A stretch of 60,506 nucleotides of DNA, counting the filler, from Squatina squatina (lineage: Eukaryota): the NCBI GenBank assembly GCA_031763465.1. It is 3 parts of 3 records of this genome, joined end to end, with 100 filler letters (N's around TTAATTAATTAA, not from the genome) between each part and the next. Parts side by side here need not be neighbours in the genome. Positions count along the whole stretch, not along the records: positions 1 to 22,657 come from JARFOE010000233.1; 2 more parts are not named here. One strand, given 5' to 3'. Made by a program: the position numbers and the translations under genes. Shown here piece after piece: positions 1 through 60,506 of the stretch; the stretch's first letter is position 1; the number at the start of each line of letters is the position of its first letter. The notes beneath the pieces were generated by a model. It was not told the DNA's origin, did not search any database, and saw only the letters and a list, made by a program, of their open reading frames with translations.

Positions 1-337
1 CAAGAAAATCTTTATGATCCTTTATTTTAAAGCATTCTTGACAACGTGCAAGATTAATCTTTCAGCTCATAGTAAATTTTAGCTACTTGAATAGTGTTGG
101 GATATGCTTACCAGAGATCATCTGTGGCGTTCAGAAATGCAGGAAAAAGGAAAGGGGAGAATATATGCTTCTCAATATCACACACACACACAAGCTGAAA
201 AAAGCCCATACATAAAAACATCCTCTTCAGATTTTTGCTACTATCTTAACTCATGCTAGATGTTTGCAGAGGAATGAAAGGCAGCAGAGTCTACCAACCT
301 TGAGGGCAACGGTTTAGAACAAAAATTTCATACTTAC

Positions 338-492
338 TATTTGGCAGAATCGGACAACTGATACTCTCGTCGTCTGTCATAACACTCCTGGATCCCAGGA
401 TCATTCCATAATTTTTTTATTGCTTCAACATATTTATTATCAAATGTGATTACTTTATCCACCTCCACTTCTCTGACCATATTTGCATTTTC
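338..492 (-). CDS. GNA14: G protein alpha-14, coding exon 3 (absent from the ORF track)
   Basis: 155-bp exon with canonical splice sites (tttaatag|GAA...AAA TA|gtaagt). It translates [68 protein letters not shown] and SDSAK are GNA14-type. It has the same size and phase as GNAQ exon 3 and lies downstream of GNAQ on the same strand. Confidence 0.88.
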
Positions 493-1236
493 CTATTAAA
501 AATAATTTAGCATATTTAATAGTCTTGTCATATATATTATACATTCATTAAATCATAAATTGAAAAGGAGGAAACTTCTAATAGAAATATCTTCATAGAA
601 ACCTATACGGTGAGCATAAATTCTATTTGTCTGATCATTGCTTTTAAAGGAACATGTCAAAGTGTGGGAAAGTGTAGTGTGGAGCGGATCTTTCCTTTAA
701 ACAACCATTCCTACGACTGGAATGCACCATATAAGTATGTCTTTATCATGCCAATATATCAATTCTGGTTGCATGAAGGTCTGGCCAAGAGGATTTTATT
801 TTTAATTCATCTTGATACACATCATATTAAGGATTCCAGTAGTTTTAAACCTACCAACTCTGAAAAACATTGCTATAATGTTACTTTGTGGCACAATAAT
901 GTTCTTCATAGTGTGTATGAGGAACACTGTGTATGGAGGTTATAACAAAAATTAAGAGCTATTTTAACAATAATGGGTTATCTTCCAATAGCTCATGCCC
1001 ACAGCTATCAGTGCAGTTTATTTTGGGACCGCTAGTTTCAGCAGCAAATTCACCACAAACACTGTTCCCAATCTTTCATTCTACCTATATTGAATGTTAA
1101 AGATCCATTCATGTCAATCAAATGATATTTCTTTTGNNNNNNNNNNNNNNNNNNNNNNNNNNNNNNNNNNNNNNNNNNNNNNNNNNNNNNNNNNNNNNNN
1201 NNNNNNNNNNNNNNNNNNNNNNNNNNNNNNNNNNNN

Positions 1237-1400
1237 AAAATTGTGTTCCCTATACTCAAGTCCAAGTCATTTATATAAAAGAAAAGCAATGGCACTAATT
1301 CCGGCCTTTGGGGGACCCCACAACATACTTCTCTGCAGTCAGAAAAACATCTGTTCACCATTACTCTCTGCCTCCTATTCTTTATTCCCCCTTGCAATCT
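1237..1400 (-). mobile_element. CR1-type LINE reverse-transcriptase fragment (decayed)
   Basis: Translation RQRVMVNRCFSDCREVCCGVPQRPELVPLLFFYINDLD resembles the CR1 RT GVPQGSVLGPLLF.IYINDLD motif. Confidence 0.75.
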
Positions 1401-1619
1401 AATGCTGTCCCACAAAGTGCGCACATCACAACTGTAGGAGATCGAAATTAACAGTCGGAAAAAAAACAGCAAATGGAAGCCACATTCAAATTTCTGGGAA
1501 AAAATGCTGGCTTGTACCATACAACCTTGGATTTCAGCTGATTTACAAACTGCTTATGATTTAGAACCGCTGGACTCTTAAATTTGTAAATCCACACCGA
1601 CAATTATTCTCTATACAAC

Positions 1620-1990
1620 AACATGTCACCTTTAACATAGTAAAATGTCCCAAAGCACTTCATAGGAGCAATTCTCAAAACAAAATTTGAAAACAAGCCA
1701 CATAAGGAGCTATTATGGCAGGTGACCAAAAACTTAGTCAAAGAGGTAGGTTTTAAGGAGTGTCTTAAAGGAGGAAAGGTAGAGGTTTAGGGAGGGAATT
1801 CCAAAGTGTGGGGCCTGACGGCTGAACGCATATTCGCCAGTGGTGGTATGAAGGGAGGCGGTGAAATACAAGAGGACTGAGTCATGGAATGGAGACTTTG
1901 GAAGGATTTTTAGGGCTCGAGAAGATTGTAGAGTTAGGGACCAGAAAGGCCATGGACAAATTTAAACATGAATGAGAATTTAAAATTTCC
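1620..1990 (-). mobile_element. L2-clade LINE 3' end
   Basis: Reverse complement of the L2 tail also seen at 12370-12460 and of the L2 ORF2 end at 27915-28064. Confidence 0.65.
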
Positions 1991-3384
1991 AGTCCAGGTG
2001 ATGTAATCATCTTAGGGCATGTATTTCCTGCAGGTATAAGCATCTCATCACATTTTATCCTCCAGGTTTGGTTGGATAAGCTGCAAACAGGATGTTCTTG
2101 TAACAGGAAATTCCTCTTTACAACTTATCATTACATCTGAAAAGCCAGATGTCTACACTCCACTCTTCAATCAAATGGGTGGTTTCTTTTTTTTTCCTGT
2201 TGGTATTTATAGAACTACACAAGCAGACAGCGTAACAGAAATGCACCATAAATGACCATCAGCTGATCCATCATTTTTCTAACGTTCCTCTTTCCATGTC
2301 AATTAGAAATTCAAAAGGTAAATTTTATTCTAAGGGTTAATCTTTGCTATGAACAGATTGGGACCACTTTTCACTTATGCTGCTGTTTTAATTCGAACTG
2401 CAGCATAATAATCTTGCCATGTAAAGCAATATTAAATCAATAGCACTTCAACTGTGTGCACTATAATATTATCGGGCACTCCAGCTGTCTCCAAAACTCA
2501 AAGCACTGTTCCAAAGTTTAAAAAAAAGCCCTGTGAAAGTGCAGTGGTACAGCAGTCATTGTTAAATACAATGCTCTTTGCTGCCTTTTGAAGCACTGTA
2601 TGCTAATTGATCTTTATAATCTGCCTTTTTGCTATTTAGATTGTAGGAGACCAACATCCTTAAGCCAATTCTCTGCATTTAAATTACAAAATCCAGTTCT
2701 CATCTAGTGAGCAGTGTTATGGGCCCACAAAAAATTGCCACAGAGCCGGATTTAGCAATATAAATACAGGGAGTTCGCTTCCTTCCTCCAAGTCATTATA
2801 TATTATAAGCAATTGTGGTCCCAGTACTGATCCCTGTGATACCCCACTGGTTACAGGTCACCAACCTGAAAATGACNNNNNNNNNNNNNNNNNNNNNNNN
2901 NNNNNNNNNNNNNNNNNNNNNNNNNNNNNNNNNNNNNNNNNNNNNNNNNNNNNNNNNNNNNNNNNNNNNNNNNNNNCAAGCACAATCCATTCACCAGACT
3001 GGGAATCGGCCCAGGACAAAACAGAGAGGAAACTAAGTTGCAGAAAATCAAATCAGAAATACTTTAAATTCAGAGGGCTGCAGAATATACCAGGTCCCAG
3101 TCTGGAATGAACTGTATTCAGGTTGAACCACAATTTTTTTTAAAGACACTCTACGTTTTCTGAAGGTCACCGAAGACTGGTTTCGAACCAGTTGCTTCGG
3201 GTGTTAAACAGCAATTAGAAAATCTTAGCTTGTGACGTATATACAAGTAAATACGAATTTTTCATTATACAGACCAAAAAAAAAGCACACAAATGAAAAG
3301 AAATTATTTTATGTTTTGATAATTTATATGACTGCATGTGTTTAGAACCCAAAGTGGGCTGACAACAAACAAGCTATATCCCAC

Positions 3385-3502
3385 CTGACAACCTGTTCTT
3401 TACAGTGTTGACTTCAGCCAAGTTTCTTTCTATTTCGGTATACTTGGCATTGCTCTCTGCTAAGTTGTCTTCCAGCTTACGAACGTGCATTTCAGCATTT
3501 AT
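3385..3502 (-). CDS. Orphan exon of a sarcomeric myosin heavy chain rod, MYH16-like
   Basis: 118-bp exon, cctttcctccgtgtgcag|ATA...TCA G|gtggga. The open frame INAEMHVRKLEDNLAESNAKYTEIERNLAEVNTVKNRLS has heptad periodicity and closely resembles the recalled MYH16 rod segment MNAEAHVRKLEDSLSEANAKVAELERNQAEINAIRTRLQ. Confidence 0.78.
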
Positions 3503-3719
3503 CTGCACACGGAGGAAAGGAATTATTAGATAACAGTGAAAACATGTATGGGCTAGATTTCCCTTCCATTGACTAAGATCGACCCCTATGTAGTTCCTTC
3601 TGACAATGCAATCTAATCTGCTGGTAAAGACTCAACACTCGTGTAGTATTGACTGCTGGTTATTTATAATGATGCCTTCCGCACTGAGAGGCAATTTACA
3701 ACTCTCTCTAGGAGGTAAA

Positions 3720-3812
3720 TTACAACATTCCTACACTACAACAGTGACTACACTTAAAAATGACTTCATTGGCTGTTAAGCGCTTTGGGATGTCTGGTGG
3801 TCGTGAAGGGCA
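3720..3812 (+). mobile_element. Deu-domain SINE (SacSINE1-like) 3' tail
   Basis: ttcctacactacaacagtgactacactt...cattggctgttaagcgctttgggatgt, the L2-derived SINE tail. Confidence 0.6.
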
Positions 3813-4228
3813 CCTGTTCTCGTTAGTCCACAAAGAATGCTGGGCAAAACACAGGATCATAAGTTACTCTGAAATAACTCCAAGCCTCTCGTGAAAAAGT
3901 CTTAACATTCATCAACTGGAGAACAAGTAATAGCGACTTCATTTATTCATCGAGGCCTATGACTTAAAAAAAGACAAGTCAACAGAATGCCTGCACAAGG
4001 CGGACCAGTCCATCTGCCTTCTCACATTCTACTTCCACCTGAGGATCAAGATACTGGACACGAGAACAGGCCGCCAACTTTAACAAACTTCAGTCTTTCT
4101 TTCTTTATTGCTATCCGGCCTGTTGTGTATTTGCAGCTTTGTTTTCGTATCAGACTTCTGGCATTTACAACTTGTTCTTTTTATGTCTGCTGTGATATGC
4201 TATTAAATTAACACGGCCTAAATGCAGG

Positions 4229-4340
4229 AAACACGGCAGCCAATTGCACACAGCAAGCTCCCACAAACAAGCAATGAGATAATGGTCAGATAATCTATTT
4301 TAGTGATGATGATTCAGGGATAAATATTAGCCAGAGTACT
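4229..4340 (-). mobile_element. Deu-domain SINE fragment
   Basis: gaaacacggcagccaattgcacacagcaagctcccacaaacaagcaatgagataat is shared with the copy at 37320-37652. Confidence 0.6.
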
Positions 4341-4419
4341 GCCTTACTGTCGTCTTCTGACTTGTTGATCACCTCTTTCAGTCAGAAGTAAGTGGAGCAG
4401 TAGAATATCCTGACACATG

Positions 4420-4703
4420 TTTGGGGATTTTCTCCCCTCCGCCCTTCTCCTGAATGCAATGACTCAGGCAGTGCATAGTTCCACAGGCACTGGCACCCCT
4501 CCAGTATCTTGCTAGCTCGTCATGTGTAAACCCAGAAAGTGAGTTTTGATAAGCTATTGCACTAGGGTGGGTAGAATTTTACAGCCATAGCCAATATCTC
4601 TCTTGTCTATTTTTGAGCCGAGTCCAATGGACAGCAAACAGGAATTGTAACTCTGGCTGACTTTTCCCCTGGTCACTCCAGGGATGCTGAGATAATTGTA
4701 ACA
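4420..4703 (-). mobile_element. Old tRNA-derived SINE, second family
   Basis: Similar to the copies at 38330-38750, 39470-39710 and 46660-46913. Confidence 0.45.
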
Positions 4704-5199
4704 NNNNNNNNNNNNNNNNNNNNNNNNNNNNNNNNNNNNNNNNNNNNNNNNNNNNNNNNNNNNNNNNNNNNNNNNNNNNNNNNNNNNNNNNNNNNNNNNN
4801 NNNAACTGTACAAAGGATAATGGAAGGGATGAAACCTTAGAAGACCTGTGTAATATTGGCTAGACTGGGAATGGTGACATTTTCTTTATAATAGCAACGA
4901 ACAAGTTTGTTTTTGCTCTTTGACTGCTTCATTGTAAAGACTGATAATGTAAACATTACCCATCTGGGATAATGTTCTGCAAAGCACTTTTCTTTGCTCT
5001 GAATACGATCTGCTTGTGGCCTCATTTACATTGTTTTGCACAGCAGGATCATTATCAACACAACTGATGCGCACATGCACAGTGAAGAACTCAAGAGGTC
5101 AAAGACACTGAATGTCAATTGCATCAAACAACTGCAAATGATTACAAATGATGGGATGCAGAGACTTGTTTCAAGTTGAATGTAAAATAAATATCAGAA

Positions 5200-8100
5200 A
5201 ATGTAACTTTTTATTTGCTTCAATATCTGTTTTTATACTGTGCACATTTTCTACTGAAAATGTGACAATGGGAAGGGCCTACTTTTTATAACAATCATTG
5301 ACTACTAATATTAAAATGAACATGTGGAGAACTACAAATTCAAAGTATCCATTTTATTGAACATACAATCCATGACAAGGGGCAAGTCTGTTTTGTGCTA
5401 CAACATTGGTACTGTTCAAATTTCTCTCAGGAGAGTCTAATTGACAACTATTAATTTCAAGTGCTGGATAAAATACCTAAGACTTTCATACTGGATAATA
5501 ACATGATTTTTTTTTTTAAGTGAAGAGTAACATCAGTGGAATAAAAAACTTATTCCCAGTACAGTATCAAGAAAAGTAGATTCGAAGAAAAATACAAGCA
5601 GGAGACATCAAATGAAACCAGTACAAAATTATGGCCAAAAATACTATATTTGTAACCAGCAAGATCATTTGGGGCATTAATATACAACATTAGTTTTTTC
5701 CTTCCCCAAACAATGACAATACATGCAGGAATGCCATTCTGTCATACGCATAATGTATTTTTCCTAACTTGCGTATGCTGTCATTAGCTGACAGGAGCAT
5801 GGTGAAGAAATGTAGTTTGCCTGTGAAAGGAACATTTTTCCAATTGGCCTTCGCCAACATTTTAATTTTGGAGAACTATCCACACATGCCCAATCCATTG
5901 CAGCTTCAGCTTATAAACACATTAGTTGTAATAATACATAGAGCAATCTAACTTAATACAATATACCTGTATCATACAAAACAGAGAAATCATGATTTCA
6001 CAGCAACCATGCAGGCACAAATATTGCATGGTTGTCTTATGTGGCTAGCAGTATAAATGAGGCAAATTGTACNNNNNNNNNNNNNNNNNNNNNNNNNNNN
6101 NNNNNNNNNNNNNNNNNNNNNNNNNNNNNNNNNNNNNNNNNNNNNNNNNNNNNNNNNNNNNNNNNNNNNNNNNNNNNNNNNNNNNNNNNNNNNNNNNNNN
6201 NNNNNNNNNNNNNNNNNNNNNNNNNNNNNNNNNNNNNNNNNNNNNNNNNNNNNNNNNNNNNNNNNNNNNNNNNNNNNNNNNNNNNNNNNNNNNNNNNNNN
6301 NNNNNNNNNNNNNNNNNNNNNNNNNNNNNNNNNNNNNNNNNNNNNNNNNNNNNNNNNNNNNNNNNNNNNNNNNNNNNNNNNNNNNNNNNNNNNNNNNNNN
6401 NNNNNNNNNNNNNNNNNNNNNNNNNNNNNNNNNNNNNNNNNNNNNNNNNNNNNNNNNNNNNNNNNNNNNNNNNNNNNNNNNNNNNNNNNNNNNNNNNNNN
6501 NNNNNNNNNNNNNNNNNNNNNNNNNNNNNNNNNNNNNNNNNNNNNNNNNNNNNNNNNNNNNNNNNNNNNNNNNNNNNNNNNNNNNNNNNNNNNNNNNNNN
6601 NNNNNNNNNNNNNNNNNNNNNNNNNNNNNNNNNNNNNNNNNNNNNNNNNNNNNNNNNNNNNNNNNNNNNNNNNNNNNNNNNNNNNNNNNNNNNNNNNATG
6701 CTGAAGCCTGCTTGTCTACTTCATGAGCCGAGTCATTTGATTAAATTTTGCATAAAAAGTTCTTTCTAGGAGATGAAGGAGGGACTTCGATTTTATCAAA
6801 AGGCATTCTTTGATCAGAAACCCATGTGGCGATGCATATTAATCAGACTACCACACTGTATGATAATTATCTTTACTTCCAAAATGACAATTTTTTAGAT
6901 CCCTAGCTGAGAAATAAACTGGCAAAAATTTACATTCTCTTCTCTTAAAAAAGTAAATAACATTATTCAAAATGTGAATCAGCTATAAGACTTACAATAC
7001 AATTACGTAGTTACATAGATACATATTATCAATACAGCACATTCAATCTGCCAAAATTATCACAAAGCCAATATGGATGTGGGCGCGCGTGTGTACATAT
7101 ATATAATATATATACGTATACACACAAAATGATTACAGCATTCATAATTACACTATACCTACAGCCAGGTTTTACAAATTATAGGAGTTTTGTCCATGGG
7201 AGCACAAATGCATGTTAGGTGAAGGGGCAGGAATTAAGGGAGACAATCACTGACCATTAACTTTGGTACTCCATAGAAACAAAAGCTACTCTTTTAAAGC
7301 AGAAAACCATGCACAAAGACATCCTACCTTTGACAATGAACAGTGCAGACTTTTAAATTAGCTCACTTTGACCTATCTGTAGTTTCTGCACTATTAGCTC
7401 AAAGAGCAACAAAGCTGAAAATTAGCGAGTTAAAGGGACATGGTGGCATCTATTCAAATTTCTGCTCTTTAATCAGGCATCATTTTTAAAAAAACAGGAC
7501 CCAAATTTTGAAAAGCACGTCTACGGTAGGACGAAAGTAATTATACAGGTTAATTTTCCAAGACGTTATGGCAAATGAAAACCATTTTGGTTTAAAATTA
7601 AGGATCTGACAAGATTTTATCAAAACATGATTTACAGTACCTTTAACATATGTGTAAAAAAGTTAAGATACAAAATTGGTCATGGACACTGATCAGCTTA
7701 TGTTAAAGAATAGTACAAAGCTAATGGCAAATATTACACAATGTGAAAGAGCACCAGTTTTTTTTTCTCACTTATTTTGGCATATGTCCAACAAAACTTG
7801 ATTTTAGAAGAACCCAGGAGCCAATGCTGCAATGTTACTTACTTACCATTCATCTTCTGCTCAAGTGCAGCTACTGTGATACGAGCCACATTATTTTAGG
7901 CATTTTGAGTAAAGCAATTTTTATCTATTAAAAATTCAAAAATAGAAAACAAATGCCATGACTGGCAATATTAAAACTCTTCTCACTAAAAGCCAAAAAA
8001 AAATTAAAAATTACACTGGAGCAAAGTAAGTATGTCAATGATGCCCCCAGCTACAGTTCTAAGAAAGAAGACCTATGCAAAAATCAGCAAATGTAGTGTA

Positions 8101-8871
8101 CATGACATTTCGTTTGGCATCTTTCAATAAAACAAGTCTAGTAATAGCAATAGAGTGGCACATAATAAATAGAAATCGAACCCCATTTACTGTTTTACAA
8201 GTACACAACATTCTCAATATTGTACTCTTACCTACATCTATCCATGTTTTTGGGAATCCAAGTGTGGCAACATTTACAGGTGAGTCATGATGGCAATCAG
8301 CTATTGCTTAATTAGCTTGCATCTTTATAGCTTAAGATGAAGACAGCTGGTTTAGTATGAAACTTGATGTTTAAATTATACATATCAATAATTTAAAAAT
8401 CACAGAACCAATACTTCTCACCCATCAGAAAAAATAGTACAATAATTATACCACTGACAGCTTGGTTTCTGCCAAACAAAACATTACCACATTAACTGTG
8501 TACCACAGAGCGTCAAGAGGAACAGATCACAAAAAAGGACATTGTCCCTCAAATATTCCTTTGGGGAGGGAGAAGAAAAGGAAGGGGCGCGCTTGGAGAA
8601 GCAAAAAACCCTACCCTCCGAGTACAGAAATGGGAATTTACAGCAAAAATTGAAAATTTTACATGAAGTCACAAAGTTTTGCCTAAAAAGTGGACTGGTG
8701 CTGCAAAGGTGTGTCAGCATCTTTTGCCCCATTTTTGTTAAATAAAATCATAATATTTACTAAAACTCTGTGGAAGCACAGAGTCCAGGATGGCAATAAA
8801 TTAGCATTATGCAAATCATTTTCACAGATAATACAGTTGCTCTTATTTTTTTCTCAAGGTCAGTTGATATA
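5200..8871 (-). other. GNAQ: Probable long GNAQ 3'UTR, with candidate poly(A) signal AATAAA at 5210-5215
   Basis: AT-rich and nearly repeat-free, contiguous with the stop codon from 8871 to 6698, then broken by a 625-N gap. The proximal part (atttgcataatgctaatttattgccatcctggactctgtg...ccacagagttttagtaaatattatgattttatttaa) resembles the recalled mammalian GNAQ 3'UTR. The distal end is inferred. Confidence 0.6.
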
Positions 8872-9062
8872 CTAGACCAAGTTATATTCCTTCAGGTTTA
8901 ATTGTAGAATAGTGTCCTTGACAGCAGCAAAGACAAACCGTATATTCTCTGTATCTGTGGCACATGTGAAGTGAGAGTAGATGACCTTTTCTTTGTCTGG
9001 ATTCTGATTTTGATAGGTCTCCAAAATGAAAGCTCGAGCAGCCTTGGCATCTTGTTGAGGAC
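8872..9062 (-). CDS. GNAQ: G protein alpha-q, last coding exon 7 (GNA14-like 5' half)
   Basis: 191 bp, cattttag|GT CCT...GTC TAG, translating [63 protein letters not shown]. Contains the TCAT G5 box and the Gq C-terminus EYNLV; phase 1 matches exon 6. Confidence 0.93.
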
Positions 9063-9120
9063 CTAAAATGTATTAGAATTACAATAATCAAAATATATAA
9101 TACATGTTACTGGAGCATTA

Positions 9121-9736
9121 TTGGAATAAAAAGCTAGTCTCAGTAATGGTGACCATGAAACTACCGGATTGTGGTAAAAACCCATCTGATTCACTCATGT
9201 CCTTTAGGGAAGGAAATCTGCCATCCTTACCTGCTCTGGCCTATTTGTGACTCCAGACACACAGTAATGTGGTTGACTCTTAACTGCCCTCCAAAATGGC
9301 CTGTTTCTACTCAGTTGCATCAAACCACTAGGAAAAGCAATAAGAATAAAACCGAACGGACCACCCTGCGTCAACCTCGGCACCAGAATCAGACACCCCA
9401 AAGGCACATCCAGCCCAGTCAATCCTGCAAAGTTGTCCTCACTAACACCTGGGGACTTGTGCCAAAATTGGGAGAGCTGTCCCACAGACTAGTCAAGCAA
9501 CAGCTTCATGCAGTCATACTCACAGAATCATACCTTTCAGCCAGTGTCCCAGACTCCTCCATCACCATCCCTGGATATGTCCTGTCCCACTGGCAGGACA
9601 GACCCACCAGAGGTGGCAGCACAGTGGTATACAGTCCAGAAGGCGTGACCCTGGGAGTCCTCAACATTGACTGCGGACCCCATGAAATCTCATGGTATCA
9701 GCTCAAACATGGGCACGGAAATCTCCTTCTGATGTC
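9121..9736 (+). mobile_element. Non-LTR retrotransposon fragment with APE endonuclease N-terminus
   Basis: VVLTNTWGLVPKLGELSHRL...VILTESYL...IPGYVLSHWQDRPTRGGSTVVY carries the APE motifs N.xGL, LTES/ETW and DR...GGGV. Confidence 0.75.
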
Positions 9737-9836
9737 NNNNNNNNNNNNNNNNNNNNNNNNNNNNNNNNNNNNNNNNNNNNNNNNNNNNNNNNNNNNNNNN
9801 NNNNNNNNNNNNNNNNNNNNNNNNNNNNNNNNNNNN

Positions 9837-10040
9837 AGTTCTCGCTGATTCTTCAACTCTAACCATAGAGTCACCACTGATTGTTTCCCCTTAACTATAT
9901 CCTCTCTTAGGTTAGATAGGTGACTGAATGAAAAGGCAGATAAAGGGATATGGGAATAGGGTGGACTCATTGCTATAGGAGTACTGCTCATGTGGAGGAT
10001 AAATACCAAAGATGGATTGTTTGGGCGGAATGGCATGTTT
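9837..10040 (+). mobile_element. CR1 3' end fragment
   Basis: gataaagggatatggg...gggcggaatggc matches the CR1 3'UTR pattern seen elsewhere in the window. Confidence 0.5.
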
Positions 10041-10344
10041 GTGTTTTAACTTCTATGTACTTCAATGTAGTACCATCAATTTATTCATAATTTAATGTAC
10101 ATACATCAACATAAATGGAAAGAAAGTAAACAATGTTGATCATGATTCTCTGCAACCATATGATTTTTAAAAGCTGACAGAGACTCCTATTCAATATATC
10201 TCAATACTTGACCAGTTGCTTCAATAATTAGCAGGATATTACCAAGTAATTGTTTTTCAAAGTTTCCTATGTAGTATAAGTACATAAATTTTATCAGTTG
10301 CACTTTTGAAAAATTTCCGTGGCAATAATTCGAAATATAATTTA

Positions 10345-10527
<183 letters not shown>

Positions 10528-10941
10528 TTAAGTTCACACTCAGAANNNNNNNNNNNNNNNNNNNNNNNNNNNNNNNNNNNNNNNNNNNNNNNNNNNNNNN
10601 NNNNNNNNNNNNNNNNNNNNNNNNNNNNNNNNNNNNNNNNNNNNNAATACATTTCTTAGTGTATCCTTTTCAGTGATAGTCATTTAATTAATACTTTATA
10701 CACAGTTACTTTCAAGAGCAGAAACAGCATCTAAAGAAACCACCTAATATGGTTTAAATAAATATTACTTCAAATATTATTCATATATTCATGAAGCATG
10801 CACTTTCCATTTTATCCTAATCATCTCTACAACTTTACAAATATGAAATTCAATTTATATCATGCTAAGAGAGTTCTTAAAAATGGAAGCTTTTTGTCCA
10901 AATTGTAAAAACTATTACTGTCTTTTAGTAACTTTCTTCTA

Positions 10942-11178
<237 letters not shown>

Positions 11179-11565
11179 CTACAAGAGTCGCGGTGAATGC
11201 CCCAAGATGGTATCACTTATTCAAGGAAGCGCTATGGGATGGTTATTTACATTTAAGTCAACTCCTCACCAGATTGTGCCATTTTCCCAAGAATGCAGAG
11301 TGCTTTTCCCAGTATTGTTTTTATAAATTCCTGTATTAAGGAGCCTTGATACAAACAAATACCTACAATACTTGGGAAGTGTTTGATAGATTTTTCCACC
11401 CAGAATTAAACATTCATTTTGTCATAGGAGCACAAAAATCAAGAAAACATTCAGGTATCATTTATATAACTTAAAGAGCAACAGGATACTTAAATTGCAT
11501 TGAGTTAAGTAAAAATTAGTTCTATTACGAGCAAAGTAGTAATGCAGCGATTATAACAAACACTA

Positions 11566-11809
11566 TGGGCGCGAAATTCAGCTCCTGTTGCACCCCGTTA
11601 GCACCTCCAAGAGACGCTAACGGGGCGATACTGCAGAAATCAGCACCGGGAAGCGGCCATCTCGCCTCCCGGGGAATTCAGCTGGGGTGCAACGGTGTTT
11701 ACGCCTGGCCTACAGCGGGTTGGCGCATCATAAAGACGTGTGCCAATCCGCACTGCACAGCTTCGGCCCCCTTTGCGCTCTGTTCGTGTCCCGCGGGCGG
11801 CATTCACCC
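11566..11809. mobile_element. GC-rich terminal part of a DNA transposon (Harbinger-like)
   Basis: Abrupt CpG-rich block starting gggcgcgaaattc, similar in style to the ends at ~30890 and 45891. Confidence 0.4.
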
Positions 11810-12110
11810 NNNNNNNNNNNNNNNNNNNNNNNNNNNNNNNNNNNNNNNNNNNNNNNNNNNNNNNNNNNNNNNNNNNNNNNNNNNNNNNNNNNNNNNNNNN
11901 NNNNNNNNNCTGAAGGATGAATTTACACAGAATGTGTATAATTCTGCTGATAGCCATTTTTTGAATGTTTGCCTCTGACAATACCCTATCTATAACTATT
12001 ACTTAAAGACAAAAGTAATTTACTGGTAGTTTATGTCATCATATTAAATCAGAAAATACTGGGAATGCACAACTTCTGCGACCTAGGAAATTTACAACAG
12101 GCCCCAATCA

Positions 12111-12247
<137 letters not shown>

Positions 12248-12939
12248 CTGTGAAATAAGAAAGAAAATTAAATATGAGGCATTGGCTCCTCTAATGGAAC
12301 GCCTTGAGTTATTTGTGGAAAACAAAATATCAAAAAAATTCAGCAGAAATTAAAACAGACAAATACAACAACAACTTGTATTTATATAGCGCCTTTAATG
12401 TAGTCAAATGTCCCAAGCGCTTCACAGGAGTATTATGTGATTAAAAAATTTAACACCAGAGAAANNNNNNNNNNNNNNNNNNNNNNNNNNNNNNNNNNNN
12501 NNNNNNNNNNNNNNNNNNNNNNNNNNNNNNNNNNNNNNNNNNNNNNNNNNNNNNNNNNNNNNNNGGTCTCTCTGTCTGCACCCACTTTAAAAGTGGTCAT
12601 TTAGTTTCTATTGCCTCTCCTCATACTTTCTACCAAAATGAATCACTTCACACTTTTCTGTGTTAAATTTCAGCTTGTCCAGAACTCCAATGCCACCTGG
12701 TCCATCATCTTCACCCATGCTGGCTGACACTAACTCCCTTAACTCCAATTTCATTGAATTTAAACCTCCTTGAGAAGCACAAAATTGAGCACAAAAAATG
12801 CATATTATCCCAGTAAGTGATGCCTGTGAACATATGCTTTTGGTTTGGTATCTGTTTGGACTGGGAACTGAAGAGGTGGCAATAATATATTAAGATCTCT
12901 TACCAGTCCTGATCCAATATTTTGCTTACATGCCTCGAG

Positions 12940-13090
12940 GATGATGGGCTGGTCGGGTTTAATGTGGATCAGAATGTTGACAGTGGAATTCTGGACAAGT
13001 TGAACTTTATGGAGGTAGGAGGTTAGTAGGCTGGTAAAGAAGACGCTGGAGTAATCGAGCTTATGAAAGCATTGCAATAAGCTTTAGTCA
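12940..13090 (-). mobile_element. L2 LINE ORF2 fragment
   Basis: KLDYSSVFFTSLLTSYLHKVQLVQNSTVNIL resembles L2 RLDYCNSLL.GLP...L..LQLVQN.AAR.L. Confidence 0.65.
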
Positions 13091-13347
13091 TTCTACCACC
13101 CAGAAGAGGCACACAATATGAATTTAACTGGTCACCAGCAAATTTATATTCGAAGATTTCAGTTTCAGTGTTCCCATTTTTATCTTTTTCTTTGTGCCAT
13201 GGATTGCATCATTTATAGGTCTATCAAATTAAAAGTTTATCCCAAATATAAAGAGAGCTTCGTAACCCACAAATAGGCAGTTCCACATATGGAGCATAAT
13301 ACACAAATTACTTCGATGCTAATTGAATTAGATTTGTAAAAACTTAC

Positions 13348-13502
13348 TATTTAGTAGAATCAGACAGTTGGTACTCTCTCCGTCTGTCATAGGATTCCTG
13401 GATACCTGGGTCAATCCATAAACATTTTATTGCATCCACATAGGGGTTTTCAAATGTTGTCACCTTTTCTACATCAATATCACGTACTAACTGTGCATGT
13501 GC
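13348..13502 (-). CDS. GNAQ: G protein alpha-q exon 3
   Basis: 155 bp, ccccacag|GCA CAT...AAA TA|gtaagt, translating [68 protein letters not shown] and SDSTK are GNAQ-diagnostic. Confidence 0.96.
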
Positions 13503-13689
13503 CTGTGGGGAAGAAAAAGAAATTTTTGATGTCAATTTAAGAAATTCTTTGGTCTTAAGGTTTTGCATGATACCTTTTCCATTGTAAATATTTCTAAATA
13601 TATGACCAAGCATGTATTACAAATGCTCTCAAATTCTTCTTGCATGACATGCCATTCCTGATGGTCAGGGTGGTTACAGGATCTGATCC

Positions 13690-14582
13690 CAGGCCCTCGT
13701 CAAACTGCACATTAGGAAATGCAGAGTTTTCAACCCTCCGAGAATGGCAGTTTCCCCAAAATCAGTGATTCCTATTAGGAGCGCTGCCTCTGGTAGCCCA
13801 CGATATCAGTGTTTTAAATTTCTGGCCGCAGTGTTCCCACAAGGTACTGTAAATAATTACTGGGCTGGATTTACTGGAGCAGGGCATCTCGCGGCATGCC
13901 CCGGTAGTTAGACTTGCCCCTGCACGCTTCAGATCAAAAGCTGCTCGTCCTGTTAATTGCTGGAAGTGCGAGCTGATAACGGCGTGGCAAGTGCAACGGG
14001 GCATCTGGGACCTTGGTTAACGATGGACTAAACAGTGTACCTCCTTAACAAATAAGATTCAAGGATTGAGAAATAAACAGAGGAAGGACTGAGAAGGAGG
14101 GTGAATTAGAGTCAAATCAGGTACAGAAAGAGAACCAGAGGGAAAGAAAGGTTGGATTAAGGGAGAAAAGGAGACAAAGGAAAAGTAAGAAACAAATTCT
14201 AAAAATGTAAAATTTGGCATTTTTACAATCTCCAACAATTCACTCCCTGAAGTAACAAGACTCCACACTTTTAATCGTTCACTTTCTGAGCCAGATTGAT
14301 TGGCAGTCATTCACAATTATCACTTACGCTAAAGGGTACTTACGCTATTCATTGCTAGATGAACTTTCTGTGGCGCGTTTAATGGGCAATTAATGTGCAA
14401 ATGCGACAATTACATGAAATTCACGGGGAGATTAAGGGCGAGATAATGTTTTCGCTAACGGCAGAGCGGCACAAATCGTCCAGCAACTTGTGGCAATTTG
14501 CAATTCAAGCTTATCTTCCTCACGACAAGATGCTGGACAATTTGCACATTAATAATGAATAATGGGGTGTGTTTTTTGCAAA
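13690..14582. mobile_element. Non-autonomous DNA-transposon-like interspersed repeat
   Basis: CpG-containing block with GC-rich ends and an A-rich core, similar in organisation to 18028-18710. Boundaries are approximate. Confidence 0.4.
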
Positions 14583-14717
14583 GTGGCTCAGTGGGTAGCA
14601 CCCTCGCCTTTGTGTCAGGAGGTTGTTGGTTCAAGTCCCAGTCCAGAGACTTGGCCACAAAAATCTAGGCTGCCACTCCACTGCAGTGCTGAGGGAATAC
14701 TGGAGTACTGCGCTGTT
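14583..14717 (+). mobile_element. tRNA-derived SINE (SacSINE1-like) 5' part, interrupted by a CR1 3' end
   Basis: A box gtggctcagtgg and B box ggttcaagtccc, followed by the body shared with 17061-17300. Confidence 0.7.
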
Positions 14718-14945
14718 CATAGAATCAAAGAATCATAGAATAGTTACAGCATGGAAGATGGTCATTCAGCCTATCGAGTCCATGCCGACTCTCAACTCGT
14801 CCCACTCCCCCGCCCTTTCCCCGTAGCCCCGCAATCTTTTTTCCTTCAGATACTTATGCAACTCCTTTTTGGAAAATAAAATGGAGTCTGCCTCCACCAC
14901 ACTTTCAGGCAAGGCATTCCAGATCTTAAACATTCACTGCATAAA
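14718..14945 (-). mobile_element. CR1 3' end
   Basis: catagaatcaaagaatcatagaat is the reverse complement of the (ATTCTATG)n CR1 tail; it is followed by 3'UTR and the ORF2 end. Confidence 0.8.
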
Positions 14946-15045
14946 NNNNNNNNNNNNNNNNNNNNNNNNNNNNNNNNNNNNNNNNNNNNNNNNNNNNNNN
15001 NNNNNNNNNNNNNNNNNNNNNNNNNNNNNNNNNNNNNNNNNNNNN

Positions 15046-15290
15046 TCTCAGAGGGTCGTGAATCTTTGGAATTCTTTACCCCAGAGAGCTGTGGAGGCTG
15101 AGTCATTGAATATATTCAAGGCGAAGATGGACAGATTTTTGAGCAACAGTGGAATCAAGAGGTATGGGGAACAGGCAGGAAAGTGGAGTTCAGGTCAGAA
15201 TCAGATCAGCCATAATCTCATTGAATGGCAGAGCAGGATCGAGGGGCCAAATGGCCTACTCCTGCTCCTATTTCTTATTTTCTTGTGTTC
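15046..15290 (+). mobile_element. CR1 ORF2 end and 3'UTR
   Basis: SQRVVNLWNSLPQRAVEAESLNIFKAKMDRFL, then aatggcctactcctgctcct. Confidence 0.85.
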
Positions 15291-16059
15291 TGCTGGAACT
15301 ATGGAAGTTGACCTCTATAAATTACAAGCTCCTTTTGAGCGTTAAACATACACAATGCAATTAATATGAATTGAGACCTAATTAGGTTATGTATTTTAGT
15401 ACTTCTCTTTTGTGAAGATCTATTTTTGAATATTCTTTAAATCCCATAGCACATTTTATAACCATATTGCTTTTCCCATTTGATGAACATAGCAGAACTG
15501 TGGCAAGTCTCATTTTCTGTAAATGAAGACTTGAGTTTTAAAATAGAATACAGAGAAAAAAAAGTTATGAACCCTGAAGCTCACTCAATAGAACAAAAGT
15601 CTTATAAAATCCTTCACAGCAATACTTTAAAGCATCTGCCCCTTATTTCACATAACCCATTGTTAATCCTGAATTAGCAATGTTTTCAATTTCAGTCCTT
15701 TAAATATATAAAACTCAAATCAAACAATAGTTAAATATCTTAGGCATAAGTGTCTGGACTGTCTTTGGTGACATTTAACCACATATCATTTGTACAATTC
15801 TTAAAAAAAGCCAACTTTAAAGAAATAATGAAAAAAGTAAAATGATTGTGAGGGGTCAAATAAAGTCTCTCTAACCACATGTTGCTTAACATCCAGAATA
15901 AATACGTACATCAAGTGCACACAGTANNNNNNNNNNNNNNNNNNNNNNNNNNNNNNNNNNNNNNNNNNNNNNNNNNNNNNNNNNNNNNNNNNNNNNNNNN
16001 NNNNNNNNNNNNNNNNNNNNNNNNNNCTAAAAACATTAAGAACTGTAAAATTCACTCTA

Positions 16060-16305
<246 letters not shown>

Positions 16306-17060
16306 TCAGCAAATCTTCCTAGGAATTAGAAGGTATTAAAAAAGGAATTAAACCAAATTAAATCACAGATTAAAGCCAATTACAAGAAAATAAGTAAAGA
16401 AAGCACGTGAACAAATAACATGGCCATTTGAAAAGTGTTTAAGACGACCTTGAGGTGCTGAATGACAGAGTCTGCCAAAAATCCTCTCCACAACATGAAT
16501 GTATACTGACAGTTTCATCATTTTCAAGTGTATCATATACACTCACTCACTGCAGTCACCATTGTTATGACAGCTGCTTTAAATGAATACATTTCTGAAG
16601 ACTCTAAATCTCGAACATACTTTCATTTTGGTATATAGTCACAAAATATTCATCAGGTTTGGATTCTGCACGCCTATCATGAAAGTATTACATTTCCGTG
16701 TTATAAAATTAAAAACCTTTTTACTGAGGAATTATAATCCTGAGACAAGCAATGCAATTTAGCTTTAATTGTCAACATTCTGTAATAATCATTCTGCATA
16801 GCTATTATATCCCATTACTGACTGAAAAGAATTGTAGTTGTTAATTCAATATTCTGAAGACAATTACCTGAAGTATTATGCACATATACTGCTGCATTGA
16901 ATTTCAACTCTTTAACCACAGAACACAACATTCATTTACAACTTTCGACAATGTTCCAAGAAAGACAAAGTTTGCAATTATTTTGCACTAAATGGATGGG
17001 AATAGATTTAATATCTTTATAGCTTCAATCTGTTCCGAGAATATTCCAAAAACTGTATCA

Positions 17061-17300
17061 GCTGTGGCTTATTGAGTAGCACTCTCACCTCTGAGTCGGA
17101 AGGTTATTGTTCAAGTCCCACTCCATGGATTTGAGCACAAAAACCTAGGCAGACACTCCAGTGCAGTGCTGAGGGAGTGCTGCATTGTCAGAGGTGCCGT
17201 CTTTCGGATGAGACGTTAAACCGAGGCCCCATCTGCCCTCTCAGTTGGACTTAAAAGATCCCATGGCACTATTTCGAAAAAGAGCAGGGGAGTTCTCCCC
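17061..17300 (+). mobile_element. Deu-domain SINE (SacSINE1-like)
   Basis: tRNA-like head, then ctttcggatgagacgttaaaccgaggcccc...aaagatcccatggcactatttcgaaaaagagcagggg (Deu core). Confidence 0.8.
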
Positions 17301-17578
17301 CATAAGAATTAGGAGCAGGAGTCGGCCATTCGGCCCCTCGAGCCTGCTCCGCCATTCAACAAGATCATGGCTGATGTTCTACCTCAACGCCATTTTCCTG
17401 TACTATCCCCATATCCCTCGATGCCTTTAATATTGAGAAATCTATCAATCTCTGTCATGACTTGAGCCTCCACAGCCCTCTGGGGTAGAGAATTCCACAG
17501 GTTCACCACCCTCTGAGTGAAGACATTTCTCCTCATCTCAGTCCTAAATGGCCGACCCCTTATTCTGAGACTGTGACC
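17301..17578 (-). mobile_element. CR1 3' end inserted into the SINE
   Basis: GHSLRIRGRPFRTEMRRNVFTQRVVNLWNSLPQRAVEA plus 3'UTR. Confidence 0.85.
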
Positions 17579-18027
17579 NNNNNNNNNNNNNNNNNNNNNN
17601 NNNNNNNNNNNNNNNNNNNNNNNNNNNNNNNNNNNNNNNNNNNNNNNNNNNNNNNNNNNNNNNNNNNNNNNNNNNNNNTTATAAATTCTCCCATTTCTGA
17701 CTGTAAGGGACCTAATCTTCATTAATCTTTTTCTTTTTACATACTTGTAGAAACTTTTACAGTCTGTTTTTATGTTTCTAACTAGTTTACTCTCATACTC
17801 TGTTTTCCCCTCTTAATCAATCTCTTGCTGAATGCGTACAATATTATGGTCCGTAATTTGCAGTCAGTGGCAAAGCAAAGGCGCTTGTCATTGGCCCCGA
17901 AGAAAGCTGCCCACAGAGATCTTGCAATCTCCCTGGTGGGAAGTTTTTTTTTTTCGATGTTCAATTAATTNNNNNNNNNNATCAGTAATAGTGATCATGG
18001 AGCTGTCAGTGTGCTGTAAAAACATCC

Positions 18028-18710
18028 TGGCCTGGAATTTGCAGTCAGCAGCGAAGCAAAAGCCCTCACCCCCAGCCCTGCGGCGAGAAGCTTGCCTTTT
18101 TCGACGTTCAATTGATTTCAGCACTCTGTAATGGAAATTCCTAGAGCAATGCTGCAGTGATGTCAACAAGCTGTCTAAGCAGCCAATCACATTGAAGAAT
18201 TCTCAGACAGGAAATTAGGAAATAAGAAACTGCTTTTATCCGGACTTTTTAAAGATGTTACAGAGAGCAATGAGAATAAGGTAGAAGCTGAAATATGATG
18301 AAAAAACCTTTTTTTTTAATGTTTAAAAAAATTATTATTTTTATGATAATGTAGAAATTTGACACTCCACGAATATAATAATTAGTTTTTCAGGGCCAGA
18401 ACAATTGTTTACTGGTCAATATGCTATTAAACCCCAGTTACACCTATTCCAATAAGGCTGAACATTTAGTGGGGTATTTAACAGCAATATTAGCGCAGAA
18501 AAGCCCAAGTTTCCTAAATTTCACTGATTTCACTGATTGCCGGATACTGGGGGTGTGGGGGCAGGGAGGGTGTGGTCTACAGTGTAGCCAGTGTCAGAGC
18601 AGTGAATGACTGACCACAACTTCAGGATTTCCACTTTTAAATGCATATACGCTAAATCCTGAAGTTGCGGTCGATTTCAGAGGGTTAATGACAGCGCAAA
18701 TTCCAGGCCA
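18028..18710. mobile_element. MITE / non-autonomous DNA transposon with 15-bp perfect TIRs
   Basis: tggcctggaatttgc (18028-18042) and gcaaattccaggcca (18696-18710). Confidence 0.75.
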
Positions 18711-18835
18711 AAGTCAATTGTACAACACATAATTATCCTAATTATCACTTTGGTGGTTCACAGTGCATCAATCTACTCAGGTTCTGACTGATCCCAAGGC
18801 CTTTGTATGTCAGGGGATTGTTTATATTACACTAA

Positions 18836-18975
18836 AGACATGAAGGGGTATGAGGAGAAAGCGGGAATATGGCATTGAGATAGAGGATCAACCATGATCA
18901 TATTGAATGGCGGAGCAGGCTTGAAGGGCCAAATGGCCTACTCCTGCTCCTATTTTCTATGTTCCTATGTTTCTG
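18836..18975 (+). mobile_element. CR1 3' end
   Basis: aaggggtatgaggagaaagcggg...aatggcctactcctgctcctattttctatgttcctatgtttct. Confidence 0.85.
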
Positions 18976-20033
18976 TATGTGACATGTTGACTCGGGACCA
19001 TATGGATAATGTTAGATCAGATATTGAAGATATCAGATTTGCCACTGCACCCTGGCACATATATCAGGCAGTTTAAAAAATTAGACCTCATTAATTTAAA
19101 GGAAGATAGACAAGAACTTTTATTAACCCAACCTATGACGGGAGATTGCTGAAGATACACTCAAATTCTTGATGGTAGTGTCACAAGAGCGTGATAATGG
19201 TACTTATACAGTGGGGGACAAATTTGAATCTCTGGGAGTTGAGAAAGATGGATCAGTGTACCAGCTAGGATTGCAAGGGTATACGGTTCCAGGCTCGGAT
19301 GGTACGGGTACCCATGTGAGAGTGTTGCACCGAATCGCAGCACTACATCGTTTGCACCTGCAACACCCTAAAACTCATCAATAATGACTCTACCCTAGTA
19401 CTATCAGTCAGGCCCCTTGAGAAAGCCTTCAAGGCGGTCCAAGTCTCCCTGACCCAGTGGTGCTTTTTGACAAATAGAACAGGCTTCCTCTATGACGGAT
19501 GGGCGTGCCGCAACAACCACACCTTCTGCTTACAGATCACCGACTCCTTCACTGTAGGAGACTTCCACCTTGCAGGCAGGGCCCTCACCGGCTATCTGTT
19601 TAGCCCGTGGTGGAATGGTACGTTAAATGAAGATGACACCCCAGGGAAGGTGGCCCAGGCGGCCGTGTTGAGGGCCCTCACCACCATTAAGAGGTTTATT
19701 GAGCAGAGCAATCAAGCAATAACGAGGGGAAGGGTGCAGGTGGACCTGACCAAAGGTGTGGCCAATGCACTAAAGGACAACGATAGCAACCGAGCCAAAG
19801 TGGCAAGAATGCAGCATAACTGCTGGGAAGTAGGAATGATGGCAGCGGCCGCCGCATCTATAGTGGCCCTGTTGGTCAGTCTCTGTACTTGTTGCTACCA
19901 GAGGCTGACAGTATCTCAGGTGGTGCAGATAGTGATGGTGGCAAACAAAGGGGATGCTCTGGTATCCACAGTGGTCAAAACACTCCCAGAGGATGGGAAA
20001 TTGGGGAACATGTATGAGACTTTTGCCATTTAA
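18976..20033 (+). pseudogene. Decayed envelope/fusion-glycoprotein-like gene of an endogenous LTR element
   Basis: The 5' part is stop- and frameshift-broken. A 237-codon open frame follows at 19320-20033, with a Cys-rich region (ECCTESQHYIVCTCNTL...QWCFLTN...WACRNNHTFCL), N-glycosylation sequons (NDS, NRT, NHT, NGT), a heptad helix, a TM segment (VGMMAAAAASIVALLVSL), CTCC and a cytoplasmic tail. Confidence 0.65.
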
Positions 20034-20208
20034 AAGGTGGCTGTTCCAGGCTCAGCCTAGGTCATTAAGACTTCAGTAAAGCTGTAAGAGAATGTTAGAA
20101 TGCATAGATTCGAAGCTCACTGGACTCCAGTAGGATTCCTGGAGAAGCGATCAAATAGAGAATCTTGGGGTTGTCCCGCCTGTGTCAGGTTGGTCTGACC
20201 AGGGGTAC

Positions 20209-20278
20209 AAAAGGAGGGACTGAAATGGGACATGAAGGACTAAAGATTAAGGAGCAGCCAATTCAATACTTACCAGCA
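20209..20278 (+). mobile_element. Polypurine tract and start of a 3' LTR
   Basis: aaaaggaggga-c followed by TG (20221), 187 nt after the env-like stop. The LTR appears truncated by another repeat. Confidence 0.55.
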
Positions 20279-20934
20279 GGGGTCTTTTATTGTTAAAATG
20301 GCATTTGACCCCGAACGCCGTTTTTTGCTGGTAAGTGCTGCGCAGGGCAATTCGTCGGGGCCCAGCGTGCCATACAAAATGGCACTGCCCATGCAGCGCC
20401 AGAAGCTCAGCGTATGGCATTAGGTCAAAATGGCCGGCAGGGTGTCATCGGTTATGTCTGCCAAGCAGAGCAGTCGACAAGTCAAACCCTCCTACCCCAC
20501 CAACGCACCATGATTTTACTGACCTAAGCATTGCTTGTGTCTCCAGAATGAACCCCTTTAAGGTCTGAGGTGGCCTGACACTTGATGGCAGCTCCTTAGA
20601 TCCGTCCCACAATTCACCTGCTGAAATAAACTAAGATAATCAGTGCCAGGTAAGTGCTCTTTAGCACTGAAATAACCATGCTTTTTAAAGCTGTCTGAAA
20701 TTTTTTTTTCAAAGTGTCAAATTGCAGGCCTCAAAGTGAGTGTTCAAGGACCTGAACTTTGCGCTCACCAATTTGTCCCTTAGCACCAGAAACTCAGGGC
20801 AACCTAATTGGCCGCCCTTACTGTTGCTATTTGCATCTTGTCTTCATTAAAGCATTCTAATGTAGGTGACTGTTTGTCTCCAGGTACTGTAAGAGCATTA
20901 TACAGCTCCATATGAAGTATGTCAGGCACTGAGA

Positions 20935-21036
20935 GGCCCTGAAATCCAGCACTGTAATTTTAGGAGGTGGAAACCCAAGGGAAACGGTTTGCTGCCAAAG
21001 TTACAGTGGGGCCAAGCCCCATGGAATTTTAGGGCC
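20935..21036. mobile_element. 102-bp palindromic Tourist/Harbinger-type MITE
   Basis: Imperfect TIRs ggccctgaaatcc / ggaattttagggcc, inner inverted repeat cactgtaattt / aagttacagtg, and a 3-bp direct repeat AGA on both flanks. Confidence 0.65.
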
Positions 21037-21399
21037 AGAATTTTGATTAACAAGCTCTTTGTCGGATCAAGTTAATGACAAGTGGCATTTATATTCAAGN
21101 NNNNNNNNNNNNNNNNNNNNNNNNNNNNNNNNNNNNNNNNNNNNNNNNNNNNNNNNNNNNNNNNNNNNNNNNNNNNNNNNNNNNNNNNNNNNNNNNNNNT
21201 GCCAGGTATTCATATTTTTCCTCTCCAATTTAACTAACCTGCTTTAATTATTTTCATCGTCTCTGGGTCTCTTATTTCTCTAATACTCTCATCATGCTTC
21301 CTTTAATCTCCTGCTATTATCACTTGTGTCAGTTAACAATTTCCTGTTCTTCACCGGACCACTTCCAGTTCATTTTTTTGCCACCTACGTTTACCCTCT

Positions 21400-21585
21400 T
21401 GCCTTTCCCTCGCTCGGTTCCTTCTTATAAACTGTTCATCTGTACTATTTTCTGGTTGACAAAAAGCAATGCCTAAAATGTTGAAATGTTCATTCCACAG
21501 ATGCTGTGCCTGACTTGCTGTGCGTTGCCAGCTTCTGGTACTCTTGTTTCAGATTTCCAGCTTCTGTGGTATTTTGCTTTTACGT
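21400..21585 (+). mobile_element. Penelope-like element terminal repeat fragment
   Basis: ccacagatgctgtgcctgacttgctg...ttcagatttccagc...tattttgctttt; an inverted relative lies at 29075-29155. Confidence 0.55.
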
Positions 21586-22657
21586 TTTAAATTGCACAGC
21601 CTTTGTTTCTCCTCTTGTACATCAAATCCAGAGATATGTGTGCGCGCTGAATCTGCAATGGTGGCATGGTAGATACAGCACACATTATGAATGCTGACAT
21701 CATTGATGCAATCTGATCGTTCTAAGAAAATAACTGGAAATTTGTGTGATTTTCCACTCCAAATTAGGAAGGAAATCATTTGAGATCAATTTAACACCCC
21801 ACCACCCACCCCATAAATCCAGGAATTTATAGGTAAATTAAAATATGGTATAAACTGATTTTAAAAGGTCCCTTTCATGAACTATAGAAAATAACATTTG
21901 CCAGTATTGGATGTCATCTCTATTTTGAGTCAGAGATCCATTTCGAGTACAGTTTTCATCTTTCTGTCACTGTAAAAACCATCTATTTCTAAAGAAAATG
22001 AAAGTTCGTCACTAATTGATGTCTGCATTGGGTTCCAAAGAGTTAGTAAATCCAGAATCACTGACAGGTAAGTGCTGGTGCAGAGTTACACTTCTGTAAA
22101 TGTGTGCCATAAGATTCCATGTACACTAATGGGAGATAACTGTGCGTGTTCAGCTGCTGTGACATTGTGGCATTACTCGTGTCCTTGTTGTGCAGCTGTG
22201 TGGTTCAGCTATTTGAATTACACATTTGTTGCAGTATACTCACAACAGACCTTGAAGTGAAGTGATGCAAAGTGGAGTCATGTGGAGCGATTATATTTCA
22301 CGTTGTGTTTCCAGATCTGTCAACTAACACAATCTGGCAGTAAAAGCTTGTAAGATCTGGCAACAAACCAAGACAATGAGCAATATTGCTGGCTGTAAAA
22401 TACATGTCCTAGTATGGATGTAAACTACAATTTAAGTCACAAAGTCTTCATGTTTTTGTGCTGTAACTTCCATGGTACCCTAAAATTAGCTGACTACCTG
22501 CCTCACTGGTGTCACCTGCTCTCTGCATGTTGGACAGCACCAGCTGAATCTTCGTCCTAGTCGGATCTGGTATACTTGACTGCCATCCATTGTCCTGTAC
22601 AACTGGTCTGGTCGACTCCATTGCTGTCCTTGCAGCCACGATTGATCTACTCCATCA

Positions 22658-22757
22658 NNNNNNNNNNNNNNNNNNNNNNNNNNNNNNNNNNNNNNNNNNN
22701 NTTAATTAATTAANNNNNNNNNNNNNNNNNNNNNNNNNNNNNNNNNNNNNNNNNNNN
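22658..22757. other. Artificial scaffold linker
   Basis: 44 N + TTAATTAATTAA (stops in all six frames) + 44 N = exactly 100 nt. Confidence 0.95.
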
Positions 22758-23149
22758 CTCAAACAACTTATTCAATCTGGCGTTAAAAACATCACAAGCT
22801 GACATGCTGTCGATTCAGACTCCTGCAGGGCCTCACAGCTACAGAGTGACTCGTTTCCAGAGAGAGTGTTGTTTTGGAATGTGGAGCACAATATTATCAG
22901 CAAGTCTGTCAATGGCCACAGCTGTCCCAGGATCCGGACACCTGTCTCCAGCAGGCTCGGAATTTAAAATGAGAAATCACGCACCCTTTCCTAAAGGGAC
23001 AGTGTTGGTCAGGATAGCCTGTGTGTAAAAAAAAAAGCCCAGTTCCCAGAAGTCTTCTCGGAGAAAACGAAGCTTCAATGACTACCCGGCTTGGCTATGG
23101 GGTCGTTAACCACACTGGATAGATGGAACAGATATATATAGATATCGAA

Positions 23150-23181
23150 AGAGATAGAGATAGAGATAGAGATAGAGATAG
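23150..23181 (+). repeat. (AGATAG)n microsatellite
   Basis: About five perfect AGATAG units. Confidence 0.85.
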
Positions 23182-23387
23182 AAAAAATGATACTGACTAG
23201 TGCCAAGGGCACCAGTAGTGTGCCACATCTTGCTCGAGCGACCAATCATGTTTTGGCCTAGATGATGAGATTTGGCAGGACATTCAANNNNNNNNNNNNN
23301 NNNNNNNNNNNNNNNNNNNNNNNNNNNNNNNNNNNNNNNNNNNNNNNNNNNNNNNNNNNNNNNNNNNNNNNNNNNNNNNNNNNNNNN

Positions 23388-23550
23388 CCTCAGTGTCACA
23401 CACACTCTCACATACCCCACAGCCCTCAGTGTCACACAATCTCTCAACATACCCCACAGCTTTCAGTGTCACACAATCTCTCATACCCCACAGCTTTCAG
23501 TGTGACACATTCTCTCACATACCCCACAGCCCTGTGTGACACTCTCTCGT
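23388..23550 (+). repeat. ~35-bp minisatellite
   Basis: About 4.5 copies of cagtgtcacacaatctctcacataccccacagc(cc/tt)t, running into a gap. Confidence 0.85.
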
Positions 23551-25049
23551 AGACCATTGTAACATTCTCATCACAGTGCTTTATTGGCATTCTCTCTTAT
23601 AGCCTATCCCTCACTGGAAAACTCTTAGATTCACTCTGAAAGGCAGCTTTATAGAAACTCTTACTTCTTAGATTTCCAATATGTTTTTCTAAACATTAAT
23701 ATTGGTGCCTAACCAAATAGAAAGAAAAGAAAATAAAGTCTGGGTGGTTTTGTTTTACGGACTCGTTGAATAGCAGGAGCTGAAGTGCAGAAATTAAAAT
23801 TACAGCTAATGATGGTTGCTGATAATAATGAAACCAGGAACAAGCAGTCGAGTGTTTTTTCAGCATTTTTTTTTAATGCTTTTTTTTAAAGTCACTTTGC
23901 AAGTATAGTGACTTTTTGTTGGAGAGTTTAGATCTTTCCACTCCCAGGGCCTGGAGTGAAGGACCTCCTTTATATTCAATTGTACCCAGCTGCACTAAAT
24001 TTACATTACCCAGGAGGTACCAAGGACCTTGGAGAACAGCACCTTAACTCCTGATAGTCCTCTTGCTCTGTGGCTCCTTCTCTGTCACTTTATTTCATTC
24101 TCTCCCCGTTCTTCTTTCATTTCTATTTCNNNNNNNNNNNNNNNNNNNATTTCTCATTGTTTCTCTTTTCTGCTGCTGTCTATCTCCGGTCCCCTCTCTG
24201 TTTCTGTCTTTATGTTTCCCTGTTTTACCTCCTCTCTATTCTCGCTCATCTTCGGTCTCTCATCTTCTCCCTGCATCGGCATTATTCTTTTTCTCATCCC
24301 CCCGCCGCTCTCTTTGATTTTTGTCTCTTCATCTCACTCTCCAGTTCGACCTACTCTCACTGTGTCTGTCCATCTGTTTCTCTCTCTCTCTCACACGCTT
24401 TCCCTTAAAACAAACCGTTAACACGCCAATTATCGTTTTAAAAAAACAACTTACCCCACAGTGTCTGCATCCACCAGTTCAAACGGTTTTCCATAAAGCT
24501 TTCAATCTTGCAATAAAACAAACCATCGCCGCGCTGTTCCAAAGCTGACAAGCTAGACTCCAATTAAAAAAAAACCTCTAGCGTTTGCAAGTTTCAGTAA
24601 ATGTATATTTTATAATTTGGCTGAATAATTTCCAGAATCTGTTGGTGGAAAAAAAACAGGAGAACGATTTAAATGTCACTGTAAGATCCCTCGGCGTTCA
24701 CCTCCCTTGGAAGGTCCCATAAAGTGTCCCAAATGTAAAAGATTCACTGGCACCAGTCATGACTGATTTTATTTTCTATATATACATGGGGTTCTGTCCC
24801 TGAGATTGCGAGCCGGTACGATTCAGCCCCCTGTCAGGTTGGCGGTGCCGGACACACTGTTAGACTCGCTTCAACCCCCTCGACTCAAACTTTCACAGAA
24901 CTTCCACAGCGGCTCTAAACTTTTCACCAATCAGATTGCGAGCTCCGTTGGCTGGTGCCCTCTGCTGGAAACATCGAGTCATTCTCAATGCACTGGAAAT
25001 AAGTTAAATACCACACTGGGCAGGGAACGAGTAAAGCAACAAGCTTTCA

Positions 25050-25460
25050 ACGTCCCATGTTTTCGAAGATGCTGACCGTTGCTGGGATTCCATAGCCACG
25101 AGCCACGATCCATCTTCTCAATTCCATGCTTAGCAACCGACGCTTCCATGTGTTCACTGGCACCCAGAAGAGCAGATATAGGACACTGAACAACGGACTC
25201 CCACAGGGTTCTGTCCTGGTACCCACGTTATCCAACGTTTAAACCAGTGACATGTCCAAAACTGAGTTCCGCAAGTGCATGTATGCTGATGACATTGCCT
25301 TGGCCACGCAATACATGAATCTGTCCATCACTGAGGAGACCCTGGCCAGTGATTTACAGAGGATGGAGACCCACATCCGCTGATGGCAACTTTGGCCAAC
25401 TCGCAAATGACCGTCCACCTCAACACCCAAGCAAACCAAAATTTGAGACTCTCCTTTTGT
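25050..25460 (+). mobile_element. Non-LTR RT fragment, I-group (Vingi/Ingi-like)
   Basis: LLNSMLSNRRFHVFTGTQKSRYRTLNNGLPQGSVLVPTLSNV*TSDMSKTEFRKCMYADDIALATQ has the PQGS and YADD motifs with internal stops. Confidence 0.7.
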
Positions 25461-25934
25461 NNNNNNNNNNNNNNNNNNNNNNNNNNNNNNNNNNNNNNNN
25501 NNNNNNNNNNNNNNNNNNNNNNNNNNNNNNNNNNNNNNNNNNNNNNNNNNNNNNNNNNNNCCATGGAACCTATCTCGCCCACTTAGCACCGTACCCATTT
25601 ACTGACTTTAAGCCCGATTTGGACCCCACGTGAAAAAAAATTTAAAGAGAATAATTCCGCACTTTAAGACAGAAAGGGCGCACAAAATAAGTCTTTTGGG
25701 TTGCTTAAGTTACCAGCGCAGCGCAAACCAATTGGGCCCCCCTTGTTTATTTTCAAAGTTCAACTTACTTTTTAAAAAAAAATTAGGATGAGGAAAGACA
25801 TTGCCAGTCTGACTCTCTGTTTCATAGGTGTTAGGAGTAAAAATCTGTCTCACAGGTGTAAGCAATTAGGAATGACCTTTTCTAATTGCCAGCAACTGTC
25901 GAGCTTACGTTGAGCACCATGGTTCACTCCTCCA

Positions 25935-26533
25935 TCACCTCCAACACTCACTCCCCTTCCCACGGCACCTTCCCGTGCAAGCACAGGAAATGTAACACTT
26001 GCCCTTTTACCTCCTCCCTTCCTACCATCCAGAGCCCCAAACATTCCTTCCAGGTGTACTTCTTTCAATTTAATGTACTGTCTTCACTGCTCATGATGCG
26101 TTCTCCTCTTCATTGTGGGGACCAAACACAGATTGAGTGATTGCTTTGTGGAACACTTCCGTTTAGTCCGCAAGCATGACCCCGAGCTTTCGGTTGCCTG
26201 TCACTTTAATTCTTTGGACCACTCCCACTCTACCCTCTCTGTCCTGGGCCTCCTACACTGTTCCAATGAAGCTCAACGTATGCTCGAGAAACAGTGCCTT
26301 ATCTATCTATTTGGCACTTTACAACCTTGTGGACTCACCACTGAGTTTAACAATTTCAGATTATAACCTCTGCCCCCATTTTTTCAGGAGACAGTTATTA
26401 CTCATGATTCTGATATTCCTGTTTAACACCCTCTCTCGACCAATCTTTTGTTTCTTTACTTGTCGCTTTACCATCTCCTTTCTGCCTTGCACCATCATCC
26501 CTTTGTCATTTAACCTGTCCTGCCTTCCACCTT
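25935..26533 (+). mobile_element. Penelope-like element: decayed GIY-YIG endonuclease end and 3' region
   Basis: HGTFPCKHRKCNTCPF...; TKHRLSDCFVEHFRLVRKHDPELSVACHFNSLDHSHSTLSVLGL...RMLEKQCLIYLFGTLQPCGLTTEFNNFR. Confidence 0.85.
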
Positions 26534-26721
26534 NNNNNNNNNNNNNNNNNNNNNNNNNNNNNNNNNNNNNNNNNNNNNNNNNNNNNNNNNNNNNNNNNNN
26601 NNNNNNNNNNNNNNNNNNNNNNNNNNNNNNNNNACTGACCAGCTCAACTCACTGATTGAAGCAGCATTCAAAGCGTTGGTGCCGGTTGGAAACACGACCC
26701 CGTCCAGCGTTGTCTCAGGAC

Positions 26722-27134
26722 ATGGATGGATCAAACCAAAGCACTGGAGGAAGCTGGCGGCTGAACGCTTCTGAGGGTTTGGGCATGCCGAATATCTCCT
26801 CGGACATCGCTGCCGGGGGGCTTCTGGACGACGCCACCGTGATGCACATTTTGCCCTCGGTCTATGGGATCCTGTGCATCGTCGGGGTCGGGGCCAACAG
26901 CCTGGTCATCTACACGCTGCTGGCGTGCAAAACCAGAGGGGTGTCCGACATCTATGTGCTCAGCCTGGCCATCGCCGACTTGCTGTTCCTGTTGGGGATG
27001 CCCTTCACGATCCATCAGCTGGTCAGGGACAGGCAGTGGGTCTTCGGACAGTTCATGTGCAAGACGGTAACGGTCATGGATGTCACCAACCAGTTCACTA
27101 CAGTGGGCATCATTACCGTCCTGTGTATAGACAG
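26722..27134 (+). CDS. Melanin-concentrating hormone receptor family GPCR (MCHR2-like), exon 1
   Basis: ATG at 26722. The N-terminus has NQS/NAS/NIS sequons. TM1-TM3 include LPSVYG, DIYVLSLAIADLLFLLGMPFTIHQL, WVFG..MCK, D3.32 and Q3.36. It ends GAC AG|gtaaga (intron inside DRY) and is CpG-rich. Confidence 0.92.
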
Positions 27135-27914
27135 GTAAGACAATGGGGGACGCTCGAGTTACAGGTTGGATCTGCAAAAATCCCCTGTTCCTCTCCCCCT
27201 CTCCCCCCCAAAAAATTCCATGTGCTCCCCAAAATCTTCAAAGTTAGCCAATTTTGAATTAGCATTTTACGAGAGAGAACAATAGTGTGCTATTTTTGTT
27301 ATGATGATCATTCTGTACCAAGAACATGATGGCCTTTACTGGAAAGTATATGGTAATTTACGAATACCAACTTATCTCCTAACAACTCTGGAACATCTAC
27401 CTTCATATATAGTTTTTTATTGATAGTCTCTGAGTACCTACCTCGGGTGCAGATCTGTTCTCTGGAGCTTGATTGGGATGAAGTTGGTTGATGATCAGCA
27501 ACCTGGCCACTTGTTGCAAAAACAGAAATCAGGAGAACAGATTCTGTGCTTAAACGAGCCCTGTGAATCCATGCGATGCAGTGAAGGTAATGAAATAGGT
27601 GAACATTTCCAGCAGTTTAACAGGGATACATTACAGAGAACGGTGATATAATGAGAACGGTGGCACTGATTACCAAACTGGGGTCCCCAAACACGATAGT
27701 TTGTTCACAAGGGAATCTCATGGGGGTGGGGGTGGGGAGCGGGGAGCGGTTCACAAGACTTGTCTGTCTGTCATCAGATTTCTTTATTTGTTGACTTACT
27801 AGTAAGTAATTTCTGTTGCTATATACAACTGAGAGTTTTTATTGCAGTGTTTTTGTTGCACCATTGTACTTTGTTGGTTGACACTTTCAGAATTTAAGAG
27901 AGGGGTCCTTGGGA

Positions 27915-28064
27915 ATGTGCTCGCTGACCTACACTGGCTCCCGGTTAAGCAACGCCTCGATATCAAAATTCTCACCCTTGTTTTCAAATCCTTCCATGGC
28001 CTCGCCCCTCCCTATCTCTGTAACCTCCTCCAGCCCCACAACCCTCTGAGATATCTGCGCTCCT
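27915..28064 (+). mobile_element. L2 LINE ORF2 C-terminal fragment in the GPCR intron
   Basis: VLADLHWLPVKQRLDIKILTLVFKSFHGLAPPYLCNLLQP. Confidence 0.85.
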
Positions 28065-28382
28065 NNNNNNNNNNNNNNNNNNNNNNNNNNNNNNNNNNNN
28101 NNNNNNNNNNNNNNNNNNNNNNNNNNNNNNNNNNNNNNNNNNNNNNNNNNNNNNNNNNNNNNNNTGCAGTAATTCTGACACACGAGTACCACAAGGGCAG
28201 TGTTACTGCAGTTAATCTCATTGTATTAGTTACATCAAAGATTGTAAATGCAGCAAGTCCAGCAGGTCAGCACAGTGATACTGTAGTAATCCCAGTGGGC
28301 TAGTGCAGTGTTACTGCAATAATCGCAGCAAGTCAGTATTGTACAGAGAACCCTAACCAGTGAATTTTTTGTTCTTTGCCAG

Positions 28383-29025
28383 GTACATTGCAATAGTTCA
28401 CCCCACCACGGAGAAAAGGACCATCCGTCGGACAGTGCTAGTGAACGCTCTCGTGTGGCTCGGCAGTTTGTTGCTGACAGTCCCAGTCATGTTATATTCC
28501 AGGACTATCCAGATGGGAGACTCTGAAGTATGTGCTCTGGACCTGCCTTCTGGAACGAAGGACATGTACTGGTATACACTCTATCAGTCTGTATTGGGAT
28601 TTATTATTCCTCTGATTATTATAAGTACTTTCTACTCCATGACTCTCTTTCATGTCTTTAAATCGCTCAGAAGAGTGGGCAGAAAGCAATCAGTACAGGC
28701 AAAGAGGGCGACAAAAACTGTTCTCATGGTGATAGCCGTCTTTTTGGTGTGTTGGTTACCTTTTCATGTGATGCAGGTGCTCAATTTAACCTCCATGCCC
28801 CCCACCTTACTGTTTCTTTACATCTACCATATCAGCATCTGTCTGAGCTATGCCCACAGCTGCATCAACCCTCTTCTGCTCCTGTTCTTCACAAAGAATT
28901 TCCAGGAGCGCTTGTGTGGTACTGTGACAAAGAGCAGCTCCACCTCTCATGTCAAGTTGACCACCACTCGAAGAGGTGGGACCTGCGAAAGTGTGGAAAT
29001 TGAGTGTAAAAGCTCAGTCCTCTGA
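28383..29025 (+). CDS. MCHR2-like GPCR, exon 2 (TM4-TM7, C-tail); joined CDS 1056 nt / 351 aa
   Basis: ttctttgccag|G TAC completes DRY in frame. Contains YWYTLYQSVLGFIIP, CWLPFH and ISICLSYAHSCINPLLL; TGA ends at 29025. Confidence 0.92.
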
Positions 29026-29255
29026 GAAAGTGGCACGTATTTAAGTAATCTTAAAGCCAGCATTGTTCACACTGTAATAAAAACAAAAAATGCTGGGAGC
29101 ACTCAGCATCCATGGAGAGAGAAACAGAGTTCACATTTCAGGCCAATGACATAGGNNNNNNNNNNNNNNNNNNNNNNNNNNNNNNNNNNNNNNNNNNNNN
29201 NNNNNNNNNNNNNNNNNNNNNNNNNNNNNNNNNNNNNNNNNNNNNNNNNNNNNNN

Positions 29256-30890
29256 AAAGCCTGCACTCAATGTCAAGGAGCATGGGGGAATCCCAGATGC
29301 AACTTGGTACAGAACTTGGAGCCCATCCTTTCCCAGATGGAATGGGCGGTCATCTCCATCAGCACACCTGTGGAACCCACCATGATGCAGCATCTGATGT
29401 CATGAGTCTGCTGTCCTCTCTCAGATGACAGTATTCCTGCTCCCACCCTGCTACACTGTCAGTGCCCTTCCTGTTGCCTGTCAGCCAGCCAGCCCAGACT
29501 GCTGCAACCCAGGCTGAAATGGTGCAGTTTGAAGCCATTTCTTCCAGGCCCAGAGCTGCTTGAGGTCATCCTGCAAACCCATCTGCAGTCTCCTCAATTG
29601 AAAGTCAACAACCTTCCACCACCTATGATGCAGCCACTCGTGAAGCACCTTGTCGGACCACTAAGAGAGGCAAAGGAAACAGGCACCAAAGGAATGTACA
29701 AGGGTGATTAGTTAATTTTGTATCCATTATGTCATGATTGGATTAGAATGTGCATTTTCTGGAGGCTTTAATATTTGTTTTGTCGGAAAGAGGATGATAT
29801 GATGGCCAGTGATAGAGAAAAGGTAAAGTATGTGGGACTTCTGGTACATGGGGAGGTATGGATNNNNNNNNNNNNNNNNNNNNNNNNNNNNNNNNNNNNN
29901 NNNNNNNNNNNNNNNNNNNNNNNNNNNNNNNNNNNNNNNNNNNNNNNNNNNNNNNNNNNNNNNGCGGCATAGTGGGAAACATTCGAAATGTCCCCTGTGG
30001 TGCCTTGAAATGAGCCATTGGCAAAGAAATTCAAAGCGATTGTGACCTTCACTGCCATGGAGAAAGTCGTTCTGGCCCTCGTATGTGGCTGAAGGTCTGC
30101 TTCTAGCATATGGCAGACCTCGGTGATGACAGCCTTTCTAAAGCGCAGACTTCGAAGACATTGCTCCTCACTGAAGTTGAGGTATGAAAACTGCTGACGG
30201 AAGACTCTGAGAGCATATGGCCTCCTGTTGGCCATCATGTGCCTTCTCCCTCCATTGGCAGGATGTTGCTGAGCATCTTGCTGTGCAGGGTCATGTGGGT
30301 GAGCCTGTGCAGGGCCAGCTCCCTGTGCCTCAGCCTCTTGATGTTCACCCCTTGCAGCATTCTGTAGTCACCTCATGTCCCTCCGTTGCTGCTGACGCCT
30401 CTGCCTTCGTCTCAGATACGTCATGGAGGTGGTGCTGATGCAGCAGCCAGTCAATGGCCAGAGCACCACTCATGGTTGCAAATCCCCCTTAACATGCTCA
30501 ATATCCCAATGGCTGAAATCCACAGAACGAACGAGTCTTCCAAATCCAGTATTGGGCCCCAACTACAAAACAGTTGGCAATACAAAATGGAGCCCATGAC
30601 GCGCCCTTTAAATACAGGCAGCACCACGATTTCTCAGCAATGACAGTGCCCCCGTTTTGCATCAGGTGCGCTGACCAATTTGGGGTCGTTAGCGCACATT
30701 CGGCGATGCGCACTGTCATGACATCGCCATCACCATGTGCCGCCACTGGCGAAATGCGGCCCAAACCTCTTTTGAGGTCACCAAAAAGCAAGACCAGTTC
30801 CCCAAATGATGCAGGTAGTGCCGCCAGCGGACACAAAAGGCTTAGTGCCATGTTAGCGCTGATTTCCCGGAGATTTCAGCAGACCAATTG
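29256..30890 (-). mobile_element. PIF/Harbinger DNA transposon remnant
   Basis: Minus-strand transposase N-terminus RPY..RVFRQQFSYLNFSEEQCLRSLRFRKAVITEVCHML...AVKVTIALNFFANGSFQGTTGDISNVSH (HARBI1-like, 29964-30238). A convergent decayed low-complexity frame lies at 29256-29710, and a CpG-rich terminal region runs to ~30890. Confidence 0.8.
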
Positions 30891-31374
30891 GAACCTCTAT
30901 ATAATGTTCGTTCATTCTCTGTGGGACAATACTTCAGCCTTACATCTGCTAATGGATAAGAGGGAGTTTGTTTTAAAGGAGCCAGCCACAAATTGCATGA
31001 AATGTTAACCCAAAACAGGTGGTGGTCTCATCAGGCTGTTGCCAGGGATCAGATACAGCTGTAAAATTTTCAAACTAACAGCCTTCAAATTGATAAAATG
31101 AATCAAATTGAAGCTCTTTCCTTAGATATCACAATAATTATGGGTTGGCTGAATTTAGTTTAAATAATAAAATGTGTTTGAAGAGTTATAACCAAACACT
31201 ACTTAACAGGGAATCTAGTTTTAAAACACAAAATATGCTGGGTAGTTTTAAATTGTTGATTGGATTATGAAGCCCCTTTAGTTGAAAAAACATTACACCA
31301 TTCCAGACAAAGGAATATCAAGCAACTAAAAGAATAATACAACTCCCCTCTCTGTGCTGCAGACAGCACACCAA

Positions 31375-31500
31375 AGGTATTAAGGGATCTAGGGCAAAGG
31401 TGGGTATTTGGAGTTAGGTCGCAGATCAGCCATGATCTCATTGAATGGTGGAACAGGCTCGAGGGGTTAAATGGCCTGCTCCTGTTCCTGCTCTTTGGGC
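31375..31500 (+). mobile_element. CR1 3' end
   Basis: ggtattaagggat...gatcagccatgatctcattgaatggtggaacaggctcgagggg...cctgctcctgttcct. Confidence 0.8.
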
Positions 31501-34500
31501 CTNNNNNNNNNNNNNNNNNNNNNNNNNNNNNNNNNNNNNNNNNNNNNNNNNNNNNNNNNNNNNNNNNNNNNNNNNNNNNNNNNNNNNNNNNNNNNNNNNN
31601 NNAGGCTTCTCCCCTCTATCTCATCTCTGTTTTCCAGAAGTTCCCACTTACTCTGTCTGCCTCTCAAAGGCTGTTCCTGCTCATAGCTTCCTTACATGTT
31701 GGCTTTGATATTTCGCTTCCACTCAGTCTAGTTGCCTGTGTCATAGTTTGTCAAAAGCATTTCAACTGAACTGCTTCCCTCAGTTTGTTCACAGTTTAAA
31801 CAATCAAGTCTAAAACCACAAGCTCGATTTAAAAAAAAATTACAACCAGGTTCTTTCATTTATAAAGGCCAGAAACAAAATTAGTTCAAAAACTGAGAGC
31901 TTATTTTTTTAAAAGGTGCAAGCATTTCATTTCATATTTACAGATATAGGACTTAGACAGCTATCTCATTATATTATACCTGATGATTATATCATGGTTG
32001 TTTATGGTTCCATCCACTGCAACTGTTTAATCCTAGTATAAAATAACAGATGCAACCTCCAAAAGCATTACAAAATAAATATGAAAGTTTGAATTACATT
32101 GTGTATATAACATTAAAGCCACTCGCGTCAGACTCAGAGAAGTTAGCATATTCTGAAACACAGAAAAAAACCAGTTGGAAAAATGTTACATCCCTTGCAT
32201 GCAAAATGAAAGCACAATGACCTAAATCATTAACATGTCTCCACAGCAACAGCAATATCTTCATATTGCCCAATAAAATCAATGTTAAGCCCAAGAATAC
32301 ATTCAGACTATAGGTACTGTCTTCCACAAGCACCAAAAACATTAAGTATAGAAATAGATTCGACAACAAACTACAGTGTTGATCTCTATGACAACTTCTA
32401 AATCTACAATAAATAAAGAAAAATGCCACTGTCTGCTCTGATTAAATTAGCGATCCCATGCTGTCTGTCCCAGTTACACAACCTGCTCTCGTGCAAATTG
32501 GAGACAGATGAGCCTGGGAGTCGAAGGGAAGCGCACTGTTCCTCAGTCAGATTTGAATGAAAAATTAAAATCATTGCAACATTCTGTTAATCTACAGATC
32601 CTGACCTTCAGGGCTTGCAAAATGCAAGAGAATAAAAAAGACAAGAATGATTTGTGCTGTCACACTCAATGAAACCTCCATCCTGTTAGCATTTTACTGA
32701 CTGCTCTGAACATTTTTCACAAATTAATCTCAAAAGCCTCCAGCTTCTACCATTCAAGTGATTAAATGTACTGGATATGTGAATACATGTTAAAATTATA
32801 AATGTAAAAACCATGTCACTGTTTATTACATTTGAAATGTTAGCTTGGAGTTGCTAATGAATTAAGCATTCTGAGGGTAAAGCTTGATGGAATCCAGGCA
32901 ACAGAGAGAGTGCCAGATTCTTGACTCTTTTGGGGATGGTTGATGTCTATCTTCTTCCCCTGTTTGTGAATCAGAGTAAAACTCCTTTCTCTTTTCTCTG
33001 TTTTGTCCTTCCTGATTTCTTTCTGCATGCGCCGCGANNNNNNNNNNNNNNNNNNNNNNNNNNNNNNNNNNNNNNNNNNNNNNNNNNNNNNNNNNNNNNN
33101 NNNNNNNNNNNNNNNNNNNNNNNNNNNNNNNNNNNNNTAAAAATGTTTTTGAAAACCAACTCCACAGGCCCATAAGAACCACTTTGTCAAAGTCCATAAC
33201 TTCAGCTGCTGTGTGAATTATCCTGGCAGTTACTGTGATGAATACAGTGTGGTTTTGCAGGCTGCACCAGCAACTCAGCCTTGTATGAACATCCACCAGT
33301 ATAAATTGCAACTGATGATATACAAGTTTTGTATTGGATCTTTCTGAACCCAAGATCCCCACATTTATCTTCAATACCACTCTGCATTTACTTAATGTCT
33401 TATCATGTTGAAACGTTCCAAAATGCTACACACAAGCAAATACTCTGAAGTACAGGACTGTTATTATGGAGGCAAGCACAGCAGCCATTTTTGAACCAGC
33501 GGCAATGAGAAAAAAAACAACTGTTTATTCTCTTCTTATTCGTGGTATTGGATGAAAAAATAATTCCCTGCTCTTCTCTGAATAGTACCAGGTGACCTTT
33601 AACATCCATCTGAAATCACCTGCATAGTCAGGCAAGATCTCAGTTTAACGTCCATCTGAATGGGGTTGTGAGGAAAGTAGAATTGTCATCCTACGAGACA
33701 CGCATGTACATCATTTTAAAGTTGCATACTTTTAACACTGGCTTGCTGCATCATCCCATAGAGGCCTTTAGAACACAAGAAAGGTCATTCATCCATAGAT
33801 CATATACCATCTGGACTTTAGCTAACATGTTCAATCTCTTGAGGGAAGGTTCTGCAAGGTTTCTCTCCAGTCCCGAAGGCAATGAAACAAAATTCCAGGA
33901 TAACTGTCCAACCATATTATTTATCTTTGAACAGATCCTTTCGATAGTACAAAGTTTCCACAGCCTTGGCTGCTGAGGAACAGTTGCAATTGATGTGGCA
34001 GCTGCTTAAGTCTATCTATATTTATCCCTATTAACCTTCTGTCCAGATATCAATCGACTTAATTTTTGCAGGACTTAATCAGCGTAGCATTAGTGGTGCT
34101 CTACTCTGTGGGGCACGTGGAAGGGCAAAAAATCTTTGTACGATTTTTAGGAAGTGGAGGCTTATTAGTTTTGTTTCTATCTTTTCCCAGCCCGTGTACA
34201 CTGTCCATGCCTCTCAAAATCTTAAGGATCTGTATATTTGTAGAGCTTCTTGCACTAATGCTTCTCAAACACTGTAATTTATTGCCTAGGTCTGGCTCTC
34301 TCCTTTATACAAATGGATATATGATTAAAGGAATGCTGAGATATCTAAAACCAACACAGCCTTATCAGTAAAGGACCTAAAGTAAATCCTCAGAAAACCA
34401 TATGTCCTGGGGGGAGGGCTTCTGAAGGGGCTCCAGCAGTAAACTGGCGATAACCATCTCACATCACTTTTATTTTACTATGTTTGTCTTCTGACTTCAT

Positions 34501-36254
34501 AAACAGAGTGAAAAATCCTCAAAGCTCAGCAGACACACTTGAGTTTTTAAAAAAAGACAGCTTGGAACAATGTGAGGACAGAATAAACCTTCTGCAACTG
34601 GTGGGAACAAGGCAAGAATCCAAGTCATGAATAATGCCACTGAAGTTGACTATGTTCGTTGAACAAATGGCAGATTATTACAGTCTGCAAAGACCTGTGA
34701 AGATGTGGCAATTACAATCAAAATAACTGAACACACCAAGGGACAAGAATTCAACAGGTCTTACCACTAGAATTACTGTCAGCTCAAAAGTAAGATTGTA
34801 AAAAAAACTTTACATTTCAAAATCTATCAATTATCTTTCAATAAGAAGTCAAAGGGCAACTTCTATTCCCATTGAGAATGTACTTCTCTCAGTCTTTCCT
34901 TACTTCTATAATCTTCAGGTTTTTNNNNNNNNNNNNNNNNNNNNNNNNNNNNNNNNNNNNNNNNNNNNNNNNNNNNNNNNNNNNNNNNNNNNNNNNNNNN
35001 NNNNNNNNNNNNNNNNNNNNNNNNCAGAGGTACAAAAGACAGGCTTCCTCTTACCTGCTCAGGTAAGATTGTCTGGATCGGTAAATGCAGATCCTGGGGT
35101 CAGGACAAGTGTGTACAGACCATCTGAGGCATCTCCGCTTGTCCTGAGGAACTGCTCTTCATCCTTCAAGCTGAGGAGCACCATAGAAACCCCCACAAGA
35201 ATTCCCATCCTTCCCACTTTGTTTGCTGCAAGTGAAATAGCAGTTTGAAGCAAGATGGTTGTAGGAAATGGAAAGAAAATGGAAAGATTGGGTAAAACTA
35301 TAAGGAAAAAACCCTGAACTTTGAATCTAACTTCTCAACAGCCAGCTCTTAAAAGCACATCTGGACAGTCATGTGCCTGTTTTATATGCGCAAGCTGCAC
35401 TGTGTGAGGAGAGGTCTGGCAGAAACATAAAATCCGTTGTGGGACCTGCTTGCATTGGATTCACAGTTGTAAATGGTAGCATGACCTCAAAATATTGTAA
35501 ACCTTTCTGAATTGCGAAATGCGGTGAGGTGCAAATCAGGAGCGCAGGCCACCGAGTCCAATTCTATGACTTGTACAGCGCTGCAAAATTTACCTTTTTG
35601 TATATACACATTGATCCTGAGTGGCAGTAACACATGCTCTAAGTGCCCATTTATACTGTAACCGCATCAGTGCAGACATTGTATAAGAAACCTTAAGTAA
35701 TGCTTTGATACAGAACAAATTGCTTCCAACCTGATGATGAATGGCAGGGAGCTGGGAGCGTGTTACAAAAAGGGTGACAGAGCCAGGTGTGTAATGAATG
35801 GACACCCTTCAGTGAATTTAACTTTTTTGGGGTTAAGGTGATGATCACATACTGCTCAGGTTTCCCTCTCGATCTATGATGTTACCTAAACCCCACTTAG
35901 ATTGCAGCCTTGTACTTACACCAAGCTCTGTACCCTTCCTTATAATATATACATGACTTGCTGGTGAACATTCCTGTTATATATTGTGGTGATGTTGCAA
36001 CTTCAATCAATCTGACTGAGGAGCTTAACAGTGAGCAGACCTGCTGAGAATCGTTCATTGGAAGTGGCAACCAATCATCTTGATTTAAAATGTTTTTGAT
36101 GCCCGTCACATTCAGTTATAGATCCAGCTACATATATTTAAATGAATTTACAGTCAATATCTTGCCCGTCTGTCAAAAATGGCACCCCAGCGCTTGTTGA
36201 TATTGACAGCTCTGGGCAAATGGGAACCGACTGGAGTAATGAGAGCCAACAGGT

Positions 36255-36464
36255 TCGATAAGGTAGACATAGAGTAAAAGTTTCCACTTGTGTGGGAACC
36301 CAAAACTAGGAGCCACAAATATAAGATAGTCACTAATAAATGCAATGAGGAATTCGGAAGAAACTTCTTTACTCAGACAGTGGTTGGAATGTGGAACTTG
36401 CTGCAACGTGGAGTGGTTGAGATGAATAGCATTTACAAGAATGCTAGATGAATGGGAAAGGAAT
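36255..36464 (+). mobile_element. CR1 ORF2 C-terminal fragment
   Basis: ...aaactaggagccacaaatataag...aaacttctttactcagacagtggttggaatgtggaac (RNFFTQ.VV..WN motif). Confidence 0.75.
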
Positions 36465-37319
36465 NNNNNNNNNNNNNNNNNNNNNNNNNNNNNNNNNNNN
36501 NNNNNNNNNNNNNNNNNNNNNNNNNNNNNNNNNNNNNNNNNNNNNNNNNNNNNNNNNNNNNNNNGTCACGTTTTTCTGCTAATATTTACAATTATAAATA
36601 CGTTAAGACTTCCCATTTAGATTATTACAGTGCACTGTTACAATGAAGTGCACTGAAAGCGTCGCTCCCAAATCTGTTGCCATTCTGTATACTGTATATA
36701 AAAAACCTTACTGATTGATTAACTCTTGGCAACAACAATCAATTTACTAGTAAGATTTCAAATGTTTGGAAAAGGTATATCGGAAAATTTACAATTGTAG
36801 GTCAAGGGTATATGGTTCAAACCAGCAAGAGGAAAATTTAGGATTTCCAGATAAAGTGGGGTCGGGGAAGGGAGAAATTGTAGGGCCTTTTTCAGTGGAT
36901 GAACGAACAGTTTCCCTTCCCCTTCTGTAATTATCGGATCATCTTACACTTATATAGCACCTTGTCACACCACAAGTTACATGAAATGCAAAGGTAATCA
37001 GGGGCTCGATATAATTTTGTAATACAGCTCCTCCAACAATGCAGCACTACCTCAGCACTGCCCTGTAGTATCTGCATTTGAGACCTGGCATGGGTCTTGA
37101 ACCGACAACTTTCTGTCTCAGACTAGAGTGCTGCCAACTGAGTCAAACTGACACCAATTAAACTGAATCAGCACTGTTGTAATAAAAAGCACAGAATCTC
37201 TTGCACTCTTGCCTTCCATCACCCCTCCCTCAACGTGCCCAAGGAGTACTTTCAAAAAGTCAGATAAACCTTCTAAACCCAATCAAGCAAGATTATATGG
37301 CACCATTCACATGCTCAAG

Positions 37320-37652
37320 ATGCCAGACACACTGCACAGCCAATGGCTGACTTTGAAATGCAGATACCTATGTATTTTACGTAACTTACAGACAGCAAGA
37401 TCCCACAAACAGCAAATGAGATAAATCGCCACTGTTTTTTTTTGATGGTGTGGTTGTGGCAGGAACATTACCCAGGACACCAGGAGAACTCCCTGCTCTG
37501 CTTCAAATAGTGCCACGGGGTCTTGTTGTGAGATCTTTTATGTTTACCTGAACAGGCAGACGTCTCAGTTTAATGTTTCATCCGAAAGGTGGCATTACTG
37601 GTGAGGCAGCATTGCCTGGGTACTGCACAATAGTGTCAGCCTAGATTATGCA
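37320..37652 (-). mobile_element. Deu-domain SINE (SacSINE1-like)
   Basis: Reverse complement of the Deu core seen at 17061-17300, plus the 3' part shared with 4229-4340. Confidence 0.7.
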
Positions 37653-38329
37653 GGCTAAGCTGAGGCTGTGAAGGGACTTGTAAAGGAGAATAAAAATTTT
37701 GAACTTAATGCATTGGGGGATTGATTGCCAGTGGGTACAATGAGTTACAGGCTGGAATCTAATCGAAGGTTCAGTTGATTTATGTTTAGAATAATGGATA
37801 CCCAGGAGGGAGCTGAAGGCTGGAACCTTTGGAGTTGATCAGATGACATCAGTGTATAAGTTGCTTACATGTATCTATAACAATGGGTACAGTTGACACC
37901 AATTATTAGGAAATTGCTTGTACGCAACATTTGCCCCCATAGTTTATAGCATTTCCTTCAGATCTGCAGATAATTATTATTGTCTAAGGATAACTGGCTG
38001 CAACGATCATTCATGTGTCCTTGCCAGAAATTCATAACATTATATATAATCATAACTCTAACCTTCAGTGCACCTCTGCCTGAGAGCTGGAATAATTACA
38101 GGATTTGGAAGCAAGGGGGACAGGAAACAAGCCAGGAACAATGGCCTGAAGCTAAAGAATAAATCACCTATAAAAATTTCATGAAATAATTTTTAAAAAC
38201 TGTTCAGTATATTGTCCACAATGAGGTCAGATTCTAGATCATTTAACAGTATTAACAAATTTGATTTATCTTAAAGATGGAGCTTTAGCACTATAACTCA
38301 GACTCATCATCGAGACCTATTGTTTCCCT

Positions 38330-38750
38330 TCTAACTTTCTCCCTTCCAAAGCCTAAAGGTGTTGGAGTACAAAATCACTGGTGCTAGCAGAACCTTGGTA
38401 CTTTGCCCAAGTAGCTATTCTTCATTTGTGAGCCTGGACAGTGAGTGGTGGCGGACTTTCCGACAGTGAGGGGGAATCACAGCTAGAACTGATGCTGTTG
38501 TCACCTGACATCTACACATGTCCATTACAGTTGGGGGAAGAGGGGGAGGGGGATGGTGACCGACAACCAGGAGTGGCAAGCTTGACTGATTTTGCTCTTC
38601 AGTAGCTTAGAGTCACTTAGGCCAATTTGTAGCAGCCCTATTGCTATCCTGATTGAGATAGGCTGACTCAGCACAGACTGGGGACTGGGACCGGGAGCTT
38701 CCTGGTTCAGTCCCACGTTTAGCAGTGTACTTACCAACTGACTCATTAGT
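38330..38750 (-). mobile_element. Old tRNA-derived SINE, second family, near full length
   Basis: tRNA-like head at ~38680-38750; the body is shared with 4420-4703, 39470-39710 and 46660-46913. Confidence 0.55.
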
Positions 38751-39723
38751 CAGTGTTAGCGGTCCTGCATGTGGGTCCTCATGTCCACACCTGGGCTCTA
38801 TTTGATACTAGGCCATGCTCTACAGGACACACACTGCTCGAATGGAGCCCAGGAACAGTTGAAAGAATACAATTTTGCACAGGGGCAAGTAATCAAAGTT
38901 ACTTTTTGGCATGGTTTCCTTCTAGTTTGTATATTTTGACGAACTTTCAAAGAAAGAAGGAAGAACATGCATTTATNNNNNNNNNNNNNNNNNNNNNNNN
39001 NNNNNNNNNNNNNNNNNNNNNNNNNNNNNNNNNNNNNNNNNNNNNNNNNNNNNNNNNNNNNNNNNNNNNNNNNNNNTGGGGTGAGCTCTGTTCTAACCAC
39101 CCGCCCGCCCCCTCCATGCTAATAAGTCCTTCTTTGCTTTTATGAGTAATAATAATTTATGCGACTCTGCAAATTATCATCTGTGCTGACAACTTTCCAA
39201 CAATTTTTCAGACTATTATTTTCGTGAAAATAGAGTCTTAAGAAAATAACAAAAAAAAGGCACATTCTTGAAATTGGGACAAAACTGTAACAAATCTGGA
39301 CTCCTGACAAAAGCCTTTAAATTTGGATGGTCCAGATTAAATCTGAAAATGTTTGGCAAGTTGGAAAAGATGGGTTGTGGCTCATATTTTTCCATCTTCC
39401 TGGCTGATGGCAGGAAGAGGGGTGCAATGAGAGCGTTAAATTATTCCAGCTTCCTAACTGACAATAATCTCCCTGCCCAGCTCCCACTCCTGTGGTTTTG
39501 CAGTTTCTACCCCTCCTTGAATGCACTGGCTCGTACTAAGGTACAGTTGCACAGGTGCTAGCAGCCCAAGTAGCCATTCTTTGTGTGCAAACCTAGAAAA
39601 TCAACATGCTATTTGAGCATAGGGGCTTCAAGGCTGAGTCCAGTCCTGTCTTCACCTCACATCCAACTATCTCCATTGAGATCAGCTAACCCAGCGCCAT
39701 CCAGGGGCGGAAGATAAACATTG

Positions 39724-39980
39724 GGCCACATCGTCCTCATGCCTGTTTCAAGACTCCCGAAACAAGCACTCTATTCCAAGCTTTGTCAGGGCAAGCAACT
39801 ACCACGAGGGCAGAGGAAGCGCTTCAAGGACGTCCTCAATGCCTCCTTGAAAAAATGTAACATCCCCACTAACTCATAGGAATCTCTGGCCCAAGACCAC
39901 CCAAACTGGAGGAGAAGCATCCGTGAAGGTGCCAACTACTTCGAGCTTCTCCGGCGGGAGCACTTGGAGGCCAAGCGCAT
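39724..39980 (+). mobile_element. RTE-clade LINE C-terminal fragment
   Basis: HIVLMPVSRLPKQALYSKLCQGKQLPRGQRKRFKDVLNASLKKCNIPTNS*ESLAQDHPNWRRSIREG. Confidence 0.8.
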
Positions 39981-41492
39981 ACCATTTGCCTTCCTAACTG
40001 CTTGCTGCACTTGCCTGTTTGCTTTCATTGACTGATGTACANNNNNNNNNNNNNNNNNNNNNNNNNNNNNNNNNNNNNNNNNNNNNNNNNNNNNNNNNNN
40101 NNNNNNNNNNNNNNNNNNNNNNNNNNNNNNNNNNNNNNNNNTGAGAACAGTAGGACGGCTATCTCCAAGGTGGCCTTGTGTGAACAAAAATCATTAAAGT
40201 ATCACTGGCAGTGCTTATGGTATTGCACAAAAGTAATCTGCCTCTCCTCACCCAGAGCAACAAGGAGTAATTTGTGGGGTTACTATTTGACCCACTGGAA
40301 GCCACAGGAACGCAAGCAGCTCGATGTTATAATAGCGCAGTGGAGTGAAGCGAACAAGGAGGATATGGGAGGGCTTAAGAACTGACAAGTGGAATTCTCA
40401 CACATTTACTGAAGTCATTATGTTCCTATTACCTTCCACCTGTGTGTTAACTTCATTTGGTAAAGGTGGCACAACAGTGCAAAGTTGTGCTTTGTGCACA
40501 CATCATAAAGCAAACCACTTTGGCTATACTCTCTAGTTACATGACACCTCGGGTCCCAGAAGGACTCTTCCCCCTTCCCTTGTGTCTCCCCCTCGTGCAA
40601 CACAGTTACATCAAACTGCAGCACTTCCTCTGTCTAATCTGAAGCCTGCTTCTGTTTGGGTTGAGTTCTAACAGTGAGTGTTTCAGGTTCACTTCCAGAC
40701 TCCGCTGGGAAATTGATGAATAAGATTGATGTTTCCTGCCTCTTGAGTTTCTTACTTCTGACACCCTTCCAGGCCAGTTCTCCCACACATCATTGCTTTC
40801 CTTTGCAAAAACTCCAGACAAAATGTGGCAAAATTTATAACAAGAAAAAAAAGAAGAGGTTTCATAGCGTCAATTCCACATGGTGTGAAAATGATTCTCA
40901 GATGAATACACTGCTGCCAGCTCAGTTGCTCAGGCTGAGTACTGAAGGATTAAAACAAAGTGATCCCGGGTGACTGGCCCGGCAATGTGTCTCAGATAAA
41001 TATTTCTAATGTAAACTCCATATAGGATTTTCCGGTAATCAAATACAGGTTATTTCTCAATAGACTTGCAGTAATGGCGTCATGGCGACATATTCATCCA
41101 ATCTGCATCTCATTGCATATCAACGACACAGAGCGCACCCGACAGTCAGTCTTGGCGCTGGCAAGCAACCGCCTTTGCGATAAAAACTGACTGAAAGGAG
41201 AATTAATACTTCCACATGAAATTGAAACAGTTTGTATTAAAATTAATGCCAGATGCTGGCGAGTGGTTTTGAGACTGTAATTGGGTCAGATTGCGCTTAC
41301 AGCCAGTTTCATACTTATGACTTGTGATGTCATCTCAACCCCTCAGTATTTCATTGCCTTCAGCCTGTGTATTACTCGGTCTATGTGTAATCNNNNNNNN
41401 NNNNNNNNNNNNNNNNNNNNNNNNNNNNNNNNNNNNNNNNNNNNNNNNNNNNNNNNNNNNNNNNNNNNNNNNNNNNNNNNNNNNNNNNNNNN

Positions 41493-42070
41493 CAGGGGGA
41501 ATGGAATACAAAGTGGGTAAGTGATGTTTCAGTTGTCTTGAGCATTGGAGTAGTGCATTCAGTTTGAGTACCATACGTCCGGAAGGATATATTGGCTTTG
41601 AAGCTGCTGCAGCACAGATTCACCACAATGATACCACCATTGAGGGTTAAATTATGAGGAAAGATTTCATAATTTTTTTCTTGTATTTCCTTGGGAATAG
41701 AAGATTGAGGGGTGATCTGATTGAGGTGTATAAAATGTTAAAAGGGTTCCATAGGGTAGATACAGGGAAATAATTTCCTCTGATGGGGGAAATCAAGAAC
41801 GAGGGGACATAATCTTAAAACTAGAGCTGGGCCATTTAGAAAATCAGGAAGCACTTCTTACACACAAAGGGTGGTGGGAATTTTCAAATCTCTGTCCCAA
41901 AAGGTTGTGGATGCTGGTTCAATTGAAGCTTTTTAGTTGGTAAGGGTATCTGTGCATATGGATCTAAGGCGGGCGAATGGAGTTGAGGTACAGTCAGCCA
42001 CGATCTGATTGAATGGCAGAACAGGCTCGAGGNNNNNNNNNNGTATGCCCTACTCCTGCCCTTATCTTCA
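41493..42070 (+). mobile_element. CR1 3' ~580 bp (decayed)
   Basis: ggaatacaaag...RRLRGDLIEVYKML...RGHNLK...FTQRVV-like segments, then the 3'UTR. Confidence 0.8.
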
Positions 42071-44569
42071 TTGTGAGCTTTTTGTGTGAAAGTGCAAATT
42101 TGTGCAGAATGATGGCTGATTTTTCTGCTATGGATTTACTAGGAACTGGACCAATATATTTTATGTACAAAAAAAGAGAGTAGAAATTTCTGAACTAATT
42201 TACAGCAGTTCATCACGTCATCTGAACTCTTCAGTGGCATGACATTTTAATAATTTTCTATGTTTCTATAACACAACCCGAGTTAGCGACTTCTTCTGTT
42301 TGGTTCTGCAACCCAAAATAGGCTGAAGTGTTCACGCGCATGTTGATAGCTATCGTTGTGATTTTTACAATCGAAATTAGAAAAAAAGTCACTCTGAGCC
42401 AAGTAAGAATTGTGCCAGTGTTTCTGCTTGAACTTGCAGAGTCAGGCACAAAGGGATTGGTGTTAATTGATTGATGATAGCGGCCGGCAGTGGCCTTCAT
42501 GTCCGCTGCTCTGAGATAAAGAGGGCAGTCCTTATTCACATTCAGTGATAGCGATCCTGTTTTTATACAGCTCAACGACAACCTTAAAAGAGCATTATTG
42601 TCAAGGTTTCGGTTGTGGTCAACCGAGTACGAAGACAGATAGGCTGCCAGTCCACCTTGTGCTTTTTAAGTTATGCTAAAACATTTCAAAGATCAATTTT
42701 ACAGCAGATAGCAGCAAAGCATGGAATTAACTAAAGACAAGAAAGAAACACTGGTATCAAAGGGAACAGAGAACAAAGGAGAGAGGAAAGGGTGCAGAAA
42801 TGGTGGGAAAGTCAAGGTATGCCAGCAAGTCACAGCCTGCAAGAAGCAGAGTTCTAACATTCAAGGGGCCCTTGTCTTTTGTGCGAGGTGGGGTTGGGGG
42901 AGGAAACAGTGAAGTTTACTCATCAGAATGCTTTCAATGACCTAAGGTATAGGCCGGACTCCATCTTTTGCACCACACCAACGTCAAATGTACATCAATC
43001 TNNNNNNNNNNNNNNNNNNNNNNNNNNNNNNNNNNNNNNNNNNNNNNNNNNNNNNNNNNNNNNNNNNNNNNNNNNNNNNNNNNNNNNNNNNNNNNNNNNN
43101 NGAACAGTTTTCCTGAATCCTATGTATTGGCTAATGTTGGCAAAAGAGGTACAAGACCGTTCTCACACGCAGAGAGTAATCCCCTGGTCCTGAGCTGACA
43201 ATTTATCCTCTTGACATCAAAAGAGAGAGGAAGTTCAGATTATGAAAAGCACGTGTACTCAATGAGGGAAGGAAGCATTGACTTTATCAAGAGTGTGCGC
43301 TCAGCACAGAAGGAAGCCCAGGGTATTGCGTTCATGTGTTAGTGATCTTTGAGCAAGATTATGAAAAATGTTCATTCAGTCTCTTTAATTAATCACGGGT
43401 TGTCTAACTATGACAGGTACGACAATAATACATTCATCACAAATACTCACTGCATATCTGTGCACAATTAATCAAATTTACCAATAAAATTACCAAAATA
43501 CGGCGGCAGGGAAGTAGAAGTGTAGGGCAGGCAGGGGCAAACAGATCACTGAATGGAAGAAACCAGAGACATAAACAGCTCAGAGAAATATAGATATACA
43601 TTATTAATCCTATATATACTATTTATATCTATATAATTATGGAAAAGAGAACTAGCCCAATCGTCTCAACTTAAACTATAGCTCTGCTTCTCTGAGGTGA
43701 GGTGCAGTGGTCTATTTTGTCTGTTTAACATGATTGACTCCAGGAATTGGCCCCCTCCCATTCCCCAAGAGGAGCTTCATTACTGGGAGGCATTTTCACC
43801 TATTGGTCCAATTAAGAACTGACAACTTACATCAGAAGTGTAATGAGCATGTCTGAGTGACAGGTAGGCGATGGGCTTGAGGGGCCTTGGCGAAGGCATC
43901 GTCTGAACAGACTGCAAAGGTGAGTGGTCTTTGAAAAGGTTTGTTTGGTTTCAACAACATAAAAACACCAGGATTGAGTTAGCCAGAGGAAAACTCTTTC
44001 ACCTTTCAGAATTGAGTTAAAATGTAGCCGCGCTGGCAGACAAAGTCTCCACTCTTTGACAGCTGATGAATGTCTGATTGAGATTGATTTTGGAGAACCT
44101 CTCATGGCAGTCACTTATATCCCATTTACAGTGTTGCCTCCAAAGCTTCCAGCAATGTTGAATCTATGGGCTTAACCCTAACTTAAGGGGAGGTGCTAAA
44201 GGGAACACACTTGCTGCACAATTCATAATTCTGGTCTAGGTGTAGTCATCCATTTATGCCAGTTCTGCTCCACAGTATAAAAGTAGTGATTTGGCAACAA
44301 AGGAACTTGAGAAATGAGAGCACCACTTCTCATGGGAAAATTACCATGATCTAATTATATTATTAGAACACACAAAACTGCATAGCTACTGCCCGCACAG
44401 CCACAGATCACACATCTGAGCACCACTACATGTCGTCAAAGNNNNNNNNNNNNNNNNNNNNNNNNNNNNNNNNNNNNNNNNNNNNNNNNNNNNNNNNNNN
44501 NNNNNNNNNNNNNNNNNNNNNNNNNNNNNNNNNNNNNNNNNATGGAATCAATGTCACATAACGTTACAT

Positions 44570-45060
44570 CCACATCAAAGGTCACATGATGCATTGCATT
44601 TGGTCATCAGGAGTTACCCATCAATAAAGGCAATGATAATGACGAATAAACAGAAACACATTTATTGACAGAGCTTACACACAGCCTCACAGAAATATTA
44701 TTCACCACCCTTTTGTGAAACCTTATCACCACTTTTGATCCAACTTAATCTAATATTCCTCCTCAGTGGGGGGGATGTGGGTACAGCACAGCTCAGACCA
44801 GGCTGCTGTGAGTCAGAAGCCATTGGCACACACGGCCCCTTGGAGCGCCCTCGGTGAGCTTTGACCCTAGAAGGGTCAGCTGCAGGCTGCGGAACTGGAG
44901 TTGTAGGTCGCGCAGGCTGGTGTGAGCCAGTCGCAGGCATGAGCTGCGTCGATGGCAGAGTGACGCTGCGGCGACCAGGACTGATACCATGCTGATGCAT
45001 GACAGCAGAGTCCCGTTCGGGGGAATCAGTGACATTCCTCCAGGGCGGTACATCAGCAGC
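44570..45060 (-). mobile_element. Probable Harbinger-family internal fragment
   Basis: GC-rich decayed Pro/Arg-rich frame ending ...KKGGE*, resembling the 29500-29710 segment in the opposite orientation. Confidence 0.4.
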
Positions 45061-46913
45061 CGCTTCAGAAAGGCCCCAGTGTGTGGATCTATTTATTTTT
45101 GTTATGTTAAATTGTCAGTAAAGTATGGATACCACTTAAGACAGACTGGATATTTAAAATCTGGTTCCGATAAAATGTGAGATACTATTGGATAATGACA
45201 ACCTTGTGTCCGAGCACGTGGGCCTGGCGCAATAATAAAGAGCAGCTCCGACTGCCATCCATGCAAATTGTGATGTTAATGTGTAGCCATATTGAAGGTC
45301 CACTGTTGAAAATCAAATGAGTGTTTCACTCCAGCTGTTGAGAGGAATTCACCGAATGGCCTGAGGCTCCCCGGTGTTTTAAGACCACAATCGTACGGCA
45401 AAATGAGAGGGGAAAAAAATGATCGTAATCCATTTTAAAATGACCGTGGTTTTCAGGGAAATCAGAGAAAGCCAGGAGGGAAAGCTCTTGAAGAAAATAA
45501 ACCAGTCACGCTTCCCTGATGGGGACCACTCGTAAAAAAAAGGTTCTTTGGAAAAATGATTTTGTCTAGGAAAAGAAAGTCGATGTTAAAGCTTAATCAG
45601 AGGGTGCAGTCAGTTTAAACAGTTTCTAATATCCTGTAGGGCATTACAGTGGCCTTTGCACCTAAACAGCTCATGAAAGTCTGGCATTGAGAAAACAGAA
45701 GCTTGTGTATCCTGTAGGCCTATGGATTTATGTTAAAGTGAATTCACTTAGCCTACGCAGGTTTTATTAATTTACAATACTGAAGGAGGACGAGTGGGGG
45801 ATACAGTTAGTACTAAATTAAAATCCACACAATGTTCCTGCCGTTAAATCTGCAAAAATGATTTTCTCTGAAGATCCTATTATTTTGAAGGGCGCCCAAT
45901 TTGTAGTTTTATTTAGGCGTTAAAATGGCGTTAAATGGGCGCAAAGTGCTTAACACCAACTTTTAGCGTTAAGCATTTTGAAGCAAAATTCGTCTACCCG
46001 TTAACGCTGGCGCCAAACGGGCATTAACGGGTTTAGGCCACAATCGCGAGTTTTGGCTTTAGAGAGTCCCGATGACATCATCAGTGGGCGCAACGCCCAA
46101 ATAAGAGTAACGCCCGAGAATTGGACAAGGCTACAAGGTCTTAACTNNNNNNNNNNNNNNNNNNNNNNNNNNNNNNNNNNNNNNNNNNNNNNNNNNNNNN
46201 NNNNNNNNNNNNNNNNNNNNNNNNNNNNNNNNNNNNNNNNNNNNNNTGTTCACCTCCTCAGCCAATGCTCCCTACCCCCAAATTGTTGTGGTTGTAATCA
46301 AATCATATATTAAAACTATCAGGAGCCGTAATCTAGACTAATCGCCAACATATGCTTGTGTTATCGTAGCTTCATTTAAATTGAAAAATCACCATGATTG
46401 ATGCAGGGGACATTGTACAGTAACCATAAATGATATAATAAAAATAAATGATAAGCACATCACAAATGAACTTGAAGGATCTGTAAGGGCTCGCTCCTGA
46501 AGAGGTCCTTTCTAACTTGGACCATAAGAGATTGACATTAATATTTCAGAATGAACTATCTTTTTTTCTCCCAATTACACGTCAATGTTATTGAAACAAT
46601 GGCTTTGTGAGGGATTTCTAATAAACCATATGGTTTCCTGCTGAGCCAACCCAATAAGTAGTTGAGCCATACAGGCCAAGAATGACCCAGGATTGACACT
46701 TGGTCTGCAGTGAGTTTGCAGATCTCAAACCAGATGGTGATTGAGCTCGTACTCTTCATTATCCTGTTAACCTTACTGGAAATCAACATGCCTGGATATT
46801 GTGCAAGGACATGATTGGGCCTAGATGATCAAATAACCTGTCTACAGTCAAGGTTTCTGCATGAATAATTGCCATTAGGGCTTGGTACCAGAAGATGACT
46901 GCCACCTATGGAA

Positions 46914-47013
46914 NNNNNNNNNNNNNNNNNNNNNNNNNNNNNNNNNNNNNNNNNNNNTTAATTAATTAANNNNNNNNNNNNNNNNNNNNNNNNNNNNNNN
47001 NNNNNNNNNNNNN
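46914..47013. other. Artificial scaffold linker
   Basis: 44 N + TTAATTAATTAA + 44 N. Confidence 0.95.
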
Positions 47014-47297
47014 CTCAATAGCAAGAATGTCCTTCCTCAGATTAGGAGACCAAAACTGCACACAATACTCCAGGTGTGGTCTCACCAAGGTATTGTACAA
47101 CTGCAGTAGGACCTTCCTGCTCCTACACTCAAATCCTCTTGCTATGAATGCCAACATGCCATTTGCTTTCTTCACTGCCTGCTGTACCTGCAAGTTAACT
47201 TTCAAAGACTGATGCATAATGACACCCAGGTCTCGTTGCACCTCCCCTTTTCCTAATTGGTCACCATTCAGATAATATGCTGCCTTCTTGTTCTTGC
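47014..47297 (-). mobile_element. CR1 ORF2 fragment
   Basis: GKNKKAAYYLNGDQL...QRDLGV...KKANGMLAFIARG...LYNTLVRPHLEYCVQFWSP. Confidence 0.9.
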
Positions 47298-50200
47298 CAG
47301 GCGGGTGGGAACCTACGCAAGGAGACAAAAGAGGGGGAAACAAGGATAAAAACAAAAGACAGGAAGGGGAAAAGCAAGAGTTGTAGGAAGAGAAATCAAG
47401 AGCAAAAATCAAACAGGGCTATGGTACAAAGTAATTCCAAGGGGACTAAGAATGTTAAGACAAGGCTGAAGGTTTTGTGTCTTAATGCGTGGAGCATTCG
47501 CAATAAGGTAGATGAATAGACATAACTGCACAAATAGACACAAACGGATATGACATAATTGGTATTGCGGAGACAAGGCTCCAGGGCGAACAAGGATGGG
47601 AACTGAACATCCAGGGGTTTTCAATATTCAGGAAGGACAGGCAAAAAAGAAAAGGAGGTAGGGTAGCGTTGCTGGCTAATGAGGAGATTAATGCAATCGT
47701 GAGGAAGGATATTAGCTTGGATGATGTGTAGGTAGAGCTGTGAAATACCAAGCGGCAGAGAACGTTGTATACAGACACACAAACAGTTGTGGTGATGTTG
47801 GGGATGGCATTAAATAGGAAATTAGAGACGCATGCAATAAGAGCACAGCAGTTATCATGGGTGACTTTAATGTACATATAGATTGGACTAACCAAATTAG
47901 TAACAATACTGCGGAGGAGCAATTCCCAGAGTGTATACGGGATGGTTTTCTGGACCAATATGCCGAGGAACCAACGAGAGGTCAGGCCACCTTAGACTGG
48001 GTATTATGTAAGGAGAAAGGATTAATTAGCAATAATGTTGTGCGAGGACCCTTGGGGAAGAGTGACCATAATATGATAGAATTCTTGATTAAGATTGAGT
48101 GTGACATCGTTGATTCTGAGACTGGGATCCTGAATCCAAATAAAGGAAACTACGATGGTATGTGGCGCGAGTTGGCTATGATAGATTGGGGAACATTACT
48201 TAAAGTGTTGATGGTGAATAGGCAATGGCAAACATTTAAAGAACGCATGGATGAACTGCAACAATTGTTCATCACTCTCCGGCATAAAAATAAAACAGGA
48301 AAGTTGGCTCAACGTGGCTAACAAGGGAAATTAGGGAGAGTATTAGAGGAAACATATAAATTGGCAAGAAAAAGCAGAAAGCCTGAGGACTGAGAGCAAT
48401 TTAGATTTCAGCAAAGGAGGACAAAGGGATTAATTAAGAGGGGGAAAATAGGATATGAGAGTAAGCTTGCAGGGAACATAAATACTGACTGTAAAAGCGT
48501 CTATGGATATGTGAGGAGAAAAAGATTAGTGTAGAAAAATGTAGGTCCCTTAGATTAAGAAACAGGGGAATTTATAATGGGGAACAAAGAAATGGCAGAC
48601 CAATTGACCAAATACTTTGGCTCTGTCTTCACAAAGGAAAATACAAATAACCTCCCAGAAATGTTAGGGAACCTAGGGTCTAGTGAGAAGGAGGAACGGA
48701 AGGACATCAGTATTAGTCGGGAAAAGGTGTTAGGGAAATTGACGGGATGGAAGGCCGATAAACCCCCAGGTCCCGATAGTCTGCATCCCAGAGCACTTAA
48801 GGAAGTGGCCCTGGAAATAGTCGATGCAGTGTTATTCATTTTCCAACATTCTACAGACTCTGGAGCAGTTCCTATGGATAGGAGGATCGCTAATATAACC
48901 CCACTATTTAAAAAAGGAGCGAGAGAGAAAACAGGGAATTATAGACTGGTTAGCATGACATCAGTAGTGGGGAAAATGCTGGAGTCCATTACAAAATATG
49001 TAATAGCAGAGCACTTGGAAAACAGTGACAGGATCGGATAAAGTCAACATGGATTTACAAAAGGAAAATCATGCTTGAAAATTCTACTGGAATTTTTTGA
49101 GGATGTAACTGGTAGATTAGATGAGGGAGAAACAGTTGATGTGGTGTATTTGGACTTTCAGAAGGCTTTCTATAAGGTACTGTATAAGAGATTAGCGTGC
49201 AAAGTTAAGCACATGGGCTTGGGCTAATGTACTGATTTGGATAGAGACCTGGTTGGCAGACAGGAAGCAAAGAGTTGGACCAAACAGGTCTTTTTCCAAG
49301 TGGCAGGCAGTGACTAGTGGAGTACCGCTGGGATTAGTGTTAGGACCGCAGCTATTCCCAATATCTATTAATGATTTAGATGAGGGATCTTGATGTAATA
49401 TCTCCAAGTCTGCAGACGACACAAAGCTGGGTGGGTGTGTGTGCTGTGAAGAGGATGCAGAGAAAATCCAGTATAATTTGGACAGGTTGGATGACTGGGC
49501 AAATGCATGGCAGATGCAGTATAATGTGCATAAATATGAGGTTATCCACTTTGGTGGCAAAAACAGGAAGGCAGATTATTACCTGAACGGCAATAGATTC
49601 AGAAAAGGGGAACTGCAAAGAGACCTCGGTGTCCTTGTGCAGCAGTCGCTGAAGGTAAGCATGCAGGTGCAGCAGGCGGTTCGGAAGGCAAATGCTATGT
49701 TGGCCTTCATAGCGAGAGGTATCGAGTACAGGAGCAAGGATGTCTTGCTGCGGTTGTACACGGCCTTGGTGAGACCACACCTTGAGTATTGTGTGCACTT
49801 TTGGTCGCCTTATCTGAGGACGGATGTTCTGGCCATGGAGTGACTGCAGCGAAGATTCACCAGACTGATTCCTGGGATGGCAGGGATGAGGTATAAAAGA
49901 GATTGGGTCGATTAGGCTTGTATTGGCTAGAAGATAGAAGAATGAGAGGGGATCTCTTGAATCTTATACAATTCTAACAGGACTATACAGACCAGATGCA
50001 GGAAGGATGTTCCCGATGGCGGGTGAGTCAAGAACTCGGGGGTCACAGCCTAAGGATAAGGGGTAAGCGATTTAGGACTGAGATGAGGAGGAATTTCTTC
50101 ACCCAGAGAGTGGCGAACCTGTGGAATTCTTTACCACAGAAAGCAGTTGAGGCCAACTCATGAAATATATTCAAGAAGGTGTTAGATATAGTTCTTGATG

Positions 50201-50450
50201 CTAAAGGGATCAAGGGGTATGGGGGGAAAGCAGGGACAGGGTACTGAATTTGGATGATCAGCCATGATCTCACTGAATGGCGGAGCAGGCTCGAATGGCC
50301 GAATGGCCTACTCCTGCTCCTATCTTCTTTGCTTCCATGAAAGCAGGAACAGGGTATTGAGTTTGGATGATCAGCCATGATACTATTCAATGGTGGAGTA
50401 GGCTCGAAGGGCTGAATGGCCTACTCCTGCTCCTGTTTTCTATGTTTCTA
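47298..50450 (+). mobile_element. Near-full-length CR1 LINE ORF2 (APE + RT) with 3'UTR, inactivated
   Basis: LKVLCLNAWSIRNKVDE (APE start ~47467), MGDFN, LDWVL, GKSDHN, PGPDSLHPRALKE, GNYRLVS, an SADD active-site remnant, LVRPHLEYC and an (TTCTATG) tail. Many stops and frameshifts. Confidence 0.95.
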
Positions 50451-50797
50451 GAGCATATGGAATTGGGGAAAATATACTGGCATGTATTGAGAATTGGTTA
50501 AAAGACAGAAAAAACAGTGCAGGAATAAAGTTGTCATTTTCAGGTTGGCAGGCTGTGACTAGTGCGGTACTGCAAGGATCAGTGCTTGTAGCCGAGCTAT
50601 TCACAATCTATATCAATTTGGTTGAGGGGAGCGAATTTAATGCTTCCAAGTTTGCTAATGGCACAAAACCGGGATCACTCTCCACAGGTCCCCATCACTC
50701 TGGGGTCTCACATTGTCTTCAGTATCACTCACCACAGAAATACTCTCTGCTGGCAATCTCGGCTCATTCATGTCAAATCGGAAGCGATGTACTCCCA

Positions 50798-50877
50798 CTT
50801 GCGATGGCTGAGTGGTTAAGGTGTTGGATTCGCAATGAAATGGTGTTTTCACCTCTGTTCGAACCCTGCACATAGCA
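50798..50877 (+). pseudogene. tRNA-Ser(CGA)-derived pseudogene
   Basis: gatggctgagtggttaaggtgttggattcgcaatg...gttcgaaccctgc; the anticodon arm and stems are mutated. Confidence 0.65.
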
Positions 50878-51318
50878 GCTTTCTGCATTTTCATCCGTTC
50901 TCTCTGAAATCCATTGGCCAAACCTTTTGAAACCACTTCAAGTGCAAAAAGAAGGCAGTGCCCACATGGAAACGCGTTCCACTCGGGTGATAGAAGTGAT
51001 TTCATTAGAAGATTGCACATTCGAGTCTAGTCCATTGTTTTCACACTGCTACAAATTCCACTATTTACCACATCTGGTTTACTTTCCTCCCTCATTGAAA
51101 TTTTCCTGCGGCATTGCCTTAATCTAACATTCACTGTCACTCACGTATGGTTGTTCTGCCACCACCACTGTTCCTGGGGACACAATCCCCATTCGCACCA
51201 ATCTGAATTGGTGCTTTGAAACCAGTTGATATATTTAGACCTGCCGGACCGCTCGACAGACGAGAATTGGGAGAGCAAGCCTGGCCTTCAAAAGCAAAAT
51301 AGCCGGATTTCACACGAA

Positions 51319-51392
51319 CTTTCCTTGGCTTAATGGATAAGGCGTCTGACATCGTTGCGAATCGTAATCGGGAGTGTTGACAGTAATAGGTC
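51319..51392 (+). pseudogene. tRNA-Arg(TCG)-like pseudogene (5' half recognisable)
   Basis: tggcttaatggataaggcgtctgacatcg matches the Arg-TCG D and anticodon arms; the T arm is lost. Confidence 0.55.
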
Positions 51393-51648
51393 ATTCTGTG
51401 TCTCTTTTAAACGGGTGTTCCCACAGTCCCGAATCATTCTCTGAGTAAGTCCTTTTAAAAGCAGTGCGATTTCCGCTGTGATGAGCGAGTTGAAAAGTTG
51501 TTGTATTTGAAGTTATACTGGAAACCCAGCTCGCAGCGCCTCCGTTCGTTAATTCAACATATGGTTATCTTTAGCGAAGTCCATCCTGAGCGGTTGCCCT
51601 GAATTTGCTCACTATTCTCAGCAGATTCGTCCATCTGGTGACGTCAGC

Positions 51649-51721
51649 AGCTGCATGGCCTCATGGAAAAGGCTTCAGTAATGTGAGTAGAATATTGTAA
51701 GCTCGACTCTTGCCCCTTTGG
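51649..51721 (+). pseudogene. Highly decayed tRNA-Arg pseudogene
   Basis: gctgcatggcctcatggaaaaggc...agaatattgtaagctcgactcttgcc aligns to the Arg-TCG/CCG consensus. Confidence 0.45.
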
Positions 51722-51962
51722 TTTAGCTCGCTCGGTGAAACGTTTTCTTCTTTTTACGAACCTGCATCAATACCAACCATTTCTGAAAGCCCCTCACCTG
51801 AATATGCGGAGGGACCTTTACAAACCGAAGTTGATCGTAATTTTTCAACATTGTCAATCTGGGTGCAAGGGCAGAACAAGCAGTGAAGGGGACTCCCTTG
51901 CAGAGTATTTCTGCTTGGATTGAAATTAGGGAATGGAATGGCTGAGTACACCACAACCGTGA

Positions 51963-52044
51963 GAGGAGGTGGCCGAGAGGTTAAGGCGATGGACTGCTAA
52001 TCTATTGTGCTCTGCATGCATGGGTTGGAATCCCATCCTCGGTG
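51963..52044 (+). pseudogene. tRNA-Ser(GCT), probable pseudogene
   Basis: 82 nt, nearly matching the vertebrate Ser-GCT, but the T-loop GTTCG is changed to GTTGG and the acceptor and anticodon stems have mismatches. Confidence 0.8.
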
Positions 52045-52784
52045 TTAAAACTTTCATGCCTTTGGTTATTTTTTCAATCGCTTTAAACTTCATTTCCAAA
52101 TTCAACTTTTGTCCCAAAGCCTTCCACACTTAGCTCATGTCATGCCCCCAGTTAGTGATCTATACGTTAAAGTGAAAACTTAGGTAGGATTATGGAGAGT
52201 GGGAATAATTAGAGAGAACTCTCAGAGACAAAGGACAGGTACGATTGGTTGAACAGCTTTCTCCAGTGCCGTCAGAATCTGAGACTTCAATACTTAATGA
52301 GTTGTGCCTTTGGTTATCGGCGACCCATTGGTTTAGGACTATGATTCTCTCCTAGTGGGTTTTTTGTAGCTCAGATCTGAGCTGTGGCGTGTTTGATGCA
52401 GACGATGCCCATTGGCTTTGAGTCAGACATCAGCTTCGCATCATCATGTTTGATTCTGGTTAATGCAAGACCTTCACATTTTGCTTTCTGCACCTATCAA
52501 CTCGTCTTAATTGGGATAAACTTACATTCAATGTCAATCTCCACATCTTCTTGAAACACCATCGTCCCTGAATATTAGTCATTTCTGCTTTCTCTCGTTC
52601 TGAAAGTAGGTGAGAAGCTGGCCCGGTTGTCTGGTCTGATTTAAAAGACTGCGCACCTTCTCTTTCGATTCCCACTTTACAGCCTTCCATCCTCAGTAGT
52701 AAGTTCAAAATTTCAGATCCAAACCAGCACTCCCACTGTCTGGGGCAGGAGGTGCAGGTAACAATTACATAAATATGATTATGT

Positions 52785-54990
52785 AGAATCTACAGAAATA
52801 GGCCATTCGGCCCAACCAATCCATGCTGACGCTTATGTCCGCTCGACCACCTCTCGTCTTTCCTCATCTAAATCTATCAGCATAAACCTCTGTTCCCTTC
52901 TCCCTCCTGTGCTTGCCTAGACTCGCCTTCAATGCATCTATTCAATTTGCTTCAACCACTCCCTGTGGTAGCGAGGTACATATTCTCAGCACTTTTTTGG
53001 GAAAGTAGTTTCTTCTGAATTCCCCATTGGATTTCTTGGTGACTATCCTGCATTGATGGCCTTCAGTTATGCTCTTCTACACAAGTGGAAACACTCCCGT
53101 TGTATCCACTGTATCAAAACCTTTCATAATTATAAAGAGCTCTATTAAGTCATCACTCAACCTTCTTTGTTCAAGGGAAGAGAGACCCAGTCTCTTCACC
53201 GTTTCCTGATATCTATAACCGCGCATTTTTGGTATCAGGTTTGTTGCAGTCCTCCTCAGCATTGACTATGCATCCCGCTCGCCACCTCCCCGCCCCTGAA
53301 TCTGGCGTCATCAGCAAATTTAGAAACAGTGTTTTTGATTCCAAAGTCTAAATCGTGAATGTAGTTGTGAACAGCAGCCTCTTCTCTGCATCCTCTTCAG
53401 CGCCTCTATATCATTTTTTTATAATAAGGCGACCAGAATTCCATGCAGTACTCTAAGTGTGGTCTAACCAAGGTTCCATACAAGTTTAGCATCAATTCCA
53501 TACTTTTCAATTCTCTACCTGTAGAAATAAACCCGACTGCTTGGTTTGCTTTCTGTTAGCCTTGCAAACCTGTGCTGTAACTTTTAGGGCCTTAAATCGC
53601 TATGTCCCTGGGTGGGAATCTTGACCAATTCAATGCTTAGGCTGGTAAACAGATTTCCAATGCTGAGCTTTGCGAGATTTTTGCAAAACTTGCACTGAAA
53701 ATCTGTTGTAGTTTTTCACACATCGTAAAACCAAGCATACACTTGGTTTTACCAGTGTAAGACTTCTTAAAAAAATTTAAATCAAAGCAATTAATGGTAC
53801 ATTACTTTAAAACCATTCCCAGTAAGGTGAGTAGGCTTTTCAACATTTTAAAAGACATTTTTAAATTTGGATAAAAATTGACTTATTAATCTCCTTTTTA
53901 TTAAATTTAAATGTTGGAATAGTTTGTAAAATGTTTTTGGATGTGTTTATGTTGTTTTTCATCTTTCATTCAATTTTTAACAGGTCTGTGATTGTTTGGC
54001 GCCTCGTATGTGACCTCTCTAGCCTGGACGATCAACTTCACCGGGATTGTACAGAGCCCCACTCCAAAACTCCAACTCCGGTGGGCTCAAACTCGCAAGG
54101 TCGTGTGGATTGAGGAATGGCAGGTAAGTGCGTAAAAAGTTTTTGCCATTAGCCTCTGATCGGAAATTTATGGCCATTGTGATTTGTGTCTTTTCACTCC
54201 TAGATCCCTTTGCTGTTCTATCCCACCTAGAGTCGCACCCTTCAAATAATAAGTGACTGCCCATTTCTTCCTACCAAACTGTAACAGCTCACATTTATCT
54301 GTGTTGAACTTAATTTGCCAATTATATACACATTATGCACGTTTTATTAATGTCCTCCTGCAATTTATTGCAGTCCTCCTCAGTATTAAATATACCCCCC
54401 CCCCGCCCCCGCCATCTCCTGCCGCGCCCCCAGTTTGGTGTCATCTGCAAATTTAGACACAGTGTTTTTGTTTCCAAAATCTAAATCGTGAATGAAAATT
54501 GTGAACAGCAGTGATTCCAGTGCTGATCCTTGAGGAACACCACTACCCAACGTCTGCCACTGTGAACAGCTACCCTTTACTCCGACTCTCTTCTTTCTGT
54601 CTTGAAGGCAGCAATCCACTCTGCTACTGGCCCCCAGATTCTGCATTCTCTGAGCTTGGTCATCATGGGTATATTATGGGGTACATGGTATAAGAACTTT
54701 TGGAAATCTAGATAAATTCCATCTAATGAATTAGCATTGTTTACTCCCACTGTTAGCTCTTCAAAAATTGAAGTCAGTTTGGTCAAGCAAGATTTTTCTT
54801 TTTGAAATCCATGCAAACTATTCATGATTATATTCTTTCGTTTCTAGATGTTGTCCTTATTTTTCCTTCAGCAAGCATTCCAATATTCTTCCAACCACCT
54901 GTGTTGAGCTAACTGGTCTGTAAATCCCAGGGTATGTTGGATGTGCCCTCTTCAATATAGTTATTATGTTAACGACCGGCCAGTCCTCTG
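52785..54990 (-). mobile_element. Fragmented CR1 elements with a nested TIR element at 53588-54175
   Basis: EQRRLSDDLIELFIIMKG, GVPQGSALESLLFTIFIHDLD...KFADDTKLG, HGFQKEKSCLTKL...IYLDFQK. The insert is bounded by ggccttaaat / atttatggcc. Confidence 0.85.
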
Positions 54991-55030
54991 GAACTACATC
55001 TTGTGCAGGCATTTAGTACCAACAGTGTAT

Positions 55031-55461
55031 GGGGAGGGGGTGATATTTCAGTGTGAGTGGGGGGATGATATTTCAGTGTGTGTGCTGGGAGGGGTGAGAT
55101 TTTAATGTGCAGGGGTGGGGTGACATTTCATTGTGTTTGGGGGAGGGGTGATATTTCAGTGTGTGTGCTGGGAGGGGTGAGACTTTAATGTGTGGGGGTG
55201 GGGTGATATTTCATTGTGTTAGGGGAAGAGGTGATATTTCAGTGTGAGCGGAGGGATGATATTTCAGTGTTTGTTCTGGGATGGGTGAGATTTCAATGTG
55301 TGGGGGTGGGGCTGATATTTCATTGTGTTTGGGGAAGGGGTGATATTTCAGTGTGTGCGGAGGGATGATATTTCAGTGTGTGTGATGGGATGGGTGAGAT
55401 TTTAATGTGTGGGGGTGGGGGTGATTTTTCATTGTGTTTGGGGAAGGGGTGATATTTCAGT
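55031..55461 (+). repeat. G-rich ~27-bp minisatellite with four-monomer higher-order structure
   Basis: About 16 monomers of ggggaggggtgatatttcagtgtgt-type, in the order ABCD BCD ABCD ABCD A. Confidence 0.9.
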
Positions 55462-55998
55462 CGCACCTTTTTGCTTCCACTCTTTAAACAACAGCTGCAA
55501 TCTGCCCCTGCTCACGAAACGGTTGCTCTCTTCTGATTCCGCCCTATTTTGACCAGCGATTTCTCCCTGTTTCCGCTCGTTAAACCCACAACAGTGTATT
55601 TTTGTGCAGCGCTAAATGCAACTTTATGATTTAAAGTTTTTACTAAAATGCATTAATAAAGTAAAGTGTTTTGCTTTGGTGTGGAAACGACTCTGGGGCA
55701 CTCGCGCAATGAGTGAGAATTCTGCTCCTGGACCAGCAAAACTCATGGTTCCACTTGGATGCATTTTTCGAGAAAATGCAATTACATTTTATTTTACAAT
55801 TGAAGAGGTTACACAATGAAACACAGCAACGTTTTTCAGACACTCACCTTGTGAGCGCAGTGAGGGCATCTCATCAATTTGCCGCTCACGCACAAACTCA
55901 CGGATTCAAACACAGCCCATAGATGGAGGATCAAAATTAAACATAACTGGAATGAGCAGAGATACCTGCGACTGAGGTGAAAAACCACGTTCGGATTT

Positions 55999-56072
55999 GG
56001 CTCCGTGACTTAGTTGGTTCCAGTGCTTGCCTGATGAAAAGGAGATGCTGGATTCAACTCCCAGAAGGGCCT
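55999..56072 (+). pseudogene. tRNA-Thr(AGT)-derived pseudogene
   Basis: ggctccgtgacttagttggtt...ggagatgctggattcaactcccagaagggcct aligns to Thr-AGT; the anticodon loop now reads ctgatga. Confidence 0.7.
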
Positions 56073-56716
56073 TGTGATAATCTATATTAGGTCAATTTTT
56101 GCAACAAAATAAGACAGACATGCGTCTGTAATTGATTCAAAACGAGCTTGGAAAGATTAACTCCTACTTTCTCCTGCTCTTTGAATGCCCAACAGGGTGC
56201 GTCTCTACAGCGTGAAATGTGAAAGCATGATTTAAATTTTTAACGAAAGTACCTTAATGTAAGGTGGAGCTTTGCATTGGCTTGGAATTGAACCCGGAGT
56301 TCAAGCATAGCAAGCGAGAACTCTACCCCTGAAATGCCACTGAAATTGGAAGCACCGTGAGGACATATCATCAAGTCTGCCAATCACGCACACACTCACG
56401 GATTCAAAAACAGCCCATAGATGGAGAATCAATGATAAACATAACTGGAACGAGCACAGATACCTGTGACTGAGGTGTAAAAACTAAGTTCAGATTTGGT
56501 TCCGTTGCTTAGTTGGTAACAGTGCTTGCCTGACAAACAATTTTGGTCAATTTTAGTAACAAAATAAGACAGACATGCATCTGTACGTGATTCATAACCA
56601 GCTCATAAAGCTTGCATCTGATCTTTCAGCACACAACAGATTAATTTTGTGCAACAACAAATGTAACATCATGATTTAAACTATTCACTGAGATGAATTC
56701 TTGAAATGTGAAGCTT

Positions 56717-56787
56717 TGCTTTGGCCGAGAATCAAACTTGGGTTTCCCGCGTGGCAGGCAACAATTCTTCCCCTGAAGCACCAATGC
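56717..56787 (-). pseudogene. tRNA-Gly(GCC) pseudogene
   Basis: Full-length copy with multiple stem and T-loop substitutions. Confidence 0.75.
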
Positions 56788-57313
56788 TGACATTTCAGCT
56801 TTGATTCATGTGTCCAGAGAATGCAATTACATTTTGCTTTTATAATCGAAGGGGTAACACAATTAAACACAACCATGTACTTCAGACACTGAAAACGGAA
56901 GTGCAGTGAGGACATATCATCAAGTCTGCCGCTCACACACATAGTAGCACAAACTCACGGATTCAAAAACAGCCCATAGATGGAGACTCAATGATAAACA
57001 TAACTGGAACGAGCAGAGTTACTTGTGAATGAGATGTAAAAACCGAGTTCAGATTTGGCTGCTTTGCTTGCCTGATAAACAGTAGAAGCTGGATTCCACT
57101 CCCAAAATGGCCCAGCAATAATCTTTCTCAGTTCAATTTTAGTAACAAAATAAGACAAACATGCATCAGTAAATGATTCAAAACCAGCTCAGAAAGGTTT
57201 CTCCCGATCTGCTCCAGCTCTTTAAACACACAACAGGTTAATTTTTTGCTACACCAAATGTAACACAATGATTTTAATTATTCATTAAAAAGCATCTGTC
57301 AAACGTGGAAGCT

Positions 57314-57385
57314 TACATATGGACGGGATTCAAACCCAGATCTCACCTGTGCCAGACGAGAATTCGACCCCTGAACCACCAATGT
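57314..57385 (-). pseudogene. tRNA-Gly pseudogene
   Basis: Full-length copy with a mutated anticodon arm. Confidence 0.7.
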
Positions 57386-57898
57386 TCATGCTTCAGCTTT
57401 GATTCAAGTGTCGAGAGAATGCAATTACATTTTGCTGTTATAACCGAAGGGGTTACACAAATAAACACAGCCACGTACTTCAGACACTGAAAACGGAAGC
57501 ACGGTGAGGACATATCATCAAGTCTGCCGCTCACACACATAGTAGCACACACTCACGGATTCAAAAACAGCCCATAGATGGAGTGTCAATGATAAACATA
57601 ACTGGAACGAGCAGAGTTACTTGTGACTGAAATGTAAAATCCGAGTTCGGATTTGGCTACTTTGCTTGCCTGATAAACAGGAGAAGCTGGATTCCACTCC
57701 CAAAAGGGTCTTGCAGTAATCATTCTTAGTTCAATTTTAGTAACGAAATAAGACAAACATGCATCAGTAAATGATTCAAAACCAGATGAAGAAGCTTTCC
57801 CCGGATCTGCTCCAGCTCTTTAAACGCGCAACAGATTAATCTTGTGCAACAGCAAACGCATTACCATGATTAAAACTATTCACTGAAATGCACAGGTT

Positions 57899-57969
57899 TG
57901 CATTGGCCGGGAATCGAACCCGGGTCTCCCGCGTGGCAGGCGAGAATTCTACCCCTGAACCACCAATGC
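57899..57969 (-). tRNA. tRNA-Gly(GCC), near-intact
   Basis: GCATTGGTGGTTCAGGGGTAGAATTCTCGCCTGCCACGCGGGAGACCCGGGTTCGATTCCCGGCCAATGCA has a full cloverleaf, an intact B box and one D-loop change. A T4 run lies ~24 nt downstream (57872-57875). Confidence 0.88.
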
Positions 57970-58482
57970 TCACGTTCCAGCTTTGGTTCATGTGTCGAGA
58001 GAATGCAATTACATTTTGCTGTTGTAATCGAAGGGGTTACACAATTCGACACAGCCACGGACTTCAGACACTGAAAACAGAAGCACGGTGAGGACATATC
58101 ATCAATTCTGCCACTCACACACATAGTAGCACACACTCACGGATTCAAAAACAGCCCATAGATGGAGAATCAATGATAAACATAACTGGAACGAGCAGAG
58201 TTAATTGTGACTGAAATGTTAAATCCGAGTTCGGATTTGGCTACTTTGCTTGCCTGATAAACAGGTGAAGCTGGATTCCACTCCCAAAAGGGTCTTGCAG
58301 TAATCTTTCTTAGTTCAATTTTAGTAACAAAATAAGACAAACATGCATCAGTAGATGATTCAAAACCAGATGAAAAAGGTTTCCCCGGATCTGCTCCAGC
58401 TCTTTAAACGCACAACAGATTAATCTTGTGCAACAGCAAACGCATCATCATGATTAAAATTATTCACTAAAACACACAGGTT

Positions 58483-58553
58483 TGCATTGGCCGGGAACCG
58501 AACCCAGGCCTCACACAGGGCAGGCAAGAATTCTACCTCTGAACCATCAATGC
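58483..58553 (-). pseudogene. tRNA-Gly(GCC) pseudogene
   Basis: About 10 differences from the 57899 copy, disrupting the anticodon stem and T-loop. Confidence 0.78.
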
Positions 58554-59883
58554 TCAGGTTTCAGCTTTGGCTCATGTGTCGAGAGAATGCAATTATATTT
58601 TGCTGTTATAATCGAAGAGGTTGTACAATTAAACACAGCCACGAACTTCAGACACTGAAAATGGAAGTGCGATGAGGACATATCATCAAGTCTGCCGCTC
58701 ACACACATAGTAGCACACACGCACGGATTCAAAAACAGCCCATTGATGGAGTGTCAATGATAAACATAACTGGAACGAGCAGAGTTACTTGTGACTGAAA
58801 TGTAAAATCTGTGCTCGGATTTGGCTACTTTGCTTGCCTGATAAACAGGAGAAGATGGATTCCACTCCCAACAGGGTCTTGCAGTAGTCAGTCGTGGTTC
58901 AATTTTAGTAAGAAAATAAGACAAACATCCATCAGTAAATGATTCAAAACCAGATGAAGAAGCTTTCCCCCGATCTGCTCCAGCTCTTTAAACACACAAC
59001 AGATTAATCTTGTGCAACAGAAAATGCATCATCATGATTTAAATTATTCACTGAAATGCACAAACTCACAGATTCAAAAGCAACCCATTGATGGAGAATC
59101 GAAATTAAACACAACTCGAGAGAGTAGAATTACCTGTGACCAACATCTAAAAGCAGAAGCGAGCTTTAGCTCTGTGGCTCACTTGGTTAACCTGCTTGTC
59201 CAGTATATAGAAATTCCTGGGTTTGGTTTCCAGCCAGCCTTGCGCTAGTTCATTTTCTGTCAACTTATGCTACAACATAAGGCAGATTTGCATCTGTAAT
59301 TGATTATAAACCACCCCGGAAAGGATACCTCCTCTCTGATCCCACTCTTTACACAACCGCTCCTTTCTTCTCCCGCACAATTTTAAATGTGCGCTGGTCT
59401 CTGCTCCTGCTCTTTTAAAAGCTGCTCCGCTCTGATCCTGCTCAGTTTGATTCCAAAAGCTCTTTTTTCTCCCCCAGCTCTTAAACAAGCGAATGTACAA
59501 GATCCCACGGACACCATGCTCCCCGTGTCCCAAAGGAATTTAAAAACTAAGCTTGTTTTTCGAAGAGAAAATTTATAACCGATGGATAAACATCACCAGT
59601 CTGCTCTAGAGAAACGTCATATTAAAGGCGAGAAACTCTCGCCATGCCAGGGTGATTCAAATCTGCAATCTTCGCTTCACCTGACCGAGGCCAAGTGGAA
59701 TCGGAGGCTCCTGCTGACCCAACCCCGAGTCATTTCAATTCGATTGTAACAGCACAGAGACACATGCAGAGAACTAAAGAGCGAGATTTGAGCAGGCCAA
59801 GGATCAGCCTCAGTTACATTGTAAGCTTCATTAAATCCTTATTCTGACACTCTGCCCCCAATATCAGACTCTCCCTGCACTGG

Positions 59884-60056
59884 GACTGACAGCACATTCC
59901 TCTTAAACAGACACAGAATGATCTGCAACTGACAGCACATCCCTTTTAAACAGACATAGAATGATCCTGGATTGACAGCACACCCCTTTTAAGCAGACAC
60001 AGAATTATCCGGGACTGACAGCACAACACTTTAAAACACACACAGAATGTATTGAC
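59884..60056 (+). repeat. ~43-bp minisatellite
   Basis: About four copies of tgacagcacat(t/c)cctcttaaacagacacagaatgatc. Confidence 0.8.
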
Positions 60057-60342
60057 AAAGCAGCTGAAATTGCTCTCCTTTTAAATAGACTAACACAAGG
60101 AATGATGCGGAACTGTGAGCTCAACCAGTTTAAAGAGACAGAAAATGGTCTGCAGTTTACAACAATCCCGATTACGATTAGCAGCGAAGTCAGAGGCCTT
60201 ACCCACTAGGCCAAGGGAGTTGTGCATACAATCCTGCTATTTTGAAATCGAAGGCCATTCCTGATTTTGCTGCACTTGTCTGGCGAGCATTCCAGCAGGT
60301 CTAAATGTATCGACTGGTTTCAAAGCAGCAATTCAGATTGGG

Positions 60343-60506
60343 ACATTGGCTTGGATTGAGAGCTCGTTAACAGACAGGAAACAGAGAGTGGGAATAAATG
60401 GGTGGCAGTCAGTGACTAGTGGGGTACCACAGGGATCAGTACTAGCCCCCAGCTATTCACAATATATTACAATGACTTGGATGAGGGACCCAAATGCAAT
60501 ATTTCC
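60343..60506 (+). mobile_element. CR1 RT fragment running off the window
   Basis: TDRKQRVGING...SVTSGVPQGSVLAPQLFTIYYNDLDEG. Confidence 0.85.

What the first reader, a model, noticed from the sequence alone, without database searches (positions are those of the whole stretch)
8872..9062. GNAQ last exon is a GNA14/GNAQ mosaic: candidate gene conversion of a receptor-contact surface
Seen: the exon encodes [32 protein letters not shown]...LKEYNLV. Recalled references are GNAQ/GNA11 [32 protein letters not shown]...LKEYNLV and GNA14 [32 protein letters not shown]...LREFNLV. Seven positions in the 5' half (Q4, Y17, Q18, Q20, K24, E25, V27) are GNA14-type. The C-terminus (KEY) is Gq-type, and the gap-free downstream UTR resembles the recalled GNAQ 3'UTR. 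Exons 2, 3, 4B and 6 are clearly GNAQ, and GNA14 is the tandem neighbour (exon at 338-492). Established: Gq is extremely conserved, and alpha4 / the alpha4-beta6 loop contribute to receptor coupling. Inference: a short conversion tract from GNA14 produced a hybrid Gq in this lineage.
Basis: partly seen in the sequence, partly recalled or inferred. Interest (0 to 1): 0.8.

Follow-up and report, generated by a model that had tools for sequence, protein, structure and literature searches.

The report
Shark Gq/G14 hybrid exon, probably misassembled
The last exon of a shark's Gq signalling gene starts like its neighbour gene G14 and ends like Gq; the mix is really in this draft sequence, but it more likely comes from a faulty join in a patchy assembly than from a true natural hybrid gene.

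Summary
The exon is present (8872-9062, minus strand, AG acceptor, 63 codons plus stop). Codons 1-30 group with sawshark GNA14 (98/91), and 10 of 13 third positions match a ray GNA14. The protein case for a Gq 3' half is one residue, Tyr60. Still, 0 of 98 named GNA14-loop proteins end with that Tyr, and the downstream DNA carries an in-phase splice acceptor matching a shark GNAQ isoform tail (14 of 2000 shuffles). So the contig is probably a true GNA14-to-GNAQ junction, with the switch in codons 28-59. Whether it exists in the animal is not shown. The scaffold is 35 small contigs with GNAQ exons 1 and 5 missing. All 12 shark/ray GNAQ records that reach exon 7 are canonical, and no second record of the hybrid was found. 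Best reading: paralog misjoin in a fragmentary assembly (about 0.58). Real recombination is about 0.25; misplaced GNA14 with Phe-to-Tyr about 0.1. Against the misjoin, an exact shared 21-mer has only about 6% modelled chance. Raw reads would settle it.

The parts
8872..9062 (-). Last coding exon (exon 7) of Gq-class type: 63 codons plus TAG
8983..9062 (-). Codons 1-27 (alpha4 helix to beta6): GNA14-derived
   Evidence: 10 GNA14-type residues; tree 98/91 with Pristiophorus GNA14; 10 of 13 third positions match Narcine GNA14
8887..8982 (-). Codons 28-59: same amino acids in shark GNAQ and GNA14; the inferred switch point lies here
   Evidence: no fixed difference between the two genes in these columns
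8884..8886 (-). Codon 60, Tyr (Gq Y356): the only Gq-type residue of the exon
   Evidence: 144 named proteins with Gq loop end with Tyr form, 98 with GNA14 loop end with Phe form, none with GNA14 loop and Tyr
6698..8871 (-). Downstream DNA, probably GNAQ 3' UTR; gap-free
   Evidence: indirect; scaffold position; resemblance to human GNAQ UTR is recalled only
8312..8332 (-). AG acceptor followed in phase by five codons and a stop, 4 of 6 positions matching the alternative tail of Hemiscyllium GNAQ isoform X2 (P0137)
   Evidence: 14 of 2000 shuffles reach this
9063..9736 (-). Intron 3' end, about 150 unique bases then a retroelement-like fragment; gene of origin (GNAQ or GNA14) unknown
   Evidence: retroelement label is recalled, not searched
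10350..10503 (-). GNAQ exon 6, on a separate contig
   Evidence: 51 of 51 identical to 11 of 13 shark/ray GNAQ records, 46-48 to GNA14
10943..11071 (-). GNAQ exon 4B
   Evidence: 40-42 of 42 to the 12 GNAQ records that cover it
12115..12247 (-). GNAQ exon 4A, broken by a 10-N gap
13348..13502 (-). GNAQ exon 3
   Evidence: 46-49 of 51 to GNAQ, 31-35 to GNA14
16072..16256 (-). GNAQ exon 2
   Evidence: 57-60 of 61 to full-length GNAQ records, 48-52 to GNA14
338..492 (-). GNA14 exon 3 (tandem neighbour, downstream)
   Evidence: 50 of 51 to Heptranchias, 49 of 51 to Pristiophorus GNA14

Best explanation
Contig 6698-9736 is a junction sequence: GNA14 (end of intron 6 and the first 27 or more codons of exon 7) joined in register to GNAQ (end of exon 7 and 3' UTR) somewhere in codons 28-59, where the two proteins are identical. 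Most likely the join was made during library preparation, assembly or contig merging of a fragmentary short-read genome. The scaffolder then put the contig at the GNAQ 3' end because 2.2 kb of it is GNAQ UTR. The animal would have an ordinary GNAQ and an ordinary GNA14. Shown: the GNA14 origin of the 5' part. Supported but indirect: the GNAQ origin of the 3' part. Inferred: that the join is artificial and how the contig was placed.
For: The window is 35 contigs of more than 20 bases, 34 of them 0.24-3.1 kb, mostly joined by 100-N gaps. GNAQ exons 1 and 5 and GNA14 exons 1 and 2 are absent and exon 4A has an internal gap, so coverage holes inside exons occur. GNAQ exons 2-7 span only 6775 called bases. 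The 5' part is sister to the nearest available GNA14, 29 of 30 residues identical, as expected if it is simply this species' present GNA14. All 12 of 13 shark/ray GNAQ records that reach exon 7 have the canonical loop. No named protein combines GNA14 loop and Tyr (0 of 98). The exon-length search gave no hit above 89% identity among the 120 listed of 287. A misjoin needs one switch in the conserved block; conversion needs a second one at or in a non-homologous intron.
Against: A de Bruijn misjoin needs an exact shared word. Paralogous exons in the window share 29 of 63 codons at identical residues, with longest exact runs of 11 and 17 bases. A simulation over codons 28-59 gives an exact run of 21 or more in 6% of trials and 31 or more in 0.5% (55% and 18% with optimistic settings), and two of the four arms must also have dropped out. 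The other six exons show no mosaicism. Frame, acceptor and stop are clean. No contig-end overlaps were found that would reveal the assembler's word size. No GNAQ record from sawshark, sevengill, dogfish-type sharks or chimaera was retrieved, so the closest relatives are unchecked, and a hybrid GNAQ could hide inside a 90% cluster.
Confidence: 0.58

Rival explanations
1. Real, recent gene conversion: GNA14 sequence overwrote at least codons 4-27 of GNAQ exon 7, giving a Gq with 12 changes in alpha4 to beta6 (R300Q, Q303K, E307A, K311E, M312T, F313Y, V314Q, D315N, L316Q, S320K, D321E, I323V) and an intact Gq alpha5 tail. It would still signal to phospholipase C, with some receptors' preference shifted towards G14.
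For: Mosaic pattern. The genes are tandem neighbours (PMC5896119 section 26). The contig lies exactly where GNAQ exon 7 belongs, and no canonical exon 7 is in the window. Mouse Gq/G14 chimeras were expressed at normal levels and gave calcium responses (PMC10432815, passages). Gq and G11 are described as highly redundant in mammals, so a changed Gq could be tolerated. An exact-word misjoin is modelled as unlikely.
Against: This stretch is unchanged from sharks to frog and platypus and nearly so in arthropods. No case among 144 Tyr-ending Gq-loop and 98 GNA14-loop named proteins. The tract covers the most diverged part of the exon and its left end would lie at the splice acceptor or in the intron, where little homology is expected (inference). 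No second record.
Confidence: 0.15
2. Real unequal crossover inside exon 7: an extra gene made of GNA14 (exons 1 to mid-7) with the GNAQ tail and UTR, lying between an intact GNAQ and an intact GNA14. Its protein would be G14 with Phe-to-Tyr near the end, under the GNAQ 3' UTR.
For: Needs only one exchange in the conserved block and leaves GNAQ intact. The head-to-tail order GNAQ then GNA14 gives this product. The mouse G14 F352Y mutant was not significantly different from wild type (PMC10432815), so it would be near neutral.
Against: Recombination in a 96-base block with many third-position differences is rare (general knowledge). A collapsed duplication would tend to break the contig at the junction, yet it runs through. 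No copy-number data.
Confidence: 0.1
3. The whole contig is GNA14: exon 7 with a lineage-specific Phe-to-Tyr change (one base), followed by GNA14's own UTR, misplaced by scaffolding.
For: 61 of 63 residues identical to Pristiophorus GNA14 against 51 to GNAQ. Only one residue is Gq-type. No direct DNA alignment of the UTR was possible; a paper search with one UTR motif found nothing.
Against: 0 of 98 named GNA14-loop proteins have the Tyr (relatives are not independent). The downstream DNA has the in-phase acceptor and tail of a GNAQ isoform: 14 of 2000 shuffles, and 2 other such sites among about 7250 AG sites elsewhere in the window, about 0.03 expected here. The contig sits in GNAQ exon 7's slot, upstream of GNA14 exon 3.
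Confidence: 0.1

Closest known systems
GNA14 of cartilaginous fishes (Pristiophorus japonicus P0033, Scyliorhinus, Heptranchias and others)
   Same: Exon 7 is 57-61 of 63 identical, including the alpha4-beta6 loop and the Lys-Glu before the last four residues.
   Different: All 19 records shown end with Phe at position 60; the window has Tyr and probably a GNAQ UTR.
GNAQ of sharks and rays (P0128-P0140)
   Same: Window exons 2, 3, 4A, 4B, 6; Tyr60; position upstream of GNA14; a splice acceptor in the UTR matching Hemiscyllium isoform X2.
   Different: 12 residue changes in codons 4-27 of exon 7, a stretch identical in all 12 records that reach it.
Engineered mouse Gq/G14 chimeras (PMC10432815)
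   Same: Swaps of the same region; functional; alpha4 residues E307, M312, F313, V314 contribute to Opn5m's preference for G14, while L316Q, S320K, D321E, I323V did not matter for that receptor.
   Different: Laboratory constructs that run to the end of the protein; the window would be an internal swap, with Ala rather than Asp at 307.
Paralog chimeras in fragmentary short-read assemblies
   Same: In-register join in the most conserved block of two paralogs, in a scaffold with coverage holes.
   Different: The modelled chance of an exact shared word is low. General knowledge; one search gave only a search listing of 3 papers, none read.

Membership tests
Gene conversion GNA14 to GNAQ | Tract groups with the donor paralog | tested here: met
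   Tree of codons 1-30: inside GNA14 (100/99), sister to Pristiophorus GNA14 (98/91)
Gene conversion GNA14 to GNAQ | Synonymous sites follow the donor | tested here: met
   10 of 13 third positions (codons 1-13) match Narcine GNA14, deduced from an out-of-frame isoform tail; P=0.024 against the 29/63 paralog background. No GNAQ DNA to compare with.
Gene conversion GNA14 to GNAQ | 3' flank belongs to the acceptor gene | tested here: inconclusive
   One residue plus one isoform-tail match, P about 0.007-0.03, found after the fact; leans GNAQ
Gene conversion GNA14 to GNAQ | 5' flank (intron 6) returns to the acceptor gene | not testable with these tools
   No vertebrate DNA collection; contig ends in a repeat and a 100-N gap
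Gene conversion GNA14 to GNAQ | Donor exon intact and no canonical acceptor exon elsewhere in the genome | not testable with these tools
   Neither is in the window; rest of the genome not available
Gene conversion GNA14 to GNAQ | Present in independent data (reads, transcripts, relatives) | tested here: inconclusive
   No such protein, but closest relatives' GNAQ were not retrieved and 90% clustering can hide it
GNA14 exon 7 (whole) | GNA14-type alpha4-beta6 loop | tested here: met
GNA14 exon 7 (whole) | Phe four residues from the end | tested here: not met
   Tyr in the window; Phe in 98 of 98 named GNA14-loop proteins
GNAQ exon 7 (canonical) | Invariant Gq-type alpha4-beta6 loop | tested here: not met
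   12 differences in codons 4-27
Assembly chimera | Junction unsupported by spanning reads; parental arms present in reads | not testable with these tools
   No raw reads
Assembly chimera | Shared exact word between the parents at the junction | tested here: inconclusive
   Only modelled: 6% for 21 bases, 0.5% for 31; 55% and 18% with optimistic settings

The most novel reading that the evidence does not exclude
A squalomorph-type shark has a natural hybrid Gq: after its split from sevengill sharks, GNA14 overwrote the alpha4-beta6 surface of GNAQ, replacing 12 residues in a stretch unchanged from sharks to platypus while keeping the Gq tail and UTR. That would be a natural internal-swap version of the engineered Gq/G14 chimeras and would shift receptor preference (for example for Opn5m) in every tissue that expresses GNAQ.
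Probability: 0.15. Interest if true: 0.7.

Novelty: not a real feature. Interest (0 to 1): 0.27.

Why it matters
If it is a misjoin, it is a warning: a clean, in-frame, well-placed exon in a fragmentary assembly can be a paralog chimera. If real, it would be an exchange between the tandem GNAQ and GNA14 genes that my searches did not find described (3 papers, and 15 listed of 28; none of the listed titles or abstract starts reports one, and the one hit for 'gene conversion' in PMC5896119 concerns other exons and is negative). It would also be a natural test of how far the alpha4 helix and alpha4-beta6 loop set receptor choice when the C-terminal helix stays Gq. The check is cheap, so it is worth doing.

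Tried and rejected
(1) 'KEY' as a three-residue Gq signature: rejected, shark GNA14 has the same Lys-Glu. (2) Exon 4A as a misplaced GNA14 exon: rejected, 32 of 32 identical to shark GNAQ exon 4A, a known duplication (PMC5896119 section 45). (3) A hybrid shared by sharks generally: rejected for the rays and galeomorph sharks sampled (12 of 12 canonical). (4) Search for an independent copy among exon-length proteins: best hit 89%, nothing shark-like above that; these hits, mostly unnamed, were left out of all counts. (5) Paper search with one 14-base UTR motif: 0 papers. (6) Contig-end overlaps to learn the assembler's word size: none over 16 bases. (7) Tail of Narcine GNA14 isoforms as a marker for intron 6: its first part has no convincing match in the window; its last part is exon 7 in another frame, then used for the synonymous test. 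(8) Paper search on a scaffolding tool: 0 papers. (9) Supplements of PMC5896119: one PDF listed and not read, tree files unreadable; exon DNA there might bear on the synonymous question. (10) Searches were translations in the wrong frame, redone in 20 and 21. No fold or complex was predicted.

Full report
Observation. It lies in a gap-free contig, 6698-9736. Upstream on the same strand, on separate contigs, are exons 2, 3, 4A, 4B and 6; downstream is an exon 3 of a second gene at 338-492.

Which gene is which. I compared each exon with 13 shark/ray GNAQ records and 13 shark/ray/chimaera GNA14 records. Exons 2, 3, 4A, 4B and 6 are GNAQ; 338-492 is GNA14 (50 of 51 to Heptranchias, 49 to Pristiophorus). 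This points to a squalomorph-type shark (inference). Exon 7 is 57-61 of 63 identical to GNA14 and 51 of 63 to the 11 complete GNAQ records. All 12 GNAQ records that reach exon 7 have the canonical loop; one record ends at exon 3.

The 5' half is GNA14. Ten positions are GNA14-type, Glu15 is shared with Pristiophorus GNA14 only, and Ala11 is private. A tree of codons 1-30 (24 rows, 30 columns, so coarse) separates GNA14 from Gq/G11 at 100/99 and puts the window next to Pristiophorus GNA14 at 98/91. Synonymous sites could be tested indirectly. A Narcine GNA14 isoform (P0250) reads exon 7 in the +1 frame, which fixes the third base of codons 1-13. The window matches 10 of 13, against 29 of 63 between paralogous exons within the window (P=0.024). 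The donor is therefore the lineage's own recent GNA14. That fits a recent recombination and fits a misjoin equally well.

Shark GNA14 ends with Lys-Glu-Phe, so only Tyr60 is Gq-type; codons 28-59 hold no fixed difference between the genes. The Tyr is nevertheless unusual. Of 280 named proteins examined, 252 had the anchor motif: 144 Gq loop with Tyr ending, 98 GNA14 loop with Phe ending, none GNA14 loop with Tyr, 10 others (unnamed hits and all hits left out; related species are not independent). For the UTR no vertebrate DNA was available. One indirect test exists. Hemiscyllium GNAQ isoform X2 (P0137) leaves exon 7 inside the Arg42 codon and ends with six new residues. The window has a GT donor in that codon, and at 8312-8332 an AG followed in the right phase by five codons and a stop, matching 4 of 6 positions. 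That is the only such site among 109 AGs downstream; 14 of 2000 dinucleotide shuffles reach it; 2 other sites occur among about 7250 AGs elsewhere in the window. It was found after the fact and is moderate evidence. Together with the contig's position these make a GNAQ 3' end likely, so the contig is probably a GNA14-to-GNAQ junction with the switch in codons 28-59.

Is the junction in the animal? The assembly is poor here: 35 contigs, 34 of them under 3.2 kb, mostly 100-N gaps and two artificial spacers. GNAQ exons 1 and 5 and GNA14 exons 1 and 2 are missing, and exon 4A has an internal gap. The link from exon 6 to this exon is only a scaffold gap, and the intron's gene of origin is unknown. 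No independent copy was found: one search listed the best 120 of 1584 longer proteins, another the best 120 of 287 exon-length ones (top identity 89%), and searches listed cluster members. These searches are weak for this purpose, since a hybrid Gq would be about 97% identical to Gq and could hide in a cluster, and no GNAQ from the closest relatives was retrieved. Against a misjoin, paralogous exons in the window share runs of only 11 and 17 bases, and the simulated chance of an exact run over codons 28-59 is 6% for 21 bases and 0.5% for 31 (55% and 18% with optimistic codon identity). Merging of imperfect overlaps or a library chimera needs less, but I have no evidence of either. The ranking rests on priors: a misjoin needs one switch in the conserved block, while conversion needs a second switch at a non-homologous intron and the tolerance of 12 changes in a stretch unchanged from sharks to platypus. 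My estimates are misjoin 0.58, conversion 0.15, unequal crossover giving an extra GNA14 with a GNAQ tail 0.10, misplaced GNA14 with Phe-to-Tyr 0.10; the rest is unassigned. They are judgements, not computed values.

How it would work if real. The changes map to Gq 300-323, alpha4 to beta6 (numbering from 6vu5). The alpha4/beta6 loop is a reported receptor-contact site and alpha4 a potential one (PMC8041822, passages; PMC4837292, passages). In mouse Gq/G14 chimeras (PMC10432815, abstract and passages) alpha4 residues E307, M312, F313 and V314 contributed to Opn5m's preference for G14, L316Q/S320K/D321E/I323V did not matter for that receptor, and G14 F352Y was not significantly changed. A hybrid should thus be a working PLC-coupled subunit with partly shifted receptor preference (inference). 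G11 could buffer it (PMC5896119 section 26).

What is known. The head-to-tail GNAQ-GNA14 pair and the duplicated exon 4 are described (PMC5896119, passages and sections 26 and 45). No report of exchange between GNAQ and GNA14 appeared in the listings; the library lacks most subscription papers, and that paper's supplements were not read. PMC9005189 and the papers were seen as listings only.

Verdict. Interest 0.27; 0.7 if reads confirm a converted GNAQ.

Noticed in passing
window 10943-11071 and 12115-12247 (-): Duplicated GNAQ exon 4. Described for coelacanth, gar and teleosts in PMC5896119 section 45; here and in 12 of 13 shark/ray GNAQ records both copies are present, and those records join both into one 402- or 344-residue-type model, probably a prediction error for mutually exclusive exons.
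   Followed up: partly
window 13348-13502 (-): GNAQ exon 3 has Ser at residue 37 where GNA14 has Cys; all 13 shark/ray GNAQ records share the Ser, plus a Cys at residue 27. A cartilaginous-fish GNAQ trait.
   Followed up: no
window 8312-8332 (-): Possible conserved alternative splice from inside exon 7 into the 3' UTR, which would remove the C-terminal receptor-binding helix; annotated as isoform X2 in Hemiscyllium GNAQ (P0137).
   Followed up: partly
window 22658-22757 and 46914-47013: Two identical artificial spacers: 44 N, 12 A/T bases with stops in all frames, 44 N. Marks of a scaffolding or concatenation step.
   Followed up: no
window 55567-59333: Tandem repeat family of about 550-600 bases, several copies at 69-86% identity, beside a 28-base minisatellite at 55023-55461, in the only long contig (47014-60506).
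   Followed up: no
window 9200-9736: Retroelement-like fragment filling most of the intron part of the contig; a reading frame at its end resembles a LINE endonuclease (label recalled, not searched).
   Followed up: no
window 6698-8871 (-): No AATAAA and one ATTAAA (7473) in 2174 bases; the UTR may continue past the gap.
   Followed up: no
proteins P0002, P0003, P0125-P0127: Database records of 552-733 residues that score as if holding two G-alpha units; P0003 is a Gq-type unit run into its neighbour. Probably merged predictions of tandem pairs.
   Followed up: no
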